Source of the DNA: an uncultured Gemmatimonadales bacterium
GTDB lineage: Bacteria > Gemmatimonadota > Gemmatimonadetes > Gemmatimonadales > Gemmatimonadaceae
Assembly: GCA_963701965.1 (NCBI GenBank)
Contig: OY969695.1
Span: forward strand, 1,888,001-1,952,000
DNA length: 64,000 bases
Direction of reading: 5' to 3'
A model generated the notes under the pieces. The model was given only the letters and a program-made list of their open reading frames with translations, ran no database searches and had not been told where the DNA came from. Made by a program: the position numbers and the translations under genes. Below are positions 1-64,000 of this stretch, piece after piece; the stretch's first letter is position 1; each line of letters opens with the position of its first letter.

Positions 1-9460: not shown

Positions 9461-10371
9461 GGCTCCCTCGCGTTCACGGCTTCGCGAAAGTGGTACTCGA
9501 GAAGCGTTTCAGTCGGCGCCACGCTCGCCAGCCGCGCGCCGAGGCGGAGTAGTTCGGCGACGCCGGTATTGAGCGCGTCGAGATCGATCTGGCGGAGCTC
9601 GAACGTCGTGGCATCGGTACCAATCGCCTGCGCGCTGGGGAACACGGCGGCAACGTGCGCGGCGCCAGTGGCGAGCGCCAGCCGATAGTCACGCACGGAA
9701 GGCGCTGTCGCCCCCGTGTCGACGGAGCGCACCACGCTGCCGCGATCGATGATGTACACGCGGTCGGTCAAGGCCGACAGCTCGGCCAGATCGTGCGACG
9801 CGATCAACATCGTGCGTCCCGGACGGCGGAGATTGCGCATGACGCTGCGGAACCGCAGCACCCACGTCGGGTCGAAACCGTGCGTCGGTTCATCGAGAAT
9901 GACCACGTCGGGATCCCCGAGCAGCGCTTGGGCCAGGCCGAGGCGCTGCCGGTTGCCCTTGGACAAGGCCCGCACCGGCTTCGTGCGATGCTCGTCGAGG
10001 CCCAGCACGTCGAGGAGCGCGCCCACCTGCCGCGCGATCTCATCGTCCGACAAGCCCGCCAGGAGCGCATAGCGCGTGAGGGCGTCGTCCGTACGCCAAC
10101 GCGGATTGATGCCGATCAGCTCCGACAGATAGGCGACGCCGTGTCGTTCCGCGTACTGGCGCGGCGGCAGGTCGCCGACGCGGATCGTGCCCGACGTCGG
10201 GGACAGGTACCCGAGCAAGAGCGCGATCAGCGTGCTCTTGCCGGCGCCGTTCGGCCCCGCGATACCCACGACCTCGCCCGCATCGACGCGCAACGTCAGA
10301 CGGTCCAGCGCGCGGATGGGCTCGCGCGCGGTCACCGGGAACAGCTTCGTCAGTTCCGCGCAGTCGATCAC
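9457..10371 (-). CDS. ABC transporter ATP-binding protein
   Basis: Walker A GPNGAGKST, signature LSKGN, Walker B VILDEP, H-loop ASH; GTG start overlaps the upstream stop. Confidence 0.95.
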   Translation of the reverse strand: MIDCAELTKLFPVTAREPIRALDRLTLRVDAGEVVGIAGPNGAGKSTLIALLLGYLSPTSGTIRVGDLPPRQYAERHGVAYLSELIGINPRWRTDDALTRYALLAGLSDDEIARQVGALLDVLGLDEHRTKPVRALSKGNRQRLGLAQALLGDPDVVILDEPTHGFDPTWVLRFRSVMRNLRRPGRTMLIASHDLAELSALTDRVYIIDRGSVVRSVDTGATAPSVRDYRLALATGAAHVAAVFPSAQAIGTDATTFELRQIDLDALNTGVAELLRLGARLASVAPTETLLEYHFREAVNAREP

Positions 10372-11288
10372 TTGGCCGCCGTCGCGCAGACGCTCCACGG
10401 GCCCTGGCCGGCGCGCGCCAGGAACTTCGTTCCTTCCTGCGTTTGGCCGAGGCGCATGAGCGTGCAACCGAAGAAGCCCAGCGCCGAGGGATCGCTCGGG
10501 TCCAGGGTGATGGCGCGCGTGTAGAATTTCTTCGCCAGATCGTACTGGCCCGCGGCCAGGAGCACCGCGCCCATCTCCCGTTCGGCCACGGCGTTGTCCG
10601 GCGCCAAACGGACCGCCGTCACCAGCTCGCTGCGCGCCGTCGTCAGATCGCCGCTCTCGCGGGCGATCCGGCCGAGGTAGATGTGCGGCTCCGCGGCCAT
10701 CGTATCGGCACGGGCCGCCGCCGTGAACAGGGCGCGCGCCGAGTCGACGCGGCCCGCGTTATACGAGGCGATCGCTCCCGCCAGCGCATCGCCGGTCCCG
10801 GCAGCTTGACTCCCAATTGCACCATTCTTGCCTTTTTTCATCATCATGACGACGCCCAAGCCGATGCCCGCGAGCGCGAGCACGGTGATCAGGCCGAGCA
10901 GCGCCGGCGGCACGCCACGCGACGGAGCTGGCGCCGCGATCGGCGTTGCGACCGGCACGGGTGATGAAACGGGAACGTCGGCGACGGGTCCTGCCGAGAG
11001 CTGCGCAAAGGCATCGTTGACCGCGGCAACGTCGGCGTCGGTCACCACATAGCCGGCAGCCTGGGCGCGATCACGCGCCGCGATGAATTCAATGAGCGCG
11101 TGCCCTTGTCCCAGCGTCAGGATATTGCGCTGCCGGAGATCCCGCACCAGGAGCTGTCCGACGAGCGACCGGTCACTGGCAATGGTCTGCAGCGCGGATT
11201 CCACGGCCGTCCACGCCGCCACGAGCGACGCGGCATCGCGCGCCGCCGTCAGTCGCTCGACGGCCGGGACGCGCACGGACCAGAGCAC
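10368..11288 (-). CDS. membrane-anchored TPR protein with N-terminal helical domain
   Basis: Pro-rich linker, TM segment LLGLITVLALAGIGLGVV, then TPR repeats (AEPHIYLGRIA, AVRLAPDN, AITLDPSD). Confidence 0.8.
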   Translation of the reverse strand: MLWSVRVPAVERLTAARDAASLVAAWTAVESALQTIASDRSLVGQLLVRDLRQRNILTLGQGHALIEFIAARDRAQAAGYVVTDADVAAVNDAFAQLSAGPVADVPVSSPVPVATPIAAPAPSRGVPPALLGLITVLALAGIGLGVVMMMKKGKNGAIGSQAAGTGDALAGAIASYNAGRVDSARALFTAAARADTMAAEPHIYLGRIARESGDLTTARSELVTAVRLAPDNAVAEREMGAVLLAAGQYDLAKKFYTRAITLDPSDPSALGFFGCTLMRLGQTQEGTKFLARAGQGPWSVCATAAK

Positions 11289-11315
11289 CGTTATACGGGG
11301 GCCCTCCCGGGGCCG

Positions 11316-12437
11316 TCACCGCACGATGCGGAGTAACCCCGCGTCAGCGCTGCCGCGAATGAAACTCTCCGCGTCCGTCGTGGGGATCTCCATCCCGGTC
11401 TTGGAGAACCCGCGCCGCGCCTCGGTCTGCATGTACTCCACGAGCGGCCGCCCGGCGTACGACGCGTCGGCATCCCGCATGCAGCGGACAATCTCGTCCC
11501 AGGTCCCGTCGAATTCCCGACCCTCGCACACAATGGTGTGCTCGGCGGTGGGCGACGAGATCGGGCGCTTTTGGCCGGCGAGATCATTGAGCAAGGCACC
11601 GAACAGCTCCAGCTGTCCCCGCGCTTCGTTCTGCGCCTCGTCCGCCGCGCGCTGCTCGATCTCGGCCAGCATGTCGTCAATGTCGTCCGACTCGCCCGCC
11701 AACTCCGTCAACCGATCATCCCAGGGCTTGAGCTCCGGATCGTCGTCGGCGAGCCGATAGACGGTTTTCTTGAGCTCGACCAGGCGCCAGATGCCCAGCT
11801 CGTCCCAGTGGTCGTCCGGCGACGTCCGGTCGAGATGGTACAGTGCTGCCTCGTACTCGCCCCGATCGTAGAGGATGTTGCCGAGATAGATCCGCGCTTC
11901 GGCGTGATCCCCATCGAGCTGCAGCGCACTCCGCAACGTCGCGATCGCCGCGTCCGTCTCTCCCATCCGATGCTGCGCGTACCCCACGCAGGCGACCGCC
12001 TCGGCCGAATCCGGTGTCTGCTGGACCGCGATGTCGAAGAACTCCTGCGCCGCCTCGATCAGCCCCTCGCGAAAGAGCGCGCGTCCCGCTTGGAGCATGA
12101 GCTCCACATCGTCCCGGTACCCCAGCTCCAGGATGCGGCGAAAATTCTTGAGCGCCCACGCCTGCTGCCCGAACTTGAGGAGCGTTTCGCCCAGACCGGC
12201 CAGCGCATCCTCGTGCTCGGGATCGAGCACCAACGCCTCCTCGAAGCTCCGCCGCGCCCAGGCATACTCCTCACGGGCCAGCCGCGCATACCCGACGCCG
12301 ACGTGGAGCTCTACGGCGTTCGGATACAGCGAGAGCCCCTCGCGGAGCACGTCGAGCGCCTCGTCATACTGCCCCTCGTTATAGAGCTGATGCGCGCGCT
12401 CATCGTACTCCTCGGAGCTCAGGAACGGGGATGGCAT
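11316..12437 (-). CDS. tetratricopeptide repeat protein
   Basis: Serial TPRs (ALVLDPEH, AVQQTPDS, AEARIYLGNIL); GGAGG RBS upstream of ATG 12437. Confidence 0.9.
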   Translation of the reverse strand: MPSPFLSSEEYDERAHQLYNEGQYDEALDVLREGLSLYPNAVELHVGVGYARLAREEYAWARRSFEEALVLDPEHEDALAGLGETLLKFGQQAWALKNFRRILELGYRDDVELMLQAGRALFREGLIEAAQEFFDIAVQQTPDSAEAVACVGYAQHRMGETDAAIATLRSALQLDGDHAEARIYLGNILYDRGEYEAALYHLDRTSPDDHWDELGIWRLVELKKTVYRLADDDPELKPWDDRLTELAGESDDIDDMLAEIEQRAADEAQNEARGQLELFGALLNDLAGQKRPISSPTAEHTIVCEGREFDGTWDEIVRCMRDADASYAGRPLVEYMQTEARRGFSKTGMEIPTTDAESFIRGSADAGLLRIVR

Positions 12438-12473
12438 GGCTCGGCGGTCCTCCAGCACTTGAGGGGTATTCCT

Positions 12474-12503
12474 ATTGTACTATTCGAGCAGCCCCGAGTT
12501 CAA
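12474..12503 (-). promoter_or_regulatory. candidate sigma70 promoter for the TPR-ABC-M16 operon
   Basis: Minus strand TTGAAC-N18-TACAAT upstream of the RBS. Confidence 0.5.
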
Positions 12504-12823
12504 CTATTTGGTCCCCCGCCGCCGTGACGCGTCGTACGCGGTGGCACGCGTTTTGGCGCCGTGTCACAAACGGCGGCTGGCGCCGCTTCGTTCATGCGCG
12601 CGGCCCGCGCGTTTGTCGCCGAATCCACCCACGCCGTGAGATCCGTCAACTGCGTCGTCGGGTGCCTGGCGACGGCGTGTGTCGTGTCAACCGCCGCCAC
12701 GGGTGCCGGCGCCGCGGCGCGGCGCGCCGGCGGCGGCGTAACGCCCGCGAACTGCGCCTGGACCGTCGCCGGGATGGCCCAAACCGCGACGCCGAGCACG
12801 CTTCCTACCACCACGCCCCTCAT
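12500..12823 (-). CDS. small secreted hypothetical protein
   Basis: Signal peptide MRGVVVGSVLGVAVWAIPATVQA-QF; Ala/Pro-rich mature part. Confidence 0.55.
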   Translation of the reverse strand: MRGVVVGSVLGVAVWAIPATVQAQFAGVTPPPARRAAAPAPVAAVDTTHAVARHPTTQLTDLTAWVDSATNARAARMNEAAPAAVCDTAPKRVPPRTTRHGGGGPNS

Positions 12824-12855
12824 GAGGTGACGTCGGGCGCAGGTCTCGTGCCCCG

Positions 12856-14514
12856 TCACGGAATCGCGGATGTGGCCGAAGCCGCCGCCCGGTGGAACTC
12901 GGCGTCCGCGTTCCACGTCGGGAATGCCGGGGCGTTCGCCAACGACTCACCGAACCCGAGCACGAGAGTCGACAGCTGCACCGCTCCACTGAGATCGAAG
13001 TCCGGCCGGTATTCGTCCGACGGCTGATGGTAGCGGTGCGCCGTGTAGTCGTCCTCTTGCTCGACGCCCCAATTCTTCGGCCGCCCCACGTAGTCCGTCC
13101 CCGCGCCGATCGAGAGCGCTGGCACGCCGACCTTGGCAAACGAGAAGTGGTCGGAGCGATAGAAGTGGCCCTGCTCGGGATGCGACTCCGGAGACAATCG
13201 GAGACCGCGCGACGCCACGTATTTCGCCAGTGACGGCCCCAGCGAGCTTTTGTGCTCACCCAGCACCGACAGGTCCGACACGCGGCCCAGCAGATTGCCG
13301 CCATCAATGTTCAGGTTGGCCACCAGCCCGTTCACCGGCACCGTCGGATGCTGCGCGAAATACGCCGAGCCCAGAAGGCCCGACTCCTCCCCGGTCACCA
13401 GCAGGAAGAGCAACGAGCGACGCGGCCGCATGGCCTCGGGCGTCGCCGCCGCGGCCCGGGCCATCGCCAGCACGTCGGCGACGCCGGACGCATTGTCCTC
13501 GGCCCCGTTGTAGATCGAGTCGCCGTTCACCGCCGGACCGATGCCCAAGTGGTCCCAGTGCGCCGAGAACACCACGTACTGGTTGCGCAACACGGGATCG
13601 CGGCCTCGGACCACACCAACGACATTCTCCGACTGCAAATGTTGCACGTGGTTGGCGAACGCGGCGTCGATCATGATGCCGGTCGACACCGGGTGGAAAT
13701 CCCGGGACGCGGCCTGCGTGCGGAGGCGCGAAAGATCGAGACCGGCCTGTCCCAAGAGCGCCGTGGCCGCGCTGTCCGTGATCCAGCCGCGCACACCCAG
13801 GGGCGGCGGCAGCGTCGGATCGCGCGGCAGCATGCGCAACTCCTTGGCCCAGGAGCCGACGACCGTGTGCCACGGATACCCGGCCCGCTCGGTCGTGTGC
13901 ACGATGAGGCATCCCACGGCGCCGCGACGCTCGGCTTCCTCGAACTTGTACGTCCAGCGCCCGTAGTAGACCATCGTGTTGCCGCCGAACAACGCCGGCT
14001 CGCTCGGCGGCGCCGGGGGATCGTTCACCAGTACCAGCAGGACCTTGCCGCGGACGTCGACGCCTTTGAAGTCGTCCCACCGATACTCCGGCGCGGTCGC
14101 GCCGTAGCCCACGAAAACCAACTCACCCTTGGCGGCGCTGGACTCGGTCGCCGAACCGGCGCCCACGACCACGTCGTCCGGATAGCGGAGGTTGGCCGTC
14201 GCCTTGCCCGACGCGGTCACGTGCAACGTCGACCGGTCCGCCGCCACGACGTCGATCGGGACGGTCTGGAGGAATGTGCCGCTGGTTCCCGCCGGTTCAA
14301 TGCCGCCGGCTTGGAGCACCGTGGCAATGTAGCTCGCCGCCAACTGTCCGCCGCGGGTCGCTGGTGCCCGCCCCTCGAGCAAATCGGAAGACAGAAAACG
14401 CAGATCGCCATCGATCTCGGCGGCCGAGATCTTGCCACCCTGGGCGAACGCCGCGCGGGTGAGAACGCACGTCGCGGCAATGACACATCGCAAAACCAAG
14501 CGTCTTATCATCAC
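12856..14514 (-). CDS. M28 family aminopeptidase with PA domain, secreted
   Basis: SAHWDHLG, NGAEDNASG, GEESGLLGS, RSDHFSF and YHQPSD motifs; signal peptide ending AFA-Q. Confidence 0.92.
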   Translation of the reverse strand: MMIRRLVLRCVIAATCVLTRAAFAQGGKISAAEIDGDLRFLSSDLLEGRAPATRGGQLAASYIATVLQAGGIEPAGTSGTFLQTVPIDVVAADRSTLHVTASGKATANLRYPDDVVVGAGSATESSAAKGELVFVGYGATAPEYRWDDFKGVDVRGKVLLVLVNDPPAPPSEPALFGGNTMVYYGRWTYKFEEAERRGAVGCLIVHTTERAGYPWHTVVGSWAKELRMLPRDPTLPPPLGVRGWITDSAATALLGQAGLDLSRLRTQAASRDFHPVSTGIMIDAAFANHVQHLQSENVVGVVRGRDPVLRNQYVVFSAHWDHLGIGPAVNGDSIYNGAEDNASGVADVLAMARAAAATPEAMRPRRSLLFLLVTGEESGLLGSAYFAQHPTVPVNGLVANLNIDGGNLLGRVSDLSVLGEHKSSLGPSLAKYVASRGLRLSPESHPEQGHFYRSDHFSFAKVGVPALSIGAGTDYVGRPKNWGVEQEDDYTAHRYHQPSDEYRPDFDLSGAVQLSTLVLGFGESLANAPAFPTWNADAEFHRAAASATSAIP

Positions 14515-14549
14515 ACCCCCACTATACATATTCCCGAGGATCGCGCGCC

Positions 14550-14873
14550 ATGCTCGCACTCGCCCGTCTCATCGCGGTCACCCTGTTTCTCATGATCCCG
14601 GCTGTCGCGCGCGCCCAAGCGGCCGGCCCGACCTTAGAGGCGGCTACGGCTGGCGTACGGGTCCACGTCGAGACGGAACAAATGTCTCCGCAGGAGTCGG
14701 CCGACCGGGCGGCGGCAGCCGGGGGCGGCGGCTTGGGCACCGGAGGCGCCCTCATGATCGTCGGCGGAGCGGCTTTGGTGGCTGGATTGCTGATCGGCGG
14801 AGGCGCCGGGACCGCGGTCGCGATCGGGGGAGTCGCCGTAGGGGCATACGGCTTGTATGTGTTTCTGAAATAA
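14550..14873 (+). CDS. small exported/membrane protein with Gly-rich hydrophobic hairpin
   Basis: Signal peptide (ARA-Q) and C-terminal GGALMIVGGAALVAGLLIGGGAGTAVAIGG helices. Confidence 0.7.
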   Translation: MLALARLIAVTLFLMIPAVARAQAAGPTLEAATAGVRVHVETEQMSPQESADRAAAAGGGGLGTGGALMIVGGAALVAGLLIGGGAGTAVAIGGVAVGAYGLYVFLK

Positions 14874-14921
14874 AGCCTTACGCGGGCGTGACTGGAGTCC
14901 GACCCGGCTAGTCATGTAAGC

Positions 14922-16535
14922 ATGGCGCGCACGCAGGCTTCGACCGAAGGCAGCAAAGTGCACGACGCTGCCCGGATCGTGGCCCGCGTGGTGGCGGTCG
15001 CCGCGGCCCTGGGCACTGTTTTGACGTCCATCCACGAGATGGGCCTCGACGGCGCCCAGACCCGCCGGACCGTCGGGAATTTCGGCGCCACCTGGGTGGG
15101 CCTCGCGCCGGCCAGCGATACCGCGACATCGATCGGCGACACCCTCCATCTCGCCGCTACAGTCACCGACAAACATGGCACGGCGCTCGTCGGCACGAAC
15201 ATCAAGTGGGCTGTCGACCATCCCGAAGTGGCCTCCATCAACGGCGACGGCACCGTCATCGCGCGCGGGCTGGGATCGGCCACGGTCGTCGTGACGGTGG
15301 GTGAGCTGCTGGCCCGGGCCACGGTCGTGGTGCGACCCGTGGCTTCCGCGGTGCACATCGCGGCCGACAGCGCCATCACCCTGCCGGAGCTCGCCAACCA
15401 CCCGCTCTCGGCTACGGCCACCGACGCGCGCGGACACGTGATCGGCGCGCGCTTCGCGCGCTGGCACACCAGTGACAGCACCGTAGCCACGATCGACACC
15501 GTCGGGATGGTGCGAGCCGTGCGCGAGGGCCACGCGACGATCACGGCGACGGTGGATGGCGCGTCGGCAGACGCGCCCATCACCGTCGTGCCGGTTCCGG
15601 GCGCTCTGACCTTGCTGGCGGGCGGCGGCCAAGACGGGCCGGCAGGCGCCAGCCTGCCGGAGCCCATCACCGTGCGCGTGCTGTCGCGCCGGGGAAAACC
15701 CCTCGGCGGGCAGACCGTGCATTTCAAGCAGGCCGACGCCAACGCGACGGCGGAGATCGCGACGGTCGTCAGCGACGCCAATGGTCGCGCGCGCTGTCCG
15801 TGGAAGCTGGGCGATCTCGCCGGTCGCCAGCGCCTGGTGGCGAGCACGGACGGCGTGGACAGCGTCGTGACCGTCGTGGCCGAGGCGGAACCGGTCAACG
15901 CCAATACCCGGATGGCGGTCCTCGCCGATAGCCAGACGGCGAAGATCGCGACGGCACTGACCATGCCCATTGGGGTCCGGTTGACCGACACGACCGGTCG
16001 CGTGATGGGCAATGTGTCCGTGCGTTGGATCGCGCTCAATGGCGGGACGGTCACGGGCGCCGCGCCGCGGACGGATTCCGTCGGCGAAGTGCGCGCCAGC
16101 TGGGTGCTCGGCCCCCACGTGGGGACGCAACGCGTCCGCGTGCTGGTCGGCGACGGCCGGTCCGTGCGTCCCGCGATCGTGCGCGCGCACGCCCTCCCCG
16201 GCCCCGCGGCGGCGATCGCGATCATCGCCGGCGACGCCCAGCATGCCGCCCCGGGCGCGACGCTGCCCAAGGCCGTCGCCCTCCGCGTGACCGACGCCGC
16301 CGGGAACCCCGTGAGCGCCGTCGCGGTAAGTCTGTCGCCGGCTCGCGCGTGGTCGGACAGCACGCCCGTCACCGACTCCAACGGCGTGGTGCGCGGCACA
16401 TGGACGCTGGCGAACGCACCAGGCACGCAACATGTGACGGCTCGCGTCGACGGCGTGCCAAAGACGGTGCAGATTACGGCGGTCGCGGCGCCAATCGCGG
16501 TGTCAGCGCGATCCCGCAAGCACCATCCGGGGTAA
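14922..16535 (+). CDS. bacterial Ig-like repeat (Big_2/Big_1-type) surface protein
   Basis: Repeated W-x-S/V-D...VATI-D..G.V.A...G.ATIT and TD..G.....W.LG...G.Q motifs; N-terminal TM. Confidence 0.8.
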   Translation: MARTQASTEGSKVHDAARIVARVVAVAAALGTVLTSIHEMGLDGAQTRRTVGNFGATWVGLAPASDTATSIGDTLHLAATVTDKHGTALVGTNIKWAVDHPEVASINGDGTVIARGLGSATVVVTVGELLARATVVVRPVASAVHIAADSAITLPELANHPLSATATDARGHVIGARFARWHTSDSTVATIDTVGMVRAVREGHATITATVDGASADAPITVVPVPGALTLLAGGGQDGPAGASLPEPITVRVLSRRGKPLGGQTVHFKQADANATAEIATVVSDANGRARCPWKLGDLAGRQRLVASTDGVDSVVTVVAEAEPVNANTRMAVLADSQTAKIATALTMPIGVRLTDTTGRVMGNVSVRWIALNGGTVTGAAPRTDSVGEVRASWVLGPHVGTQRVRVLVGDGRSVRPAIVRAHALPGPAAAIAIIAGDAQHAAPGATLPKAVALRVTDAAGNPVSAVAVSLSPARAWSDSTPVTDSNGVVRGTWTLANAPGTQHVTARVDGVPKTVQITAVAAPIAVSARSRKHHPG

Positions 16536-16543
16536 CACCAGGT

Positions 16544-17641
16544 ATGCAAAAGGCTCGCGTGGCCCTCGCCTTGGGCGGTGGCGGGATGAAAGGGTTTGCG
16601 CACATCGGCGTGATCCGGGCGCTCGAAGAGCTTGGGATCGAGCCGGTCGTGTACGCCGGCACCAGCATCGGCGCGCTGATCGCCGCGGCCCGCGGCTGTG
16701 GCGCCTCCGTCCGCCGCATGACCGAGCACGCCGAGCGACTCAAGCGCCGCGATTTGTTCCGGCTCAATCACGTCGCCATGCTGCTGGAGCGCATGCGCGC
16801 GCCCTCGATCTACGCCGGCGAGCCGTTGCGGGCCTTGATCGAGGAAAACGTGCCCGAAGGGCGGTTCGACGCGCTGCCCGTGCAGGTCCTCGTGAGCACG
16901 GTCGACGTCGAGCGGGGCACCCAGATCGCCTGGGGCTTGCCTGGCTTGCGCGATGTGTCCGTGCGCGATGCGGTCTACGCTTCGTGCGCCCTGCCCGGCT
17001 TCTTCCCGCCGGGACAGGTGAACGGGCGGCTATGCATCGACGGTGGCACGATCGACAATCTCCCCGTGGCCGTGGCCGCCCCCTATGCCGACGTCGTCAT
17101 CGCCGTCGACGTCGGATCGTCGGAGCTGTCGAACAACGAGTCGATCGTCGCGCGCGGTTTCGCCAACACCTACATGCGCGCGGCCACCGTCATGATGCAC
17201 GCCCTGCAGAACTACCAGCTGACGCAGTGGGACGGCCCGCCAATGGTCCTGGTGCGCCCGCGCCTCGGGCACGTGGGGTGGCTGCGCTTCGGCGACACGC
17301 CGGCGCTGATCGATGAGGGATATCGCGCCGCGCGTGAAGCCCTGCGCAACTTCGGCGAGATCGCGGCGGCGGCCGGCGGCGTGTTTCCCCGCAAGCGGGT
17401 ACGGATCGAAGTCGATCGCGCCCTCTGCGTGGGATGCGGGACCTGCGTGGCGATGGCGCCGGACACCATGAAGCTCGACGCCGAGCACAAAGCCGTGACC
17501 CAGACCGCGACCGTCACGTGGTCGCCCGCGGACGGCGAATTCATCCACCATTGTCCGACCGGCGCCTTGTCGGTGGCGCCGGCCCGCCGTTCCGGTCAGC
17601 CCGTACTGCGCGCCAGCGCGTCGACGGCCAAGCGCTCGTAG
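16544..17641 (+). CDS. patatin-like phospholipase fused to a C-terminal ferredoxin
   Basis: GGGGMKG, GTSIG, DGG; C-terminal IEVDRALCVGCGTC...CPTGAL. ATG 16544. Confidence 0.9.
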   Translation: MQKARVALALGGGGMKGFAHIGVIRALEELGIEPVVYAGTSIGALIAAARGCGASVRRMTEHAERLKRRDLFRLNHVAMLLERMRAPSIYAGEPLRALIEENVPEGRFDALPVQVLVSTVDVERGTQIAWGLPGLRDVSVRDAVYASCALPGFFPPGQVNGRLCIDGGTIDNLPVAVAAPYADVVIAVDVGSSELSNNESIVARGFANTYMRAATVMMHALQNYQLTQWDGPPMVLVRPRLGHVGWLRFGDTPALIDEGYRAAREALRNFGEIAAAAGGVFPRKRVRIEVDRALCVGCGTCVAMAPDTMKLDAEHKAVTQTATVTWSPADGEFIHHCPTGALSVAPARRSGQPVLRASASTAKRS

Positions 17642-18618
17642 ATCCCGACCGACCGGCGGAGCTCGTCCAGCTCGATGAACTCGTCGTCCGTGTGCGCGAC
17701 GTGGATCGAGCCCGGGCCGAAGAGATAGGGTGTGCCCCAGTTGGTGAGCTTGGGAATGTCCGTCGCGTAGGCGACGACGGATGTCGGCAGATCCGGGAGC
17801 CGCCCCAGTCGGACCGGCGGCACCAACGCCTCCACCTCGAGTGTGGCCGACGGCACGCGTTCGGCGATCCAGTGCCGGAGGAGATCGGCGACCTCATCGG
17901 CCGGCGTCACCAGGCGCGCCATGAGCCGCGCTTCGGCCCACGGCGCGATGACGTTGTCGGCCACGCCGCCCGCCAGCGATCCAATGTTGATGGTCGTCTC
18001 GCCGAGCAGCGGGTCGCGCGGGAGCGGCAAGGTATCGAGCTCGGCGAGCAGGTGCACGAGATCCCGGGTCGCCGAGTGTCCGAGCGACGGGTACGCCGAG
18101 TGCGCCGCTTTGCCGGTGGTGCGCAGCACGAGGCGCATCGCGCCTTTTGTTCCTCGGGCCAGCGTGCTTTCGGTCGGCTCGCCGTTGATCAGCACACGGC
18201 TCGCCGTGGGCACCAGGTTCGCGGCGGTGGCGCCATCATGGATCGTCTCTTCACCCACGACGAACAGCAACGCCACGGGCACATCGCGCGCGCGCAGACG
18301 CTCCGCCGCACAGGCCATGGCGGCCGCTATGCCCTTGGCATCACACGCGCCTCGACCGTAGAGTCGTCCGCCCGCGAAGCGGGGCGGAATAAATGGCGGC
18401 ACAGTGTCGAGATGCGTGCTCAGGGTGACCGTCGGCGCATCGGTCGCGGTGATCCAGAGGTCGTCGCGGCCCGCCGACACCGGAATGCGACGCACGCGCC
18501 AGTCGCGCGCCGTCATCAGATCCTCGACAAAGGCGAGGACCTCGCCTTCGTTGCCGCTGGTCGACTCCAGGCGGACGAGTTCCGCGGCCAATGTCGCCGG
18601 ATCGAGTGGATTGGGCAT
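17596..18618 (-). CDS. M20 family metallohydrolase (ArgE/DapE-like)
   Basis: STHLDTVP, GRGACDAKG, VGEE, NGEPT and FGPGSIHVAHT motifs. Confidence 0.9.
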   Translation of the reverse strand: MPNPLDPATLAAELVRLESTSGNEGEVLAFVEDLMTARDWRVRRIPVSAGRDDLWITATDAPTVTLSTHLDTVPPFIPPRFAGGRLYGRGACDAKGIAAAMACAAERLRARDVPVALLFVVGEETIHDGATAANLVPTASRVLINGEPTESTLARGTKGAMRLVLRTTGKAAHSAYPSLGHSATRDLVHLLAELDTLPLPRDPLLGETTINIGSLAGGVADNVIAPWAEARLMARLVTPADEVADLLRHWIAERVPSATLEVEALVPPVRLGRLPDLPTSVVAYATDIPKLTNWGTPYLFGPGSIHVAHTDDEFIELDELRRSVGIYERLAVDALARSTG

Positions 18619-18715
18619 GGCGAGAAATGGCGCTCGATCGAGATTTCAGACAGCCTGTGCGGGAAGCACGGCCCCCGCGCAGTGGCTCCGTTCTCGACGC
18701 TTTGCGGAATCCCCC

Positions 18716-21439
18716 ATGCCACATCCCAATTCTTTTGCCAGCCGCTCGACGCTGAGCGTCGGCGGACGCACGTACACGATCTACCGTCTCGACCGTCTCG
18801 ACGGCACCGGCGCCAGTCGTCTCCCGTTCAGCCTTCGGATCCTGTTGGAGAACTTGCTGCGCAACGAGGACGGCGCGTTCGTCAAGCGCGATGACATCGC
18901 CGCCCTCGCGGCGTGGGATGTCAAGGCGCGGCAGGAGCGCGAGATCGCCTTTCGGCCCAGCCGGGTCCTCTTGCAGGACTTCACGGGCGTCCCGGCCGTC
19001 GTCGACCTGGCGGCAATGCGCGATGCGATCGTGGCGCTGGGTGGCGCGGCGACGCGCATCAATCCGCTGCAGCCCGTCGACCTCGTGATCGACCATTCGG
19101 TGCAGGTCAATGAATACGGCTCGGAGGCCGCGTTCCTGATCAACGCCGGTCTGGAATACGAGCGGAACCGCGAACGGTACGCGTTTCTGCGATGGGGACA
19201 GACGGGGTTCGAGAACTTTCGCGTCGTGCCGCCGGAAACCGGCATCTGCCATCAGGTCAACCTGGAGTATCTGTCGCAGGTGGCGTTTACCCGCGGCGAC
19301 GAGGTGTATCCCGACTCGCTCGTCGGAACGGACTCCCACACCACGATGGTCAACGGATTGGGCGTACTCGGCTGGGGCGTGGGCGGCATCGAGGCCGAGG
19401 CGGCCATGCTGGGACAGCCGCTGTCGATGCTCGTCCCCGAGGTCGTGGGCTTCGAGATGCATGGACAGCTGCCGCCGGGCGCCACGGCCACGGATCTGGT
19501 GCTGACCGTCACCCAGCTGCTCCGCCAGAAGAAAGTCGTCGGGAAGTTCGTCGAGTTCTACGGCGCCGGCCTCTCCTCGCTGTCGCTGGCCGACCGCGCG
19601 ACGATCGCCAACATGGCCCCGGAGTACGGCGCCACCATGGGATTCTTCCCCGTGGACAACGAGACGCTCGCCTATCTGCGCCTGTCCGGGCGCGACGAGC
19701 ACCACGTGAAACTGGTCGAGGCGTACTGCAAGGAGCAGGGTCTCTTCCGGACCGACCAGACGCCCGCACCCGTCTTCACCGACAGCCTGACGCTGGATCT
19801 GCGCACGGTGGAGCCGAGCCTGGCCGGTCCGAAGCGCCCGCAGGACCGCGTCCCGCTGTCCAAGTCGAAGGCCATGTTTCGCGAGGCCCTCGCCGCCGAT
19901 CACTCGTCGCGCGCGAAGACCGTCGCCGCCAGCACGACCAAGGCCGTGCTGCGCGAGGATGACGAGGGCGGCGCCCAACCCCAGCATCAAGCGCCGGGCT
20001 ACGCGTGTGCGTACAACGGGAGCGAATTCGCGCTGCGCGACGGCTCGGTCGTCATCGCGGCGATCACGAGCTGCACCAACACGTCGAATCCGTCGGTCAT
20101 GCTCGCCGCCGGCATGCTCGCCCAAAACGCCGTCGCGGCGGGATTGAGCAGCAAGCCATGGGTCAAGACCAGCTTGGCGCCGGGATCCAAAGTCGTCACC
20201 GACTACTTCGCGAAAGCGGGCGTGATGGAGTCGCTGCGAAAGCTGGGGTTCAACCTTGTGGGCTACGGCTGCACCACGTGCATTGGCAATTCGGGGCCGC
20301 TCCCCCAGCCGATCGCCGACGTCGTGGACGAGCACAACCTCGTCGTCGCCGCCGTGCTGTCGGGCAACCGCAACTTCGAGGGGCGCGTCAATCCGCTGAC
20401 GCGATTCAACTACCTGGCTTCACCGCCGTTGGTGGTGGCCTACGCGTTGGCGGGCCGCATGGACATCGACTTCGCCAACGAGCCCCTCGGCGTGGGCGCG
20501 GGCGGCCCGGTGTTCCTGCGCGACATCTGGCCGGCGCCAAAGGATGTGGAGGCCGAGATCCTGCGGTCGGTCAAGGCGGAGATGTTTCGCGCCCAGTACG
20601 CCGACGTCTTCACCGGCGACGACCGCTGGCAGGCGTTGGACGTGCCGACCGGCGAGCGTTATGCGTGGGACGCCGCATCCACGTACGTCAAGCACCCGCC
20701 GTACTTCGAGGGTATGACGACGACTCCGCCGGGTATCACCCCGATCACGGGCGCGCGCGTGCTGGCCTTGCTCGGCGACTCGATCACGACGGATCACATC
20801 TCGCCCGCCGGCAATATTCAGGCGGCCAGTCCGGCCGGCCGGTGGCTGCTGGAGCACGGCGTGCCCAAGGCCGATTTCAATTCCTACGGCGCGCGGCGCG
20901 GCAATCACGAGGTGATGGTGCGCGGCACGTTCGCCAATATCCGGCTCAAAAACGAGTTGGTGGCCGGCGTGGAGGGCGGCTGGACGCGCATGGCGCCCGG
21001 CGCGGAGCAGATCGCCATCTACGATGCGGCGGTCGCGTTTCAGGCCAAGAAGACGCCGCTCGTGATCATCGCCGGGAAAGAGTACGGTACGGGCTCATCA
21101 CGCGACTGGGCCGCGAAGGGCACGCTACTCCTCGGCGTGCGGGCCGTCATCGCCGAGTCGTTCGAGCGGATCCACCGGTCGAATCTCGTCGGCATGGGTG
21201 TGTTGCCGCTGGAATTCGCCGATGGCGCTTCGCGCCAATCGCTGGGACTCACCGGGTTCGAGACCTATGCCATCCAAGGCTTGGACGAGAGCTTGAGACC
21301 AAAGGCCCGGCTCACGGTGACGGCGGGAGACAAGAAGTTCGCCGTCACCGTGCGCATCGACACCCCAGAGGAACTCCAGTACTACCGCCACGGCGGAATC
21401 CTGCCGTACGTACTCCGTCAGCTCGTACGCTCTAGCTAG
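18716..21439 (+). CDS. acnA: aconitate hydratase A
   Basis: LQDFTGVP, DHSVQV, GTDSHT, AAITSCTNTSNP, GYGCTTCIGNSG, GSSRDWAAKG; ATG 18716. Confidence 0.98.
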   Translation: MPHPNSFASRSTLSVGGRTYTIYRLDRLDGTGASRLPFSLRILLENLLRNEDGAFVKRDDIAALAAWDVKARQEREIAFRPSRVLLQDFTGVPAVVDLAAMRDAIVALGGAATRINPLQPVDLVIDHSVQVNEYGSEAAFLINAGLEYERNRERYAFLRWGQTGFENFRVVPPETGICHQVNLEYLSQVAFTRGDEVYPDSLVGTDSHTTMVNGLGVLGWGVGGIEAEAAMLGQPLSMLVPEVVGFEMHGQLPPGATATDLVLTVTQLLRQKKVVGKFVEFYGAGLSSLSLADRATIANMAPEYGATMGFFPVDNETLAYLRLSGRDEHHVKLVEAYCKEQGLFRTDQTPAPVFTDSLTLDLRTVEPSLAGPKRPQDRVPLSKSKAMFREALAADHSSRAKTVAASTTKAVLREDDEGGAQPQHQAPGYACAYNGSEFALRDGSVVIAAITSCTNTSNPSVMLAAGMLAQNAVAAGLSSKPWVKTSLAPGSKVVTDYFAKAGVMESLRKLGFNLVGYGCTTCIGNSGPLPQPIADVVDEHNLVVAAVLSGNRNFEGRVNPLTRFNYLASPPLVVAYALAGRMDIDFANEPLGVGAGGPVFLRDIWPAPKDVEAEILRSVKAEMFRAQYADVFTGDDRWQALDVPTGERYAWDAASTYVKHPPYFEGMTTTPPGITPITGARVLALLGDSITTDHISPAGNIQAASPAGRWLLEHGVPKADFNSYGARRGNHEVMVRGTFANIRLKNELVAGVEGGWTRMAPGAEQIAIYDAAVAFQAKKTPLVIIAGKEYGTGSSRDWAAKGTLLLGVRAVIAESFERIHRSNLVGMGVLPLEFADGASRQSLGLTGFETYAIQGLDESLRPKARLTVTAGDKKFAVTVRIDTPEELQYYRHGGILPYVLRQLVRSS

Positions 21440-22914
21440 TTCGCAATAGCTAACACCGCGCTCCCGGCCGGGAGAGGGATGTTCGCCGTGCCCTTGGTAA
21501 TGGGCACGGCGGCCTGCGGGGTCATGTCGTTCGCGGCGTCCGACCGGTACGGATAGACGCCCGTGCCGGGCAGGCCGGTGACGCCGAGCACTTTGTTGCT
21601 CTTCGTCGTGTTGGTCATGAGGATGGCAACGGTCTTGGCGTCGGGACTGACGAACGCCAACAGGTCCACGCGCGCCGCGCAGGGATCCTGCGCGCCAACT
21701 CCGACCTGCAGGTCGGGATCCGTGGTAGTCATAGGAACCACTTTCCAGCCGGGTCGTACCGTCGTCCACAGTTGCTTGAGCGCGTAGAAGCGCTTGGAGT
21801 AGATGGGGGTTTGGTCGCCGCCCAGCAGGCTGCCCCCATCCGGTGACGTACTGGATTGCGCGAAGCCGTTCCACCACGCCCAGTAGTTGAACGGCAGCGT
21901 GGCCAGGTGCGCGGCCAGCGCGCGGTAGGTGTCGATCATCCAATCCGTCTCGGTCGTCCCGTTGGGCGCCGAGAACTCCGTCATCCACGCGTCCTTGGGA
22001 AAGGCCTGCATGCCGGCGGCGTTCTGCGTGATGACGCATTCGCCGTAGGCGTGCAGTGCGTACGCGCCGACGGCGCTGTTGAGCGCGGTCGAGGCGCCGA
22101 GGGCCGGGTAGCCACTGCCGCCGAAATAGCCGACGGCGCGCGTCGTGGGATCTTCCCAGATCGGGCCATTGAACGTGCCCGTTTCCGGTCCAAAGAGCTT
22201 GACGGCCGAGAGACCGTTGGCGTCGAACGCGGCCCGCGTGGCTTGGATCACGCGCTGCCATTGGGCCGTGGAGTAGATCGCCGTGCTGTACACGTCGAGG
22301 TGCTCCGGCTCGTTCTGAATGCTGATGGCCACCGGCAGCGGCGCGCCGTTCGCTTTGAGCGCCTGCAGAATCTTCGTGAGATAGGCGATGTACGCCGTCT
22401 CATCGGTTGCGATGAGACCACCGCCGACCAGCGATCCGTTGGTCTTCCACACGGCCGGTGGGCTCCAGACGCCGCCAATGTACGTCGAGAGACCGTAGGA
22501 CTGGGCTTGCTGAATGGACTGCACCAGCACGTTGAGCGCGCCGGGATCGAGCGTCATGTTGGCGAGCGTGGTGCCGCTGGCGTAGAGCTCCGGGCGGAAC
22601 TGCACGCGGAAGAACGTGATCCCGCTGCCGTAGAGTGCGGCCGCGACCTGGCTGCGGCCGTAGAGACCACCGTTGCCGGCGGGGTACATGCCCCAGCCTT
22701 TGATGGTCTGCGCGGGCGTACCGAGGGCGGCGCTCGCCGTTGGCGGCGCGCCCGGGGGAGTCGGATTCGAGGGCGCGCTCGGCGAGGATTGTGGCGGGGC
22801 CGCTTTCGCCGGCGCCGTTGTGAGATCCTGGCCACTGGTACACGCGTTCAGTACGGTGAGTACGATCACGAGCGCGCGCGCCACGGGCGCGCGCCGCAGC
22901 ACGCGGATACGCAT
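21436..22914 (-). CDS. GH30-like glycoside hydrolase, lipoprotein
   Basis: Lipobox LNA-C, Pro-rich linker, QTIKGWG, WSPPAVWK, ISIQNEP (acid/base), WMTE (nucleophile), C-terminal beta-sandwich; GGAGG 6 nt before ATG 22914. Confidence 0.8.
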   Translation of the reverse strand: MRIRVLRRAPVARALVIVLTVLNACTSGQDLTTAPAKAAPPQSSPSAPSNPTPPGAPPTASAALGTPAQTIKGWGMYPAGNGGLYGRSQVAAALYGSGITFFRVQFRPELYASGTTLANMTLDPGALNVLVQSIQQAQSYGLSTYIGGVWSPPAVWKTNGSLVGGGLIATDETAYIAYLTKILQALKANGAPLPVAISIQNEPEHLDVYSTAIYSTAQWQRVIQATRAAFDANGLSAVKLFGPETGTFNGPIWEDPTTRAVGYFGGSGYPALGASTALNSAVGAYALHAYGECVITQNAAGMQAFPKDAWMTEFSAPNGTTETDWMIDTYRALAAHLATLPFNYWAWWNGFAQSSTSPDGGSLLGGDQTPIYSKRFYALKQLWTTVRPGWKVVPMTTTDPDLQVGVGAQDPCAARVDLLAFVSPDAKTVAILMTNTTKSNKVLGVTGLPGTGVYPYRSDAANDMTPQAAVPITKGTANIPLPAGSAVLAIAN

Positions 22915-22929
22915 GCGGAGCCTCCACCT

Positions 22930-23035
22930 GACCGTTCGGCGGCCGGACTGGCATGGCGCGCCGAACGAGCCGGCCCGCTTTAGCCTCCAGAGCTTTGCGT
23001 CACTGGCTTTCGCCAGTTTTGCCATTATCCCGGCC
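22930..23035 (-). ncRNA. c-di-GMP-I (GEMM) riboswitch
   Basis: Minus strand GGCAAA-ACTGGC-GAAA-GCCAGT-GACGCAAAGC-TCTGGAGG-CTAAAG...CCATG-CCAG-TCCGG-CCGCCGA: perfect 6-bp GAAA-tetraloop stem, GACGCAAAGC junction, CTAA/ATG receptor, paired P2. Confidence 0.88.
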
Positions 23036-23192
23036 CGACGGAACTGCCGAGCCCGCTATCAAGTTAGGGAATCCGGCTGAGGGGTCGAGGCGTCGGTCGC
23101 GGTGTCCGGCAAAACCGAGTTAGGGCGTTATTCCAGCGTCTGCCAGGGGAACGGCGGCTGTCACGCTCCCGCGCCGACTGCTTTATTGCCGG

Positions 23193-24830
23193 TTAGGGCG
23201 ACGGGGTCGCCGCCGGCAGCGATGTGGCGTCAGGCGACGATGCGGTATCACTTGCGGCGGTGAAGACGGCGGTCACCGTGTCTTTGGTCACCACCTCGAC
23301 GTTGAGCTGCGCCGGCTCGAACGCATCGCCCGCGCTTTCCAGGGACACGTAGTGATTCCCGGACTCGATCCTGATGACGAGCGGCGTGAATCCCAGCGTA
23401 TGCCCGTCGATGCGGACCTTCGCGGCGCCGCCCTTGGCGATGACGCGAATGTACCCCGGGCCGCCGTCGCCCTGCGCATTCTCCCGACCGCCGAGGCTGG
23501 GGTCGAGCGCGACGGGGCGCCGGTGGGCAGGCTCGCTGCCGCCGCCGTGCGCGCTGAGATCGAACGTCGTATCGACGGACATCACCGAGTCCGGGGGAGC
23601 CGGCGAGCTGGCCGGGATGACCGGGACCGGCCTGCGGACCGGGATGGTGAGGCGGGGCGCGGCGCCAATGCCGGCGCGCGCCGACGGGCCGCTCAGGCTC
23701 AGGATGGCGACGGTCGCTATCGCGGCCCCGATCGCCGCCGCGGCGATAGCCGCGCCGATCCACCGGCGCCGGGACGGCGCGGGCGCTTCGGGCACGATCC
23801 GGAGGGACGTCTGCGTCAGGCCGACCGGCCGTCGACCCGACAAGGCATCGACGAACGCCGAGACCGAGGGGAACCGGTCATCGGCGCGCTTGGCCATGGC
23901 CCGGTGGATGGCCCCATCGACATAGGGCTCGAGCCCTCCGCGCAGCGCCGAGGCGTTCGGCACATTGGCCGACAGATGCAGTTTGAGCAGATCCTGCACG
24001 CGCACCGTCTCGAACGGCCGGTGCCCGGTGAGCATCTCGAACGCCATGACGCCTAGCGCGTATTGATCGGCGCGGGGATCGATGTCCTCGCCCCGCCACT
24101 GCTCGGGTGACATGTAACCAGGGGACCCGATGATGCCGGTGCCCGATCCGACCAGACCGTCGCCCTGTCCCAGGGCTTTGGCGATACCGAAGTCGGACAC
24201 CATGGCGTGCCCGCTGTCTCCGATCAGGACGTTGGCGGGCTTGATGTCCCGGTGGATCACGCCCTGGCTGTGGGCGTAGTCGAGGGCGCGGCCGACGTCG
24301 CGGAGGATGTCGAGGGCGTGCTCGATGCCGAGCACGTTGTGCCCATCCAGCATGTCTTCGAGGGTCCCGCCGCGGACGAGTCGCATCGTATAGAACGCGA
24401 CGGTGTTCCGCTGGCCGACGGCGAAGATGGGAACGATGTGCGGGTGGTCGAGTCGCGCGGCCAGCTTGGCCTCGCGCTCGAACCGGCCCCACGCCTCGGG
24501 CGACAGCACGGGATCGAGCGCCAGCACCTTGAGCGCGACTTCGCGGTCGAGCGCGGTCTCGTGGGCCCGGAAGACGATCCCCATCCCACCGCGACCGAGG
24601 AGCTCGAGGAGCCGGTACGACTCGCCGACCGACTCCTGCAGGCGGAGCCGGATGCGGTCGGCATGCTCGGCGGACGTCTCGCCGGTGATCATCGCACCGC
24701 AGCGGGCGCACGACGTGCTCGACGGGATGAGCGTCGCGCCACAGCGCGCACACAAGCCGGCCATGCCGGCTGGTGTGGTCACCGCAGCAAACGAGGGCTG
24801 GCGGCGCGGGTTGCTCTGACTGCCGGTCAC
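23193..24830 (-). CDS. Hanks-type Ser/Thr kinase with N-terminal zinc ribbon, TM and PEGA-like domain
   Basis: CARC...CARC; LGRGGMG, VALK, HRDIKPAN, DFG, YMSPE; TM; IDGHTLGFTPL. Start uncertain (GTG 24830 or ATG 24764). Confidence 0.93.
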   Translation of the reverse strand: MTGSQSNPRRQPSFAAVTTPAGMAGLCARCGATLIPSSTSCARCGAMITGETSAEHADRIRLRLQESVGESYRLLELLGRGGMGIVFRAHETALDREVALKVLALDPVLSPEAWGRFEREAKLAARLDHPHIVPIFAVGQRNTVAFYTMRLVRGGTLEDMLDGHNVLGIEHALDILRDVGRALDYAHSQGVIHRDIKPANVLIGDSGHAMVSDFGIAKALGQGDGLVGSGTGIIGSPGYMSPEQWRGEDIDPRADQYALGVMAFEMLTGHRPFETVRVQDLLKLHLSANVPNASALRGGLEPYVDGAIHRAMAKRADDRFPSVSAFVDALSGRRPVGLTQTSLRIVPEAPAPSRRRWIGAAIAAAAIGAAIATVAILSLSGPSARAGIGAAPRLTIPVRRPVPVIPASSPAPPDSVMSVDTTFDLSAHGGGSEPAHRRPVALDPSLGGRENAQGDGGPGYIRVIAKGGAAKVRIDGHTLGFTPLVIRIESGNHYVSLESAGDAFEPAQLNVEVVTKDTVTAVFTAASDTASSPDATSLPAATPSP

Positions 24831-24989
24831 GGGCTCCGTCCGAGGGAGGTTCGAACCCCTTCTCAATCAGACGGTATGGCCGGGCTCGGCGTCACTGTCC
24901 TATCGGCCGTTTTCGGTCACGCTGACCGAACCAGTGCGTTGCGCTGACACGCGCAGGCCCACAGACTGGCCCAATGTCAAAATCCCGTC

Positions 24990-26561
24990 GTGCGCGCCAC
25001 GCCCCGTGAGGTCCTGGGCCGCCTCTTCGAGGCGGCCGTCGCCGGGGCGATACCGGAACGCGCCACCCGGGACGCGGTCGCGGCGCTCGCCCTGCCCGCC
25101 GGGGCGGTGCACATCATTGGATTGGGCAAGGCCGCGCAGGGCATGGCCGCCGGAGCCGTCGCCGCCCTCGCCGCGGTCGGGCGCGAGCCCGCCGGGGGCG
25201 TGATCGTCACCCCCGCCGCCGACCCGCCATCCCCCCACCGCGCCATCAGGCTCGTGGTCGGAGACCACCCCGTCCCGGGCGCTGGCTCACTGGCCGCCGC
25301 GGACGCGATCGCTGACGCGATCGCCCGCGTCGGGCCACAAGACACGGTGGTGGCGCTCATCTCCGGCGGTGGCTCCAGCCTCGCGGCTGCGCCGCTCGCT
25401 GGTATACCCAACTTCGGTGTCCGCAGCCCCGGCACACTCAATCGCGGGACATCCGACATCGGGACATCCGACATCGGGACATCCGACATCGGGACATCCG
25501 ACATTGGGACATCCGACATCGGGACATCCGACATCGGGACATCCGACATCGGGACATCCAGCCTCGGCACACCCAACATTGAGACACCCAACCGCGGGAC
25601 ACCCAGCCGCGGCACATCCAACTTCGCCCCCGCCGAGTTCTCGGGTATACCCAACTTCGGCCCCGCCGAGCTCTCGGCCCTGTACGTGACGTTGCTGGGA
25701 TCGGGGGCCGACATTGCGACGATGAACGCGGTACGCAAACGCTTCACGCGATGGAGCGCAGGTCGCGTAGCGACCGCGCTCCGAGGCCGACCGATCCATT
25801 GCTTGGTCGTCTCCGACGTGCTCGGAGACGATCTCCCGTCGATCAGTTCGGGCCCATGTGTCCCCGATCCCCTGACGGCTCGCGACGTGATCGCGATGCT
25901 GCGGCGCGGCAACCTCTGGGACGAATTAGGCGACTGCGTTCGCGCGCATCTGGCAGCCGTCGCGCGCGGCGAGGCACCGGAGACGCCGAAGCCGGGCGAC
26001 CCGGCATTCGACCGGGTGACCACGCAGGTGATCGTCAGTAACCGGCACGCCGTCGAAGCGGCCGCGGCCTGTGCGCGCGCCGCCGGCGTCGACGAGGTGA
26101 CGATCATGCCAACGCCCCTCGAAGGCGAGGCGTCGATCGCGGGCGTGCGCCTGGCCAGCGAATTGATCGCGCGCCGCCGCCGCGCCCGAGGACCCCACGT
26201 GTCGCGCTGCATCCTGTGGGGTGGCGAGACCACGGTGACCCTCGGCGCGGCCCCGGGAATGGGTGGCAGAAATCAGGAGCTGGCGCTGGCCGCCGCCCGC
26301 TCACTCGCCGATGCCGGCGAGGCGGCGAGCGGCATCACACTCCTGGCGGCCGGCACGGACGGACGCGACGGCCCGACGGACGCCGCGGGCGCCATCGTCG
26401 ACGGCCTCACCTGGGGCGCGGCACGCGACGCGGGACGTGACCCGGATGCGGATCTGGCCGGTCACGATGCGTACCGCAGCCTCGACGCGGCGGGCGCGCT
26501 CCTGCGCTCGGGCTACACGGGGACGAACGTCATGGACGTCGTCTTCGGCCTGATCCCTTAA
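24990..26561 (+). CDS. glycerate 2-kinase (DUF4147+MOFRL) with internal repeat insertion
   Basis: GLGKAA, HPVP, LISGGGSSL, SDVLGDD, GGETTV, GGRNQEL, GTDGRDG, TGTNVMD. Confidence 0.92.
   Translation: MRATPREVLGRLFEAAVAGAIPERATRDAVAALALPAGAVHIIGLGKAAQGMAAGAVAALAAVGREPAGGVIVTPAADPPSPHRAIRLVVGDHPVPGAGSLAAADAIADAIARVGPQDTVVALISGGGSSLAAAPLAGIPNFGVRSPGTLNRGTSDIGTSDIGTSDIGTSDIGTSDIGTSDIGTSDIGTSSLGTPNIETPNRGTPSRGTSNFAPAEFSGIPNFGPAELSALYVTLLGSGADIATMNAVRKRFTRWSAGRVATALRGRPIHCLVVSDVLGDDLPSISSGPCVPDPLTARDVIAMLRRGNLWDELGDCVRAHLAAVARGEAPETPKPGDPAFDRVTTQVIVSNRHAVEAAAACARAAGVDEVTIMPTPLEGEASIAGVRLASELIARRRRARGPHVSRCILWGGETTVTLGAAPGMGGRNQELALAAARSLADAGEAASGITLLAAGTDGRDGPTDAAGAIVDGLTWGAARDAGRDPDADLAGHDAYRSLDAAGALLRSGYTGTNVMDVVFGLIP
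25401..25660 (+). repeat. in-frame 15-bp tandem repeat array bounded by 17-bp direct repeats
   Basis: Seven near-identical GGGACATCCGACATC units (25446-25550) inside 15 degenerate units from 25401; GGTATACCCAACTTCGG at 25401 and 25644. Confidence 0.95.
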
Positions 26562-26571
26562 TCTTCCGGGC

Positions 26572-27302
26572 ATGGACGACGCGGCCCGGCTCGCGAGATG
26601 CAGGCGGCAGCGACTGCCGGATCAGGATACTCCGTCGACCAAGTGGCCTCGGCCGCGGCCGAGGCCGGGATCGACCCGCCGTTCGTGTCGCTCGCGCTGG
26701 CCGAACAGCGGCCGGCGCCGGCCGCGATCGACCGCGTCGCTGATTTGGTGTTCGGCCGCGACACATCCGAGCTCGTCGTCAGTCGACACATGGACGCGCC
26801 AGCCGGTCGGTGCCTCGGCGCGATCGGCCGGGCCCTGCGGTCCTCCGTCTGCCGCTGCGATCTCCTCGAGGCCGTCGGCGATCCGCTGGACGGCGGCACG
26901 CTCGTGTTCGCGCTGCCCGATGTTGGTTGGGACAAGTCCAGTCCCTGGGCGTATCTCCGCTGGATCGGCGCGCGGTACCTCTCCGCGTCCATCCGCCGCG
27001 ATCCCTCGGGCCCCGGTTGCACCGTTACGTATCACGCCGACATTGTCCGCGGCCGCCGGGCACTGGCCTGGACATCGTTGGGATTCGACGCGCTCGTCGG
27101 CGTGGTGGCGATCGCCGGAGGCATCGCCGCCGGCGGCTGGGAGGGGCTCCTCGCCCTGCCCGCCGTACCGCTCGCCGCGCTCTTCACCCGCGCCACGTTT
27201 CGGCTGTCGGCGCGACGGGCGCGCGACGAGATGGCGCGAGCGCTCGTGGGCGTCGACGGCGCGCTGCGCGGGGCCGACGTGTTCGGCGACGGAACAGTCT
27301 AG
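26572..27302 (+). CDS. hypothetical membrane protein (probable 1-nt frameshift near 26593)
   Basis: ORF 26598-27302 has GYSVDQVASAAAEAGIDP and two C-terminal TM helices; ATG 26572 has a TAATCT box 7 nt upstream and joins by adding one base (MDDAARLAEMQ). Confidence 0.6.
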
Positions 27303-27316
27303 GCTACATTTCCCCC

Positions 27317-28201
27317 ATGTCCGTCACCGTCCGCCCGTTCACGGTCGGCCTGATCCAGGCCGCCGTCACGCCTGACATCCAGGCCAACATTCGCGACACG
27401 CACGCGAAGATCCGGGAGTGCGCCGCGCGCGGCGCCCAGATCATCTCGCTCCAGGAGCTGTTCGACGCGCCGTACTTCGCGCAAGCGTCGCGGGCCGAAC
27501 GCTTTGACCTGGCGGAGCCGATTCCCGGACCCACGGTCACCGCCATGCAAGCGCTGGCGCGGGAGTTGGCCGTCGTACTGATCGTGCCGATCTTCGAGCG
27601 ACAGGCGCCCGGTGTCTACCGCAACTCGGCGGCCGTCGTCGATGCCGATGGGTCGCTGCTCGGCGTGTATCGCAAGCTCCACATCCCGGACGATCCGCAG
27701 TACTACGAGAAGTACTATTTCGCGCCCGGGGAACACTTTCACGTGTGGCCGACGCGATACGCCACCGTCGGCACCCTGATCTGCTGGGACCAGTGGTTTC
27801 CCGAGGGCGCGCGGATCACGGCGCTCATGGGCGCGGACATCCTCTTCTATCCGACGGCGATCGGATGGCATCCGGCCGAGAAGGCCGCGGTGGGGAACGA
27901 CCAAGTCTCGGCCTGGCAGACGATCCAGCGGTCGCACGCGATCGCCAATGGCGTGTACGTCGCGGCGGCCAATCGCGTGGGATTCGAGGCCGAGTCGGGC
28001 ACCAATGGCATCGAGTTCTTCGGCCACTCGTTCATCTCCGATCCGTTCGGGCGCGTCGTCGCCGAGGCGGGCACCGAGCCCGCGATTCTGGTCGCGACGT
28101 GCGATCCGGCGGTGATCGAAGACACGCGGCGCAACTGGCCGTTTCTTCGCGATCGGCGCATCGATGCCTACGGGCCGATCGTGCAGCGCTACATCGGGTA
28201 A
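27317..28201 (+). CDS. aguB: N-carbamoylputrescine amidase (carbon-nitrogen hydrolase)
   Basis: LQELF, YRKLHIPDDPQYYEKYYF, ICWDQWFPE, PTAIGW, FLRDRR; adjacent to agmatine deiminase. Confidence 0.85.
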   Translation: MSVTVRPFTVGLIQAAVTPDIQANIRDTHAKIRECAARGAQIISLQELFDAPYFAQASRAERFDLAEPIPGPTVTAMQALARELAVVLIVPIFERQAPGVYRNSAAVVDADGSLLGVYRKLHIPDDPQYYEKYYFAPGEHFHVWPTRYATVGTLICWDQWFPEGARITALMGADILFYPTAIGWHPAEKAAVGNDQVSAWQTIQRSHAIANGVYVAAANRVGFEAESGTNGIEFFGHSFISDPFGRVVAEAGTEPAILVATCDPAVIEDTRRNWPFLRDRRIDAYGPIVQRYIG

Positions 28202-28206
28202 CGCGC

Positions 28207-29247
28207 ATGCCGCGGATGCCCGCCGAGTGGGAGCCCCACGAAGCGACCTGGATCGCCTGGCCCCACCACGAACCCGACTGGCCGGGGAAATTCGACGCGA
28301 TCCGGTGGGACTACGCCGAGATCGTGCGCGCGCTCGCCCCGTCGGAGCGCGTGGAGATCCTGTGCGCGGATGCCGGCGTCCGTGCCGACGCGACCGAAGC
28401 GCTCACGGCGCACGGCGTCCCGCCCTCGGCGTATCGGCTGCACGACGTCGCCACCGACCGGTCCTGGTTGCGGGACTCGGCGCCCACGGCCGTCGTGAGC
28501 GACGACGGGCGCGTGGCGTGGAATCAATGGCGGTTCAACGCGTGGGCCAAATACGATAACTACGCCCGGGACGCCCAGGTGCCGCGGGCGGTCGCGAAGG
28601 CGACGGGATTGCCGCTCGCCCAAGCCCAGCGGCCCGATGGCGCCGGGCCGGTCGTGCTCGAGGGCGGCGCCATCGAGCCCAACGGCGCAGGGATCCTGCT
28701 CGTCACCGAAGAATGTCTGCTCTCCGCCGTGCAGTGTCGCAATCCCGGTCTGTCGCGCGAGAGCTACGAGGCCGTGTTTCGCCAATACCTCGGCGTCCGG
28801 CAGACGCTGTGGCTGGGCGCGTCGTGCGCGGGCAATGATACGCACGGCCACGTCGACGACGTGGCCCGGTTCGTCGATCCGGACACCATCGTCCTGGCGT
28901 ACGAAGACGATCCCAACAATGTGAATCACGAGAGCTCGGCGGACAATCTCCGCCGGCTGGAGCTCGCGGGCGCCGACGACGGCGCGCTCCGCGTCGTCCG
29001 CCTCCCGTTTCCGCGGCCCGTGCTCATGGATGGGCAACGGCTCCCGGCCAGTTACGCCAATTTTTATATCGCCAATCGGGCCGTGCTGGTGCCGACGTTC
29101 AACGACCCCAATGATCGGGCGGCGCTCAACACGCTCGCCAATGTGTTCCCCGACCGGCAGGTCATCGGCATTCACGCCGTCGATCTCGTCTGGGGGTTTG
29201 GCACCCTCCACTGCCTCACGCAACAACAACCGCGCGGGCGACAATGA
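28207..29247 (+). CDS. aguA: agmatine deiminase
   Basis: MPAEWEPH, WLRD, LEGG, DTHGHVD, ASYANFY, GTLHCLTQQ. Confidence 0.92.
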   Translation: MPRMPAEWEPHEATWIAWPHHEPDWPGKFDAIRWDYAEIVRALAPSERVEILCADAGVRADATEALTAHGVPPSAYRLHDVATDRSWLRDSAPTAVVSDDGRVAWNQWRFNAWAKYDNYARDAQVPRAVAKATGLPLAQAQRPDGAGPVVLEGGAIEPNGAGILLVTEECLLSAVQCRNPGLSRESYEAVFRQYLGVRQTLWLGASCAGNDTHGHVDDVARFVDPDTIVLAYEDDPNNVNHESSADNLRRLELAGADDGALRVVRLPFPRPVLMDGQRLPASYANFYIANRAVLVPTFNDPNDRAALNTLANVFPDRQVIGIHAVDLVWGFGTLHCLTQQQPRGRQ

Positions 29248-29804
29248 TGCGACCGGGCACCCTGTTGGCGACGATCGTCTGCGTCGCCGCCTGCCACAAA
29301 GCGCCGCCGGCGGCCCCTCCGGCGCCCGCGGCCGCGCCCGACACGGTCGCCGCCGTTGATTCCGCCCGCCCGGCACCGATCCAGGAATGGACCGCGGGGA
29401 ACCTCGCCATCGGCAACGGCGTTTTCGTCGTGCGCGGCCGCCCCGGCGGCCGCGTGTACATTGGCGCGGGCAATGACAAGCAGACGATCACGCTCCTCGT
29501 CGATGCCGACGCAGTGACCGATTTCGTCGCCGAGCTCAATGGACGGCTGCCGCCGCACAAGGCCAAAGCCAATGCGCCCCCGGTCGTCTTGGAGGAGCCG
29601 GTGAGCGGCCGGACAATGTCGTTCGGCCGGCACGTGGCGAACGGGGCCTCGCGCTATCGCTTCTTTTTCTCCGATGAACGCGAGGGCAGCTTCTCGCTCC
29701 CGGCGACGCTGACGGAGACGAAGGCCATCCTCGGCGCGCTCACCCGCGGCGTACAGCTCGCGCGTCAGGCGCCACCCCCCGACCCTCCCCACACTGCGCC
29801 CTGA
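29244..29804 (+). CDS. hypothetical lipoprotein
   Basis: Lipobox VAA-C then Pro/Ala linker; ATGA overlap with aguA. Confidence 0.65.
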   Translation: MMRPGTLLATIVCVAACHKAPPAAPPAPAAAPDTVAAVDSARPAPIQEWTAGNLAIGNGVFVVRGRPGGRVYIGAGNDKQTITLLVDADAVTDFVAELNGRLPPHKAKANAPPVVLEEPVSGRTMSFGRHVANGASRYRFFFSDEREGSFSLPATLTETKAILGALTRGVQLARQAPPPDPPHTAP

Positions 29805-29855
29805 CTCGCAGTTGCGCTCGCATGACGGACGGCCACGGCCGTTCGTCGTATAGGG

Positions 29856-31058
29856 GTGACACCCTGGCTGGCTCTGCTGCTCGCGGCACATACATCGGCC
29901 CCCGACAGCATCGCGCTCGACGCCGAGCGGCTTTTCCTGGTCGATCGGGTGATCGCCCACGGTGTCGCCGCCGGCGGGTATCCCGGCGCCGCGGTGGCGA
30001 TCGGGCGCCGCGACGGCACGGTCTGGCTCCGCGGCTACGGCTCGCAGGGCTGCGGCACCGGCGGCTCCCACACCCAAGTCGACCCCTCGCGTACAGTCTA
30101 CGACCTGGCGTCGCTGACCAAAGTCGTGGCCACGACGTCGGCGATCATGGTGTTGTACGATGAGGGCCGCATTCGCCTGGATGCGCCGGCCGCGCGCTAT
30201 CTGCCGCGCTGGGCGATCGGCGCGCGCGCGCACATCACGGTCCGCGACCTCCTTACGCATCGGTCCGGCCTGCCCGCGGGGCGGGACCTGTGGCGCGTGG
30301 CGCACTCCGCCGCCGGCGCCAAGCGCGCGGTGCTCAAGACCGCGCTCGAATACCCGGCCGGTGAGCACTACGTCTACTCGGATATCGGCGCCGACGTCCT
30401 CGGCTTGATCGTGGAAGCCGTTTCCGGCGAGCCGCTCGACCAGTTCGTGAACGAGCACGTGTTCCGGAAGCTGGGGATGACGTCGACGCGGTTTCGCCCG
30501 CCGCGCTCGTGGTCCGATCGCCTGGCGCGCACCGAGGCGCCGCCGGGTCGCGTCCATGATCGCAACGCGGCCGCGCTGGGTGGCGTCGCAGGCCACGCCG
30601 GATTGTTCTCCAGCGCCGCCGACCTCGCTGTGTTCGCGCGCATGATGCTGAATGGCGGACGGGTCGACGGGCAGGGCCCGCGGATCATCCGGGACTCGAC
30701 GGTGGCCCTGTTCACGCGCAAGGAGTTCGGCCGCCGCGCGCTGGGCTGGGACACCTGCGGCGGTGCCAGCTGCGGGCAGATCATGGACGAAGAGGCATTC
30801 GGCCACACGGGGTTCACCGGCACCAGCATCTGGATCGACCCGGCGCATGACCTGTTCGTGATCCTGCTGACGAACTGGGCCTGCGGCGACGAGGCGCATC
30901 CCGTGCCGCCGTGGGCAGCGCTCGCCGATGTGCGCGCCGACGTCGCCGACGTGGCCGAGACGGCGGCGCTGGCGTTCACATCCGACGCGCGGCCCACGAT
31001 CACGCTGCGATCGGATGGCGAGCGCGGGTGGCGCGCGTCCGGCGTTACGCTGCCCTAA
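29856..31058 (+). CDS. serine hydrolase, beta-lactamase class C/esterase family, secreted
   Basis: ASLTK (SxxK), LLTHRSG, YSD, GHTGFTG. Confidence 0.9.
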
Positions 31059-31077
31059 AGAGATTAACTTTCCCGGG

Positions 31078-31800
31078 GTGAAGGCTATCGGAGCCGCCCC
31101 CCCGGCCGTCGTGCTCCTCTCCGGCGGTCTCGACTCGACCACGACGTTGGCGGTCGCCCGGCGCGAGGGATACGCGATCCACGCGCTGACGTTTCGCTAC
31201 GGCCAGCGGCACGCGCACGAGATCGACGCGGCGCGCCGGATCGCCGCCCAGGCCGGCGTCGTCCGCCACGAGATCGTCACCATCGACCTGCGCGCCTTCG
31301 GTGGCTCGGCGCTCACGGCCGACATCGCGGTCCCGAAGGACCGCGACCTGTTGGATACGAACGCCGAGATTCCGTCGACGTACGTGCCCGCGCGGAACAC
31401 GATCTTCCTGTCGTTCGCCCTGGCCTACGCCGAAGTGACGGGCGCCGCGGACATCTTCGTCGGCGTCAACGTGACGGACAGCTCCGGCTATCCCGACTGC
31501 CGGCCCGAGTACATCGCCGCCTTCGAGCGCGTCGCCAATCTCGCCACGCGCGCGGGCGTCGAAGGCACGACGCGCCTCCGCATCCGGGCACCCTTGATCG
31601 ATCTCACCAAGCGCGAGATCATCGCGCTCGGCCGCTCCCTCGGCATCGATTACGGTCTCACCACCAGCTGCTACGACCCGGACGCCGCCGGCGCCGCGTG
31701 CGGCCGCTGCAATGCCTGTCAGCTGCGACTCCGGGGTTTCGCCGAGGCCGGTCTCGCCGATCCGGCGCCGTACCAGCACGCGCGACTCACGCCCGCATGA
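31078..31800 (+). CDS. queC: 7-cyano-7-deazaguanine synthase
   Basis: SGGLDS, YVPARN, YPDCR, C-terminal Cys cluster SCY...CGRCNAC. Confidence 0.96.
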
Positions 31801-32427
31801 CCTACACCGTGCACGAGATCTTCTTCACGCTGCAGGGCGAGGGCGCGCACACGGGTCGACCCGCGGTCTTCTGTCGCTTCGCCGGCTGCAACCTGTGGTC
31901 GGGACGCGAGGAAGACCGCGCCTCGGCCGTCTGTCAGTTCTGCGATACCGACTTCGTGGGCATCGCGCCCGACGGCGGAAAATTCGCCACGCCCGACGCG
32001 TTGGCCGCAGTCGGTCGCGGCCCACTGGCCTCACGACGCGCCCGAAAGATTCGTCGTGTGCACCGGCGGCGAGCCGCTGCTGCAACTCGACGCGCCCCTC
32101 GTCGACGCCTTCCACCGCGCCGGCTTCGTTGTCGCCATCGAGACGAACGGCACGCGCCTGCCGCCGCCCGGCGTGGACTGGGTGTGCGTGTCGCCAAAGG
32201 CCGACGCGCCTCTCGAGCTCACCACGGGCGACGAGCTCAAGCTGGTGTACCCGCAGGAGCGCGGCGAGCCGGAACGCTATGCGACCCTGGCCTTCCGACA
32301 TTTCTTTCTGCAACCCATGGACGGACCCGATCGGGAGGGCAATACGCAGCGCGCCATTGCATACTGCCTGGGCCATCCCCGCTGGCGGCTCTCCGTCCAG
32401 ACCCACAAGGTGCTGGGCCTCCGTTGA
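31797..32427 (+). CDS. queE: 7-carboxy-7-deazaguanine synthase (radical SAM, CX14CX2C type), 1-nt frameshift near 32011
   Basis: [31 protein letters not shown], then shifted frame [26 protein letters not shown]. Confidence 0.93.
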
Positions 32428-32792
32428 TGGAGATCTTCGCCGAGTTCGCGTTCGAGGCGGCGCATCGGCTGCCGTGCGTCCCGCCGACGCACCCCTGTTA
32501 CCGGCTCCACGGACACTCGTATTTCGTGCGCGTCGCCATGAGTGGCGCGGTCAATGCGCAGACCGGCTGGGTGCGGGATTTCTACGACATCACAGCGGCG
32601 TTCGAGCCACTCCGTATCCAGTTGGATCACCACCTGTTGAACGAGATCCCGGGACTGGACAATCCGACCAGTGAACATCTGGCGCGTTGGATCTGGCGCG
32701 CGCTCAGTCCATCGTTGACGTCCCTCAGCTCGGTCGAAGTCAGGGAGACCCGATCGATGGGATGTATTTATCGGGGCGAGGCCGACCGATAA
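32427..32792 (+). CDS. queD: 6-carboxytetrahydropterin synthase
   Basis: FEAAHRL, CYRLHGHSY, LDHHLLN, NPTSE; TGATG overlap with queE. Confidence 0.95.
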   Translation: MEIFAEFAFEAAHRLPCVPPTHPCYRLHGHSYFVRVAMSGAVNAQTGWVRDFYDITAAFEPLRIQLDHHLLNEIPGLDNPTSEHLARWIWRALSPSLTSLSSVEVRETRSMGCIYRGEADR

Positions 32793-32798
32793 TACGGA

Positions 32799-32832
32799 AT
32801 AGCACAGCTCGCCTGGGCACGCTCTGTGCTAT
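32799..32832 (+). promoter_or_regulatory. 9-bp inverted repeat overlapping a sigma54-like -24/-12 element
   Basis: ATAGCACAG-N16-CTGTGCTAT; contains GGCACGctctGTGCT (GG-N10-GC) upstream of the NlpC/P60 gene. Confidence 0.45.
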
Positions 32833-32871
32833 ATCATCCGCGCGCAGTCTTCGAAAACCCAAGCTCAACTA

Positions 32872-33513
32872 TTGGGGAAGCTCTTGAGAACTCCCTCCGG
32901 CATTGCTCTGCTCTTTGGTTGCCTCGCGCCCGCACTGCGGGCGCAGAGCGTGCCTGCGATGGACTCGACCGTCTTTCCGGCGCCTCCGGCCGTCGTTCAG
33001 GAACCGGTGCTGGACCGGCCATTTTCGGCGTTCAGCATCTCGGCGCTCTCGCTTCGCGATTCCATAGTCTCTTTGGTCCGCCGCCAGCTCGGGACCAAGT
33101 ACCGGCGAGGCGGCGAGTCGCCGAAGCATGGATTCGACTGCAGTGGGCTGGTGCACTATGTGATGTCGGCGCTCAACGTCGAGCTGCCGCGCACCGCCAA
33201 GGATCAGGCCAAGTCCGGGCAACTCATTCCCCGCGATGCGTCGAGCCTCAAACCCGGTGATCTGCTGACCTTCGGGTTCGACAAGAAGATCTCGCACATC
33301 GGGATCTACGTCGGCGACGGACGGTTCGTGCACGCGTCGAGCGCCGCCGGCCGCGTCATCGAAAGCCCGCTCGACCGCCCGGTCGTCCGGCGGGTCAAGC
33401 CGTGGCGCGGCGCCCGCCGTGTCATTCCCGAGGATTCGGTCGTGGCGCAGAGTCCGGCGGCGGCGCCGGAGAACCCGACGGAAGCGGCAGCGAATCCGAC
33501 GGGGCGGGACTAG
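32872..33513 (+). CDS. NlpC/P60 (C40) peptidoglycan peptidase
   Basis: Signal peptide; YRRGG, FDCSGL, LPRTA, PGDLL, HIGIY, FVHAS. Confidence 0.92.
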   Translation: MGKLLRTPSGIALLFGCLAPALRAQSVPAMDSTVFPAPPAVVQEPVLDRPFSAFSISALSLRDSIVSLVRRQLGTKYRRGGESPKHGFDCSGLVHYVMSALNVELPRTAKDQAKSGQLIPRDASSLKPGDLLTFGFDKKISHIGIYVGDGRFVHASSAAGRVIESPLDRPVVRRVKPWRGARRVIPEDSVVAQSPAAAPENPTEAAANPTGRD

Positions 33514-34624
33514 CAACGCTCGACGGCCGCCGCGACACGACGCCGGTGGCCGAATCGACCGCGACGCCGGTCGAAGGAAAGTCCAACGCACTGAGGGAGT
33601 CCACCAGCATTCGCGCCCGCGACGTCGAGTCGGGCGACACGATGCCCTGCGCCGGCTGCACCGTCGCCGCCAGGCGCACATCGCGCGGGCGCCCTGCGGA
33701 GTCGAGCGTCGCGCACACGACCGCGCCCCGTCGCGCGGGTTCGGCCAGCGCGAACGGGCCGTAGTTCACGAGGTTGCCCAGCGAGTACAGCACGAGCGCG
33801 CTGTCGCGCCACTCGGCCGCCCGCAGCACGTGGGGACCGTGGCCCACGACCATGACGGCGCCCGCGTCAATGACGCTCCGCGCAAAGGCCACGACGTTCC
33901 CTCGATCCTCGCCCACGTAGTGCTCGGTCGAGTCGCCCGTGCGCTGCGCCAGGACGCCCTCGGCGCCCATGTGGGCCGTGACGATCACGCGCCGATAGCG
34001 CTCCACGGCGCGGGCCACGATGCGCTCGACCGCGGACAGATCGCCGACGCCGGGGCTCGACCACGCGCTGAATCCGAGGATGGCAATGGTGTCGCCGCGG
34101 GCGGTCACTGCCAGCGTCGGTATCGTGTCGGCGCCCGTCACGCGGACACCGGCCGCGCGCAACAAATGGACCGAGTGCGCGAACCCATCGTCGCCCGCAT
34201 CGTGGGCGTGATTGTTGGCGACGTTGGCCACGACCACCGTCGTGGTGTCACCCAGGCGCCTCAACGCCGCGACCGCCGCGGCGGGCTGTCGGAGCGCAAA
34301 ACAGTGAGACGGCGTGTCAGGGCCCAGCGCGCGGCGGTTTCGCCGCCGGCGCGCTTTCAGCGTGCATTTGTCATTCGTGATCGGATCATCCCCGAATGCG
34401 CCTTCCGCGTTGAACAAGACGATATCCGCACCGGACATCATCGGGCGCACCGGCATCAGGAGAGAGTCAGCGGACATCAAGCGCTTGCGCCAGTCGCCGT
34501 GTGTGATGCCGGTGACCGTCCGACCCCAGGTGCTGTCGAGGTTCGTGCCCAGGGTGACGTCGCCGCCGGCACAGACCCGCACGCTGTCGCAGGCCAGGGT
34601 GAACGCCAGCGCCAGTGCGATCAC
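33422..34624 (-). CDS. CapA (PGA_cap) family metallophosphatase-fold protein
   Basis: GGDVTLG, FNAEG, ANNHAHD, HMGAE, GHGPHV, YSLGNL; GTG 34624 overlaps the upstream stop. Confidence 0.9.
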   Translation of the reverse strand: MIALALAFTLACDSVRVCAGGDVTLGTNLDSTWGRTVTGITHGDWRKRLMSADSLLMPVRPMMSGADIVLFNAEGAFGDDPITNDKCTLKARRRRNRRALGPDTPSHCFALRQPAAAVAALRRLGDTTTVVVANVANNHAHDAGDDGFAHSVHLLRAAGVRVTGADTIPTLAVTARGDTIAILGFSAWSSPGVGDLSAVERIVARAVERYRRVIVTAHMGAEGVLAQRTGDSTEHYVGEDRGNVVAFARSVIDAGAVMVVGHGPHVLRAAEWRDSALVLYSLGNLVNYGPFALAEPARRGAVVCATLDSAGRPRDVRLAATVQPAQGIVSPDSTSRARMLVDSLSALDFPSTGVAVDSATGVVSRRPSSVASPAPSDSLPLPSGSPAPPPDSAPRPNPRE

Positions 34625-35604
34625 GGTCCGGGGCTGACGCGCTGGCCGCGCGTCGGCTCTCCCCGGGTGACCGGCGCGCCGTCGGCGACGTAGTGCTGGA
34701 ACTGCGCCGGCATCCCGGCCCCGACCATGAACGACGGGGTGCTCTGCAGGTGATAGTGCAGGTGGGGCTCCGTGGAGTTGCCGCTGTTTCCGCAACGGCC
34801 CACCGCGGCGCCGGCGACGATCCGCTCGCCGGCCTTCACGCGGATCGAGCCGCGTTGCAGGTGGGCCAGAAACGAGTACTCCCCGTTTCCGTGATCGATG
34901 ATGATGTGATTCCCGAGGTCATCACCGGTGTTGGACGTTCCCGGTGCGTTGTCGGCCATCGTGTCGACCGCCTCGACGACAATGCCGGGTCCTGGGGCCA
35001 GGATCGGGTGGCCGAAGCAGTAGTAGTCGGTGGCGCTCGTCCCGGCTCCCTTGTGCGTCGCGCCACTCTGGGCGATGACGAAGTCGATCGCGAACCGCTG
35101 GTCCGGGGACGAGGCGTGACGATTCTGCGCCAGCGTGCGGCCGCCCCACAGCACGAGCCACTCGCCGGCGAATGGCAGGCGTAACGGCGTCTGGGTGTGA
35201 TAGTCGAGGAACCCGCTCGCGGCCTCGGAGACCGGCAATGGGCGCACGGAGAATCCGCCAATGCCGCCGTTCGAGTCGATCGCCCATTGCACGATCACCA
35301 ATTGATTGATCTTTTCGACCGCGATCAGCTCATCGTACAGCACGTAGGGCGGGCGCGGGGTCTCGGTCTCCGACACCACCGATTGTTCGGCGCCGAGTTG
35401 ATCGCGGAGCCGCGTCCGGATCGAGTCCAGCCGCGCGCTGTCGATCGTCTGGCGCAGCGCGGGCGTGAAATGGGCGAACAGCTCGGGCAGGTGGTCGGTG
35501 AAAAACCACTCCGTGTAGCGCCGCCCCTGCGTGCGCGCGTTGTCGGTCTGGGCGGCCGCGTAGGGCGCGGCGACGAGCGTTAGTCCGGCGAGAAGCGCAC
35601 ACCA
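34621..35604 (-). CDS. M23 family metallopeptidase with N-terminal DUF3887-like domain
   Basis: WGG...H...QRFAIDF, GNHIIIDHG, LAHL, GNSGNSTEPHLHY. Signal-like LLAGLTLVAAPYAAA; start codon not resolved. Confidence 0.88.
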   Translation of the reverse strand, partial: WCALLAGLTLVAAPYAAAQTDNARTQGRRYTEWFFTDHLPELFAHFTPALRQTIDSARLDSIRTRLRDQLGAEQSVVSETETPRPPYVLYDELIAVEKINQLVIVQWAIDSNGGIGGFSVRPLPVSEAASGFLDYHTQTPLRLPFAGEWLVLWGGRTLAQNRHASSPDQRFAIDFVIAQSGATHKGAGTSATDYYCFGHPILAPGPGIVVEAVDTMADNAPGTSNTGDDLGNHIIIDHGNGEYSFLAHLQRGSIRVKAGERIVAGAAVGRCGNSGNSTEPHLHYHLQSTPSFMVGAGMPAQFQHYVADGAPVTRGEPTRGQRVSPGP

Positions 35605-36341
35605 ATATTCATGACGCCGTACCGGTTGTGCGGGGTTGGCGGCGTGGGTTCGGCGAAGAAATGGGCGTAGGAGCCCATGAAGCTCATCCGCAGGACCTGG
35701 AGGGCGGCGATGCCGCCATAAATAAACGTGACGTCCCATTTGGACAGATTCGAGGTTTGGGCCATGTACGCCACATCGCTCACGGAGCCGTTGCGGCCGA
35801 GCGTGATGTAGAAAGCTGTCGTGGCCAAACCCCCGAAGAGAATCCCGCGCTCGAAAGTCGACCCGCGGGAATGGGGAATATCGAGGATCGCCTCGTCCAA
35901 GAGCGTCTGGACCGTGAGGCCCGCGCTCGAGAATATGAACTGCTTTTCGGGGTCGAGCGTGGCGTCGATCCCCGAGTAGATCGTGGGGCGCCCCTTGTTG
36001 AAGCCGAATGTGGGGTGGGCGCCGACGGCGTAGGACGCGACAATGTGGCCGGATTCATGCGCGGCCAGGCTCGTCAGGCCGCCGGCGAAGAACACCACCC
36101 AATGGTGGGCCCCGCCGCCCCCGCGCGCCGTGTCCGCGCGACCCGGCGGAATCGTCTCCGCCACCCCGAGTCGGGTGAGAGTGTCCGGCCGGCCGGCACG
36201 CACGGTGTCCCGCACGGGGGTGTCCGGCCGACCGGTGCGAACCGTGTCACTTTGCGCACACACGACTCGGAGCGGAGCGACGACGAGAAAGAGCGCGAGC
36301 GCCAGCGCGCCACGTGCGAGCGTGAGCGCGCGCCGCGTCAG
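35580..36341 (-). CDS. exported/membrane protein with HExxH motif (M50-like)
   Basis: Signal-like N-terminus, duplicated DTVR.GRPDT, hydrophobic helix ending AAHESGH, SSAG motif, further TM helices. Start uncertain. Confidence 0.6.
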   Translation of the reverse strand: MTRRALTLARGALALALFLVVAPLRVVCAQSDTVRTGRPDTPVRDTVRAGRPDTLTRLGVAETIPPGRADTARGGGGAHHWVVFFAGGLTSLAAHESGHIVASYAVGAHPTFGFNKGRPTIYSGIDATLDPEKQFIFSSAGLTVQTLLDEAILDIPHSRGSTFERGILFGGLATTAFYITLGRNGSVSDVAYMAQTSNLSKWDVTFIYGGIAALQVLRMSFMGSYAHFFAEPTPPTPHNRYGVMNIGVRFSPD

Positions 36342-36354
36342 CGGCGTCGCGCGA

Positions 36355-37966
36355 CTACGTAGTCGAGAGGGCCGGCAGGGCCGCCACGGGCGCGCTGGCG
36401 ACGCGGGCACGGAGATGATCGGCGAGCCGCAGGGCGAGCGCGATGATCGTGAACGTCGGGTTGGCATACCCGCAGCTCGGAAACACCGAGCTGCCGGCCA
36501 CGAACAAATTCGCCACACTATGGACCCGACAGTTCTCATCGACGACCCCGGCTTTGGGATCCCGCGCCATGCGCGTGGTCCCCATCTCAATGCCACCCTC
36601 CTCCGGTGGCTTCGTCACTCGGCACCTCATCCCCGTACGGCGGTAAAAACACTCGCCCCACGCCCGCCGCGGCGCAAGCCTCGCCCAGCAGCGCGACGCC
36701 CTTGCGCACGGTTGCGCGATCTTCGTCGGCGACGCGCCAGTCGAGATCGACCATGGGCACGCCAAAGCGATCCTTGTGCCCATTCAGCATGACGCGGCTC
36801 TCGCGATTCGGCACCTGCTCCGATCGTACGAGGATCTCGAACAGCCGCCCGCCATACGCCGCCATGGACGCCCGGGCACCAAGCGCCCGTGCGACGTCGC
36901 CGGCACCGGCGAGACCGCGGGCCAGCCGGTCGGCCCACCGTGGCCTCCCGCGCCCGCGGACGACCGCCTCGGCCAACGCCACCATGGCCCAATACGCGGG
37001 CGACTGCGTGGCTTGCACCCACGACACGGGCGCCGGCCGCACCTGACGCAGCGACGCGCTGAACGCCAGCAGCTGGCGTTCCCGCACGACGGCCGGCGGC
37101 AGGATGAACCAGGCCATCGGTTCCCGTCCCCGGCGCTGGCGCTCGTCATAGAACGAGCAGTCCACGCCGGGCGCCGCCGCCAGCACACCGCAACGCACGT
37201 GCAGATGCTCGGTGAAGTAGCGCCCCACGAGATCGTGCGCGTTGCCGATCCGACTGGCCAACAGAAGGCGCGCGTTCTCGATCGCGCCCGTCGCCAGCAC
37301 GTACAGGCGCGCACGGACCGTGAACGCGTTGCCCGCCAACGTCTGTACGGTGACGCGCTCGATCGCGCCGGCACCGGTTGCCGTTTGGATCGCCGTCACG
37401 TTGGCGTGCAGTACCGTCTGCACGTTGTCGGCGGCAAAGAGCGCGTCGCGATACGCGGCGCCGAACTCGATCAACGGGCTGAATTGCAGCAACCCGGTCT
37501 CGACGCGGTCCGCCGCCAGCGGCAACACGTGGCGCCCGCCGCGCCCCAGCGCGTCGTTCATTGCCTCGGCCAGCGACGGCAAGCGCAGCAACGCTCTCGT
37601 CCGTTCCGCGAACCGGTCGACGTCCTCGTAAGAGATCGGCCATCCGCTCTCGGGCACCCACGGCCGCGATTCGAAGTCGATCGGGTCCAGCGCGCGGCTC
37701 CAGCCGCCCCAACGATTCGTCCCACCGCCGAACCGTCGCACGCGACAGTCGTCCAACGCGAAATACGGATGCCCGACTACGCCGCCGCGGTAAAGGGCTT
37801 GCGTTTCAGTATCGGGCGTCAGTCCACCGCTTTCCAAGAGGCACACGCTGACCGCCGAGCCGCTGAGCTCGCGGCCCAAGGCAATCCCGGCTGGACCGGC
37901 GCCAATGATGCAGACATCAGCGTCAATGTGATGGCCCGGCGCAAGCGTTCGACCGTCGATCAGCAT
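36355..37966 (-). CDS. GMC family FAD oxidoreductase, 1-nt frameshift near 36589
   Basis: IIGAGPAG, GGGTNRWGG, ENARLLL, EQVPN; after the shift H-x-MGTTRM, GVVDENCRVH, GSSVFP, NPTFT. Confidence 0.9.
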
Positions 37967-37977
37967 AGCTTTGGTGT

Positions 37978-39003
37978 ATGGGGCAGACTCGAGAGCACGT
38001 CACTTTTCAGATCAACCTCGCGCCGGCGGATTTCCCGCATGCGCGGCACACGCTGCCCCATCAGCTGCGGCAGTGGGCGGGCCAAGTCGACGAAGTCCTG
38101 CTCGTCACCGACCTCCACCGTGTGCGCCATGGGCACTTCGGCGAAGCGTGGCATGAACGCCGCGCGCCGCTCGCCGAGCTCATCTCGGACTGCGCCGCGC
38201 AATATCCGAACGTGCGGGCGTGCGACGTCGACTACGGGACCGACGCCACGCGACGCGTGTCCGAGGCATTTTTCCACGGGCGTCCCGTTCCCGCCAAGGA
38301 TCTGCGCGGCGCCCCGATTTATCCCTACTATTTCGGGCTCGACGCCGCCACGCATGACGTCGTCATCCACATTGACTCCGACATGATGTTCGGCGGAGGC
38401 AGTCGCACGTGGGTCGCCGAGGCCCTGGCGTTGTTCGCGGCGGACCGTAACGTGTTGACCTGTTCTCCACTCGCCGGTCCGCCGACGCGCGACGGCACGC
38501 TGCCGGCCCAGCCGGCCGCGCTGCGTTACGCCGGAGCGCCGGGGGCTTTCCGGTTCAGTTGGTTCAGCACGCGCATCTTCGCCCTGTCGAAACGCCGGTT
38601 CGCCGAGCGCATCGAGGGCGTCCTGCCGCGCCGCCCCGACTTCCGGGGCACGGTGCGCGCACTGCTGCAGGGCAACCCCACGGCCGATCTCGCTGAAAAC
38701 GTGTTGTCCGACGCCATGGTCGGGGCCAACATGTATCGCGTCGACTTCCTGGGCACCGGCCCCGGCATGTGGTCGTTGCACCCGCCGTTCCGATCGCCGG
38801 CCTTCTATGAGCAACTGCCGACCCTGATCGCGCGCATCGAGTCCGGCGACGTTCCCGAGGGCCAGCGCGGCTGCTACGACATCAACGATTCCCTGTTCGA
38901 CTGGAGCGCGGCACGCGCCGCCAAACGCCGCAAACCCTGGTGGGTGCGGCTTGGACTCTGGGCGACGGGCAACCCGTATCGCGTGCCTGGGGACGTCCAC
39001 TAG
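37978..39003 (+). CDS. putative GT-A fold glycosyltransferase
   Basis: VDEVLLVTD, DxD motif in VIHIDSD, WSLHPP; lies within the EPS locus on the opposite strand. Confidence 0.6.
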   Translation: MGQTREHVTFQINLAPADFPHARHTLPHQLRQWAGQVDEVLLVTDLHRVRHGHFGEAWHERRAPLAELISDCAAQYPNVRACDVDYGTDATRRVSEAFFHGRPVPAKDLRGAPIYPYYFGLDAATHDVVIHIDSDMMFGGGSRTWVAEALALFAADRNVLTCSPLAGPPTRDGTLPAQPAALRYAGAPGAFRFSWFSTRIFALSKRRFAERIEGVLPRRPDFRGTVRALLQGNPTADLAENVLSDAMVGANMYRVDFLGTGPGMWSLHPPFRSPAFYEQLPTLIARIESGDVPEGQRGCYDINDSLFDWSAARAAKRRKPWWVRLGLWATGNPYRVPGDVH

Positions 39004-40127
39004 TTCAACGCCGCGTCGTAAAGGTCATCGAGGCGCGCGCTGATCGCGCGCGACTCGTGGAACTCCCGGAATCGTTCGAGCGCCCCCTCGCTCCACTGCT
39101 CGACACGAGCCGGCTCATGGATAAGCACAGTCAAGTGTTGCACGACTTGTTGCGCAAGGGCGTCGAAGGTCTCATTGAGAATTTCCCAGTAGTTCTCCTG
39201 GGTTCGCTGGCCCAGTCCCAGCCAATTCCCCCACTCATCGACCTCGAGCGCCAGCGTAGCGCCGGCCTCAGGCGGCACCAGCTCCGGCATCGCGCACACA
39301 TTGGAGACGAGGGCCGGCGTCCCTACGGAAAAACCCTCGATCACGCTGTAGCCGAATGTGTCGTCGAGGGTCGGTAGCAATTGCACGTGCGCACTCGCCA
39401 TCAGCGCCAAAACGGCCGAATTGTCCAAACGTCCGTGCACGGTCACGGCGGGATGATCAAGCAGTCGCAGATCGGCGGCGTATCGGGCACGGTCGGGATG
39501 ATCCGTATACACCGCGCCGGCCAGGCGAAAACCCGAGACCACATCGAGGTGGACGGGAAGTCCCCGCGCCGTCGCCTGCGCCACGGCCCGTAGCGCGACA
39601 ATGCCGCCCTTACGCGCGAAGTCGTTCCCCACGAACAACAGTCGGAGCGGCGTCGCGGCACGTCGGACCGTGGCGGGGCGCGCGTCGAAGTGCGGGTACA
39701 CGACCGTGACTTTTGCCAGTACGCGGTCCAACGGCGTCCAGCCGCGGTTGGCTTTGACGAGCTTGCCGCGCGCGTAACGCGACATCGCGATCAGCGTACG
39801 ACAGTTGTCCCGCAGCAGGCGTTCGCGCAGGGCGTGGGCGACGGGAGTCCCCAAGGGTCCGAGCGCGCGCGGGAGCACGGACTCGAACGTGGTCAGCCAC
39901 GGTTTGTCGGTGAGTGGAATGGCATTGAACGCGTGCACCAAGTCGTACGGCGCGCCGCGCGGGTGCGGCCAGGAGAGACCCGCGAGCGCCGGCCAGACGC
40001 GTTCGGCGGCCCGCCGCGGATAAAACCGCAGCGGCCGATCCGTCTCCACGATCAGGGCGTGCCGTGATGGCCGCGGCCCATTGGGCCGGACCATCGGGCG
40101 CGTCCCGGTCAGATAGACGGTCGCCAT
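39000..40127 (-). CDS. glycosyltransferase family 4
   Basis: LLFVGNDFARKGG; PTLDDTFGYSVIEGFSVGTPAL. Confidence 0.9.
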   Translation of the reverse strand: MATVYLTGTRPMVRPNGPRPSRHALIVETDRPLRFYPRRAAERVWPALAGLSWPHPRGAPYDLVHAFNAIPLTDKPWLTTFESVLPRALGPLGTPVAHALRERLLRDNCRTLIAMSRYARGKLVKANRGWTPLDRVLAKVTVVYPHFDARPATVRRAATPLRLLFVGNDFARKGGIVALRAVAQATARGLPVHLDVVSGFRLAGAVYTDHPDRARYAADLRLLDHPAVTVHGRLDNSAVLALMASAHVQLLPTLDDTFGYSVIEGFSVGTPALVSNVCAMPELVPPEAGATLALEVDEWGNWLGLGQRTQENYWEILNETFDALAQQVVQHLTVLIHEPARVEQWSEGALERFREFHESRAISARLDDLYDAALN

Positions 40128-40131
40128 GTCA

Positions 40132-41481
40132 TCACGCCGGCATGGTGTACGCGCGGACGCGCGCGTACACGGGCGCCGGAGCCCCCGCTGGAGATCGCAT
40201 GGCTTCGCGCGCCAGGATCATCATGACCAGGAACAATGCGTAGTGCGTTTGCGGCAGCACCGTCTCGCTCAGCATCTCGATGACCGCCCACACGAGCACC
40301 GTGAACGCGCACAAGGCTTCAATGTCGACCGGTCCCTGTGGACCGCGCGGATGGAGACGGCGGAACGCGTGCCGCACACCCGCCATGAAGGCCCAGACAA
40401 AGATGGCGACACCCGCGTAGCCCAGCTCGAGCGCCATCTCAATGTACCCGTTGTGCGCGTGCGGCACGACCCATCCGAGCGCCAGCGCCACATAGGCGGT
40501 ATGCGCCGGCGTCCAGAACGAATCGTACCCGTACCCAATGAACGGGCGCTCCGCGATGTACTTGAACATCTCGGCCCACAGCTCGGTGCGCCCGGTAAGC
40601 GTCGTGACGTCCGCCGTCTCTTGCGATCGACCCATGAGGAGCGCGTGGCGCGCCGAATCCAGCAGACTGGCGCCGAACACCCCGACCGCCAGCACCACGA
40701 TCAGCGACACGAGACCAATCGCCAAAGCGCGACGCTTGGAGACGTTCAGCATGGTGGCGATCGCGAACGCGAGTCCAAGACTGAGGAGGGATGTGCGCGA
40801 TCGCGTCAGCAGCAGCATGACACCGGCGCCGGCGATCGCCCACGAATAGAAGCGACGGCGCGTGGGGTCCAGCCGCATCAGTGTCAGGCCGGACAGAATG
40901 GCCACGGCCGCTTCCTGCGCGTGGTTATTGGGATGCGTGAGGCCGGCCAGGCGATACGTCCCGTCGACCGGATGGAACGCCCCCCGCATGATCTCGAGCC
41001 CGAGCGACGCGCACAGCGTCGCCAGGCAACCGATCAGCGTGAAGAGGAGAATGGTTTCCAGGGACCACGATCGCGCGAGGGCCCACGCCGCATAGCACAA
41101 GGTGAGAAAAACGAAAATGCGGCGGACGGCGAGACCCCGATCGTCGGCCCACAGGACGCTCAGCGTCGCGAGCGCGATGAATGCCACGATGGGGATCCCT
41201 ACGGCGCGGTCACCGCCTTCCCCGCTATCCACCGTCAGCTCGCCGGCCTGCTCGCGCCGGTGCTTGTATCGCACCGCGAGCAACGCGAAGGCCAGGAGTC
41301 CAACCACGGCGAACCGGCGCTCCGAGCGCCCTTCCTCGATACCGGCGCCCGTGCCGGAGATGGCCGCCTTGAGGTCCGTGACGGTCTCCTCGTGGTCGGT
41401 GCGATTGTTGAGATCGTACGGTCCCAGAATGCTGAACAGCGCGAACAGCACCAGGAACGCGGCCCACGGGCGTGTGCGCAT
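40132..41481 (-). CDS. O-antigen ligase/Wzy-type polymerase
   Basis: Many TM helices; HPN, TRSRT, TLTGRTELW, GYGYDSFW, HAHNGY. Confidence 0.9.
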   Translation of the reverse strand: MRTRPWAAFLVLFALFSILGPYDLNNRTDHEETVTDLKAAISGTGAGIEEGRSERRFAVVGLLAFALLAVRYKHRREQAGELTVDSGEGGDRAVGIPIVAFIALATLSVLWADDRGLAVRRIFVFLTLCYAAWALARSWSLETILLFTLIGCLATLCASLGLEIMRGAFHPVDGTYRLAGLTHPNNHAQEAAVAILSGLTLMRLDPTRRRFYSWAIAGAGVMLLLTRSRTSLLSLGLAFAIATMLNVSKRRALAIGLVSLIVVLAVGVFGASLLDSARHALLMGRSQETADVTTLTGRTELWAEMFKYIAERPFIGYGYDSFWTPAHTAYVALALGWVVPHAHNGYIEMALELGYAGVAIFVWAFMAGVRHAFRRLHPRGPQGPVDIEALCAFTVLVWAVIEMLSETVLPQTHYALFLVMMILAREAMRSPAGAPAPVYARVRAYTMPA

Positions 41482-42593
41482 CAGGCCGCCCTGGTCGGCG
41501 CGTTTTGGAACGCTTGCACGATGGATTGGTACGCGGCCTTCGGGTTGAGCGACACATCGAGCGGCATGACGCGGGCCGCTTGCCCGTCGGCGCGGGGCGC
41601 GTGTTGCGAGAGCCAGGTGTACTTGTCGCTCAAGCCCCACGTCTCCACGACGATCACGTTCGGATTCTTGAGCGCGACGTCGAGATACGTGCTGTAGGCG
41701 TTGGCGATCGCCTGATCGCGTGCCGTAGGATCGGCGGGCAGCTTGGCGTCCGTCACGTCCAGTTCCGTAATCAGGATCTTGAGCCCCATGTCGGACACGT
41801 CTTTGAAGAAGCTCGAGATCGCCCGCGCGTTCATCTTGCCCATGTTGTCGCCGTACAAGTGCGCCTGAATGCCGAACGCCTGCACGGGCACGTTCTGGCT
41901 CTTCATTTTGTGCAGCAAGTTGAGCATCGCCGTCCGGCGCGCATCGACGCCCGGAAAATCGTATTCGATGCCGTAGTCGTTGTAGACGAGCAGCGCCGAC
42001 GGGTCGGCCGCACGGGCGGTGTTGAAGGCGAGCGGGATGTAATCCGGCCCGATGAGCGTGAGCCAGGGCGAGTTCCGAAGGCCGTCCGGATTCCGGTCAT
42101 CGGGATTGACCGCCTCGTTGAGCACATCCCACGAATGCAGTTTGCCGGCGTAATGTCCGCACACGTTCTGGATGTGCTGGGTCAGGACCTGACGGGCGTT
42201 CTCCGGCGTGACGTACGACTTGAACCATCCCGGAATCGACTGCCAAAACGCCAACGTGTGGCCGCGCATCTTGAGGCCGTTCGACTCGGCGAACTTGAGC
42301 AGGGCGTCGCCCGGGCCGAAGTTGTAGCGGTCGGGCGATGGGCGCAGCGTGCCCCACTTGAGCTCGGACTCCGGCGTGAGAATGGCGCACTCGCGTACGA
42401 AGGCCTGTTCGTAGGCTGCATCGTTGAGCATCTCGCCGCGCGCGGCTGATCCAAACAGGATGCCTTTGGACGCGGCCACGCCTTTGAGCGTCGGTGCCTG
42501 TAGCAGCGACGACAATGCGGGAAGCCGCCGGCTCACCGCCGCCGTGCCCGCGGCCACGGCCGCCGTTCGCACGAAAGTCCGTCGATCGATCAT
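41481..42593 (-). CDS. GH10 endo-glycanase with Tat signal
   Basis: RRTFV Tat motif; ELKW, RGHTL, WDVLNE (acid/base), YNDY, GIQAH, ITELDV (nucleophile), WGLSD. Confidence 0.92.
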   Translation of the reverse strand: MIDRRTFVRTAAVAAGTAAVSRRLPALSSLLQAPTLKGVAASKGILFGSAARGEMLNDAAYEQAFVRECAILTPESELKWGTLRPSPDRYNFGPGDALLKFAESNGLKMRGHTLAFWQSIPGWFKSYVTPENARQVLTQHIQNVCGHYAGKLHSWDVLNEAVNPDDRNPDGLRNSPWLTLIGPDYIPLAFNTARAADPSALLVYNDYGIEYDFPGVDARRTAMLNLLHKMKSQNVPVQAFGIQAHLYGDNMGKMNARAISSFFKDVSDMGLKILITELDVTDAKLPADPTARDQAIANAYSTYLDVALKNPNVIVVETWGLSDKYTWLSQHAPRADGQAARVMPLDVSLNPKAAYQSIVQAFQNAPTRAA

Positions 42594-43351
42594 GCCTTCC
42601 TCCTGATCCATTCAGAGACAAAGAGCCCGAGCACCGGCCACGGCTCGATGAGATAGCGCCGGGTCAAGCGCCGGGGCTCGGCGGCGAGGCGAAACGCCCA
42701 TTCCAAGGACCACCGCCCGGCCCAGCGCGGTGGCGTCGGCACGGCGCCGGCCACGTAATCCAACGCGGCACCGGCGAGGAGGGTCGCGTTGGCCGTGAGA
42801 TGCCGGCGGTGCGCATGGACCCACAGTTCCTGTCGCGGCATGCCCAATCCCACCATGAGGACGTGGGGCGCGAACCGGGCGATCTCATCGAGGATCGCCG
42901 CGCTGTCCGCGCTGTCGGGCCGTTGGTCGAAATACCCGTGCCGGGCGGCGATCGACAACGTCGGATGGCGCGCCCGGAGCACATCGCAGGCGCGGTCGGC
43001 GACGCCCGGCCGGCCGCCGAGGTAGAACACGCGCCAGCCGGCCTGCGCCGCGGCGGCCATCAGCGCCGGCACCCAGTCGACGTAGGTCACCCGATGGGCG
43101 CGTTGGAGCGGCGCCCCTAGGGCCCGGCCCAGCGGCACGAGTGGCATCCCATCGACGTGGATCACGTCGGCGCTGTCGTAGAACGCGCGCAGCTGGGCAT
43201 CGCGGCGGACCAGCGACACGCTGTTCATGTTGTGGTTCGCGATCACGATGCGGGTGCCCGCGTCGACCGCGCCGGCGATCGCCCGGTTGAGATCGTCGCG
43301 GGTGTAGGCCCCCACGCGGATCCCGAGGAAAGCGTACGGTTCGGGATTCAT
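42590..43351 (-). CDS. WecB/TagA/CpsF family glycosyltransferase
   Basis: VDGMP, FYLGG, VGLGMPRQELW, LEWAFRLAAEPRRLTRRY. Confidence 0.93.
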   Translation of the reverse strand: MNPEPYAFLGIRVGAYTRDDLNRAIAGAVDAGTRIVIANHNMNSVSLVRRDAQLRAFYDSADVIHVDGMPLVPLGRALGAPLQRAHRVTYVDWVPALMAAAAQAGWRVFYLGGRPGVADRACDVLRARHPTLSIAARHGYFDQRPDSADSAAILDEIARFAPHVLMVGLGMPRQELWVHAHRRHLTANATLLAGAALDYVAGAVPTPPRWAGRWSLEWAFRLAAEPRRLTRRYLIEPWPVLGLFVSEWIRRKA

Positions 43352-44532
43352 GACCGCGCCCCCACGGTGGCGTCGACGCGCGCGCAGATCGCGCGCACGC
43401 GGGCCTCCCAACTGTGCCGATGGACCACTTCGTTGCGCCCGTGGGCGCCCATGCGGCTCAGGCGGTCGCGCGAGGCATAGGCGGCGCGCAGGGCCCGGGC
43501 CAGGCCATTGATGTCGCCGGGCGGAAAGAGAAATCCCGACACGCCTTCCACGAGCACGCGCATGGCGTCGGGCACGGCGGACGAGATGACGGGCCGCCCC
43601 ATGGCCATGTACTCGTACAGCTTGAGTGGCGAACGAAACGCCGAGTGTCCCGAGTAACACACGTCGGCGCCGGCGATGAGCGGGGGGACGCCATCCGGCG
43701 CCACCCGTCCCAGGAATTGCACGACATCGGCGATGCCGAGCTTCGATGCCAGGAGTCCCAGCGCCGCGCGGTCGGGCCCATCGCCGGCGATGAGCACGCG
43801 GAGACGCAGGCCGGTGCACGCTTGTACCGCGCGCAGCAGCGTATCGAGACCCTGCCACGGCGCCAGCGATCCGACGAAGAGCACGCTGAACTTGTCGTCG
43901 AACCGCCGCGGACTCACGGTGGTCGGGTCGAACCGTTCGACGTCGACCCCGTTCGGCACGACCGCGATCTTGGACCGCGGCACACCCATCTCCGACTCCA
44001 GCCGGTGGGCCAAGGCCTCGCTGATGGCGACCAACAGCGTGCAGTCGCGGTAGGCGCGTTGCTCGAGACGCCGGGCCACGCCGGTCAGCACCACGCCCGA
44101 GCGCTCTTTGCTGGCCTCCTCGGTCAGGAGTGCGTTGGTCTCCAGGATCCAGGGGATGCCCCGGCGCACAAATGGGCTCCCCAGGGCCTGGAACAACGCA
44201 AAACGCTCGTAGACCCAATCGACCCCTCGCAAAGTCGACCAGGCGCGACGCGCGTGATGGTGGCGGAGTCCGAGGCGCGTCACGTCCGCGGCCAACTGCC
44301 ACGCCTTTCCGCGCCCCAACATGGCCTCGCCATCGCGGGCGACGATGTCCGGCATCTGATCGCCGACAATGTAGGGCGTGACATCCCAACCCAGGCGTTC
44401 GAATCCGCTGATGACGCCCAGCACGTGGGCGCGCGGACCGGCCGCGTCGGACGCGCTCCGCGTGGTCACGCGCGGCGCGCCCGACAGGTAGCCGAGACGG
44501 CGGCCTGTTGGGCCGCCCGCTGGCTCAGACAG
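43348..44532 (-). CDS. glycosyltransferase family 4
   Basis: VVPNGVD, FVGSLAPWQG, SPLKLYEYMAMGRPV. Frame is open upstream of the track start through RLGYLSGAPRV; start (CTG 44532 or GTG 44469) uncertain. Confidence 0.9.
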   Translation of the reverse strand: MSEPAGGPTGRRLGYLSGAPRVTTRSASDAAGPRAHVLGVISGFERLGWDVTPYIVGDQMPDIVARDGEAMLGRGKAWQLAADVTRLGLRHHHARRAWSTLRGVDWVYERFALFQALGSPFVRRGIPWILETNALLTEEASKERSGVVLTGVARRLEQRAYRDCTLLVAISEALAHRLESEMGVPRSKIAVVPNGVDVERFDPTTVSPRRFDDKFSVLFVGSLAPWQGLDTLLRAVQACTGLRLRVLIAGDGPDRAALGLLASKLGIADVVQFLGRVAPDGVPPLIAGADVCYSGHSAFRSPLKLYEYMAMGRPVISSAVPDAMRVLVEGVSGFLFPPGDINGLARALRAAYASRDRLSRMGAHGRNEVVHRHSWEARVRAICARVDATVGARS

Positions 44533-45466
44533 GATGGGTGACTCGATACTCTTCGTAACGTCCTCCCAGCACTCCGGCGATCATCCCGGCACCGCGCCAA
44601 ACGAGCTGGAGCGCGCGCACGAGACGCACCTGGCGCTGACGGCTGAGCAAAGCCAGCGGGGTCAACAGCACGCCCTGCGCCGCGCGGCCCGCGCCGCGCA
44701 GAATCCGCATGGGTCGCGCGACGACGGCGTCCGGCCGGTCGCGATCCACCTGGCCCAGCGTGCTGCCCGAGCGATAGGCGCGGCGCAGCAGCCACGGCAG
44801 GTTGGCGCGGCTGGCGGGGATCCACTCCTGAACGGCGGCATCGTCGGCCCAGATGATCGACGCGCCGCCGGCGCGGACCCGCCGAAAGAACTGGAGATCC
44901 TCGCCGCCCGTGAGGGCGAAACGATCGTCGAACGGTCCGGTCGTATCGAACACCCGGCGCCGCACCAACACGTTGTGCGTGTGAGCGTGGGGAAGCGCGT
45001 GGCCGGTCTGGTAGCGGGGGCGATCGAAGAACCGTCCGTCGCGCACCCAGGCGGGAGGAGACGCCGGGAAATACGGAATCACCGGCCCCGCGACTACGTC
45101 CGCATCGTACTCGGCCTGCACGCGCAACAAGCCTTCGATCCAGCCGCAGTCCGGCACTTCGTCGTCATCGAGCATCGCGATGAAATCGACATCGTCCCCG
45201 GCGGCTTGCACTGCCGAGTTGCGCGCGTACGTGATACCGCGCCGCGCTTCGACGACATAACGCAGGCCGAGCCCAAACTCCCCGGCACGCGCTGCACACG
45301 AGGCGCGCTCCGGCCCCTCAGCGTCGTTGTCGACGACGACGGCGCGCAGCGCCGCGGAGGAGAGACGCTGCGCCCGCAGCCCATTGAGCAGCCGGGCCAG
45401 GCCATCAGGCCGGCCGTAGGTGGCCACGCAGACCGCGACCCGGGTTGGCTCCGCCACGGACGTCAT
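44525..45466 (-). CDS. glycosyltransferase family 2 (ExoM-like)
   Basis: VATYGRP, VVDND, ARN, MLDDDE, TGGED. Confidence 0.92.
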   Translation of the reverse strand: MTSVAEPTRVAVCVATYGRPDGLARLLNGLRAQRLSSAALRAVVVDNDAEGPERASCAARAGEFGLGLRYVVEARRGITYARNSAVQAAGDDVDFIAMLDDDEVPDCGWIEGLLRVQAEYDADVVAGPVIPYFPASPPAWVRDGRFFDRPRYQTGHALPHAHTHNVLVRRRVFDTTGPFDDRFALTGGEDLQFFRRVRAGGASIIWADDAAVQEWIPASRANLPWLLRRAYRSGSTLGQVDRDRPDAVVARPMRILRGAGRAAQGVLLTPLALLSRQRQVRLVRALQLVWRGAGMIAGVLGGRYEEYRVTHPV

Positions 45467-46779
45467 GGCGCCATCACCGTCGGCTCGCTCGGCGCGGGTG
45501 TCTCGGCCGGCGGGGGCTGCGGGACGCCGCCGCGATCGCGCAGGCGCCAGATCAAGAGCCAGAGGGCGATCGCCAGCAGTCCGTCGCAAAAGAGACTGGA
45601 CCACGCCGCGCCGCGCCACGAGTAATGGATGATCAGCGGGAAATTGATGCCGATGTTGATCGCGGCCACGACCACTTGGAGCGTCGTCCGGGTGCCCTGG
45701 AACCCGGCGCCGGTGAGCGCGTCGGCCGCCGAATATTGGATCGACTTGAGCACCGGCAGCAGCGAGAGCCAACGGACGGCGGGGGCCGCCTGGTCGAAGT
45801 CGTGGCCGAGCAAGTGGGGCAGGATCGGCGCGGTGAGCCACATGATGGCGCCGGCCATCGCGCCATACGCCAGCGCGGGCGGGAGCAGCTGCCGCGCCAC
45901 ACGGACACTGGACCGGACGCCCGCGGCGCCGTGTTTGAAGAACCGCGGATACGCGGCTTGTCCCAGCGACCGGATGGGGACGAGCACGACGTCAATGACG
46001 CGATAGGCCGCGCCGTAGATGCCGGTGGCCGACAGGGCCGGCGCCAGGCGGCCCAGCATCACCTTGTCGATATCGTTATAGATGTTCTGTGCCGAGATGC
46101 CGGCCGCGAAGTAAAACCCATCGCGCACGTCGCGCGACGTGAACGTGAGCGCCAGGCGCGGCCGCCCCAACTCCCGGGACGTGAGCCAGAGCGCGGTGGC
46201 GGTGCTCAAGGCCGTGCACGTCAGATAGTAGTAGCCCCAGCGGCCCGCGGTGTGCGGCCCGGGCGCGGCGACGAACACCATGGCCGCGAGCAGCCGCAGA
46301 AACGTCGTCACAATGGGCAGCTGGGCCGTGCGCGACATCCGCTCCTGCGCCTGATACGCCTGCCCGCACAGGTAGAGCACCGTGGCGAAGATGAGATCCA
46401 ATGTGGCCACGCAAATGACCAGCGACGTGGCGACGGTGGCCGGGAGGAAGGCGCGTCCGGCCAGGGCCGCCGCGCCCACCGAGCACGTGCCGGCGATGAC
46501 CGTCATGGTCAGCGCGCCGCCCCAATAGTGGTCGAACGCCTCGCGGCGGCGGGCGACGTGTTGGATGAGCACGTTGCCGGCGCCGAGACCGGCCAGCGGC
46601 GCCACGAGTTGGCTGAGCGCGGTCGCGGCGATGAATGCGCCCAGACCGTTCGCGCCCAGGGTCTTGGCGATCACGACGAAATAGGCGGCCTGGAGGACCT
46701 TGAGTCCGCCCTGGCCGATCCCTAACCAGATCGCGTTGCGGGCGACGAGGCTGTGCCGCAAGCGCGTCCACGGAACCAC
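45463..46779 (-). CDS. Wzx flippase
   Basis: About 12 TM helices; ARNAIW, IYNDIDKVML, GIYGAAYR. Confidence 0.9.
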   Translation of the reverse strand: MVPWTRLRHSLVARNAIWLGIGQGGLKVLQAAYFVVIAKTLGANGLGAFIAATALSQLVAPLAGLGAGNVLIQHVARRREAFDHYWGGALTMTVIAGTCSVGAAALAGRAFLPATVATSLVICVATLDLIFATVLYLCGQAYQAQERMSRTAQLPIVTTFLRLLAAMVFVAAPGPHTAGRWGYYYLTCTALSTATALWLTSRELGRPRLALTFTSRDVRDGFYFAAGISAQNIYNDIDKVMLGRLAPALSATGIYGAAYRVIDVVLVPIRSLGQAAYPRFFKHGAAGVRSSVRVARQLLPPALAYGAMAGAIMWLTAPILPHLLGHDFDQAAPAVRWLSLLPVLKSIQYSAADALTGAGFQGTRTTLQVVVAAINIGINFPLIIHYSWRGAAWSSLFCDGLLAIALWLLIWRLRDRGGVPQPPPAETPAPSEPTVMAP

Positions 46780-46781
46780 CG

Positions 46782-48416
46782 TTAGGCCGCTCCGCGGCCT
46801 TTGAGCACGGCGGGCACTGTCATCGCCAGGATCTTGAGGTCCAGGCCGAGCGACCATCGATCAATGTATTGCAGGTCGAGCGCGACCCAGCGGGAGAACG
46901 ACACGTCGCTGCGGCCGCTCACTTGCCAGAGACCGGTGACGCCCGGCCGCACGCTGAACCGGCGCATCAGCCAGGACTCGCTGAAGCGGTGCACGTCGCG
47001 CATCGGGAGCGGCCGCGGCCCGACCAGGGACATGTCGCCGCGCAGCACGTTGAAGAGCTGCGGCAGCTCGTCGAGCGATGTCTTGCGTAAGAATCGTCCG
47101 ACCCGCGTGATGCGCGGGTCATTCCGGATCTTGAACACCGGCCCCGCCGCCTCGTTCTGGTCCTCCAGCGTGGCCTGCAGCGCTTCGGCGCCGGTGACCA
47201 TCGTCCGGAACTTGTACATGCGGAAGCGCCGCTTGTTGAAGCCGTAGCGCTCCTGCGCGAAGATGATCTGGCCCTTGCTGTCGCACCGCACGGCGACCGC
47301 GATCGCCAGCAGCAGCGGCGAGAGCGCGATCAACATCAGCGCCGACAACACGAAGTCGATCGCCCGCTTGACGACGAGTCGCGCATCATTGGCCACCATG
47401 TGCATGCGCACGATCGGGAAGCGGCCGGTCTGCTCGAACGTGGGGCGGGCCAGCGAAGACTGGAAGATGTCGGCGAGATAGGCGGCCCGGACGCCGAGGC
47501 GCTCGCACAGCGCGATGGTCTCCTGGATCTGGTCGTAGCAGGATTTGATCGGCAGCGTGATCAACACGTCGTCGATCACGTGGCCCATGAGGATGCCTTC
47601 GAGCTGATCGAGCGATCCCAGCATGCGGCTCGCCACTTCGTCCGGCGGCCGCTGGTCCCACGCGCTGTCGACGAAGCCCTGCACACGCACGCCATCGTCC
47701 CGATGGTTGGCGATCTCGTGATACAACCGCTGGGCGCGGGGTCCGCTGCCGACGATGAGGACGTGACGCTCCTCGACCTTCAATGTCGGCGCCTTGGCGA
47801 CGATCCACGCGAACGCGCGCAGCGTCACCAGCGCGGCGACCATGGCCAGCACGAAGTATGAGACCGTGGCCGCCCCGAACGCGCCGGTGCGGGACGCCAG
47901 CGGGAACATGATGACGGGCGCCATGCCGACGAGGCACGCCGCGATGAGGCGCAGCACGTAGCCGGCGGGCTCGGCGAACCGTCGCTCGTCGTACATCCCG
48001 AACGCGCCCAGACTCACTTGCATCGCCATCCCGAACAACGCCAGCAGGAGGACGTTCTTGACCGTGATGCGCTGCTGGAGGAAGGGTTCCAGCCCCTTGG
48101 CGCCCGCTTGATCGGCGTTCATCAGGAGGAATACGCCGAACAGTGTCGCCATGACGACGATGATGTCGACGTAGCGGTACGCGCGCAGGAACGCCGACGC
48201 GCGGCGCCACGGGCGCGTGTGCGATTCGAGCCGGCGGCGCGCGCCGGTCCCGTCGGCGTCGGTGGCGGCAGCGACCCGATTGGGGACGATGACCGGTGAG
48301 CCATAGGCGGGGCTGCCATTCCGGGCCGCGCCCGATCCCCCGGAGTATCTCCGGTGGGATCCACTGTCTCTCACGGGCGTAGTCTTGCCCACTCCCCCGT
48401 CGGCCCTGACAATCAT
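46782..48416 (-). CDS. priming polyprenyl-phosphate glycosylphosphotransferase (WcaJ/WbaP-like)
   Basis: N-terminal TMs, VLIVGSG, KRAIDF, FKIRNDPRITRVG, SLDELPQ, GDMSLVGPRP, PGVTGLWQ. Start uncertain. Confidence 0.95.
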   Translation of the reverse strand: MIVRADGGVGKTTPVRDSGSHRRYSGGSGAARNGSPAYGSPVIVPNRVAAATDADGTGARRRLESHTRPWRRASAFLRAYRYVDIIVVMATLFGVFLLMNADQAGAKGLEPFLQQRITVKNVLLLALFGMAMQVSLGAFGMYDERRFAEPAGYVLRLIAACLVGMAPVIMFPLASRTGAFGAATVSYFVLAMVAALVTLRAFAWIVAKAPTLKVEERHVLIVGSGPRAQRLYHEIANHRDDGVRVQGFVDSAWDQRPPDEVASRMLGSLDQLEGILMGHVIDDVLITLPIKSCYDQIQETIALCERLGVRAAYLADIFQSSLARPTFEQTGRFPIVRMHMVANDARLVVKRAIDFVLSALMLIALSPLLLAIAVAVRCDSKGQIIFAQERYGFNKRRFRMYKFRTMVTGAEALQATLEDQNEAAGPVFKIRNDPRITRVGRFLRKTSLDELPQLFNVLRGDMSLVGPRPLPMRDVHRFSESWLMRRFSVRPGVTGLWQVSGRSDVSFSRWVALDLQYIDRWSLGLDLKILAMTVPAVLKGRGAA

Positions 48417-48435
48417 GCTATGCCTATTCCTACGG

Positions 48436-50952
48436 TCAGCCGTTGATCGTGTAGTACTTGTCCCGATATCCCTGGAACCGGTACGACCCATCGTACGCTT
48501 CGTCGCGATCGAAGTCTACGTCGTTGAGCACGGCACCGAGGACCGGCGCGCGCACGTGACGGAGTTGTTCCATCGCGAATGACAATGCCTGCGTCGCCGT
48601 CACCCCCGAGCGCGCAATGACGAGCACGCCATCCGCGTGCGCCGAGAGCAGCGCCGCGTCGGTGACAATGTTGATCGGCGGCGAGTCGATGACGATGCGG
48701 TCGTAGTGACCGGGTAGCAGCCCGAGCAGTTCGCGCATCGCCGCGGAGTCGAGGAGCGCCGCGGGTTGCGTCGGCAGCGGACCGGTTGGCAGATAATGCA
48801 GCTCGCCACCGCGTCCGAGCGAGACGGCGCGCACGGCGCCCTCGAGGGACGTCGTGCCGGCCACGACATTGGTCAGGCCGGGCGTCCGCGACGCGCCGAA
48901 TACGCGATTGATGATCCCGCGCCTGAGGTCGGCATCGATCAGCAGCACGCGATGTCCGCGCTGCACGAGCGTCACCGCGAGATTGATCGCGCTCGTGGTC
49001 TTGCCGTCGCCCGAGAGTGGGCTGGTGATGACCATCGTCTTGAGGACGTTGTCGCCGGCCGGCCTGACGAACGCCAGGTTGGTCTGCAGCCGGCTGTACG
49101 CCTCGGCGACCGCGCTCCGCGCGTCGGGTTCGGCCGCCGAGGCGAGACCCCGGCCGTTGCCGTTGTACTCGGCGTCCTGCGCCGCCACCCGCTGGCGTTG
49201 CGAGATGCGCCGCCGGCCGTGCCCGCCCCCGGAGTGCATCGGATCGCCCAGCTCTTGCGAGAACCGGAGCCGCGTCGTCAGGGCATCGCCCGAGATCCGG
49301 GGGATCAACCCGAGGACCGGCTGCCCGGTCGCCGCCAGCACGTCGGCGCGCGTGTGGATCGTATGGTCACGCGAATCGCGCATGAGGGCGAGTCCCAGGC
49401 CGAAGAACAGGCCGATGAACACCGACACGGCGATGTACAACGCGGGCTTGGGCCGGATCGGATCGACCGGGAGGACGGCGGGATCCATGAGCTGCAGGCT
49501 CGGATCATTGACCGCCTGGGCGACCTCCGCTTCCTTGAGGCGCGTCTGCAGCTGCGTGTAGATCGTGTCCAGCACCTTTGGCGTCCGCGCCAGCCGCGCG
49601 TACTCCATCTCCTTGGCCGGTATCTGGTTCATCCGGTGGCTGTATTGCCCGAGCGTGCTGTCCATCGACGCGACCTGCTCCGTCAATCCGTTCAGATACG
49701 TCTGCGCGATGCTCCGCACCTGATCCTCGACCTGGTGCTCGTGATCGGTCAGGGCGATCACCTCCGGATCCTTGGGCGTCCGGCGGCTCAGCAGCGTGGT
49801 GCGCTCGTCGTCGATCAACGAGAGATTGTGCAGCAGCTCCGTCGACGCCTGATTCTTCAACAGGGTCGGAAACGCGATCAGCTGCCGGTACGGCGACGGA
49901 TCATTGGGCTTCATGCGCGCGGCCTGCTCGGTCACCTGCTTCATGAGCGCCTGCAGCGACCGCCGCTCGACGTCGAGGTCCGCGCGGTCCGCCTGCATTT
50001 GGGCGGCATGCTGCACTTGCGTGGTGGCCTCATTGGGGAGACTCACCACGTCGTTCTTTTCCCGAAATGCCTGGAGCGCGCCCTCCGAGTGATCCAACTC
50101 CAGGGACAACGAGTCCAGCTGCTGCCGCAGAATCTTGACCGTGCTCTTGGCCTGGACTTTCTGGACAGCCTGGCGATCCAGAATGAACAGGCTGGTCAGT
50201 ACGTTGGGCACGTCACGCGTCAGCTCGGGGTCCTTCCCGCGATAGGCGACCGAGATGACGTCGGCGTCGCGGACCGGACGCTCGACCTTGAGATGCTTGT
50301 CGAACAGCTGATACGCGTCCTCTCGCGTCTGGAGGAGGATGCGGACCGATCCTACGGTCACCGAGGGCCGCAGCACGGCCGAGATGCCGGGCACGGTCAG
50401 CCGGCCACCGGGCATGACCACACCGAGGGTCTTGTCCGCGCCGTTGGTGACCGTGTATCCGCCGCCCGTGGCCTGCTTCGTCAGCGTGTACACCGCCGAG
50501 TCGGCCAGGGGATCCACGTGGAAGCTCGAAAAGATCGAGCTGCGCAGCACGCGCGCCGGTTTGACGACGGCGCGAATCCCCAGCGAGTCCATCGTCGCTT
50601 CCGCCAACCGCCGGCTGGCCAGCACCGAGACTTCGGTCGCCACCTCGCGGTCGTTGGTGACGCGGTCGAACAGATCCGGGAGATTGCTCTTGGTGTCGAG
50701 GATCCGAACGGCCGCGGTGGACTCGTAGGTCGGCGACATGATGAAGCAGAGCGCCGCCACCATGCCGACGACGAACAGGGTCGCCGCCGCCACCAGCCAC
50801 TTGTGCCGGCGCGCGAGATTCCAGATGCCGTCGACCGACAGCACGTCTTCCTTCTGTTGCCGCGGAGGTGCGGACATCGGGGCCAGCGGCGTCTGGTACG
50901 CCGTGATCCCGGAGCCGTTCGAGCCCTCACGATAGGGCAAAGGATAGGTCAC
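48436..50952 (-). CDS. Wzc-type polysaccharide co-polymerase/BY-kinase
   Basis: Two TMs, coiled coil, ITSPLSGDGKTT, LIDADLR, VIDSPP, C-terminal Tyr cluster. Confidence 0.95.
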   Translation of the reverse strand: MTYPLPYREGSNGSGITAYQTPLAPMSAPPRQQKEDVLSVDGIWNLARRHKWLVAAATLFVVGMVAALCFIMSPTYESTAAVRILDTKSNLPDLFDRVTNDREVATEVSVLASRRLAEATMDSLGIRAVVKPARVLRSSIFSSFHVDPLADSAVYTLTKQATGGGYTVTNGADKTLGVVMPGGRLTVPGISAVLRPSVTVGSVRILLQTREDAYQLFDKHLKVERPVRDADVISVAYRGKDPELTRDVPNVLTSLFILDRQAVQKVQAKSTVKILRQQLDSLSLELDHSEGALQAFREKNDVVSLPNEATTQVQHAAQMQADRADLDVERRSLQALMKQVTEQAARMKPNDPSPYRQLIAFPTLLKNQASTELLHNLSLIDDERTTLLSRRTPKDPEVIALTDHEHQVEDQVRSIAQTYLNGLTEQVASMDSTLGQYSHRMNQIPAKEMEYARLARTPKVLDTIYTQLQTRLKEAEVAQAVNDPSLQLMDPAVLPVDPIRPKPALYIAVSVFIGLFFGLGLALMRDSRDHTIHTRADVLAATGQPVLGLIPRISGDALTTRLRFSQELGDPMHSGGGHGRRRISQRQRVAAQDAEYNGNGRGLASAAEPDARSAVAEAYSRLQTNLAFVRPAGDNVLKTMVITSPLSGDGKTTSAINLAVTLVQRGHRVLLIDADLRRGIINRVFGASRTPGLTNVVAGTTSLEGAVRAVSLGRGGELHYLPTGPLPTQPAALLDSAAMRELLGLLPGHYDRIVIDSPPINIVTDAALLSAHADGVLVIARSGVTATQALSFAMEQLRHVRAPVLGAVLNDVDFDRDEAYDGSYRFQGYRDKYYTING

Positions 50953-50974
50953 TGGGGAGCTGCCTCTCGGTCAG

Positions 50975-51652
50975 TTACTTGACAAACTGAGCCACGATGA
51001 TGGCGGTGGCCGTGATGGCCGCACCGACCACATAGACGCCGTTTCGACTGAACCAACTGCGCTCGGGCACGTAAAGTTCATTGCCCGACCGGATGCTGGT
51101 CTTGCCGATCGGCGTGTCCGTTGCAAAGTCGATTTCGATCTGCTGGCCGTTCCGGCGCAGCGAGAACTTGTTCGGATTGCCATTCGGCAGCGTCCCGCCC
51201 GCCAGGGCGAACGCATCATGGATGGTCATCGTGGGATCGACTGGATAGATACCCGGATGGTTAACGGCCCCGAGCACCGTTACGCGTCTCAGGAACGTCA
51301 CTTCCACCGCCGGATCTCTGAGATACTGCGAGTACTCGGCCACCAGCATCGCATGCAACGAGTCGGCGGTGATCGCGTCGACGTGCGTGGCGCCAATCTT
51401 CGGGAACACCGCCATGCCCCGCTCATCGACGGGGAATTCGCCCGAGAGATCGGGCTCCCGCCAGATGCGCAACCGGATGACATTGCCCGGCCGCAGCATG
51501 CTCTGCCCCAACAACGTGTCCCGCTTCGTGGTAAACGCATCCCGCCCCAACGAATCCCGCCCGACAGCGGCGGGGGTCGGCTGCTGCGCCAGCACCTGGC
51601 CGGCGAACATAAGAAGCAGTGCCGGGAAACATTTATTGATCAACACGATCAC
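50975..51652 (-). CDS. polysaccharide export protein (Wza/SLBB domain)
   Basis: LRPGNVIRL...VDERG..FPKIG, VTVLGAVNHPG.Y, ALAGG; signal peptide. Confidence 0.88.
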   Translation of the reverse strand: MIVLINKCFPALLLMFAGQVLAQQPTPAAVGRDSLGRDAFTTKRDTLLGQSMLRPGNVIRLRIWREPDLSGEFPVDERGMAVFPKIGATHVDAITADSLHAMLVAEYSQYLRDPAVEVTFLRRVTVLGAVNHPGIYPVDPTMTIHDAFALAGGTLPNGNPNKFSLRRNGQQIEIDFATDTPIGKTSIRSGNELYVPERSWFSRNGVYVVGAAITATAIIVAQFVK

Positions 51653-51744
51653 CTTGATGGACGATGGTGCTCAGCCGTGTTCGCAAGACGCGAACCGGAC
51701 GGCCAGGTACGAGGGTGTGAGGGGTTGGTCACTGAGAACTCTGT

Positions 51745-51760
51745 CGCAAGTCTTGCACCT
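51745..51760 (-). promoter_or_regulatory. candidate sigma54 promoter of the EPS operon
   Basis: Minus strand AGGTGCAAGACTTGCG (GG-N10-GC with TTGC); a second candidate CGGTTCGCGTCTTGCG lies at 51682-51697. Confidence 0.45.
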
Positions 51761-51925
51761 AGCCGCTCCGCTCGGTTAGAACATTTCGACGCAGTTAAGT
51801 CGCGACACTTCGCCGTTACGCGCCTTGCTATTGTGTACCGTTCAGCTATCCTCGCAACCGCCAATAAGTTGCGCTGTACGATAGCGACAGGCGTTGCGCG
51901 TCTACCACAGCGCGGCGCGACAATT

Positions 51926-51941
51926 TGTGATCTGCATCACA
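51926..51941. promoter_or_regulatory. CRP-family binding box
   Basis: TGTGA-TCTGCA-TCACA with AATT flank, matching the TGTGA-N6-TCACA consensus. Confidence 0.7.
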
Positions 51942-53349
51942 TCGGGCCGCACGCCAGCCCGGATCGCACGTGGTGCCCCGAGAGTGGCGCGACAAACCGA
52001 TCGGCGGTCGCGGCCCCGGCGCGCGACAGATCACTCAAATCATACAGTTCAGCGAATGCGTTGTTTGAGGTGATAGTCCACTGCAAGCGGCCGGTGGCGT
52101 TGAGGTACCGAACGAGCAACGAGTCCTCTTGCACACCAGCCCCATCGAACGCGTGCGCGACGACGATCCACACGCGCGGCCGTCCACGGAGTGCATCCAG
52201 CTCGCGGAGATAGCCGCGCCAGTCGCCGCGGTGGCAACCGCCGCGCACGACGCCGACGGTATCGGCGCGCGCATAGTAGCTAAACGTCGGAACTGCAGCG
52301 TAGTACACGTAGATGGCGTCGCCGTCGCTCCGCCGCGATGCCATGCCCGCCGCGATGGCCCGGACGTCCTCGCGCCCGGTTGGCAGCAGAACCTCCACGC
52401 TCTGGGCCGCCAGGCACGCGAGCCCCACGAGGAACCCCCACCGACGGGCGGAAAGCCCCGCGACCCCGAGGAGTACCAGGGGCACGAGATACAACAGCAG
52501 CCGCGACGCGAGGGGATACAGACCGCACACGGCCGCGGCGACGGCGACAACGACGGGCGCCAGCGCGAGGGTCCAGTCTCGACGCGCCACCCACATCCCC
52601 ACGGCGGCGACGACGAGCCACACGATCCCCGGTGGCATCCGGAGCAGCTCGTCGAGCCCGCGAACCGGAGCGAACATCGGCCAGAAGCCGACGAGATAGG
52701 CGCGCGTGGCTCCGCTCACGCGCGACTCGGCGAGCCACACGGCCGGGACCGCGCTCGCGGCCCAGAGGAGCACCGCGCGCGGCGCGCGCCACACGAGGGC
52801 CAATCCGCCGAGCACCAGTACGACGGGATAGGAGAACCACACGCACGCCGCGCCGACGACGCCAGCGACGAACTCGCGACGCGCACCGCCAGCGATCGCC
52901 CAGTAGACGAGAACAATCATCGCCACCGCGAGGGCGACGTCCGTGGAGTATGGCTTGGCCTCGGCCGAGTAGTAGACCAACGCGCGATTGACAGCGAAGA
53001 GCCAGACCGCGAGGGCCACGGCGCGATGGTCGGCGAACAGCCGCCGGGCCAGGAGGGCAAACAGTGGGACGGCCGCGATGCCGGCCAGCAATGGGACGAC
53101 CCGTAGGGCGAGCTCGCTCCGGCCAAACGCCGCGACCGCGAGCCGTTGGGCAGCGATGAACCCGACCGGCGCCACCTGCCCGTACGGGAGCGGCCGGCCC
53201 GAGGGGCTGAGGACGCCCAGCGAGAGCATCGCTTCGTCGAGCCAGAGCGGGTGATTGAACAGCCAACCGCCGAGGCGCAGCGCGATGCCCACCGCGATCC
53301 CCAGGGGAACGGCGGCGCGCCGCGACAACGGTCGTATCCAGAGGGTCAA
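51937..53349 (-). CDS. GT-C (PMT/family 39-like) membrane glycosyltransferase
   Basis: PLWLDEA after TM1, ELALR, YYSAEAKPYS, many TMs, periplasmic C-terminal domain. TTG start assumed. Confidence 0.8.
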   Translation of the reverse strand: MTLWIRPLSRRAAVPLGIAVGIALRLGGWLFNHPLWLDEAMLSLGVLSPSGRPLPYGQVAPVGFIAAQRLAVAAFGRSELALRVVPLLAGIAAVPLFALLARRLFADHRAVALAVWLFAVNRALVYYSAEAKPYSTDVALAVAMIVLVYWAIAGGARREFVAGVVGAACVWFSYPVVLVLGGLALVWRAPRAVLLWAASAVPAVWLAESRVSGATRAYLVGFWPMFAPVRGLDELLRMPPGIVWLVVAAVGMWVARRDWTLALAPVVVAVAAAVCGLYPLASRLLLYLVPLVLLGVAGLSARRWGFLVGLACLAAQSVEVLLPTGREDVRAIAAGMASRRSDGDAIYVYYAAVPTFSYYARADTVGVVRGGCHRGDWRGYLRELDALRGRPRVWIVVAHAFDGAGVQEDSLLVRYLNATGRLQWTITSNNAFAELYDLSDLSRAGAATADRFVAPLSGHHVRSGLACGPM

Positions 53350-53366
53350 GCGCCGCGACGCAGCAG

Positions 53367-53999
53367 TCAGGGATGCTGATCGAGTTGCACTGGGGGCGCC
53401 ATGAGGGTGACCGCGCCCCCGGTGATAGTAAAGACCGTGGCGCCGTTGACGACGACGCGGACACGTGAGAGGGCCGGCGCGATGTCGATGTCGTAGCCGC
53501 CGCCGGCCGACGCGCTTTCCACCGCGATGCCCCACGGCTGGACGGTGTACCGGGCGTCGGTCCCGCCAGCCGCCGACACACGGAGCATCGCGCCGGCGCG
53601 ATGGACGCGGATCTCCCCCACCGGCCCGGCGGAGTGGAACTCGACGCGTGCTTCGCGCGCGGTCGGGAAACCATCGATTGGTAGCGCCACGGACGCCGGA
53701 TGCGAGTGTGTCGCTATGGGCCGGGCGATCGGGACGGGCCGCGCCGAGGCGACCAGCGCGACCACGGCGCGGCCAAAGCGGGTCGACGGCACTGCCGCCG
53801 CCAGCGCCGCGGCCCCTACCGTGCCGAGCCCGACGGCCAACCATTGTCTCCGTCGCCGGGCGCCGGCATGCCGTGCCGCGCGAGCGCGGGCTGCGGCTAT
53901 GACCCGCTCGGCCGGCATCGGCGGGGTCTCGTGATCCACCGCGCGGAGCAGCGTTTCCACGGAATCCTCGTCCCGATCGCGCCAGTCGTCAGCGCGCAT
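53367..53999 (-). CDS. putative anti-sigma factor (single TM)
   Basis: Overlaps the ECF stop; short cytoplasmic helix, RRRR plus TM, periplasmic beta-rich domain. Confidence 0.6.
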   Translation of the reverse strand: MRADDWRDRDEDSVETLLRAVDHETPPMPAERVIAAARARAARHAGARRRRQWLAVGLGTVGAAALAAAVPSTRFGRAVVALVASARPVPIARPIATHSHPASVALPIDGFPTAREARVEFHSAGPVGEIRVHRAGAMLRVSAAGGTDARYTVQPWGIAVESASAGGGYDIDIAPALSRVRVVVNGATVFTITGGAVTLMAPPVQLDQHP

Positions 54000-54558
54000 G
54001 GGCGACCCCGACGGCGGCACGGAACGCTGCCCGCGCCCGGGCAAGAAGAGTCCCGACGCTGGTCTCTTCCAGTCCCAACGCGGCGGCCAGCTCGCGATAG
54101 CTCAAGCCCTCTTCCCGGAGCAGCACCAACCGCCGATCCCGCGCGCTCATCCGATCGAGCGCCCGGCGCACATCGACGCCGATGTCTTCGCTGAGCAGAC
54201 GCTGGTCGGGCTCGGGGGCCGGATCCCCCATGGTATGCTCGGGCGCCCGGCGCCCCACGAGCCGCGCGCGGCGCGTGCTCTTCCGGTGCTCGTCGCGCAC
54301 GAGATTGTTCGCGACCGTCGCCAACCAGGCACGCACATCCTCCGGCAGACTCCCCCGCTCGTACAGGCGGATGAAGGTCTCCTGGGCCACATCGGACGCG
54401 AGCGCGGCGTCCCCGGTGCACCGGTCGACGTACCGGAACACCCAGGCAAACTCGCGCGAGAACTCGCGCCGAAACCACGCGTCGAACGACAACAGCCTCT
54501 CTGGTGGGGAACGCCCGCCGCTGGCGCTTGTGACAGGCGCGCGCACCGGCTCCGTCAC
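53989..54558 (-). CDS. ECF sigma factor
   Basis: ASDVAQETFIRL, WLATVANNL, EGLSYRELA...SVGTLLARAR; GTGA overlap with the receptor stop. Confidence 0.93.
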   Translation of the reverse strand: MTEPVRAPVTSASGGRSPPERLLSFDAWFRREFSREFAWVFRYVDRCTGDAALASDVAQETFIRLYERGSLPEDVRAWLATVANNLVRDEHRKSTRRARLVGRRAPEHTMGDPAPEPDQRLLSEDIGVDVRRALDRMSARDRRLVLLREEGLSYRELAAALGLEETSVGTLLARARAAFRAAVGVAHAR

Positions 54559-56780
54559 AGGGACCACCCCAGGCTGGCGACAACGGCGCGGGCGGGAAGC
54601 AGGAGCGGCTGGAGCGCCGCGCCGTCGCCCGGCACGACCATCGCGCCGGCAGGGTTGGGATGATTGAGCACGTCCGTCACGCGCACGCGCGCCGTGAGCT
54701 CGGCGCCAAAGCCAAAGAGGCGCGGCCGAAAGCGCTCCGTCACTCCGAGATCCAGCCGCTCGTAGGCGGGCAGTCGTTCTCCGTCCAAGGTCCCGACGAT
54801 CCGATCCGGCGTGCCTTCCAGGTCGCCCGCGCCGCCGAGCGGCGCGACCGACGTCCATTGGATGTCGTTCGCCAGGATGCTCGTCGGTCGCGGACTGGCG
54901 AACCACAGGGCGGCGTCGAGCGTCGTGCCGCGCCACACCCGGTAGGCGATGCCGGTCGTCGCCGAGCGGGGAGTCTCGAAGGACGGCGTGTATCGCACGC
55001 CCCCGGCTTCCCGGTCGGCTCCGCTCAGGGCGTAGGCAATCTGCGCCCGCAACCGGTCGCCCCACCGGTACTCCAGGTGTCCGACCACGCCCGATGCCGT
55101 GCCGGTCCCACGATCGAACGTCGTGGCGAATGGCAGGGCGGTGACGGGCGCCACCAGCGCCAGCCCGTCCATGCGCCGCGCGTAGCCGTCGACCACGAAG
55201 GTGAGCCGCGAGCCGATATGGTGCTCGACCGACGCCGTGAGTTGATCCGCCCGGGCCACGGGAACGCCGCCGCGGCTGGCGGCCATCGGCAACGACAGCG
55301 GGACCACGGCATCGAGGACCGATTCCCCATTGGCCAACGATTGCACGACCTGCGCCGTGCGCGCGGCTCCGAGGGCCAGCGTCGTCGATGACGTGAGCGC
55401 GTAGCGGAGCGACACGCGCGGCTCGAGTGTCGCCGCCACGCCGGGCACGACCTCGGCACGGGTGCCGGCCGTCACGTTGAGGCGGTGCCACAGTGTCCAT
55501 CGGCCTTCGATAAAGGTCGCCAGCGTTACCGGCGCCGCCGCCAGGACGAGCACCGGCGCGTCGGGGCTCGCCACGCGGTACGCCGTGGCCGACCGATCCA
55601 CACTGGCGCCGAGCGTCCAGGCGCCGTCCTGCACCTCGCCCGAGGCGCCGAGGTCGTGCAACGCATTCTCGAGCGCCACGCCGGACCATCCGATGCGGGT
55701 GGTCGCCTCGGCGCTCCACGCCCGCATCGTCACCCGCGCCGCTCCAATGCCGGCCCGCCAGATGAGGCCCGTGCTGGCGGCGCCCCAGCGAAAGGCGTTG
55801 CTCGGCCCGGTTTCGGGCACGCCGACACTGTCCGTGTTGGCGTCGAAGCGCACATGGTCGCGCGTCCCGAACGCCAACATCTCGAGGGTCCCCAGCGGCA
55901 GCGCGACCGTAAGCTTGCCGACCGCATCGCCGAATCCCCGCGCGTTGTCGCCGTCATCGATGTCGCGGAACATGAGCGCCCCGGTGCTCTGGCGTAGCTC
56001 GCCCACGAACGTCGCCCCACCCCCTGGCAACGACGCGGCGACGGACTCCCGGATCGCGTTCATGTCCAGCGCCCCCTGCGTCGCGACCGAACCCTCGGGG
56101 ACCTGGCGGCTCTCCATGAGGACGGTCGCGGCCAGTGCGCCGCCGTACCGCGCGGGGGGCACGCCGGCTTCCACCGTCACCCCTTCCACGAACTCCGCGG
56201 GCACGGCACTGAGCACGCCGTTGGCGTGGTACGGCGCATACACCGGGACGCCGTCGAGGAGCACCAGCGTCTCGTCGGCGTCTCCGCCGCGGACGTGGAG
56301 CGCCGTGCCGACATCGGGCAGCGCGGCCACATCACCCGACGCCGCGGTGACGCCCAGGGGATCGGGGGTCACGCCGAATGGCGAATGCTCGATGTCGGCT
56401 ATCGAATAGGATCGGGCGCCGACGTCGCGCATCGCGCTGCCCCCGGTTACGACGTCGCCATCGCGGCCGGTCACGACGATGGCTGGCAGATGCCGCGGCT
56501 GCGGCACCAATGCGACATCGAGCGCCAGCGAGGACGCCGATCCTCTGGCGACATCGACATCCGCCACTTCATACCCGGGTGCCGAGACGTGCAGATGACA
56601 CGGGTCGCAGGGGAGCTGCGACAGGGTGTACACGCCGTGGGCGTCCGACACCGTCGACACGCGGGTGCCGGCGACCTCGACCGTAGCCCCGACAACCGGC
56701 AGGCTGGCATCGGCACGCCACACGACGCCGTGTACGGACCACCCGAGGAGGGCCGGGACGAAGAGTTGGCCGAGAATCAC
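54555..56780 (-). CDS. TonB-dependent receptor with N-terminal carboxypeptidase-regulatory-like domain
   Basis: VVGATV...SDAHGVY; plug HVRGG...LVLLDGVPVY, PARYGGAL; EPRVSL, RLPAYERLD; C-terminal LGWSL. Confidence 0.85.
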   Translation of the reverse strand: MILGQLFVPALLGWSVHGVVWRADASLPVVGATVEVAGTRVSTVSDAHGVYTLSQLPCDPCHLHVSAPGYEVADVDVARGSASSLALDVALVPQPRHLPAIVVTGRDGDVVTGGSAMRDVGARSYSIADIEHSPFGVTPDPLGVTAASGDVAALPDVGTALHVRGGDADETLVLLDGVPVYAPYHANGVLSAVPAEFVEGVTVEAGVPPARYGGALAATVLMESRQVPEGSVATQGALDMNAIRESVAASLPGGGATFVGELRQSTGALMFRDIDDGDNARGFGDAVGKLTVALPLGTLEMLAFGTRDHVRFDANTDSVGVPETGPSNAFRWGAASTGLIWRAGIGAARVTMRAWSAEATTRIGWSGVALENALHDLGASGEVQDGAWTLGASVDRSATAYRVASPDAPVLVLAAAPVTLATFIEGRWTLWHRLNVTAGTRAEVVPGVAATLEPRVSLRYALTSSTTLALGAARTAQVVQSLANGESVLDAVVPLSLPMAASRGGVPVARADQLTASVEHHIGSRLTFVVDGYARRMDGLALVAPVTALPFATTFDRGTGTASGVVGHLEYRWGDRLRAQIAYALSGADREAGGVRYTPSFETPRSATTGIAYRVWRGTTLDAALWFASPRPTSILANDIQWTSVAPLGGAGDLEGTPDRIVGTLDGERLPAYERLDLGVTERFRPRLFGFGAELTARVRVTDVLNHPNPAGAMVVPGDGAALQPLLLPARAVVASLGWSL

Positions 56781-56870
56781 CGTGTCATTTTCCCGCGTCC
56801 AGACGCGTTCCCCCCTGATGAGGCGGCATCATAGCGGGTTATCCTGACTCCTGCATTACACGCGCGACAC

Positions 56871-57566
56871 GTGTCACGCTCGTCAGCCAATGGCGTCCGC
56901 AGCCGTATCCTGATCGCGCACTCCGATCCGGCGGTCATCGCGGATATCGCCTTTCACCTGGCGCAGGCCGGGTATGGCGTCTCCACAGCCGTTTCGGGAC
57001 CTGATGCGATCGAACAGGGATCGCGCGAATCGCCCGCCCTGGTACTCCTGGGGACGGCGCTGGCCGACCTGTCAGGGTACGCCACGCTGCGGCGACTCCG
57101 CCGGCACCCGGTCAGCCGCGGTATTCCGGTCATCGTGTTGGGCACCGGCGGAGAGCAGTCCGACGCCGAGCGGGCGTTCGCGCACGGCGCCGACGACTTC
57201 TTTCCCCTCGAACCGTTCCGGGGCCGGGAGCTGGTGTTTCGGGTGCGCGCCATTCTGCGGCGTGTGCGCGCGCCGGCCACGACATCGGAGAGCAAAGTGT
57301 TGGAGATCGGGACCTTTCGACTGGACTATCCGACCCGTCGGGCGAGCATCGACGGCCGGGAAGTGGATCTCACGCCCGTGGAGACGGCGCTGCTGCTGCA
57401 GCTCGCCGAGAGCGCGACTGTCGTCAAGCCGACGCGCGAACAGCGCCGCCGCATGAAGATCGCGGTGTCCCGCTTGCGGGCGAAGCTGGGACCGGGATGC
57501 GATATCATCGAGACCGTGCGCGGCTCGGGCTACCGACTCCGAATTCCGCCGGCGACGACGGGTTAG
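56871..57566 (+). CDS. OmpR-family response regulator with atypical receiver
   Basis: GADDF, ELVFRVRAILRR, LTPVE, RLRAKLG, IETVRGSGYR; phospho-site residues substituted. Confidence 0.85.
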   Translation: MSRSSANGVRSRILIAHSDPAVIADIAFHLAQAGYGVSTAVSGPDAIEQGSRESPALVLLGTALADLSGYATLRRLRRHPVSRGIPVIVLGTGGEQSDAERAFAHGADDFFPLEPFRGRELVFRVRAILRRVRAPATTSESKVLEIGTFRLDYPTRRASIDGREVDLTPVETALLLQLAESATVVKPTREQRRRMKIAVSRLRAKLGPGCDIIETVRGSGYRLRIPPATTG

Positions 57567-57628
57567 GTTCCGCTCGCCGGACACCACCACATCCGTAGAT
57601 CCACCCCATCCCTCGCACGGAGTATCGC

Positions 57629-58642
57629 ATGCCATTTGCTCGGGCGCTCGTCGCGCCGCTGCTCGCGCTCGGCCTCGTTGCTGGACCTGGCTATCACGTC
57701 CTCACGACCCATCAGATCGGCGGTCCGGGCGGGTGGGACTACGTGGCCTTCGACTCGGTCGGGCACCGGCTCTTTGTCGCGCGCCAGACGCGGGTCCAGG
57801 TACTCGATCCGGAGACCGGCGCGGTGCTCGGCGAAGTGCCCGGGCTGGGTGGGGCGCACGGAGTGGCGTTCGCCTATGAGTTCGGCCATGGCTTCGCGAC
57901 GTCGGGACGCGACAGCACGATCACCATGTTCGACCTGAAAACGCTCAAGGTCCTCGGCAAGGCGAAAGCCGCGCTCGACGCCGACGCGATCTTGTTCGAC
58001 CCGGCGACTAAGCGGGTCTTTTCGTTCAACGGCGATTCCAAGAGCTCGACGGCGGTGGACGCGAAGACGGGTGCCGTAGTCGGAACCGTCGATCTCGGGT
58101 CCGGGCCGGAGTTCGGCGTCTCGGCGGGCAACGGCAAGTTGTACGTGAACCTGGAGGACGAAGGCCAGATCGCCGAGATCGACGCCTCGGCGCTCAAAGT
58201 CACGCGGCGCTGGCCAATGGGCACGTGCAAATCAGCGACCGGGTTGGCGATCGATCGCGCGCATCATCGGCTGTTCAGCGGATGCCGGAGCAAGGTGATG
58301 ACCGTGTCGGACTATGAGGCCGGCAAGCTGGTGGCCACTCTGCCGATCGGGGCGGGAGTCGACGCGGCGGCGTTCGATCCGGGCACGGGGTACGCGTTCA
58401 GCTCCAACGGCAATGGCACCCTGACCGTGGTGCACGAGGACAGCCCGGACAAGTTCAGCGTGGCCGAGACGGTGCAGACGATGCAAGGGGCGCGGACGAT
58501 GGCGCTCGATGCGAAGACCCACAAGGTCTATCTGGTCACGGCCAAGTTCGGACCGCCGCCGGCGGAGTCGACGGCCGCGAATCCGCGCCGCCGCCCGGAA
58601 ATGATCCCGGACAGCTTCACGTTGCTCGTTCTCGGGATGTAG
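57629..58642 (+). CDS. YncE/YVTN-type beta-propeller secreted protein
   Basis: GGWDY, HGVA, GLAID...RLFSGC, IGAGVD, GARTMALD. Confidence 0.85.
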   Translation: MPFARALVAPLLALGLVAGPGYHVLTTHQIGGPGGWDYVAFDSVGHRLFVARQTRVQVLDPETGAVLGEVPGLGGAHGVAFAYEFGHGFATSGRDSTITMFDLKTLKVLGKAKAALDADAILFDPATKRVFSFNGDSKSSTAVDAKTGAVVGTVDLGSGPEFGVSAGNGKLYVNLEDEGQIAEIDASALKVTRRWPMGTCKSATGLAIDRAHHRLFSGCRSKVMTVSDYEAGKLVATLPIGAGVDAAAFDPGTGYAFSSNGNGTLTVVHEDSPDKFSVAETVQTMQGARTMALDAKTHKVYLVTAKFGPPPAESTAANPRRRPEMIPDSFTLLVLGM

Positions 58643-58646
58643 TCAA

Positions 58647-58694
58647 GAAAGAAAGGGGGGCGAGCCGGTGTTCGGGCTCACCCCCCTTTCTTTC
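58647..58694. terminator. bidirectional intrinsic terminator between convergent genes
   Basis: GAAAGAAAGGGGGGCGAGCC-N8-GGCTCACCCCCCTTTCTTTC: 20-bp arms with one mismatch (G-U on the minus strand). Confidence 0.88.
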
Positions 58695-58707
58695 GTACTT
58701 CCGCGGG

Positions 58708-60210
58708 TTACCGGTGGTGCCCGCCCCCGCCACCACCGCTGCTCACGTGACCACCACCGCTCACGTGTCCGCCACTGACATGGCCGCCGCCACTCACGCG
58801 GGCGCCGCCGCCAGCGCCGCGCGGCGCCACGGCACCGCCACCGCCCCGGACCTGCCCGGCACCACCGCCAACGCGATCATACCTGGGCTGCGCTGACGAC
58901 GGACCGGCCTCGACGCGGTGTCCAACCGGCATCGGCGCGCGGGCACCGGCACCGTAGCCCGGCGAGGCGGGCATACCGCGCATCTCTCCACCGCCACGCA
59001 TCTCGCCACCACCCCGCATCTGGCTCGCCGCCACATCACCACCCATTGTCGGCACGCGCGATCCGACGGCCCGGTTGCCGACCGTCGCCGGCTCGTTGTT
59101 CCGGTAGATCATGCGCCCCGTGTTGGGCGTCGCGCCGCGCACGCCGACGGACTGCGGGAAGACGGTCCGGGAGCCGACCGGCGTCCCAATCGACCGGCCA
59201 AACCCGCCGCCGACCGGCCGCCCAGCCGCCGCGAATCCGGCGCGCCGATAACCGACCACGCTGCCACCGGCGATGCTGCGTCCCCCGAACACCGAGGCCC
59301 GACCCGCCGCGAACGCGCGGCCACGGAACCCGACCGCGGGCCCCACGCCAAACCCGGGCTTGTGGGCAAAGAACCCAGGCCCGCGGACGAAGCCGGCAGG
59401 GAAAAAGCCGCCGCAACCGAAGCACCCGCCAAACCCGAAGCCAAACCCGACGCCGAAGAACGGGCCCGGCGCGAACGCGCCATACGCGAACGGTGAGTAG
59501 TACCACGGCGAGTACGGGTAGAACCACGGATCGTAGTACCCGCCGTAATACCAGGGCGACGGGCCATAGGCCGCAACGACCACCGGCGGATACGGATCGA
59601 CGATCGGGTCATACGGATAGGCGCCATCCGCCGCCACGTATTCCTGCGGGCGGTGGAACGGCGGCGCGACGCGATACGTCGCGATGTCGTAGTCGAAATG
59701 CGCGCCGGTCGCCATCTGCTGGACCAGATCGGTCATGACCGCCTCTTCGTGGCCGGTCACGCCGCTATCGGGAAATGACTCCGGATCCCAACCGTCGCCG
59801 CGCATGAAGTTGTCGAACTTGAACGGCTCCTGCGAATACGCCACGTAGACGGTGCCGCTGCCGTGCGTGTCCGCGACCTCGAACGCCTCGTGGTCATCGC
59901 GCGACCGGACTTCGAACTTCGACCCGCCGGACACATGACTGTCCTGCATGGGGTCGACCGGATACAACGGCCGGACGTGGCCATCCGGTGTGGCGTGAAG
60001 CACGACGACGAACCCGTCGTCGCGCACCTTCACGAACACCCGCGCATGGTCGCCGCGGTCGTACACGTTGTTGCTGTTCAGCGTCACGCGCACGACCGGC
60101 TCACCAGGCCCAGTGTTCGTGGACCCTGACCCGTATGGCGACGAGTCCTGCGCCGGTGCGACGCCCGCCCCAACCGCCAAAAGAACCAACGCGCTACGCA
60201 TCACTCTCAT
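58708..60210 (-). CDS. DUF4384-like secreted protein with Tyr/Pro- and Gly/Arg-rich low-complexity tail
   Basis: GGAGG RBS, signal peptide, YDRGD..RV...DGFVVVL...DGHVRPLYP; tail with RGGGEM and GGHVS repeats. Confidence 0.8.
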   Translation of the reverse strand: MRVMRSALVLLAVGAGVAPAQDSSPYGSGSTNTGPGEPVVRVTLNSNNVYDRGDHARVFVKVRDDGFVVVLHATPDGHVRPLYPVDPMQDSHVSGGSKFEVRSRDDHEAFEVADTHGSGTVYVAYSQEPFKFDNFMRGDGWDPESFPDSGVTGHEEAVMTDLVQQMATGAHFDYDIATYRVAPPFHRPQEYVAADGAYPYDPIVDPYPPVVVAAYGPSPWYYGGYYDPWFYPYSPWYYSPFAYGAFAPGPFFGVGFGFGFGGCFGCGGFFPAGFVRGPGFFAHKPGFGVGPAVGFRGRAFAAGRASVFGGRSIAGGSVVGYRRAGFAAAGRPVGGGFGRSIGTPVGSRTVFPQSVGVRGATPNTGRMIYRNNEPATVGNRAVGSRVPTMGGDVAASQMRGGGEMRGGGEMRGMPASPGYGAGARAPMPVGHRVEAGPSSAQPRYDRVGGGAGQVRGGGGAVAPRGAGGGARVSGGGHVSGGHVSGGGHVSSGGGGGGHHR

Positions 60211-60241
60211 AGATCCTCCGGACCTCTCGACACCTTCAGAG

Positions 60242-60287
60242 AGCGAGGAACGTGCCACGAGCTAAAACGTTGACTGACAATGACTTG
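60242..60287 (-). promoter_or_regulatory. sigma54 promoter with paired IHF-like sites
   Basis: Minus strand TGGCACGTTCCTCGCT (60242-60257); plus strand TAAAACGTTG-N5-CAATGACTTG (60263-60287). Confidence 0.7.
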
Positions 60288-60374
60288 ACTTATCTGTTGG
60301 CTCGTCCGTCTGTCCATGATTACGGACGAGGGTGTCATCGACGTTGGAAATCGTGCTCGTCCAGCAATTATACC

Positions 60375-62039
60375 CTATTTGTCGGCGTGCTGCGGCTTCG
60401 GCTTGGGCGGCGGGCGCCGATGGGCATGCTGCGGATGCTGGGCGTGTTGCTCGCCCTCGGGGTGCGGCTCGGCCTGCGGAGTGGCACGCGTCCCCGCGGC
60501 CACCTGGTGCACGGGCGGGGCATGCGCCGGCTGGGTCAGGTTCTGCCGGACCTCGTTTTCCTGAGCCGGCGCCAGCGGCCGCCCGCCGTTGGCCGCCAAC
60601 GCCCGCTGGCGATCGTCGAACGGAAGAGCGGCCGGGGGCGGGGCGGTCCGCGCCACCACCTGGCGATTTTGCACCTCTGCCGGCGGTGCCTTCACCATGG
60701 GGCGGGGCGATGGCACACCCGGCGGCGCCACACTGGCGCGTCCCGTGACGGCCGTCCGCTGGGGAACGAGCCCATCCGGAGGCGCTGTGCCCCGCCCTGG
60801 CGCTTGCGCGAACTGCTGAGCCGTGACCGGAATCCCGGCGCGCGTCACCGAGCGACCGCTCACCATCGCGTTGGCCGGCATCGCGGCCACGGCGCCCGGG
60901 GCGCCGGCGTTGCGATAGTTCACGACCGTGGTGTTCTCGATGATGGTCGTGTTGTTCACGACGTTCACCTGATGGACGTACGTGTTACTCACGACGTACG
61001 GCGGGTGGTAGATCTCGCCGGGGGCGAGAGGCACCCAACCGACGGCGCCGCCGCCACCGGACGATACGCCGACGCTCCACCCGCCCCCGCCGACAAAAGC
61101 CACCAAGGCCGGGGCGTAGACCGGCCGCTGCACGACGACGACTTCACGGCCCGGCACGGGTACCGGCCCGGGGCACCACACCCACTCCGAGCTGACGTAG
61201 GCCCAACGGCCATAGTGGTACGGCGCGTACCCCCACGGGGCATCGTCGACCCACGTCCATCCCCACGGATCGACCCACACCCAGCGCCCCGTGTGATACG
61301 GGGCCCAGCCGGGCCCGACATGATCGGGCACCCACACGTTCCCGTAGCCGTCGACATACGTCCAGTGTCCGTACTCATCGAGATCCTCGTACCCCGGCAT
61401 CTCGCGCGACACGTAGCGCACCGACACCGCTCCGTCCTCGCGGTGGTCGCGCGCCAACGACCATTGGTCAAAGGCATCCGGGGCGCCGGCGTCGGCGAGA
61501 TTGTAGGTCGGCGCGTCGGCGCCTTTGATCGTCGCCACCTGGCGGGCGTTCACTTCAAAGGTGGAGCCGGCCGCGGTCACCTGCGCGCCGCCCGTCCAAT
61601 CGGTCACCGTTGATTGGGTCCCATCATCGTTCACATCGACCCGGTACTCGCCGGCTTGCCCGAACGTGATCGCGCTGTTCGGGGTGTCGATCTCGTAGAC
61701 CTGGCCATCGTCGACCGACCGAACGCGGATGATCACGGTCCCCTGCGCCAACCGTCCCTGCAGGGTTTGGTCGTCGACCGCCACCAGGTCGAACTCGGTT
61801 TGCTGCGCCAGACGGATCGCCGTCGACCCGACGTGCACCTCGGCGCGCGACGCCGTGTCGGTCCACAGACGATCTCCGGTCGTGAGCGTCCGATTTGGCT
61901 GGGCGATTGCCCATTCGTCGACGCTCGCGGGCCGGAACGAAACGGTCCCCTCGATCAGATTCAGTCGGCCGACCCGCGCCGGCGGATCAGCCATCAAGCT
62001 CGGCGCAGCCAGCAACACCGCGAGAAAATGACACCTCAT
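60375..62039 (-). CDS. FecR-like/DUF6600 secreted protein with Trp/Tyr-rich repeats and Pro-rich tail
   Basis: AGGAGG RBS, signal peptide, DPPARVGRL, GDRLWT, DLDEYGHW, WAPYHTGRW...PWGYAPYHYGRW. Confidence 0.85.
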   Translation of the reverse strand: MRCHFLAVLLAAPSLMADPPARVGRLNLIEGTVSFRPASVDEWAIAQPNRTLTTGDRLWTDTASRAEVHVGSTAIRLAQQTEFDLVAVDDQTLQGRLAQGTVIIRVRSVDDGQVYEIDTPNSAITFGQAGEYRVDVNDDGTQSTVTDWTGGAQVTAAGSTFEVNARQVATIKGADAPTYNLADAGAPDAFDQWSLARDHREDGAVSVRYVSREMPGYEDLDEYGHWTYVDGYGNVWVPDHVGPGWAPYHTGRWVWVDPWGWTWVDDAPWGYAPYHYGRWAYVSSEWVWCPGPVPVPGREVVVVQRPVYAPALVAFVGGGGWSVGVSSGGGGAVGWVPLAPGEIYHPPYVVSNTYVHQVNVVNNTTIIENTTVVNYRNAGAPGAVAAMPANAMVSGRSVTRAGIPVTAQQFAQAPGRGTAPPDGLVPQRTAVTGRASVAPPGVPSPRPMVKAPPAEVQNRQVVARTAPPPAALPFDDRQRALAANGGRPLAPAQENEVRQNLTQPAHAPPVHQVAAGTRATPQAEPHPEGEQHAQHPQHAHRRPPPKPKPQHADK

Positions 62040-62070
62040 CAGTCCCGCCTCCTGGTTGCCAGAGCCCTTA

Positions 62071-62129
62071 AGCAAGCCACGGTCCGCTCGAGGTTTCTTG
62101 TAGACAAGTTCATGCTCGCCAATAGCTTA
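62071..62129 (-). promoter_or_regulatory. candidate sigma54 promoter with paired IHF-like sites
   Basis: Minus strand CGGACCGTGGCTTGCT (62071-62086); plus strand CAAGTTCATG-N5-CAATAGCTTA (62105-62129). Confidence 0.55.
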
Positions 62130-62134
62130 CAACG

Positions 62135-64000
62135 ATGAGATCGACTTCGCCGGCCGCGCCGTTGTCTACTGCAGTGGACACCGTCCGCCCTCAGCGAGGA
62201 ATGGCCTCGCTTGGGCTCATCGCGGTCGGGGTCGTCTTCGGCGACATCGGCACGAGTCCGATTTACGCGTTTCGCGCGGCTTTCGCTCCGGAATACGCGC
62301 TGAGCCCGACACCGGCAACGGTCCTGGGACTCATCTCGCTCATCGTCTGGGCGCTGACGCTGACGGTCAGCATCAAGTACGTGGCGTTCATCATGCGGGC
62401 CGACAACCGCGGCGAGGGGGGCATCCTGGCGTTGCTGGCGCTGGTGCCGCGGCGTAGTTGGCGCCTCATCTCCCTTGGCCTCTTTGGCGCCGCGCTGCTC
62501 TACGGGGATGGCATCATCACGCCGGCGATCTCGGTGTTGAGCGCCGTGGAGGGACTGGGCGTCGCGTCGCCGGAGCTGGCCCATCTGAGTGTCCCGATCA
62601 GCGTGATCATTCTCTTCGCGCTGTTCGCGGTCCAACGGTACGGAACGCACCGGGTCGGCCGGATCTTCGGTCCGGTGATGGTCCTGTGGTTCCTGACGAT
62701 CGCCGTCCTCGGTCTCACCGAGATCGTGCGCGCGCCGCGGATTCTCGCGGCGCTGGATCCGCTCTACGCTTGGCGTTTTCTCCAAGCGCACGGTCTCCGG
62801 GGTCTCACCGTGCTCGGCGCCGTTGTGCTCGCCGTCACCGGCGCCGAGGCGTTGTACGCCGACATGGGGTTCTTCGGCAAACGGCCCATCCGGATGGCGT
62901 GGTTCGGTCTCGTCTTTCCGGCGCTGGTGCTCAACTACGCCGGCCAGGGCGCGCTCGTGCTCCGGTCGCCGGCGAGCATCGAGGGCCCGTTCTATCTGCT
63001 GGCCCCGGCGACCCTGCGATTTCCGCTGGTCTTCCTGGCGACGGCGGCGACGGTGATCGCCTCGCAAGCATTGATCTCCGGGGTCTTCGCCCTGACGAAC
63101 CAGACCGTCCAGCTGGGCTTCAGTCCGCGGTTCGACATCGTCCACACGGCGCCCGAGTCGAAGCACGTTTACGTGCCGGCCATGAACCGGGTCATGATGC
63201 TGGGCTGCCTCTTGCTCGTCATCACCTTCCGCTCCTCCCAGGCGCTGGGTGCGGCCTATGGGATCGCGGTCACAGGCACAATGGTGATCACGACGGTGCT
63301 GTTCGCGGACATCGCGCGACACCGCTGGCGGTGGTCCCGGACACGGGTCTTCGGCGTCGCCGGCGTGTTCCTCGTCGTCGACCTGGCGTTCCTCGGTGCC
63401 AACACGCTCAAGATCGCCCACGGCGGCTGGGTCCCGCTGGCCATCGGCGTCGCGATCTGGACGCTCATGACGACGTGGGCGTGGGGGCGCGGCCGGTTGC
63501 TCGCCCGCCGGACGCGCGCCAAGGTCCCATTGACCGAGTTTCTGGGGACGCTGGCGCGGACACCGATTCCACGGGTGCCCGGCACGGTGGTCTACCTGAC
63601 GTCGCACCCGGATGGCGTGCCCCGGTCGCTCACCCATCTGGTCAGCGTGCTCAATGTCCTGCAGAAACAGGTCGTCCTGGTGTGCGTCGACTTCCAGCAG
63701 CAACCGCACGTGCCGGAGTTCGAGCGGGTCGAGGTCGAACGCTTCGCGGAGGGATTTTTTCGCGTGACGGTCGCCTACGGATTTTTGGAGCAACCGGACT
63801 TGCCCGCGGCGCTGCGCGCCTGCCGGCCGTTCGGCCTCGAGCTCCTGGGCGCGCCGATCACCTACGTGGTGACGGGCGAGCGGCTGGTGCCACCGCACGA
63901 CCGCAACCCGATCGTCCTCTGGCGCAAGCGGCTGTTCGCGGTGCTCGTGCGCAACTCGCGCTCGGCACCCGACTTTTTCAATCTGCCGCTCAACCAGGTG
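62135..64000 (+). CDS. kup: KUP/HAK/KT potassium transporter (3' end beyond window)
   Basis: Translated by hand: GVVFGDIGTSPIYA, RADNRGEGG, YGDGIITPAISVLSAVEG; same frame at the window end (PDFFNLPLNQV). Absent from the ORF track because no stop is reached. Confidence 0.95.
   Translation, partial: MRSTSPAAPLSTAVDTVRPQRGMASLGLIAVGVVFGDIGTSPIYAFRAAFAPEYALSPTPATVLGLISLIVWALTLTVSIKYVAFIMRADNRGEGGILALLALVPRRSWRLISLGLFGAALLYGDGIITPAISVLSAVEGLGVASPELAHLSVPISVIILFALFAVQRYGTHRVGRIFGPVMVLWFLTIAVLGLTEIVRAPRILAALDPLYAWRFLQAHGLRGLTVLGAVVLAVTGAEALYADMGFFGKRPIRMAWFGLVFPALVLNYAGQGALVLRSPASIEGPFYLLAPATLRFPLVFLATAATVIASQALISGVFALTNQTVQLGFSPRFDIVHTAPESKHVYVPAMNRVMMLGCLLLVITFRSSQALGAAYGIAVTGTMVITTVLFADIARHRWRWSRTRVFGVAGVFLVVDLAFLGANTLKIAHGGWVPLAIGVAIWTLMTTWAWGRGRLLARRTRAKVPLTEFLGTLARTPIPRVPGTVVYLTSHPDGVPRSLTHLVSVLNVLQKQVVLVCVDFQQQPHVPEFERVEVERFAEGFFRVTVAYGFLEQPDLPAALRACRPFGLELLGAPITYVVTGERLVPPHDRNPIVLWRKRLFAVLVRNSRSAPDFFNLPLNQV

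Follow-up and report, generated by a model that had tools for sequence, protein, structure and literature searches.

A c-di-GMP-I riboswitch upstream of a GH30-fold glycoside hydrolase gene in a Gemmatimonadaceae genome: a likely translational OFF switch acting through the 5' leader

In the 64-kb stretch of Gemmatimonadaceae DNA analysed here (the window) we find a c-di-GMP-I aptamer in the leader of a gene for a GH30-fold glycoside hydrolase (P0001), and this leader is likely to act as a translational OFF switch that works via its 5' portion. Bound c-di-GMP would stabilise helix P1; P1, thus extended, would pair an upstream anti-Shine-Dalgarno (anti-SD) strand to the site of ribosome binding (RBS) and turn translation off. 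Without ligand, the anti-SD strand would be held by a competing 5' hairpin, which would fold first and so make the switch partly kinetic; the RBS would be left more open, i.e. the enzyme would be made at low c-di-GMP. Ligand binding, switch direction and kinetic component are what we infer from the models and comparisons below.

Gemmatimonadota, which abound in soil, have been little studied, and the leader and its relatives offer a first readable c-di-GMP output for them: a gene set, a direction that is predicted and a short platform of about 150 nt; already known are the aptamer class and its tie to surface and carbohydrate genes. To our knowledge, the translational mechanism has been resolved for few class I riboswitches, and the 42 natural versions of this one layout, divergent in sequence, make good study material.

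The aptamer and the gene start

The RNA is confirmed as a canonical aptamer of the c-di-GMP-I class. The first-pass annotation had named this class and suggested an Rfam covariance-model search as a check, which bears it out: the match to RF01051 (64.0 bits, gathering score 35; E = 3.3e-10) covers the model end to end (positions 1-87 of 87), and no other Rfam match in the window reaches gathering score. All the GEMM landmarks read earlier from the letters could be located, namely GGCAAA (23023-23018, minus strand), a 6-bp stem with a GAAA loop (23017-23002, minus strand), GACGCAAAGC, a CUAA...AUG receptor and the 3' end, which reads GCCGAA; the GAAA is a GNRA tetraloop on P2 and its receptor lies in P3. 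Among 8 GH30 leaders, a small and related set, four pairs of the aptamer helices have changed on both sides (5 of 500 shuffles scored as high; slid controls gave 0). The c-di-GMP contacts of class I aptamers are G20, A47 and C92 (excerpt of PMC4744006), and the equivalents of all three are present (Table 1). In the constrained fold P1 closes the junction with G14-C93 and five distal pairs, with one G-G mismatch that adjoins the pocket and occurs in 4 of 74 related elements. Our comparison set was drawn from 22 genomes and comprises 42 non-redundant short-leader elements with G20; P1 positions are paired in 32-40 of them, the distal ones with several pair types.

Table 1. Features of the riboswitch leader and the GH30-fold gene (positions within the window)
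Feature	Position	Strand	Basis or remark
c-di-GMP-I (GEMM-I) aptamer, RF01051	22935..23033	-	Rfam covariance model; covariation in its helices among 8 GH30 leaders
G20 equivalent, c-di-GMP-type pocket base	23023	-	Rfam alignment; role of G20 from excerpt of PMC6140456
A47 equivalent	22996	-	Rfam alignment; contact role from excerpt of PMC4744006
C92 equivalent	22939	-	Rfam alignment; C in 74/74 related short-leader elements
P1 3' strand	22930..22938	-	22938 pairs with 23029, 22934-22930 with 23031-23035; constrained fold
5' leader hairpin of 8 bp with a 6-nt loop	23032..23053	-	would hold anti-SD and distal P1 strands without ligand
Predicted anti-Shine-Dalgarno strand	23037..23043	-	partner strand 22928-22922 in the P1-closed fold
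Shine-Dalgarno GGAGG, 6 nt before ATG	22921..22925	-	sequence; invariant or nearly so in orthologues
Candidate -10 hexamer TAACTT	23061..23066	-	TAA[C/T]TT here in 5/5 aligned orthologous leaders; inferred
GH30-fold glycoside hydrolase P0001, 492 aa	21436..22914	-	signal peptide, probable lipidated Cys25, Pro/Ser-rich linker
Glu202 (NEP), predicted acid/base	22309..22311	-	invariant in 73/73; aligned with GH30 enzymes
Glu313 (WMTE), predicted nucleophile	21976..21978	-	invariant in 73/73; aligned with GH30 enzymes

The aptamer and the GH30 gene lie on the same strand, with 20 nt between the aptamer and the ATG (at 22914) and with GGAGG starting 9 nt past the aptamer end, where about 10 nt had been estimated. 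Scanning 21300-23400 gave no terminator-like site, in agreement with the earlier claim that none stands between aptamer and RBS, and no sigma70-like site by consensus; from the candidate -10 hexamer we infer a transcription start near 23056. An ORF of 529 aa starting at 23025, inside the aptamer, was rejected; the orthologues begin at the ATG after GGAGG. A shared upstream motif, GGCAGGATCGC, was considered as a promoter box and set aside in favour of a reading as the anti-P1 strand.

The predicted expression platform

Whole leaders were folded with constraints, unconstrained folding having misfolded the aptamer, and the fold models hold no tertiary contacts. The 5' hairpin of the window RNA has an energy of -15.6 kcal/mol (z -2.1; 6 of 200 shuffles are equally stable) and is retained in orthologues, where substitutions preserve pairing; in the modelled full-length ligand-free ensemble it makes up only 5%, and another long-range helix dominates. 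In the P1-closed fold the pair 23040-22925 reaches a modelled probability of 0.9, and the openness of the Shine-Dalgarno sequence (SD) falls from 0.41 to 0.13 in the model with 8-10 kcal/mol of binding energy. The duplex between leader and tail is not significant for this RNA by itself (30% of shuffles are as good), nor is capture of C13/G14 by its hairpin above that of shuffles (0.44 vs 0.70). Taken alone, the modelled window RNA argues only weakly for an OFF platform.

Across the relatives, the leader is complementary to its own ribosome-binding region. Summed over the 42 elements, the leader:tail duplex amounts to -697 kcal/mol compared to -582 ± 19 kcal/mol for permuted partners, with 0 of 10,000 permutations as low; the combined z is -6.0 against dinucleotide shuffles (-0.1 and +1.2 for two stretches further upstream) and -8.3 for the leader hairpin, values which overstate the effect, as the 42 elements include orthologues. 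CCTC occurs in 23 of the 42 proximal leaders (versus 8 and 3). The hairpin engages both P1-strand and anti-SD bases in 41 of 42 elements and captures C13/G14 above shuffle level in 33. In models of 40 elements, the P1-closed form has a less open SD than the hairpin form in 30 cases and a more open one in 2. The elements G002 L082 and G000 C1:3807089 show the largest swing in the models. At equilibrium, P1 closure lowers SD openness by at least 0.1 in only 11/40 and raises it in 1/40, and in 11/40 relatives, including the direct orthologue in genome G001, the SD is already closed without ligand; such a switch would therefore need kinetic control. That control acts at translation, as the first-pass annotation had put forward, is supported by the missing terminator and by a predicted RBS helix that is conserved in structure. 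That annotation had proposed neither a switch direction nor a platform; OFF via the 5' leader was added in the present analysis.

The same modelling leaves some room for a reading in which c-di-GMP is bound and the output is something other than simple occlusion of the RBS: a site mostly closed in both states, Rho-dependent termination, an effect on RNA stability, or an ON switch. The relatives closed without ligand fit it, as does a window RNA that is only 0.41 open when free, and the Vc2 riboswitch acts on RNA stability too (excerpt of 10.1101/617340), while the direction of one class I riboswitch does not allow that of another to be predicted (excerpt of PMC6366702). We nevertheless regard this reading as rather unlikely, for across leaders unrelated in sequence two helices that exclude each other are retained, and the aptamer-to-start distance of 17-35 nt leaves little space for another platform. 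The ON variant in particular is unlikely because P1 closure opens the SD in only 1-2 of 40 models.

The GH30-fold protein, its surroundings and the riboswitch set

The Pfam search returned no family for P0001 (and a weak PF14587 match for its paralogue), and we assigned it to GH30 from PDB, fold and atlas searches. Its structure model (pLDDT 90.4) is a (beta/alpha)8 barrel with a side beta-domain; 30 of the 30 Foldseek matches listed are GH30 enzymes or GH30-like, and the atlas search places GH30 neighbours at 0.95-0.97. P0001 falls into a clade of its own comprising 64 proteins with 44-70% identity, one of them named Gemmatimonadaceae; within GH30 this clade is uncharacterised. P0001 has an atypical lipobox (LNAC, failing the strict lipobox pattern; orthologues have LSAC or VAC) and a cysteine occupies the Cys25 column in 37 of 51 close homologues, so that the label 'lipoprotein' rests on the homologues. 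Tethering to the membrane is likely from these sequences, and the protein may reside at the surface. The surface lipoprotein GH30 glycanase described earlier thus stands as regards the fold, by structure and both glutamates (each present in 73/73 aligned homologues), while its lipoprotein part is carried by homologues and its surface part is presumed.

The pairing of aptamer and GH30 gene is conserved in close relatives, a point that the first-pass annotation had listed as a check: it occurs in 10/10 close loci and 0/9 distant ones. A metagenome scan gave 79 loci, of which the single close one (L146) has the aptamer; the aptamer pattern, which is weaker than the covariance model, was absent from the 1200 nt upstream of the other 78 loci, some of them short. 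A scan of genome contigs gave 4 loci, 1 of them close.

A Wzx/Wzy polysaccharide cluster was found at about 36.6-51.7 kb of the window, consistent with the cluster reported previously as 13-29 kb away, and it has been suggested that the GH30 enzyme remodels this exopolysaccharide. In such a reading, which can stand alongside the OFF switch and departs from it in substrate only, the enzyme would cut the cell's own Wzx/Wzy polysaccharide and low c-di-GMP would release it for dispersal. The dispersal logic fits the OFF direction, the cluster lies on the same contig as the GH30 gene (19-28 kb away) in G001, and two other aptamers of the genome, which has more than one polysaccharide cluster, are located inside the second one. 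The nearby cluster also carries a GH10. That family has xylanases among its members, and the GH30 structures nearest to P0001 are xylanases too. A precedent is the C. difficile zmpI leader, where a class I riboswitch represses the gene (excerpt of PMC6366702). However, the GH30 gene lies outside the cluster, separated by about 10 unrelated genes, in a housekeeping block, where its neighbours in every congener compared are aconitase and a Ser/Thr kinase; the cluster already has its own hydrolase in the GH10; a GH30 paralogue that carries the same riboswitch sits ~145 kb (G000) or ~187 kb (G003) from the cluster; and related riboswitches precede many different proteins, glycan-active and other. 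Together with the multiple polysaccharide clusters, this leaves remodelling of the nearby exopolysaccharide unsupported, and we consider the reading improbable.

Regarding the ligand of the proposed OFF switch, the host genome contains 7 c-di-GMP-I aptamers and 13 GGDEF and 9 EAL matches, canonical enzymes among them. The GH30 paralogue is divergently arranged to a GGDEF-EAL gene. The Hypr position is Asp in 10 of the 12 GGDEF domains read and 2 are degenerate, giving 0/12 with the Hypr serine, which, along with G20 and C92, upholds the earlier preference for c-di-GMP over cGAMP. It is very improbable that the RNA has 3',3'-cGAMP as its ligand or is a decayed copy that no longer binds: the P1 mismatch beside the pocket points that way, as do A20 variants and cyclases with the Hypr signature elsewhere in the order, but the three contact bases are intact, 36/36 elements in the 6 genomes of the genus are G20, the host's GGDEF domains speak against it, the aptamer is conserved in all orthologues, and wild-type G20 Vc2 binds cGAMP at only 10 uM compared to picomolar c-di-GMP (excerpt of PMC6140456).

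The aptamer is one of the seven in its genome and part of an order-wide set. Most genes downstream of related aptamers encode lipoproteins in which Ig, lectin, lyase or hydrolase domains occur, i.e. Ig-stalk, glycan-binding or glycan-cleaving proteins, and a lipobox is present in 71 of 110 ORFs downstream of aptamers (55 of 837 background ORFs). As the set stands mostly before glycan-active lipoproteins, the GH30 enzyme is likely made at low c-di-GMP as part of a surface glycan-processing kit. Only tentatively would we extend this to a c-di-GMP regulon of the Gemmatimonadales, where class I riboswitches, dozens of them and all with one compact platform (a 5' hairpin locking anti-SD and P1 strand versus an SD-covering P1), shut off surface-tethered glycan-active lipoproteins at high c-di-GMP, with the GH30 as a new subfamily that possibly strips the own matrix for dispersal. 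Searching the literature for Gemmatimonad names with riboswitch or Hypr terms gave nothing on the topic by title or abstract start (the supplements of PMC5473149 and PMC1950547, outside this scope, may list Gemmatimonadetes hits); neither a lineage-wide regulon and platform nor a Gemmatimonadota host and GH30 partner for a class I riboswitch was found in the literature searched.

Comparison with known systems

The best sequence and fold matches of P0001 are AcXbh30A (GH30_10, PDB 7n6h/7n6o) and Erwinia XynA (GH30_8, PDB 1nof), with sequence E values of 1e-16 and 1.2e-14, Foldseek E 7e-29 and TM 0.68/0.77. P0001 shares with them the barrel, the side beta-domain and the NEP and WMTE glutamates, but is only 22-23% identical to these closest solved enzymes, both xylanases, and differs in its lipoprotein-type N-terminus and the lack of a Pfam match. 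Where XynA reads WWYIRRS, P0001 reads WWNGFAQ, without the arginine after the WW motif, which we take to be the glucuronic-acid-binding arginine of GH30_8; arginine is likewise absent among the common residues at 349-354 of the P0001 homologue alignment. In GH30_8 glucuronoxylanases a conserved arginine binds glucuronic acid (excerpt of PMC8347883).

Among riboswitches, the Geobacter GEMM-Ib c-AMP-GMP elements have the same scaffold as the window aptamer but carry A at position 20, according to the excerpted sources, whereas here the base is G and the genome is without a Hypr-type cyclase among the GGDEF domains read. GEMM elements are known before chitinases, carbohydrate-binding proteins, lipoproteins and subtilases (PMC1950547, Table 2, in excerpt). 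The class I riboswitches of C. difficile (Cd1, zmpI leader) are OFF switches, one of which controls a secreted enzyme that releases surface proteins (excerpt of PMC6366702); the OFF direction, predicted here, is shared, but as excerpted they work by transcription termination, while the window leader has no terminator-like site. With Vibrio cholerae Vc2 (tfoY leader), the type example of RF01051, the window aptamer shares the P1-P2-P3 junction, the GAAA tetraloop with its receptor, and G20/A47/C92. For Vc2, too, translational repression switched by P1 has been proposed (excerpt of 10.1101/617340), there with an anti-RBS downstream of the aptamer and a distant RBS, whereas in the window RNA the predicted anti-SD strand lies upstream, the SD follows directly after P1, and a 5' hairpin would compete.

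Aptamer, probable ligand and encoded protein

The Rfam model RF01051 matches the window over its whole length at 23033-22935 (-) with 64.0 bits (E 3.3e-10; gathering threshold 35), and this is the sole Rfam match at gathering level within the window. By every feature that could be tested the RNA is a c-di-GMP-I member, with all landmarks named in the first-pass annotation; the equivalents of G20, A47 and C92, the three bases described as contacting c-di-GMP in Vc2 (PMC6140456, PMC4744006), are listed in the table. The aptamer ends close to the GGAGG ribosome-binding site (SD), much as the annotation had it (about 10 nt, without terminator), and a scan of 21300-23400 found neither a terminator-like nor a sigma70-like site. 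A hexamer kept in 5/5 orthologues gives a putative transcription start position.

Coordinates of the aptamer, its predicted expression platform and further loci
Feature	Position	Strand	Remark
G20 equivalent	23023	-	Rfam alignment
A47 equivalent	22996	-	Rfam alignment
C92 equivalent	22939	-	Rfam alignment
Shine-Dalgarno GGAGG	22925-22921	-	9 nt past aptamer end
GH30 frame, 492 aa	ATG at 22914, ends 21436	-	head to head with aconitase
Distal P1 pairs	23031-23035 with 22934-22930	-	constrained fold
Predicted anti-SD helix	23037-23043 with 22928-22922	-	covers GGAG of the SD; constrained fold
Alternative leader hairpin, 8 bp	23053-23032	-	z -2.1; uses P1 and anti-SD strands
GH10, Tat-like N-terminus	41484-42611	-	inside Wzx/Wzy cluster; in 5/5 congeners
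A20/tandem loci	L105 G039:C3:4761-5163; L106 G039:C36:1983-2385		further loci: L049, L054, L056, L112, L114, L118, L122, L129
Hypr MASE1-GGDEF loci	L259:574-1977 (G039); L268-L278		

The host genome (one contig, 5.1 Mb, 67% G+C) contains seven RF01051 aptamers along with 13 GGDEF and nine EAL matches. Hypr cGAMP synthases are described as having Ser at a diagnostic GGDEF-domain position (PMC6456294); among the 12 host GGDEF domains read, this position is Asp in 10 and degenerate in two, and Ser in none. Because of this and of G20, the likely ligand is c-di-GMP, the choice over cAMP-GMP that the annotation had made.

The encoded protein (P0001) has no Pfam family match, but profile searches (3.8e-26) and PDB sequence searches (AcXbh30A, E 1e-16; XynA, 1.2e-14) retrieve GH30 enzymes, and its atlas neighbours are GH30. 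Its structure model (pLDDT 90.4; residues 1-48 unstructured) resembles the GH30 structure 7n6h (E 7e-29, TM 0.68/0.77, 22% identity), and the predicted catalytic residues E202 and E313 are invariant in 73/73 homologues. Where the GH30_8 enzyme XynA reads WWYIRRS, whose arginine we take to be the marker of that subfamily, P0001 reads WWNGFAQ, and the marker appears to be absent. Such an arginine is described for GH30_8 glucuronoxylanases (PMC8347883). The lipobox of the proposed surface lipoprotein glycanase, LNAC, is atypical and outside the strict pattern, but 37 of 51 close homologues share its Cys, and membrane tethering is likely. Several homologues additionally contain an Ig domain (PF02368). 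A homologue with 63% identity is labelled Gemmatimonadaceae, as is the sole close genome locus.

Predicted expression platform and A20 elements

For the platform we used 127 of 149 RF01051 matches (the match of genome G012 was excluded, as were 20 with low scores and one lacking upstream sequence), namely 76 with G20 and a start codon no more than 35 nt away, 20 with G20 and a longer leader, and 31 without G20. Enough sequence was present for 74 of the 76, and 42 (22 genomes) remained after leaders or tails more than 60% alike were dropped; four start codons were assigned by hand, two (L066, L072) from an SD-like run.

When P1, the closing helix, is constrained to be closed (23029-22938), the window RNA folds into one continuous helix through the SD region. 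Across the 42 leaders, pairing with the own SD region sums to -697 kcal/mol, compared to -582 +/- 19 with those of others (0 of 10,000 permutations as low, conserved P1 core excluded), the own SD beating the non-cognate mean in 30. Against dinucleotide shuffles the combined z is -6.0 (-0.1 and +1.2 in two windows farther upstream) and that of the leader hairpin -8.3, although these combined values overstate the effect since the set contains orthologues; individually, nine of 42 leaders reach p <= 0.05. The hairpin takes in P1-strand and anti-SD bases in 41/42 and pairs C13/G14 above shuffles in 33/42. CCTC occurs in 23 proximal leaders (8 and 3 in control windows), and the complement of aptamer bases 12-15 in 21 (5 and 10). 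Five P1 positions are paired in 40, 38, 36, 32 and 33 of 42, distally by several pair types.

c-di-GMP is described as sitting at the P1-P2-P3 junction, with P1 forming on ligand binding (PMC4744006, PMC9262584). In 30 of 40 modelled elements, a closed P1 leaves the SD less open than the hairpin does, and in two the reverse holds. As the ligand-formed P1 is the state with the less open SD, we predict translational OFF: without ligand, the 5' hairpin would hold the P1 and anti-SD strands, while binding would close P1 and extend the helix so that the anti-SD strand pairs with the SD. In equilibrium models the SD is already closed without ligand in 11/40 elements and closes by at least 0.1 in only 11/40, so the model requires that the hairpin forms first and then lasts; a kinetic mechanism has likewise been argued for Vc2 (PMC9262584).

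The window RNA alone would make a weak case for a switch. Its leader:SD pairing is equalled by 30% of shuffles, its hairpin captures C13/G14 no more than shuffles do (0.44 vs 0.70) and accounts for 5% of the free ensemble in the model. That ensemble is dominated by another long-range helix, which leaves the SD 0.41 open; openness falls to 0.13 if P1 is given 8-10 kcal/mol.

In 15 of the 74 leaders (10 genomes, including L031, L041-L044, L096, L101 and L107, but not the window), GGCAGGATCGC ends 12-21 nt 5' of the aptamer, its 3' end able to pair with aptamer bases 12-15; it may alternatively be a promoter or protein site.

The 31 elements without G20 are A20-type and candidate cGAMP ON switches. 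In one subtype, a terminator-like hairpin follows and overlaps the aptamer 3' end, and genome G039 carries two triple-tandem arrays upstream of Ig-repeat lipoproteins. The Hypr signature (GGDEF together with Ser nine residues past Asn) is found in a MASE1-GGDEF protein of 11/61 genomes, all within the order's two other families; five contain A20 riboswitches and six (family f3) have no RF01051 match. The same query found none in this genus. This suggests 3',3'-cGAMP signalling.

Conservation, predicted regulon and polysaccharide clusters

Of 61 genomes from the order, 44 contain an RF01051 match above the cut-off (counting the host and G012, the latter used in no other result). Close GH30 homologues are present in 5/5 congeners, with weak partial matches only in the other genomes. 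The riboswitch-GH30 pair, whose conservation the annotation had proposed to check, is kept in 10/10 close loci (five orthologues, four congener paralogues and the host's own paralogue, which lies divergent to a GGDEF-EAL gene) and in 0/9 distant ones.

Two of the host's aptamers precede GH30s; the other five lie ahead of a lone receiver domain, a secreted protein without assignment and three lipoproteins, one with Ig repeats, one whose orthologue has an Ig domain and one that is di-haem peroxidase-like. Order-wide, 71 of 110 aptamer-downstream ORFs show the lipobox pattern, compared to 55 of 837 background ORFs of the host. Among 43 G20 short-leader proteins (a set without the host's own proteins and without most orthologues, many sequences ending at the locus edge) we found Big_2 in 21, ricin-B, GH39, lyase or beta-helix in 14, subtilases in three, di-haem peroxidases in two, signalling proteins in two and no match in six. 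A carbohydrate and surface theme is already classic for GEMM genes (PMC1950547, Table 2). With Ig-rich proteins predicted to be OFF at high c-di-GMP, stalked enzymes of a foraging state would fit better than adhesins. A lone receiver gene follows a c-di-GMP-I aptamer in 5/6 genus genomes (L002, L071, L075, L079, L081), a possible link to two-component signalling; in genome G057, aptamers lie upstream of type IV pilin-like genes (L110, with an N-methyl motif match, and L134). The Ig-lyase gene (L059:1207-4258), the di-haem peroxidase-like gene (L060:1187-2358) and a GGDEF-EAL gene (G000:C1:2811141-2811630) appear to be split by frameshifts, probably assembly errors; the first two are whole in orthologues.

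A polysaccharide cluster near the GH30 is real (36.6-51.7 kb: Wza, Wzc, sugar transferase, flippase, glycosyltransferases, Wzy-like), but that the GH30 remodels its EPS, as first proposed, is improbable. The cluster carries its own GH10, the better candidate for processing this polysaccharide; the GH30 sits in an aconitase-kinase block common to congeners, and in four of these the cluster lies on other contigs. Among the congeners, only in G001 do both share a contig, 19-28 kb apart, which we read as ordinary synteny. A second polysaccharide cluster (~C1:3.80-3.85 Mb) holds two aptamers, a closer riboswitch-polysaccharide link than that of the GH30. Downstream of these (L059, G000:C1:3807089 and 3811091) are two lipoproteins, the first with Ig repeats and, probably, a C-terminal lyase domain. 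Within the window, a MOFRL/DUF4147 glycerate-kinase-like gene (24990-26561, +) contains in-frame five-residue repeats (TSDIG, ~25400-25700) and aligns over a shorter length in congeners.

Comparison with known riboswitches

We found no paper on c-di-GMP-I riboswitches in Gemmatimonadota, although supplementary tables may list them; platform and regulon are well-supported as predicted additions to a known aptamer class. For Vc1, the riboswitch output is described as unexplained (PMC4744006). Class I riboswitches of C. difficile are reported to act through terminators (PMC6366702), whereas no terminator-like site was found in 21300-23400; and while a downstream anti-RBS and RNA stability are described for Vc2 (10.1101/617340), the predicted anti-SD of the window lies 5' of the aptamer.
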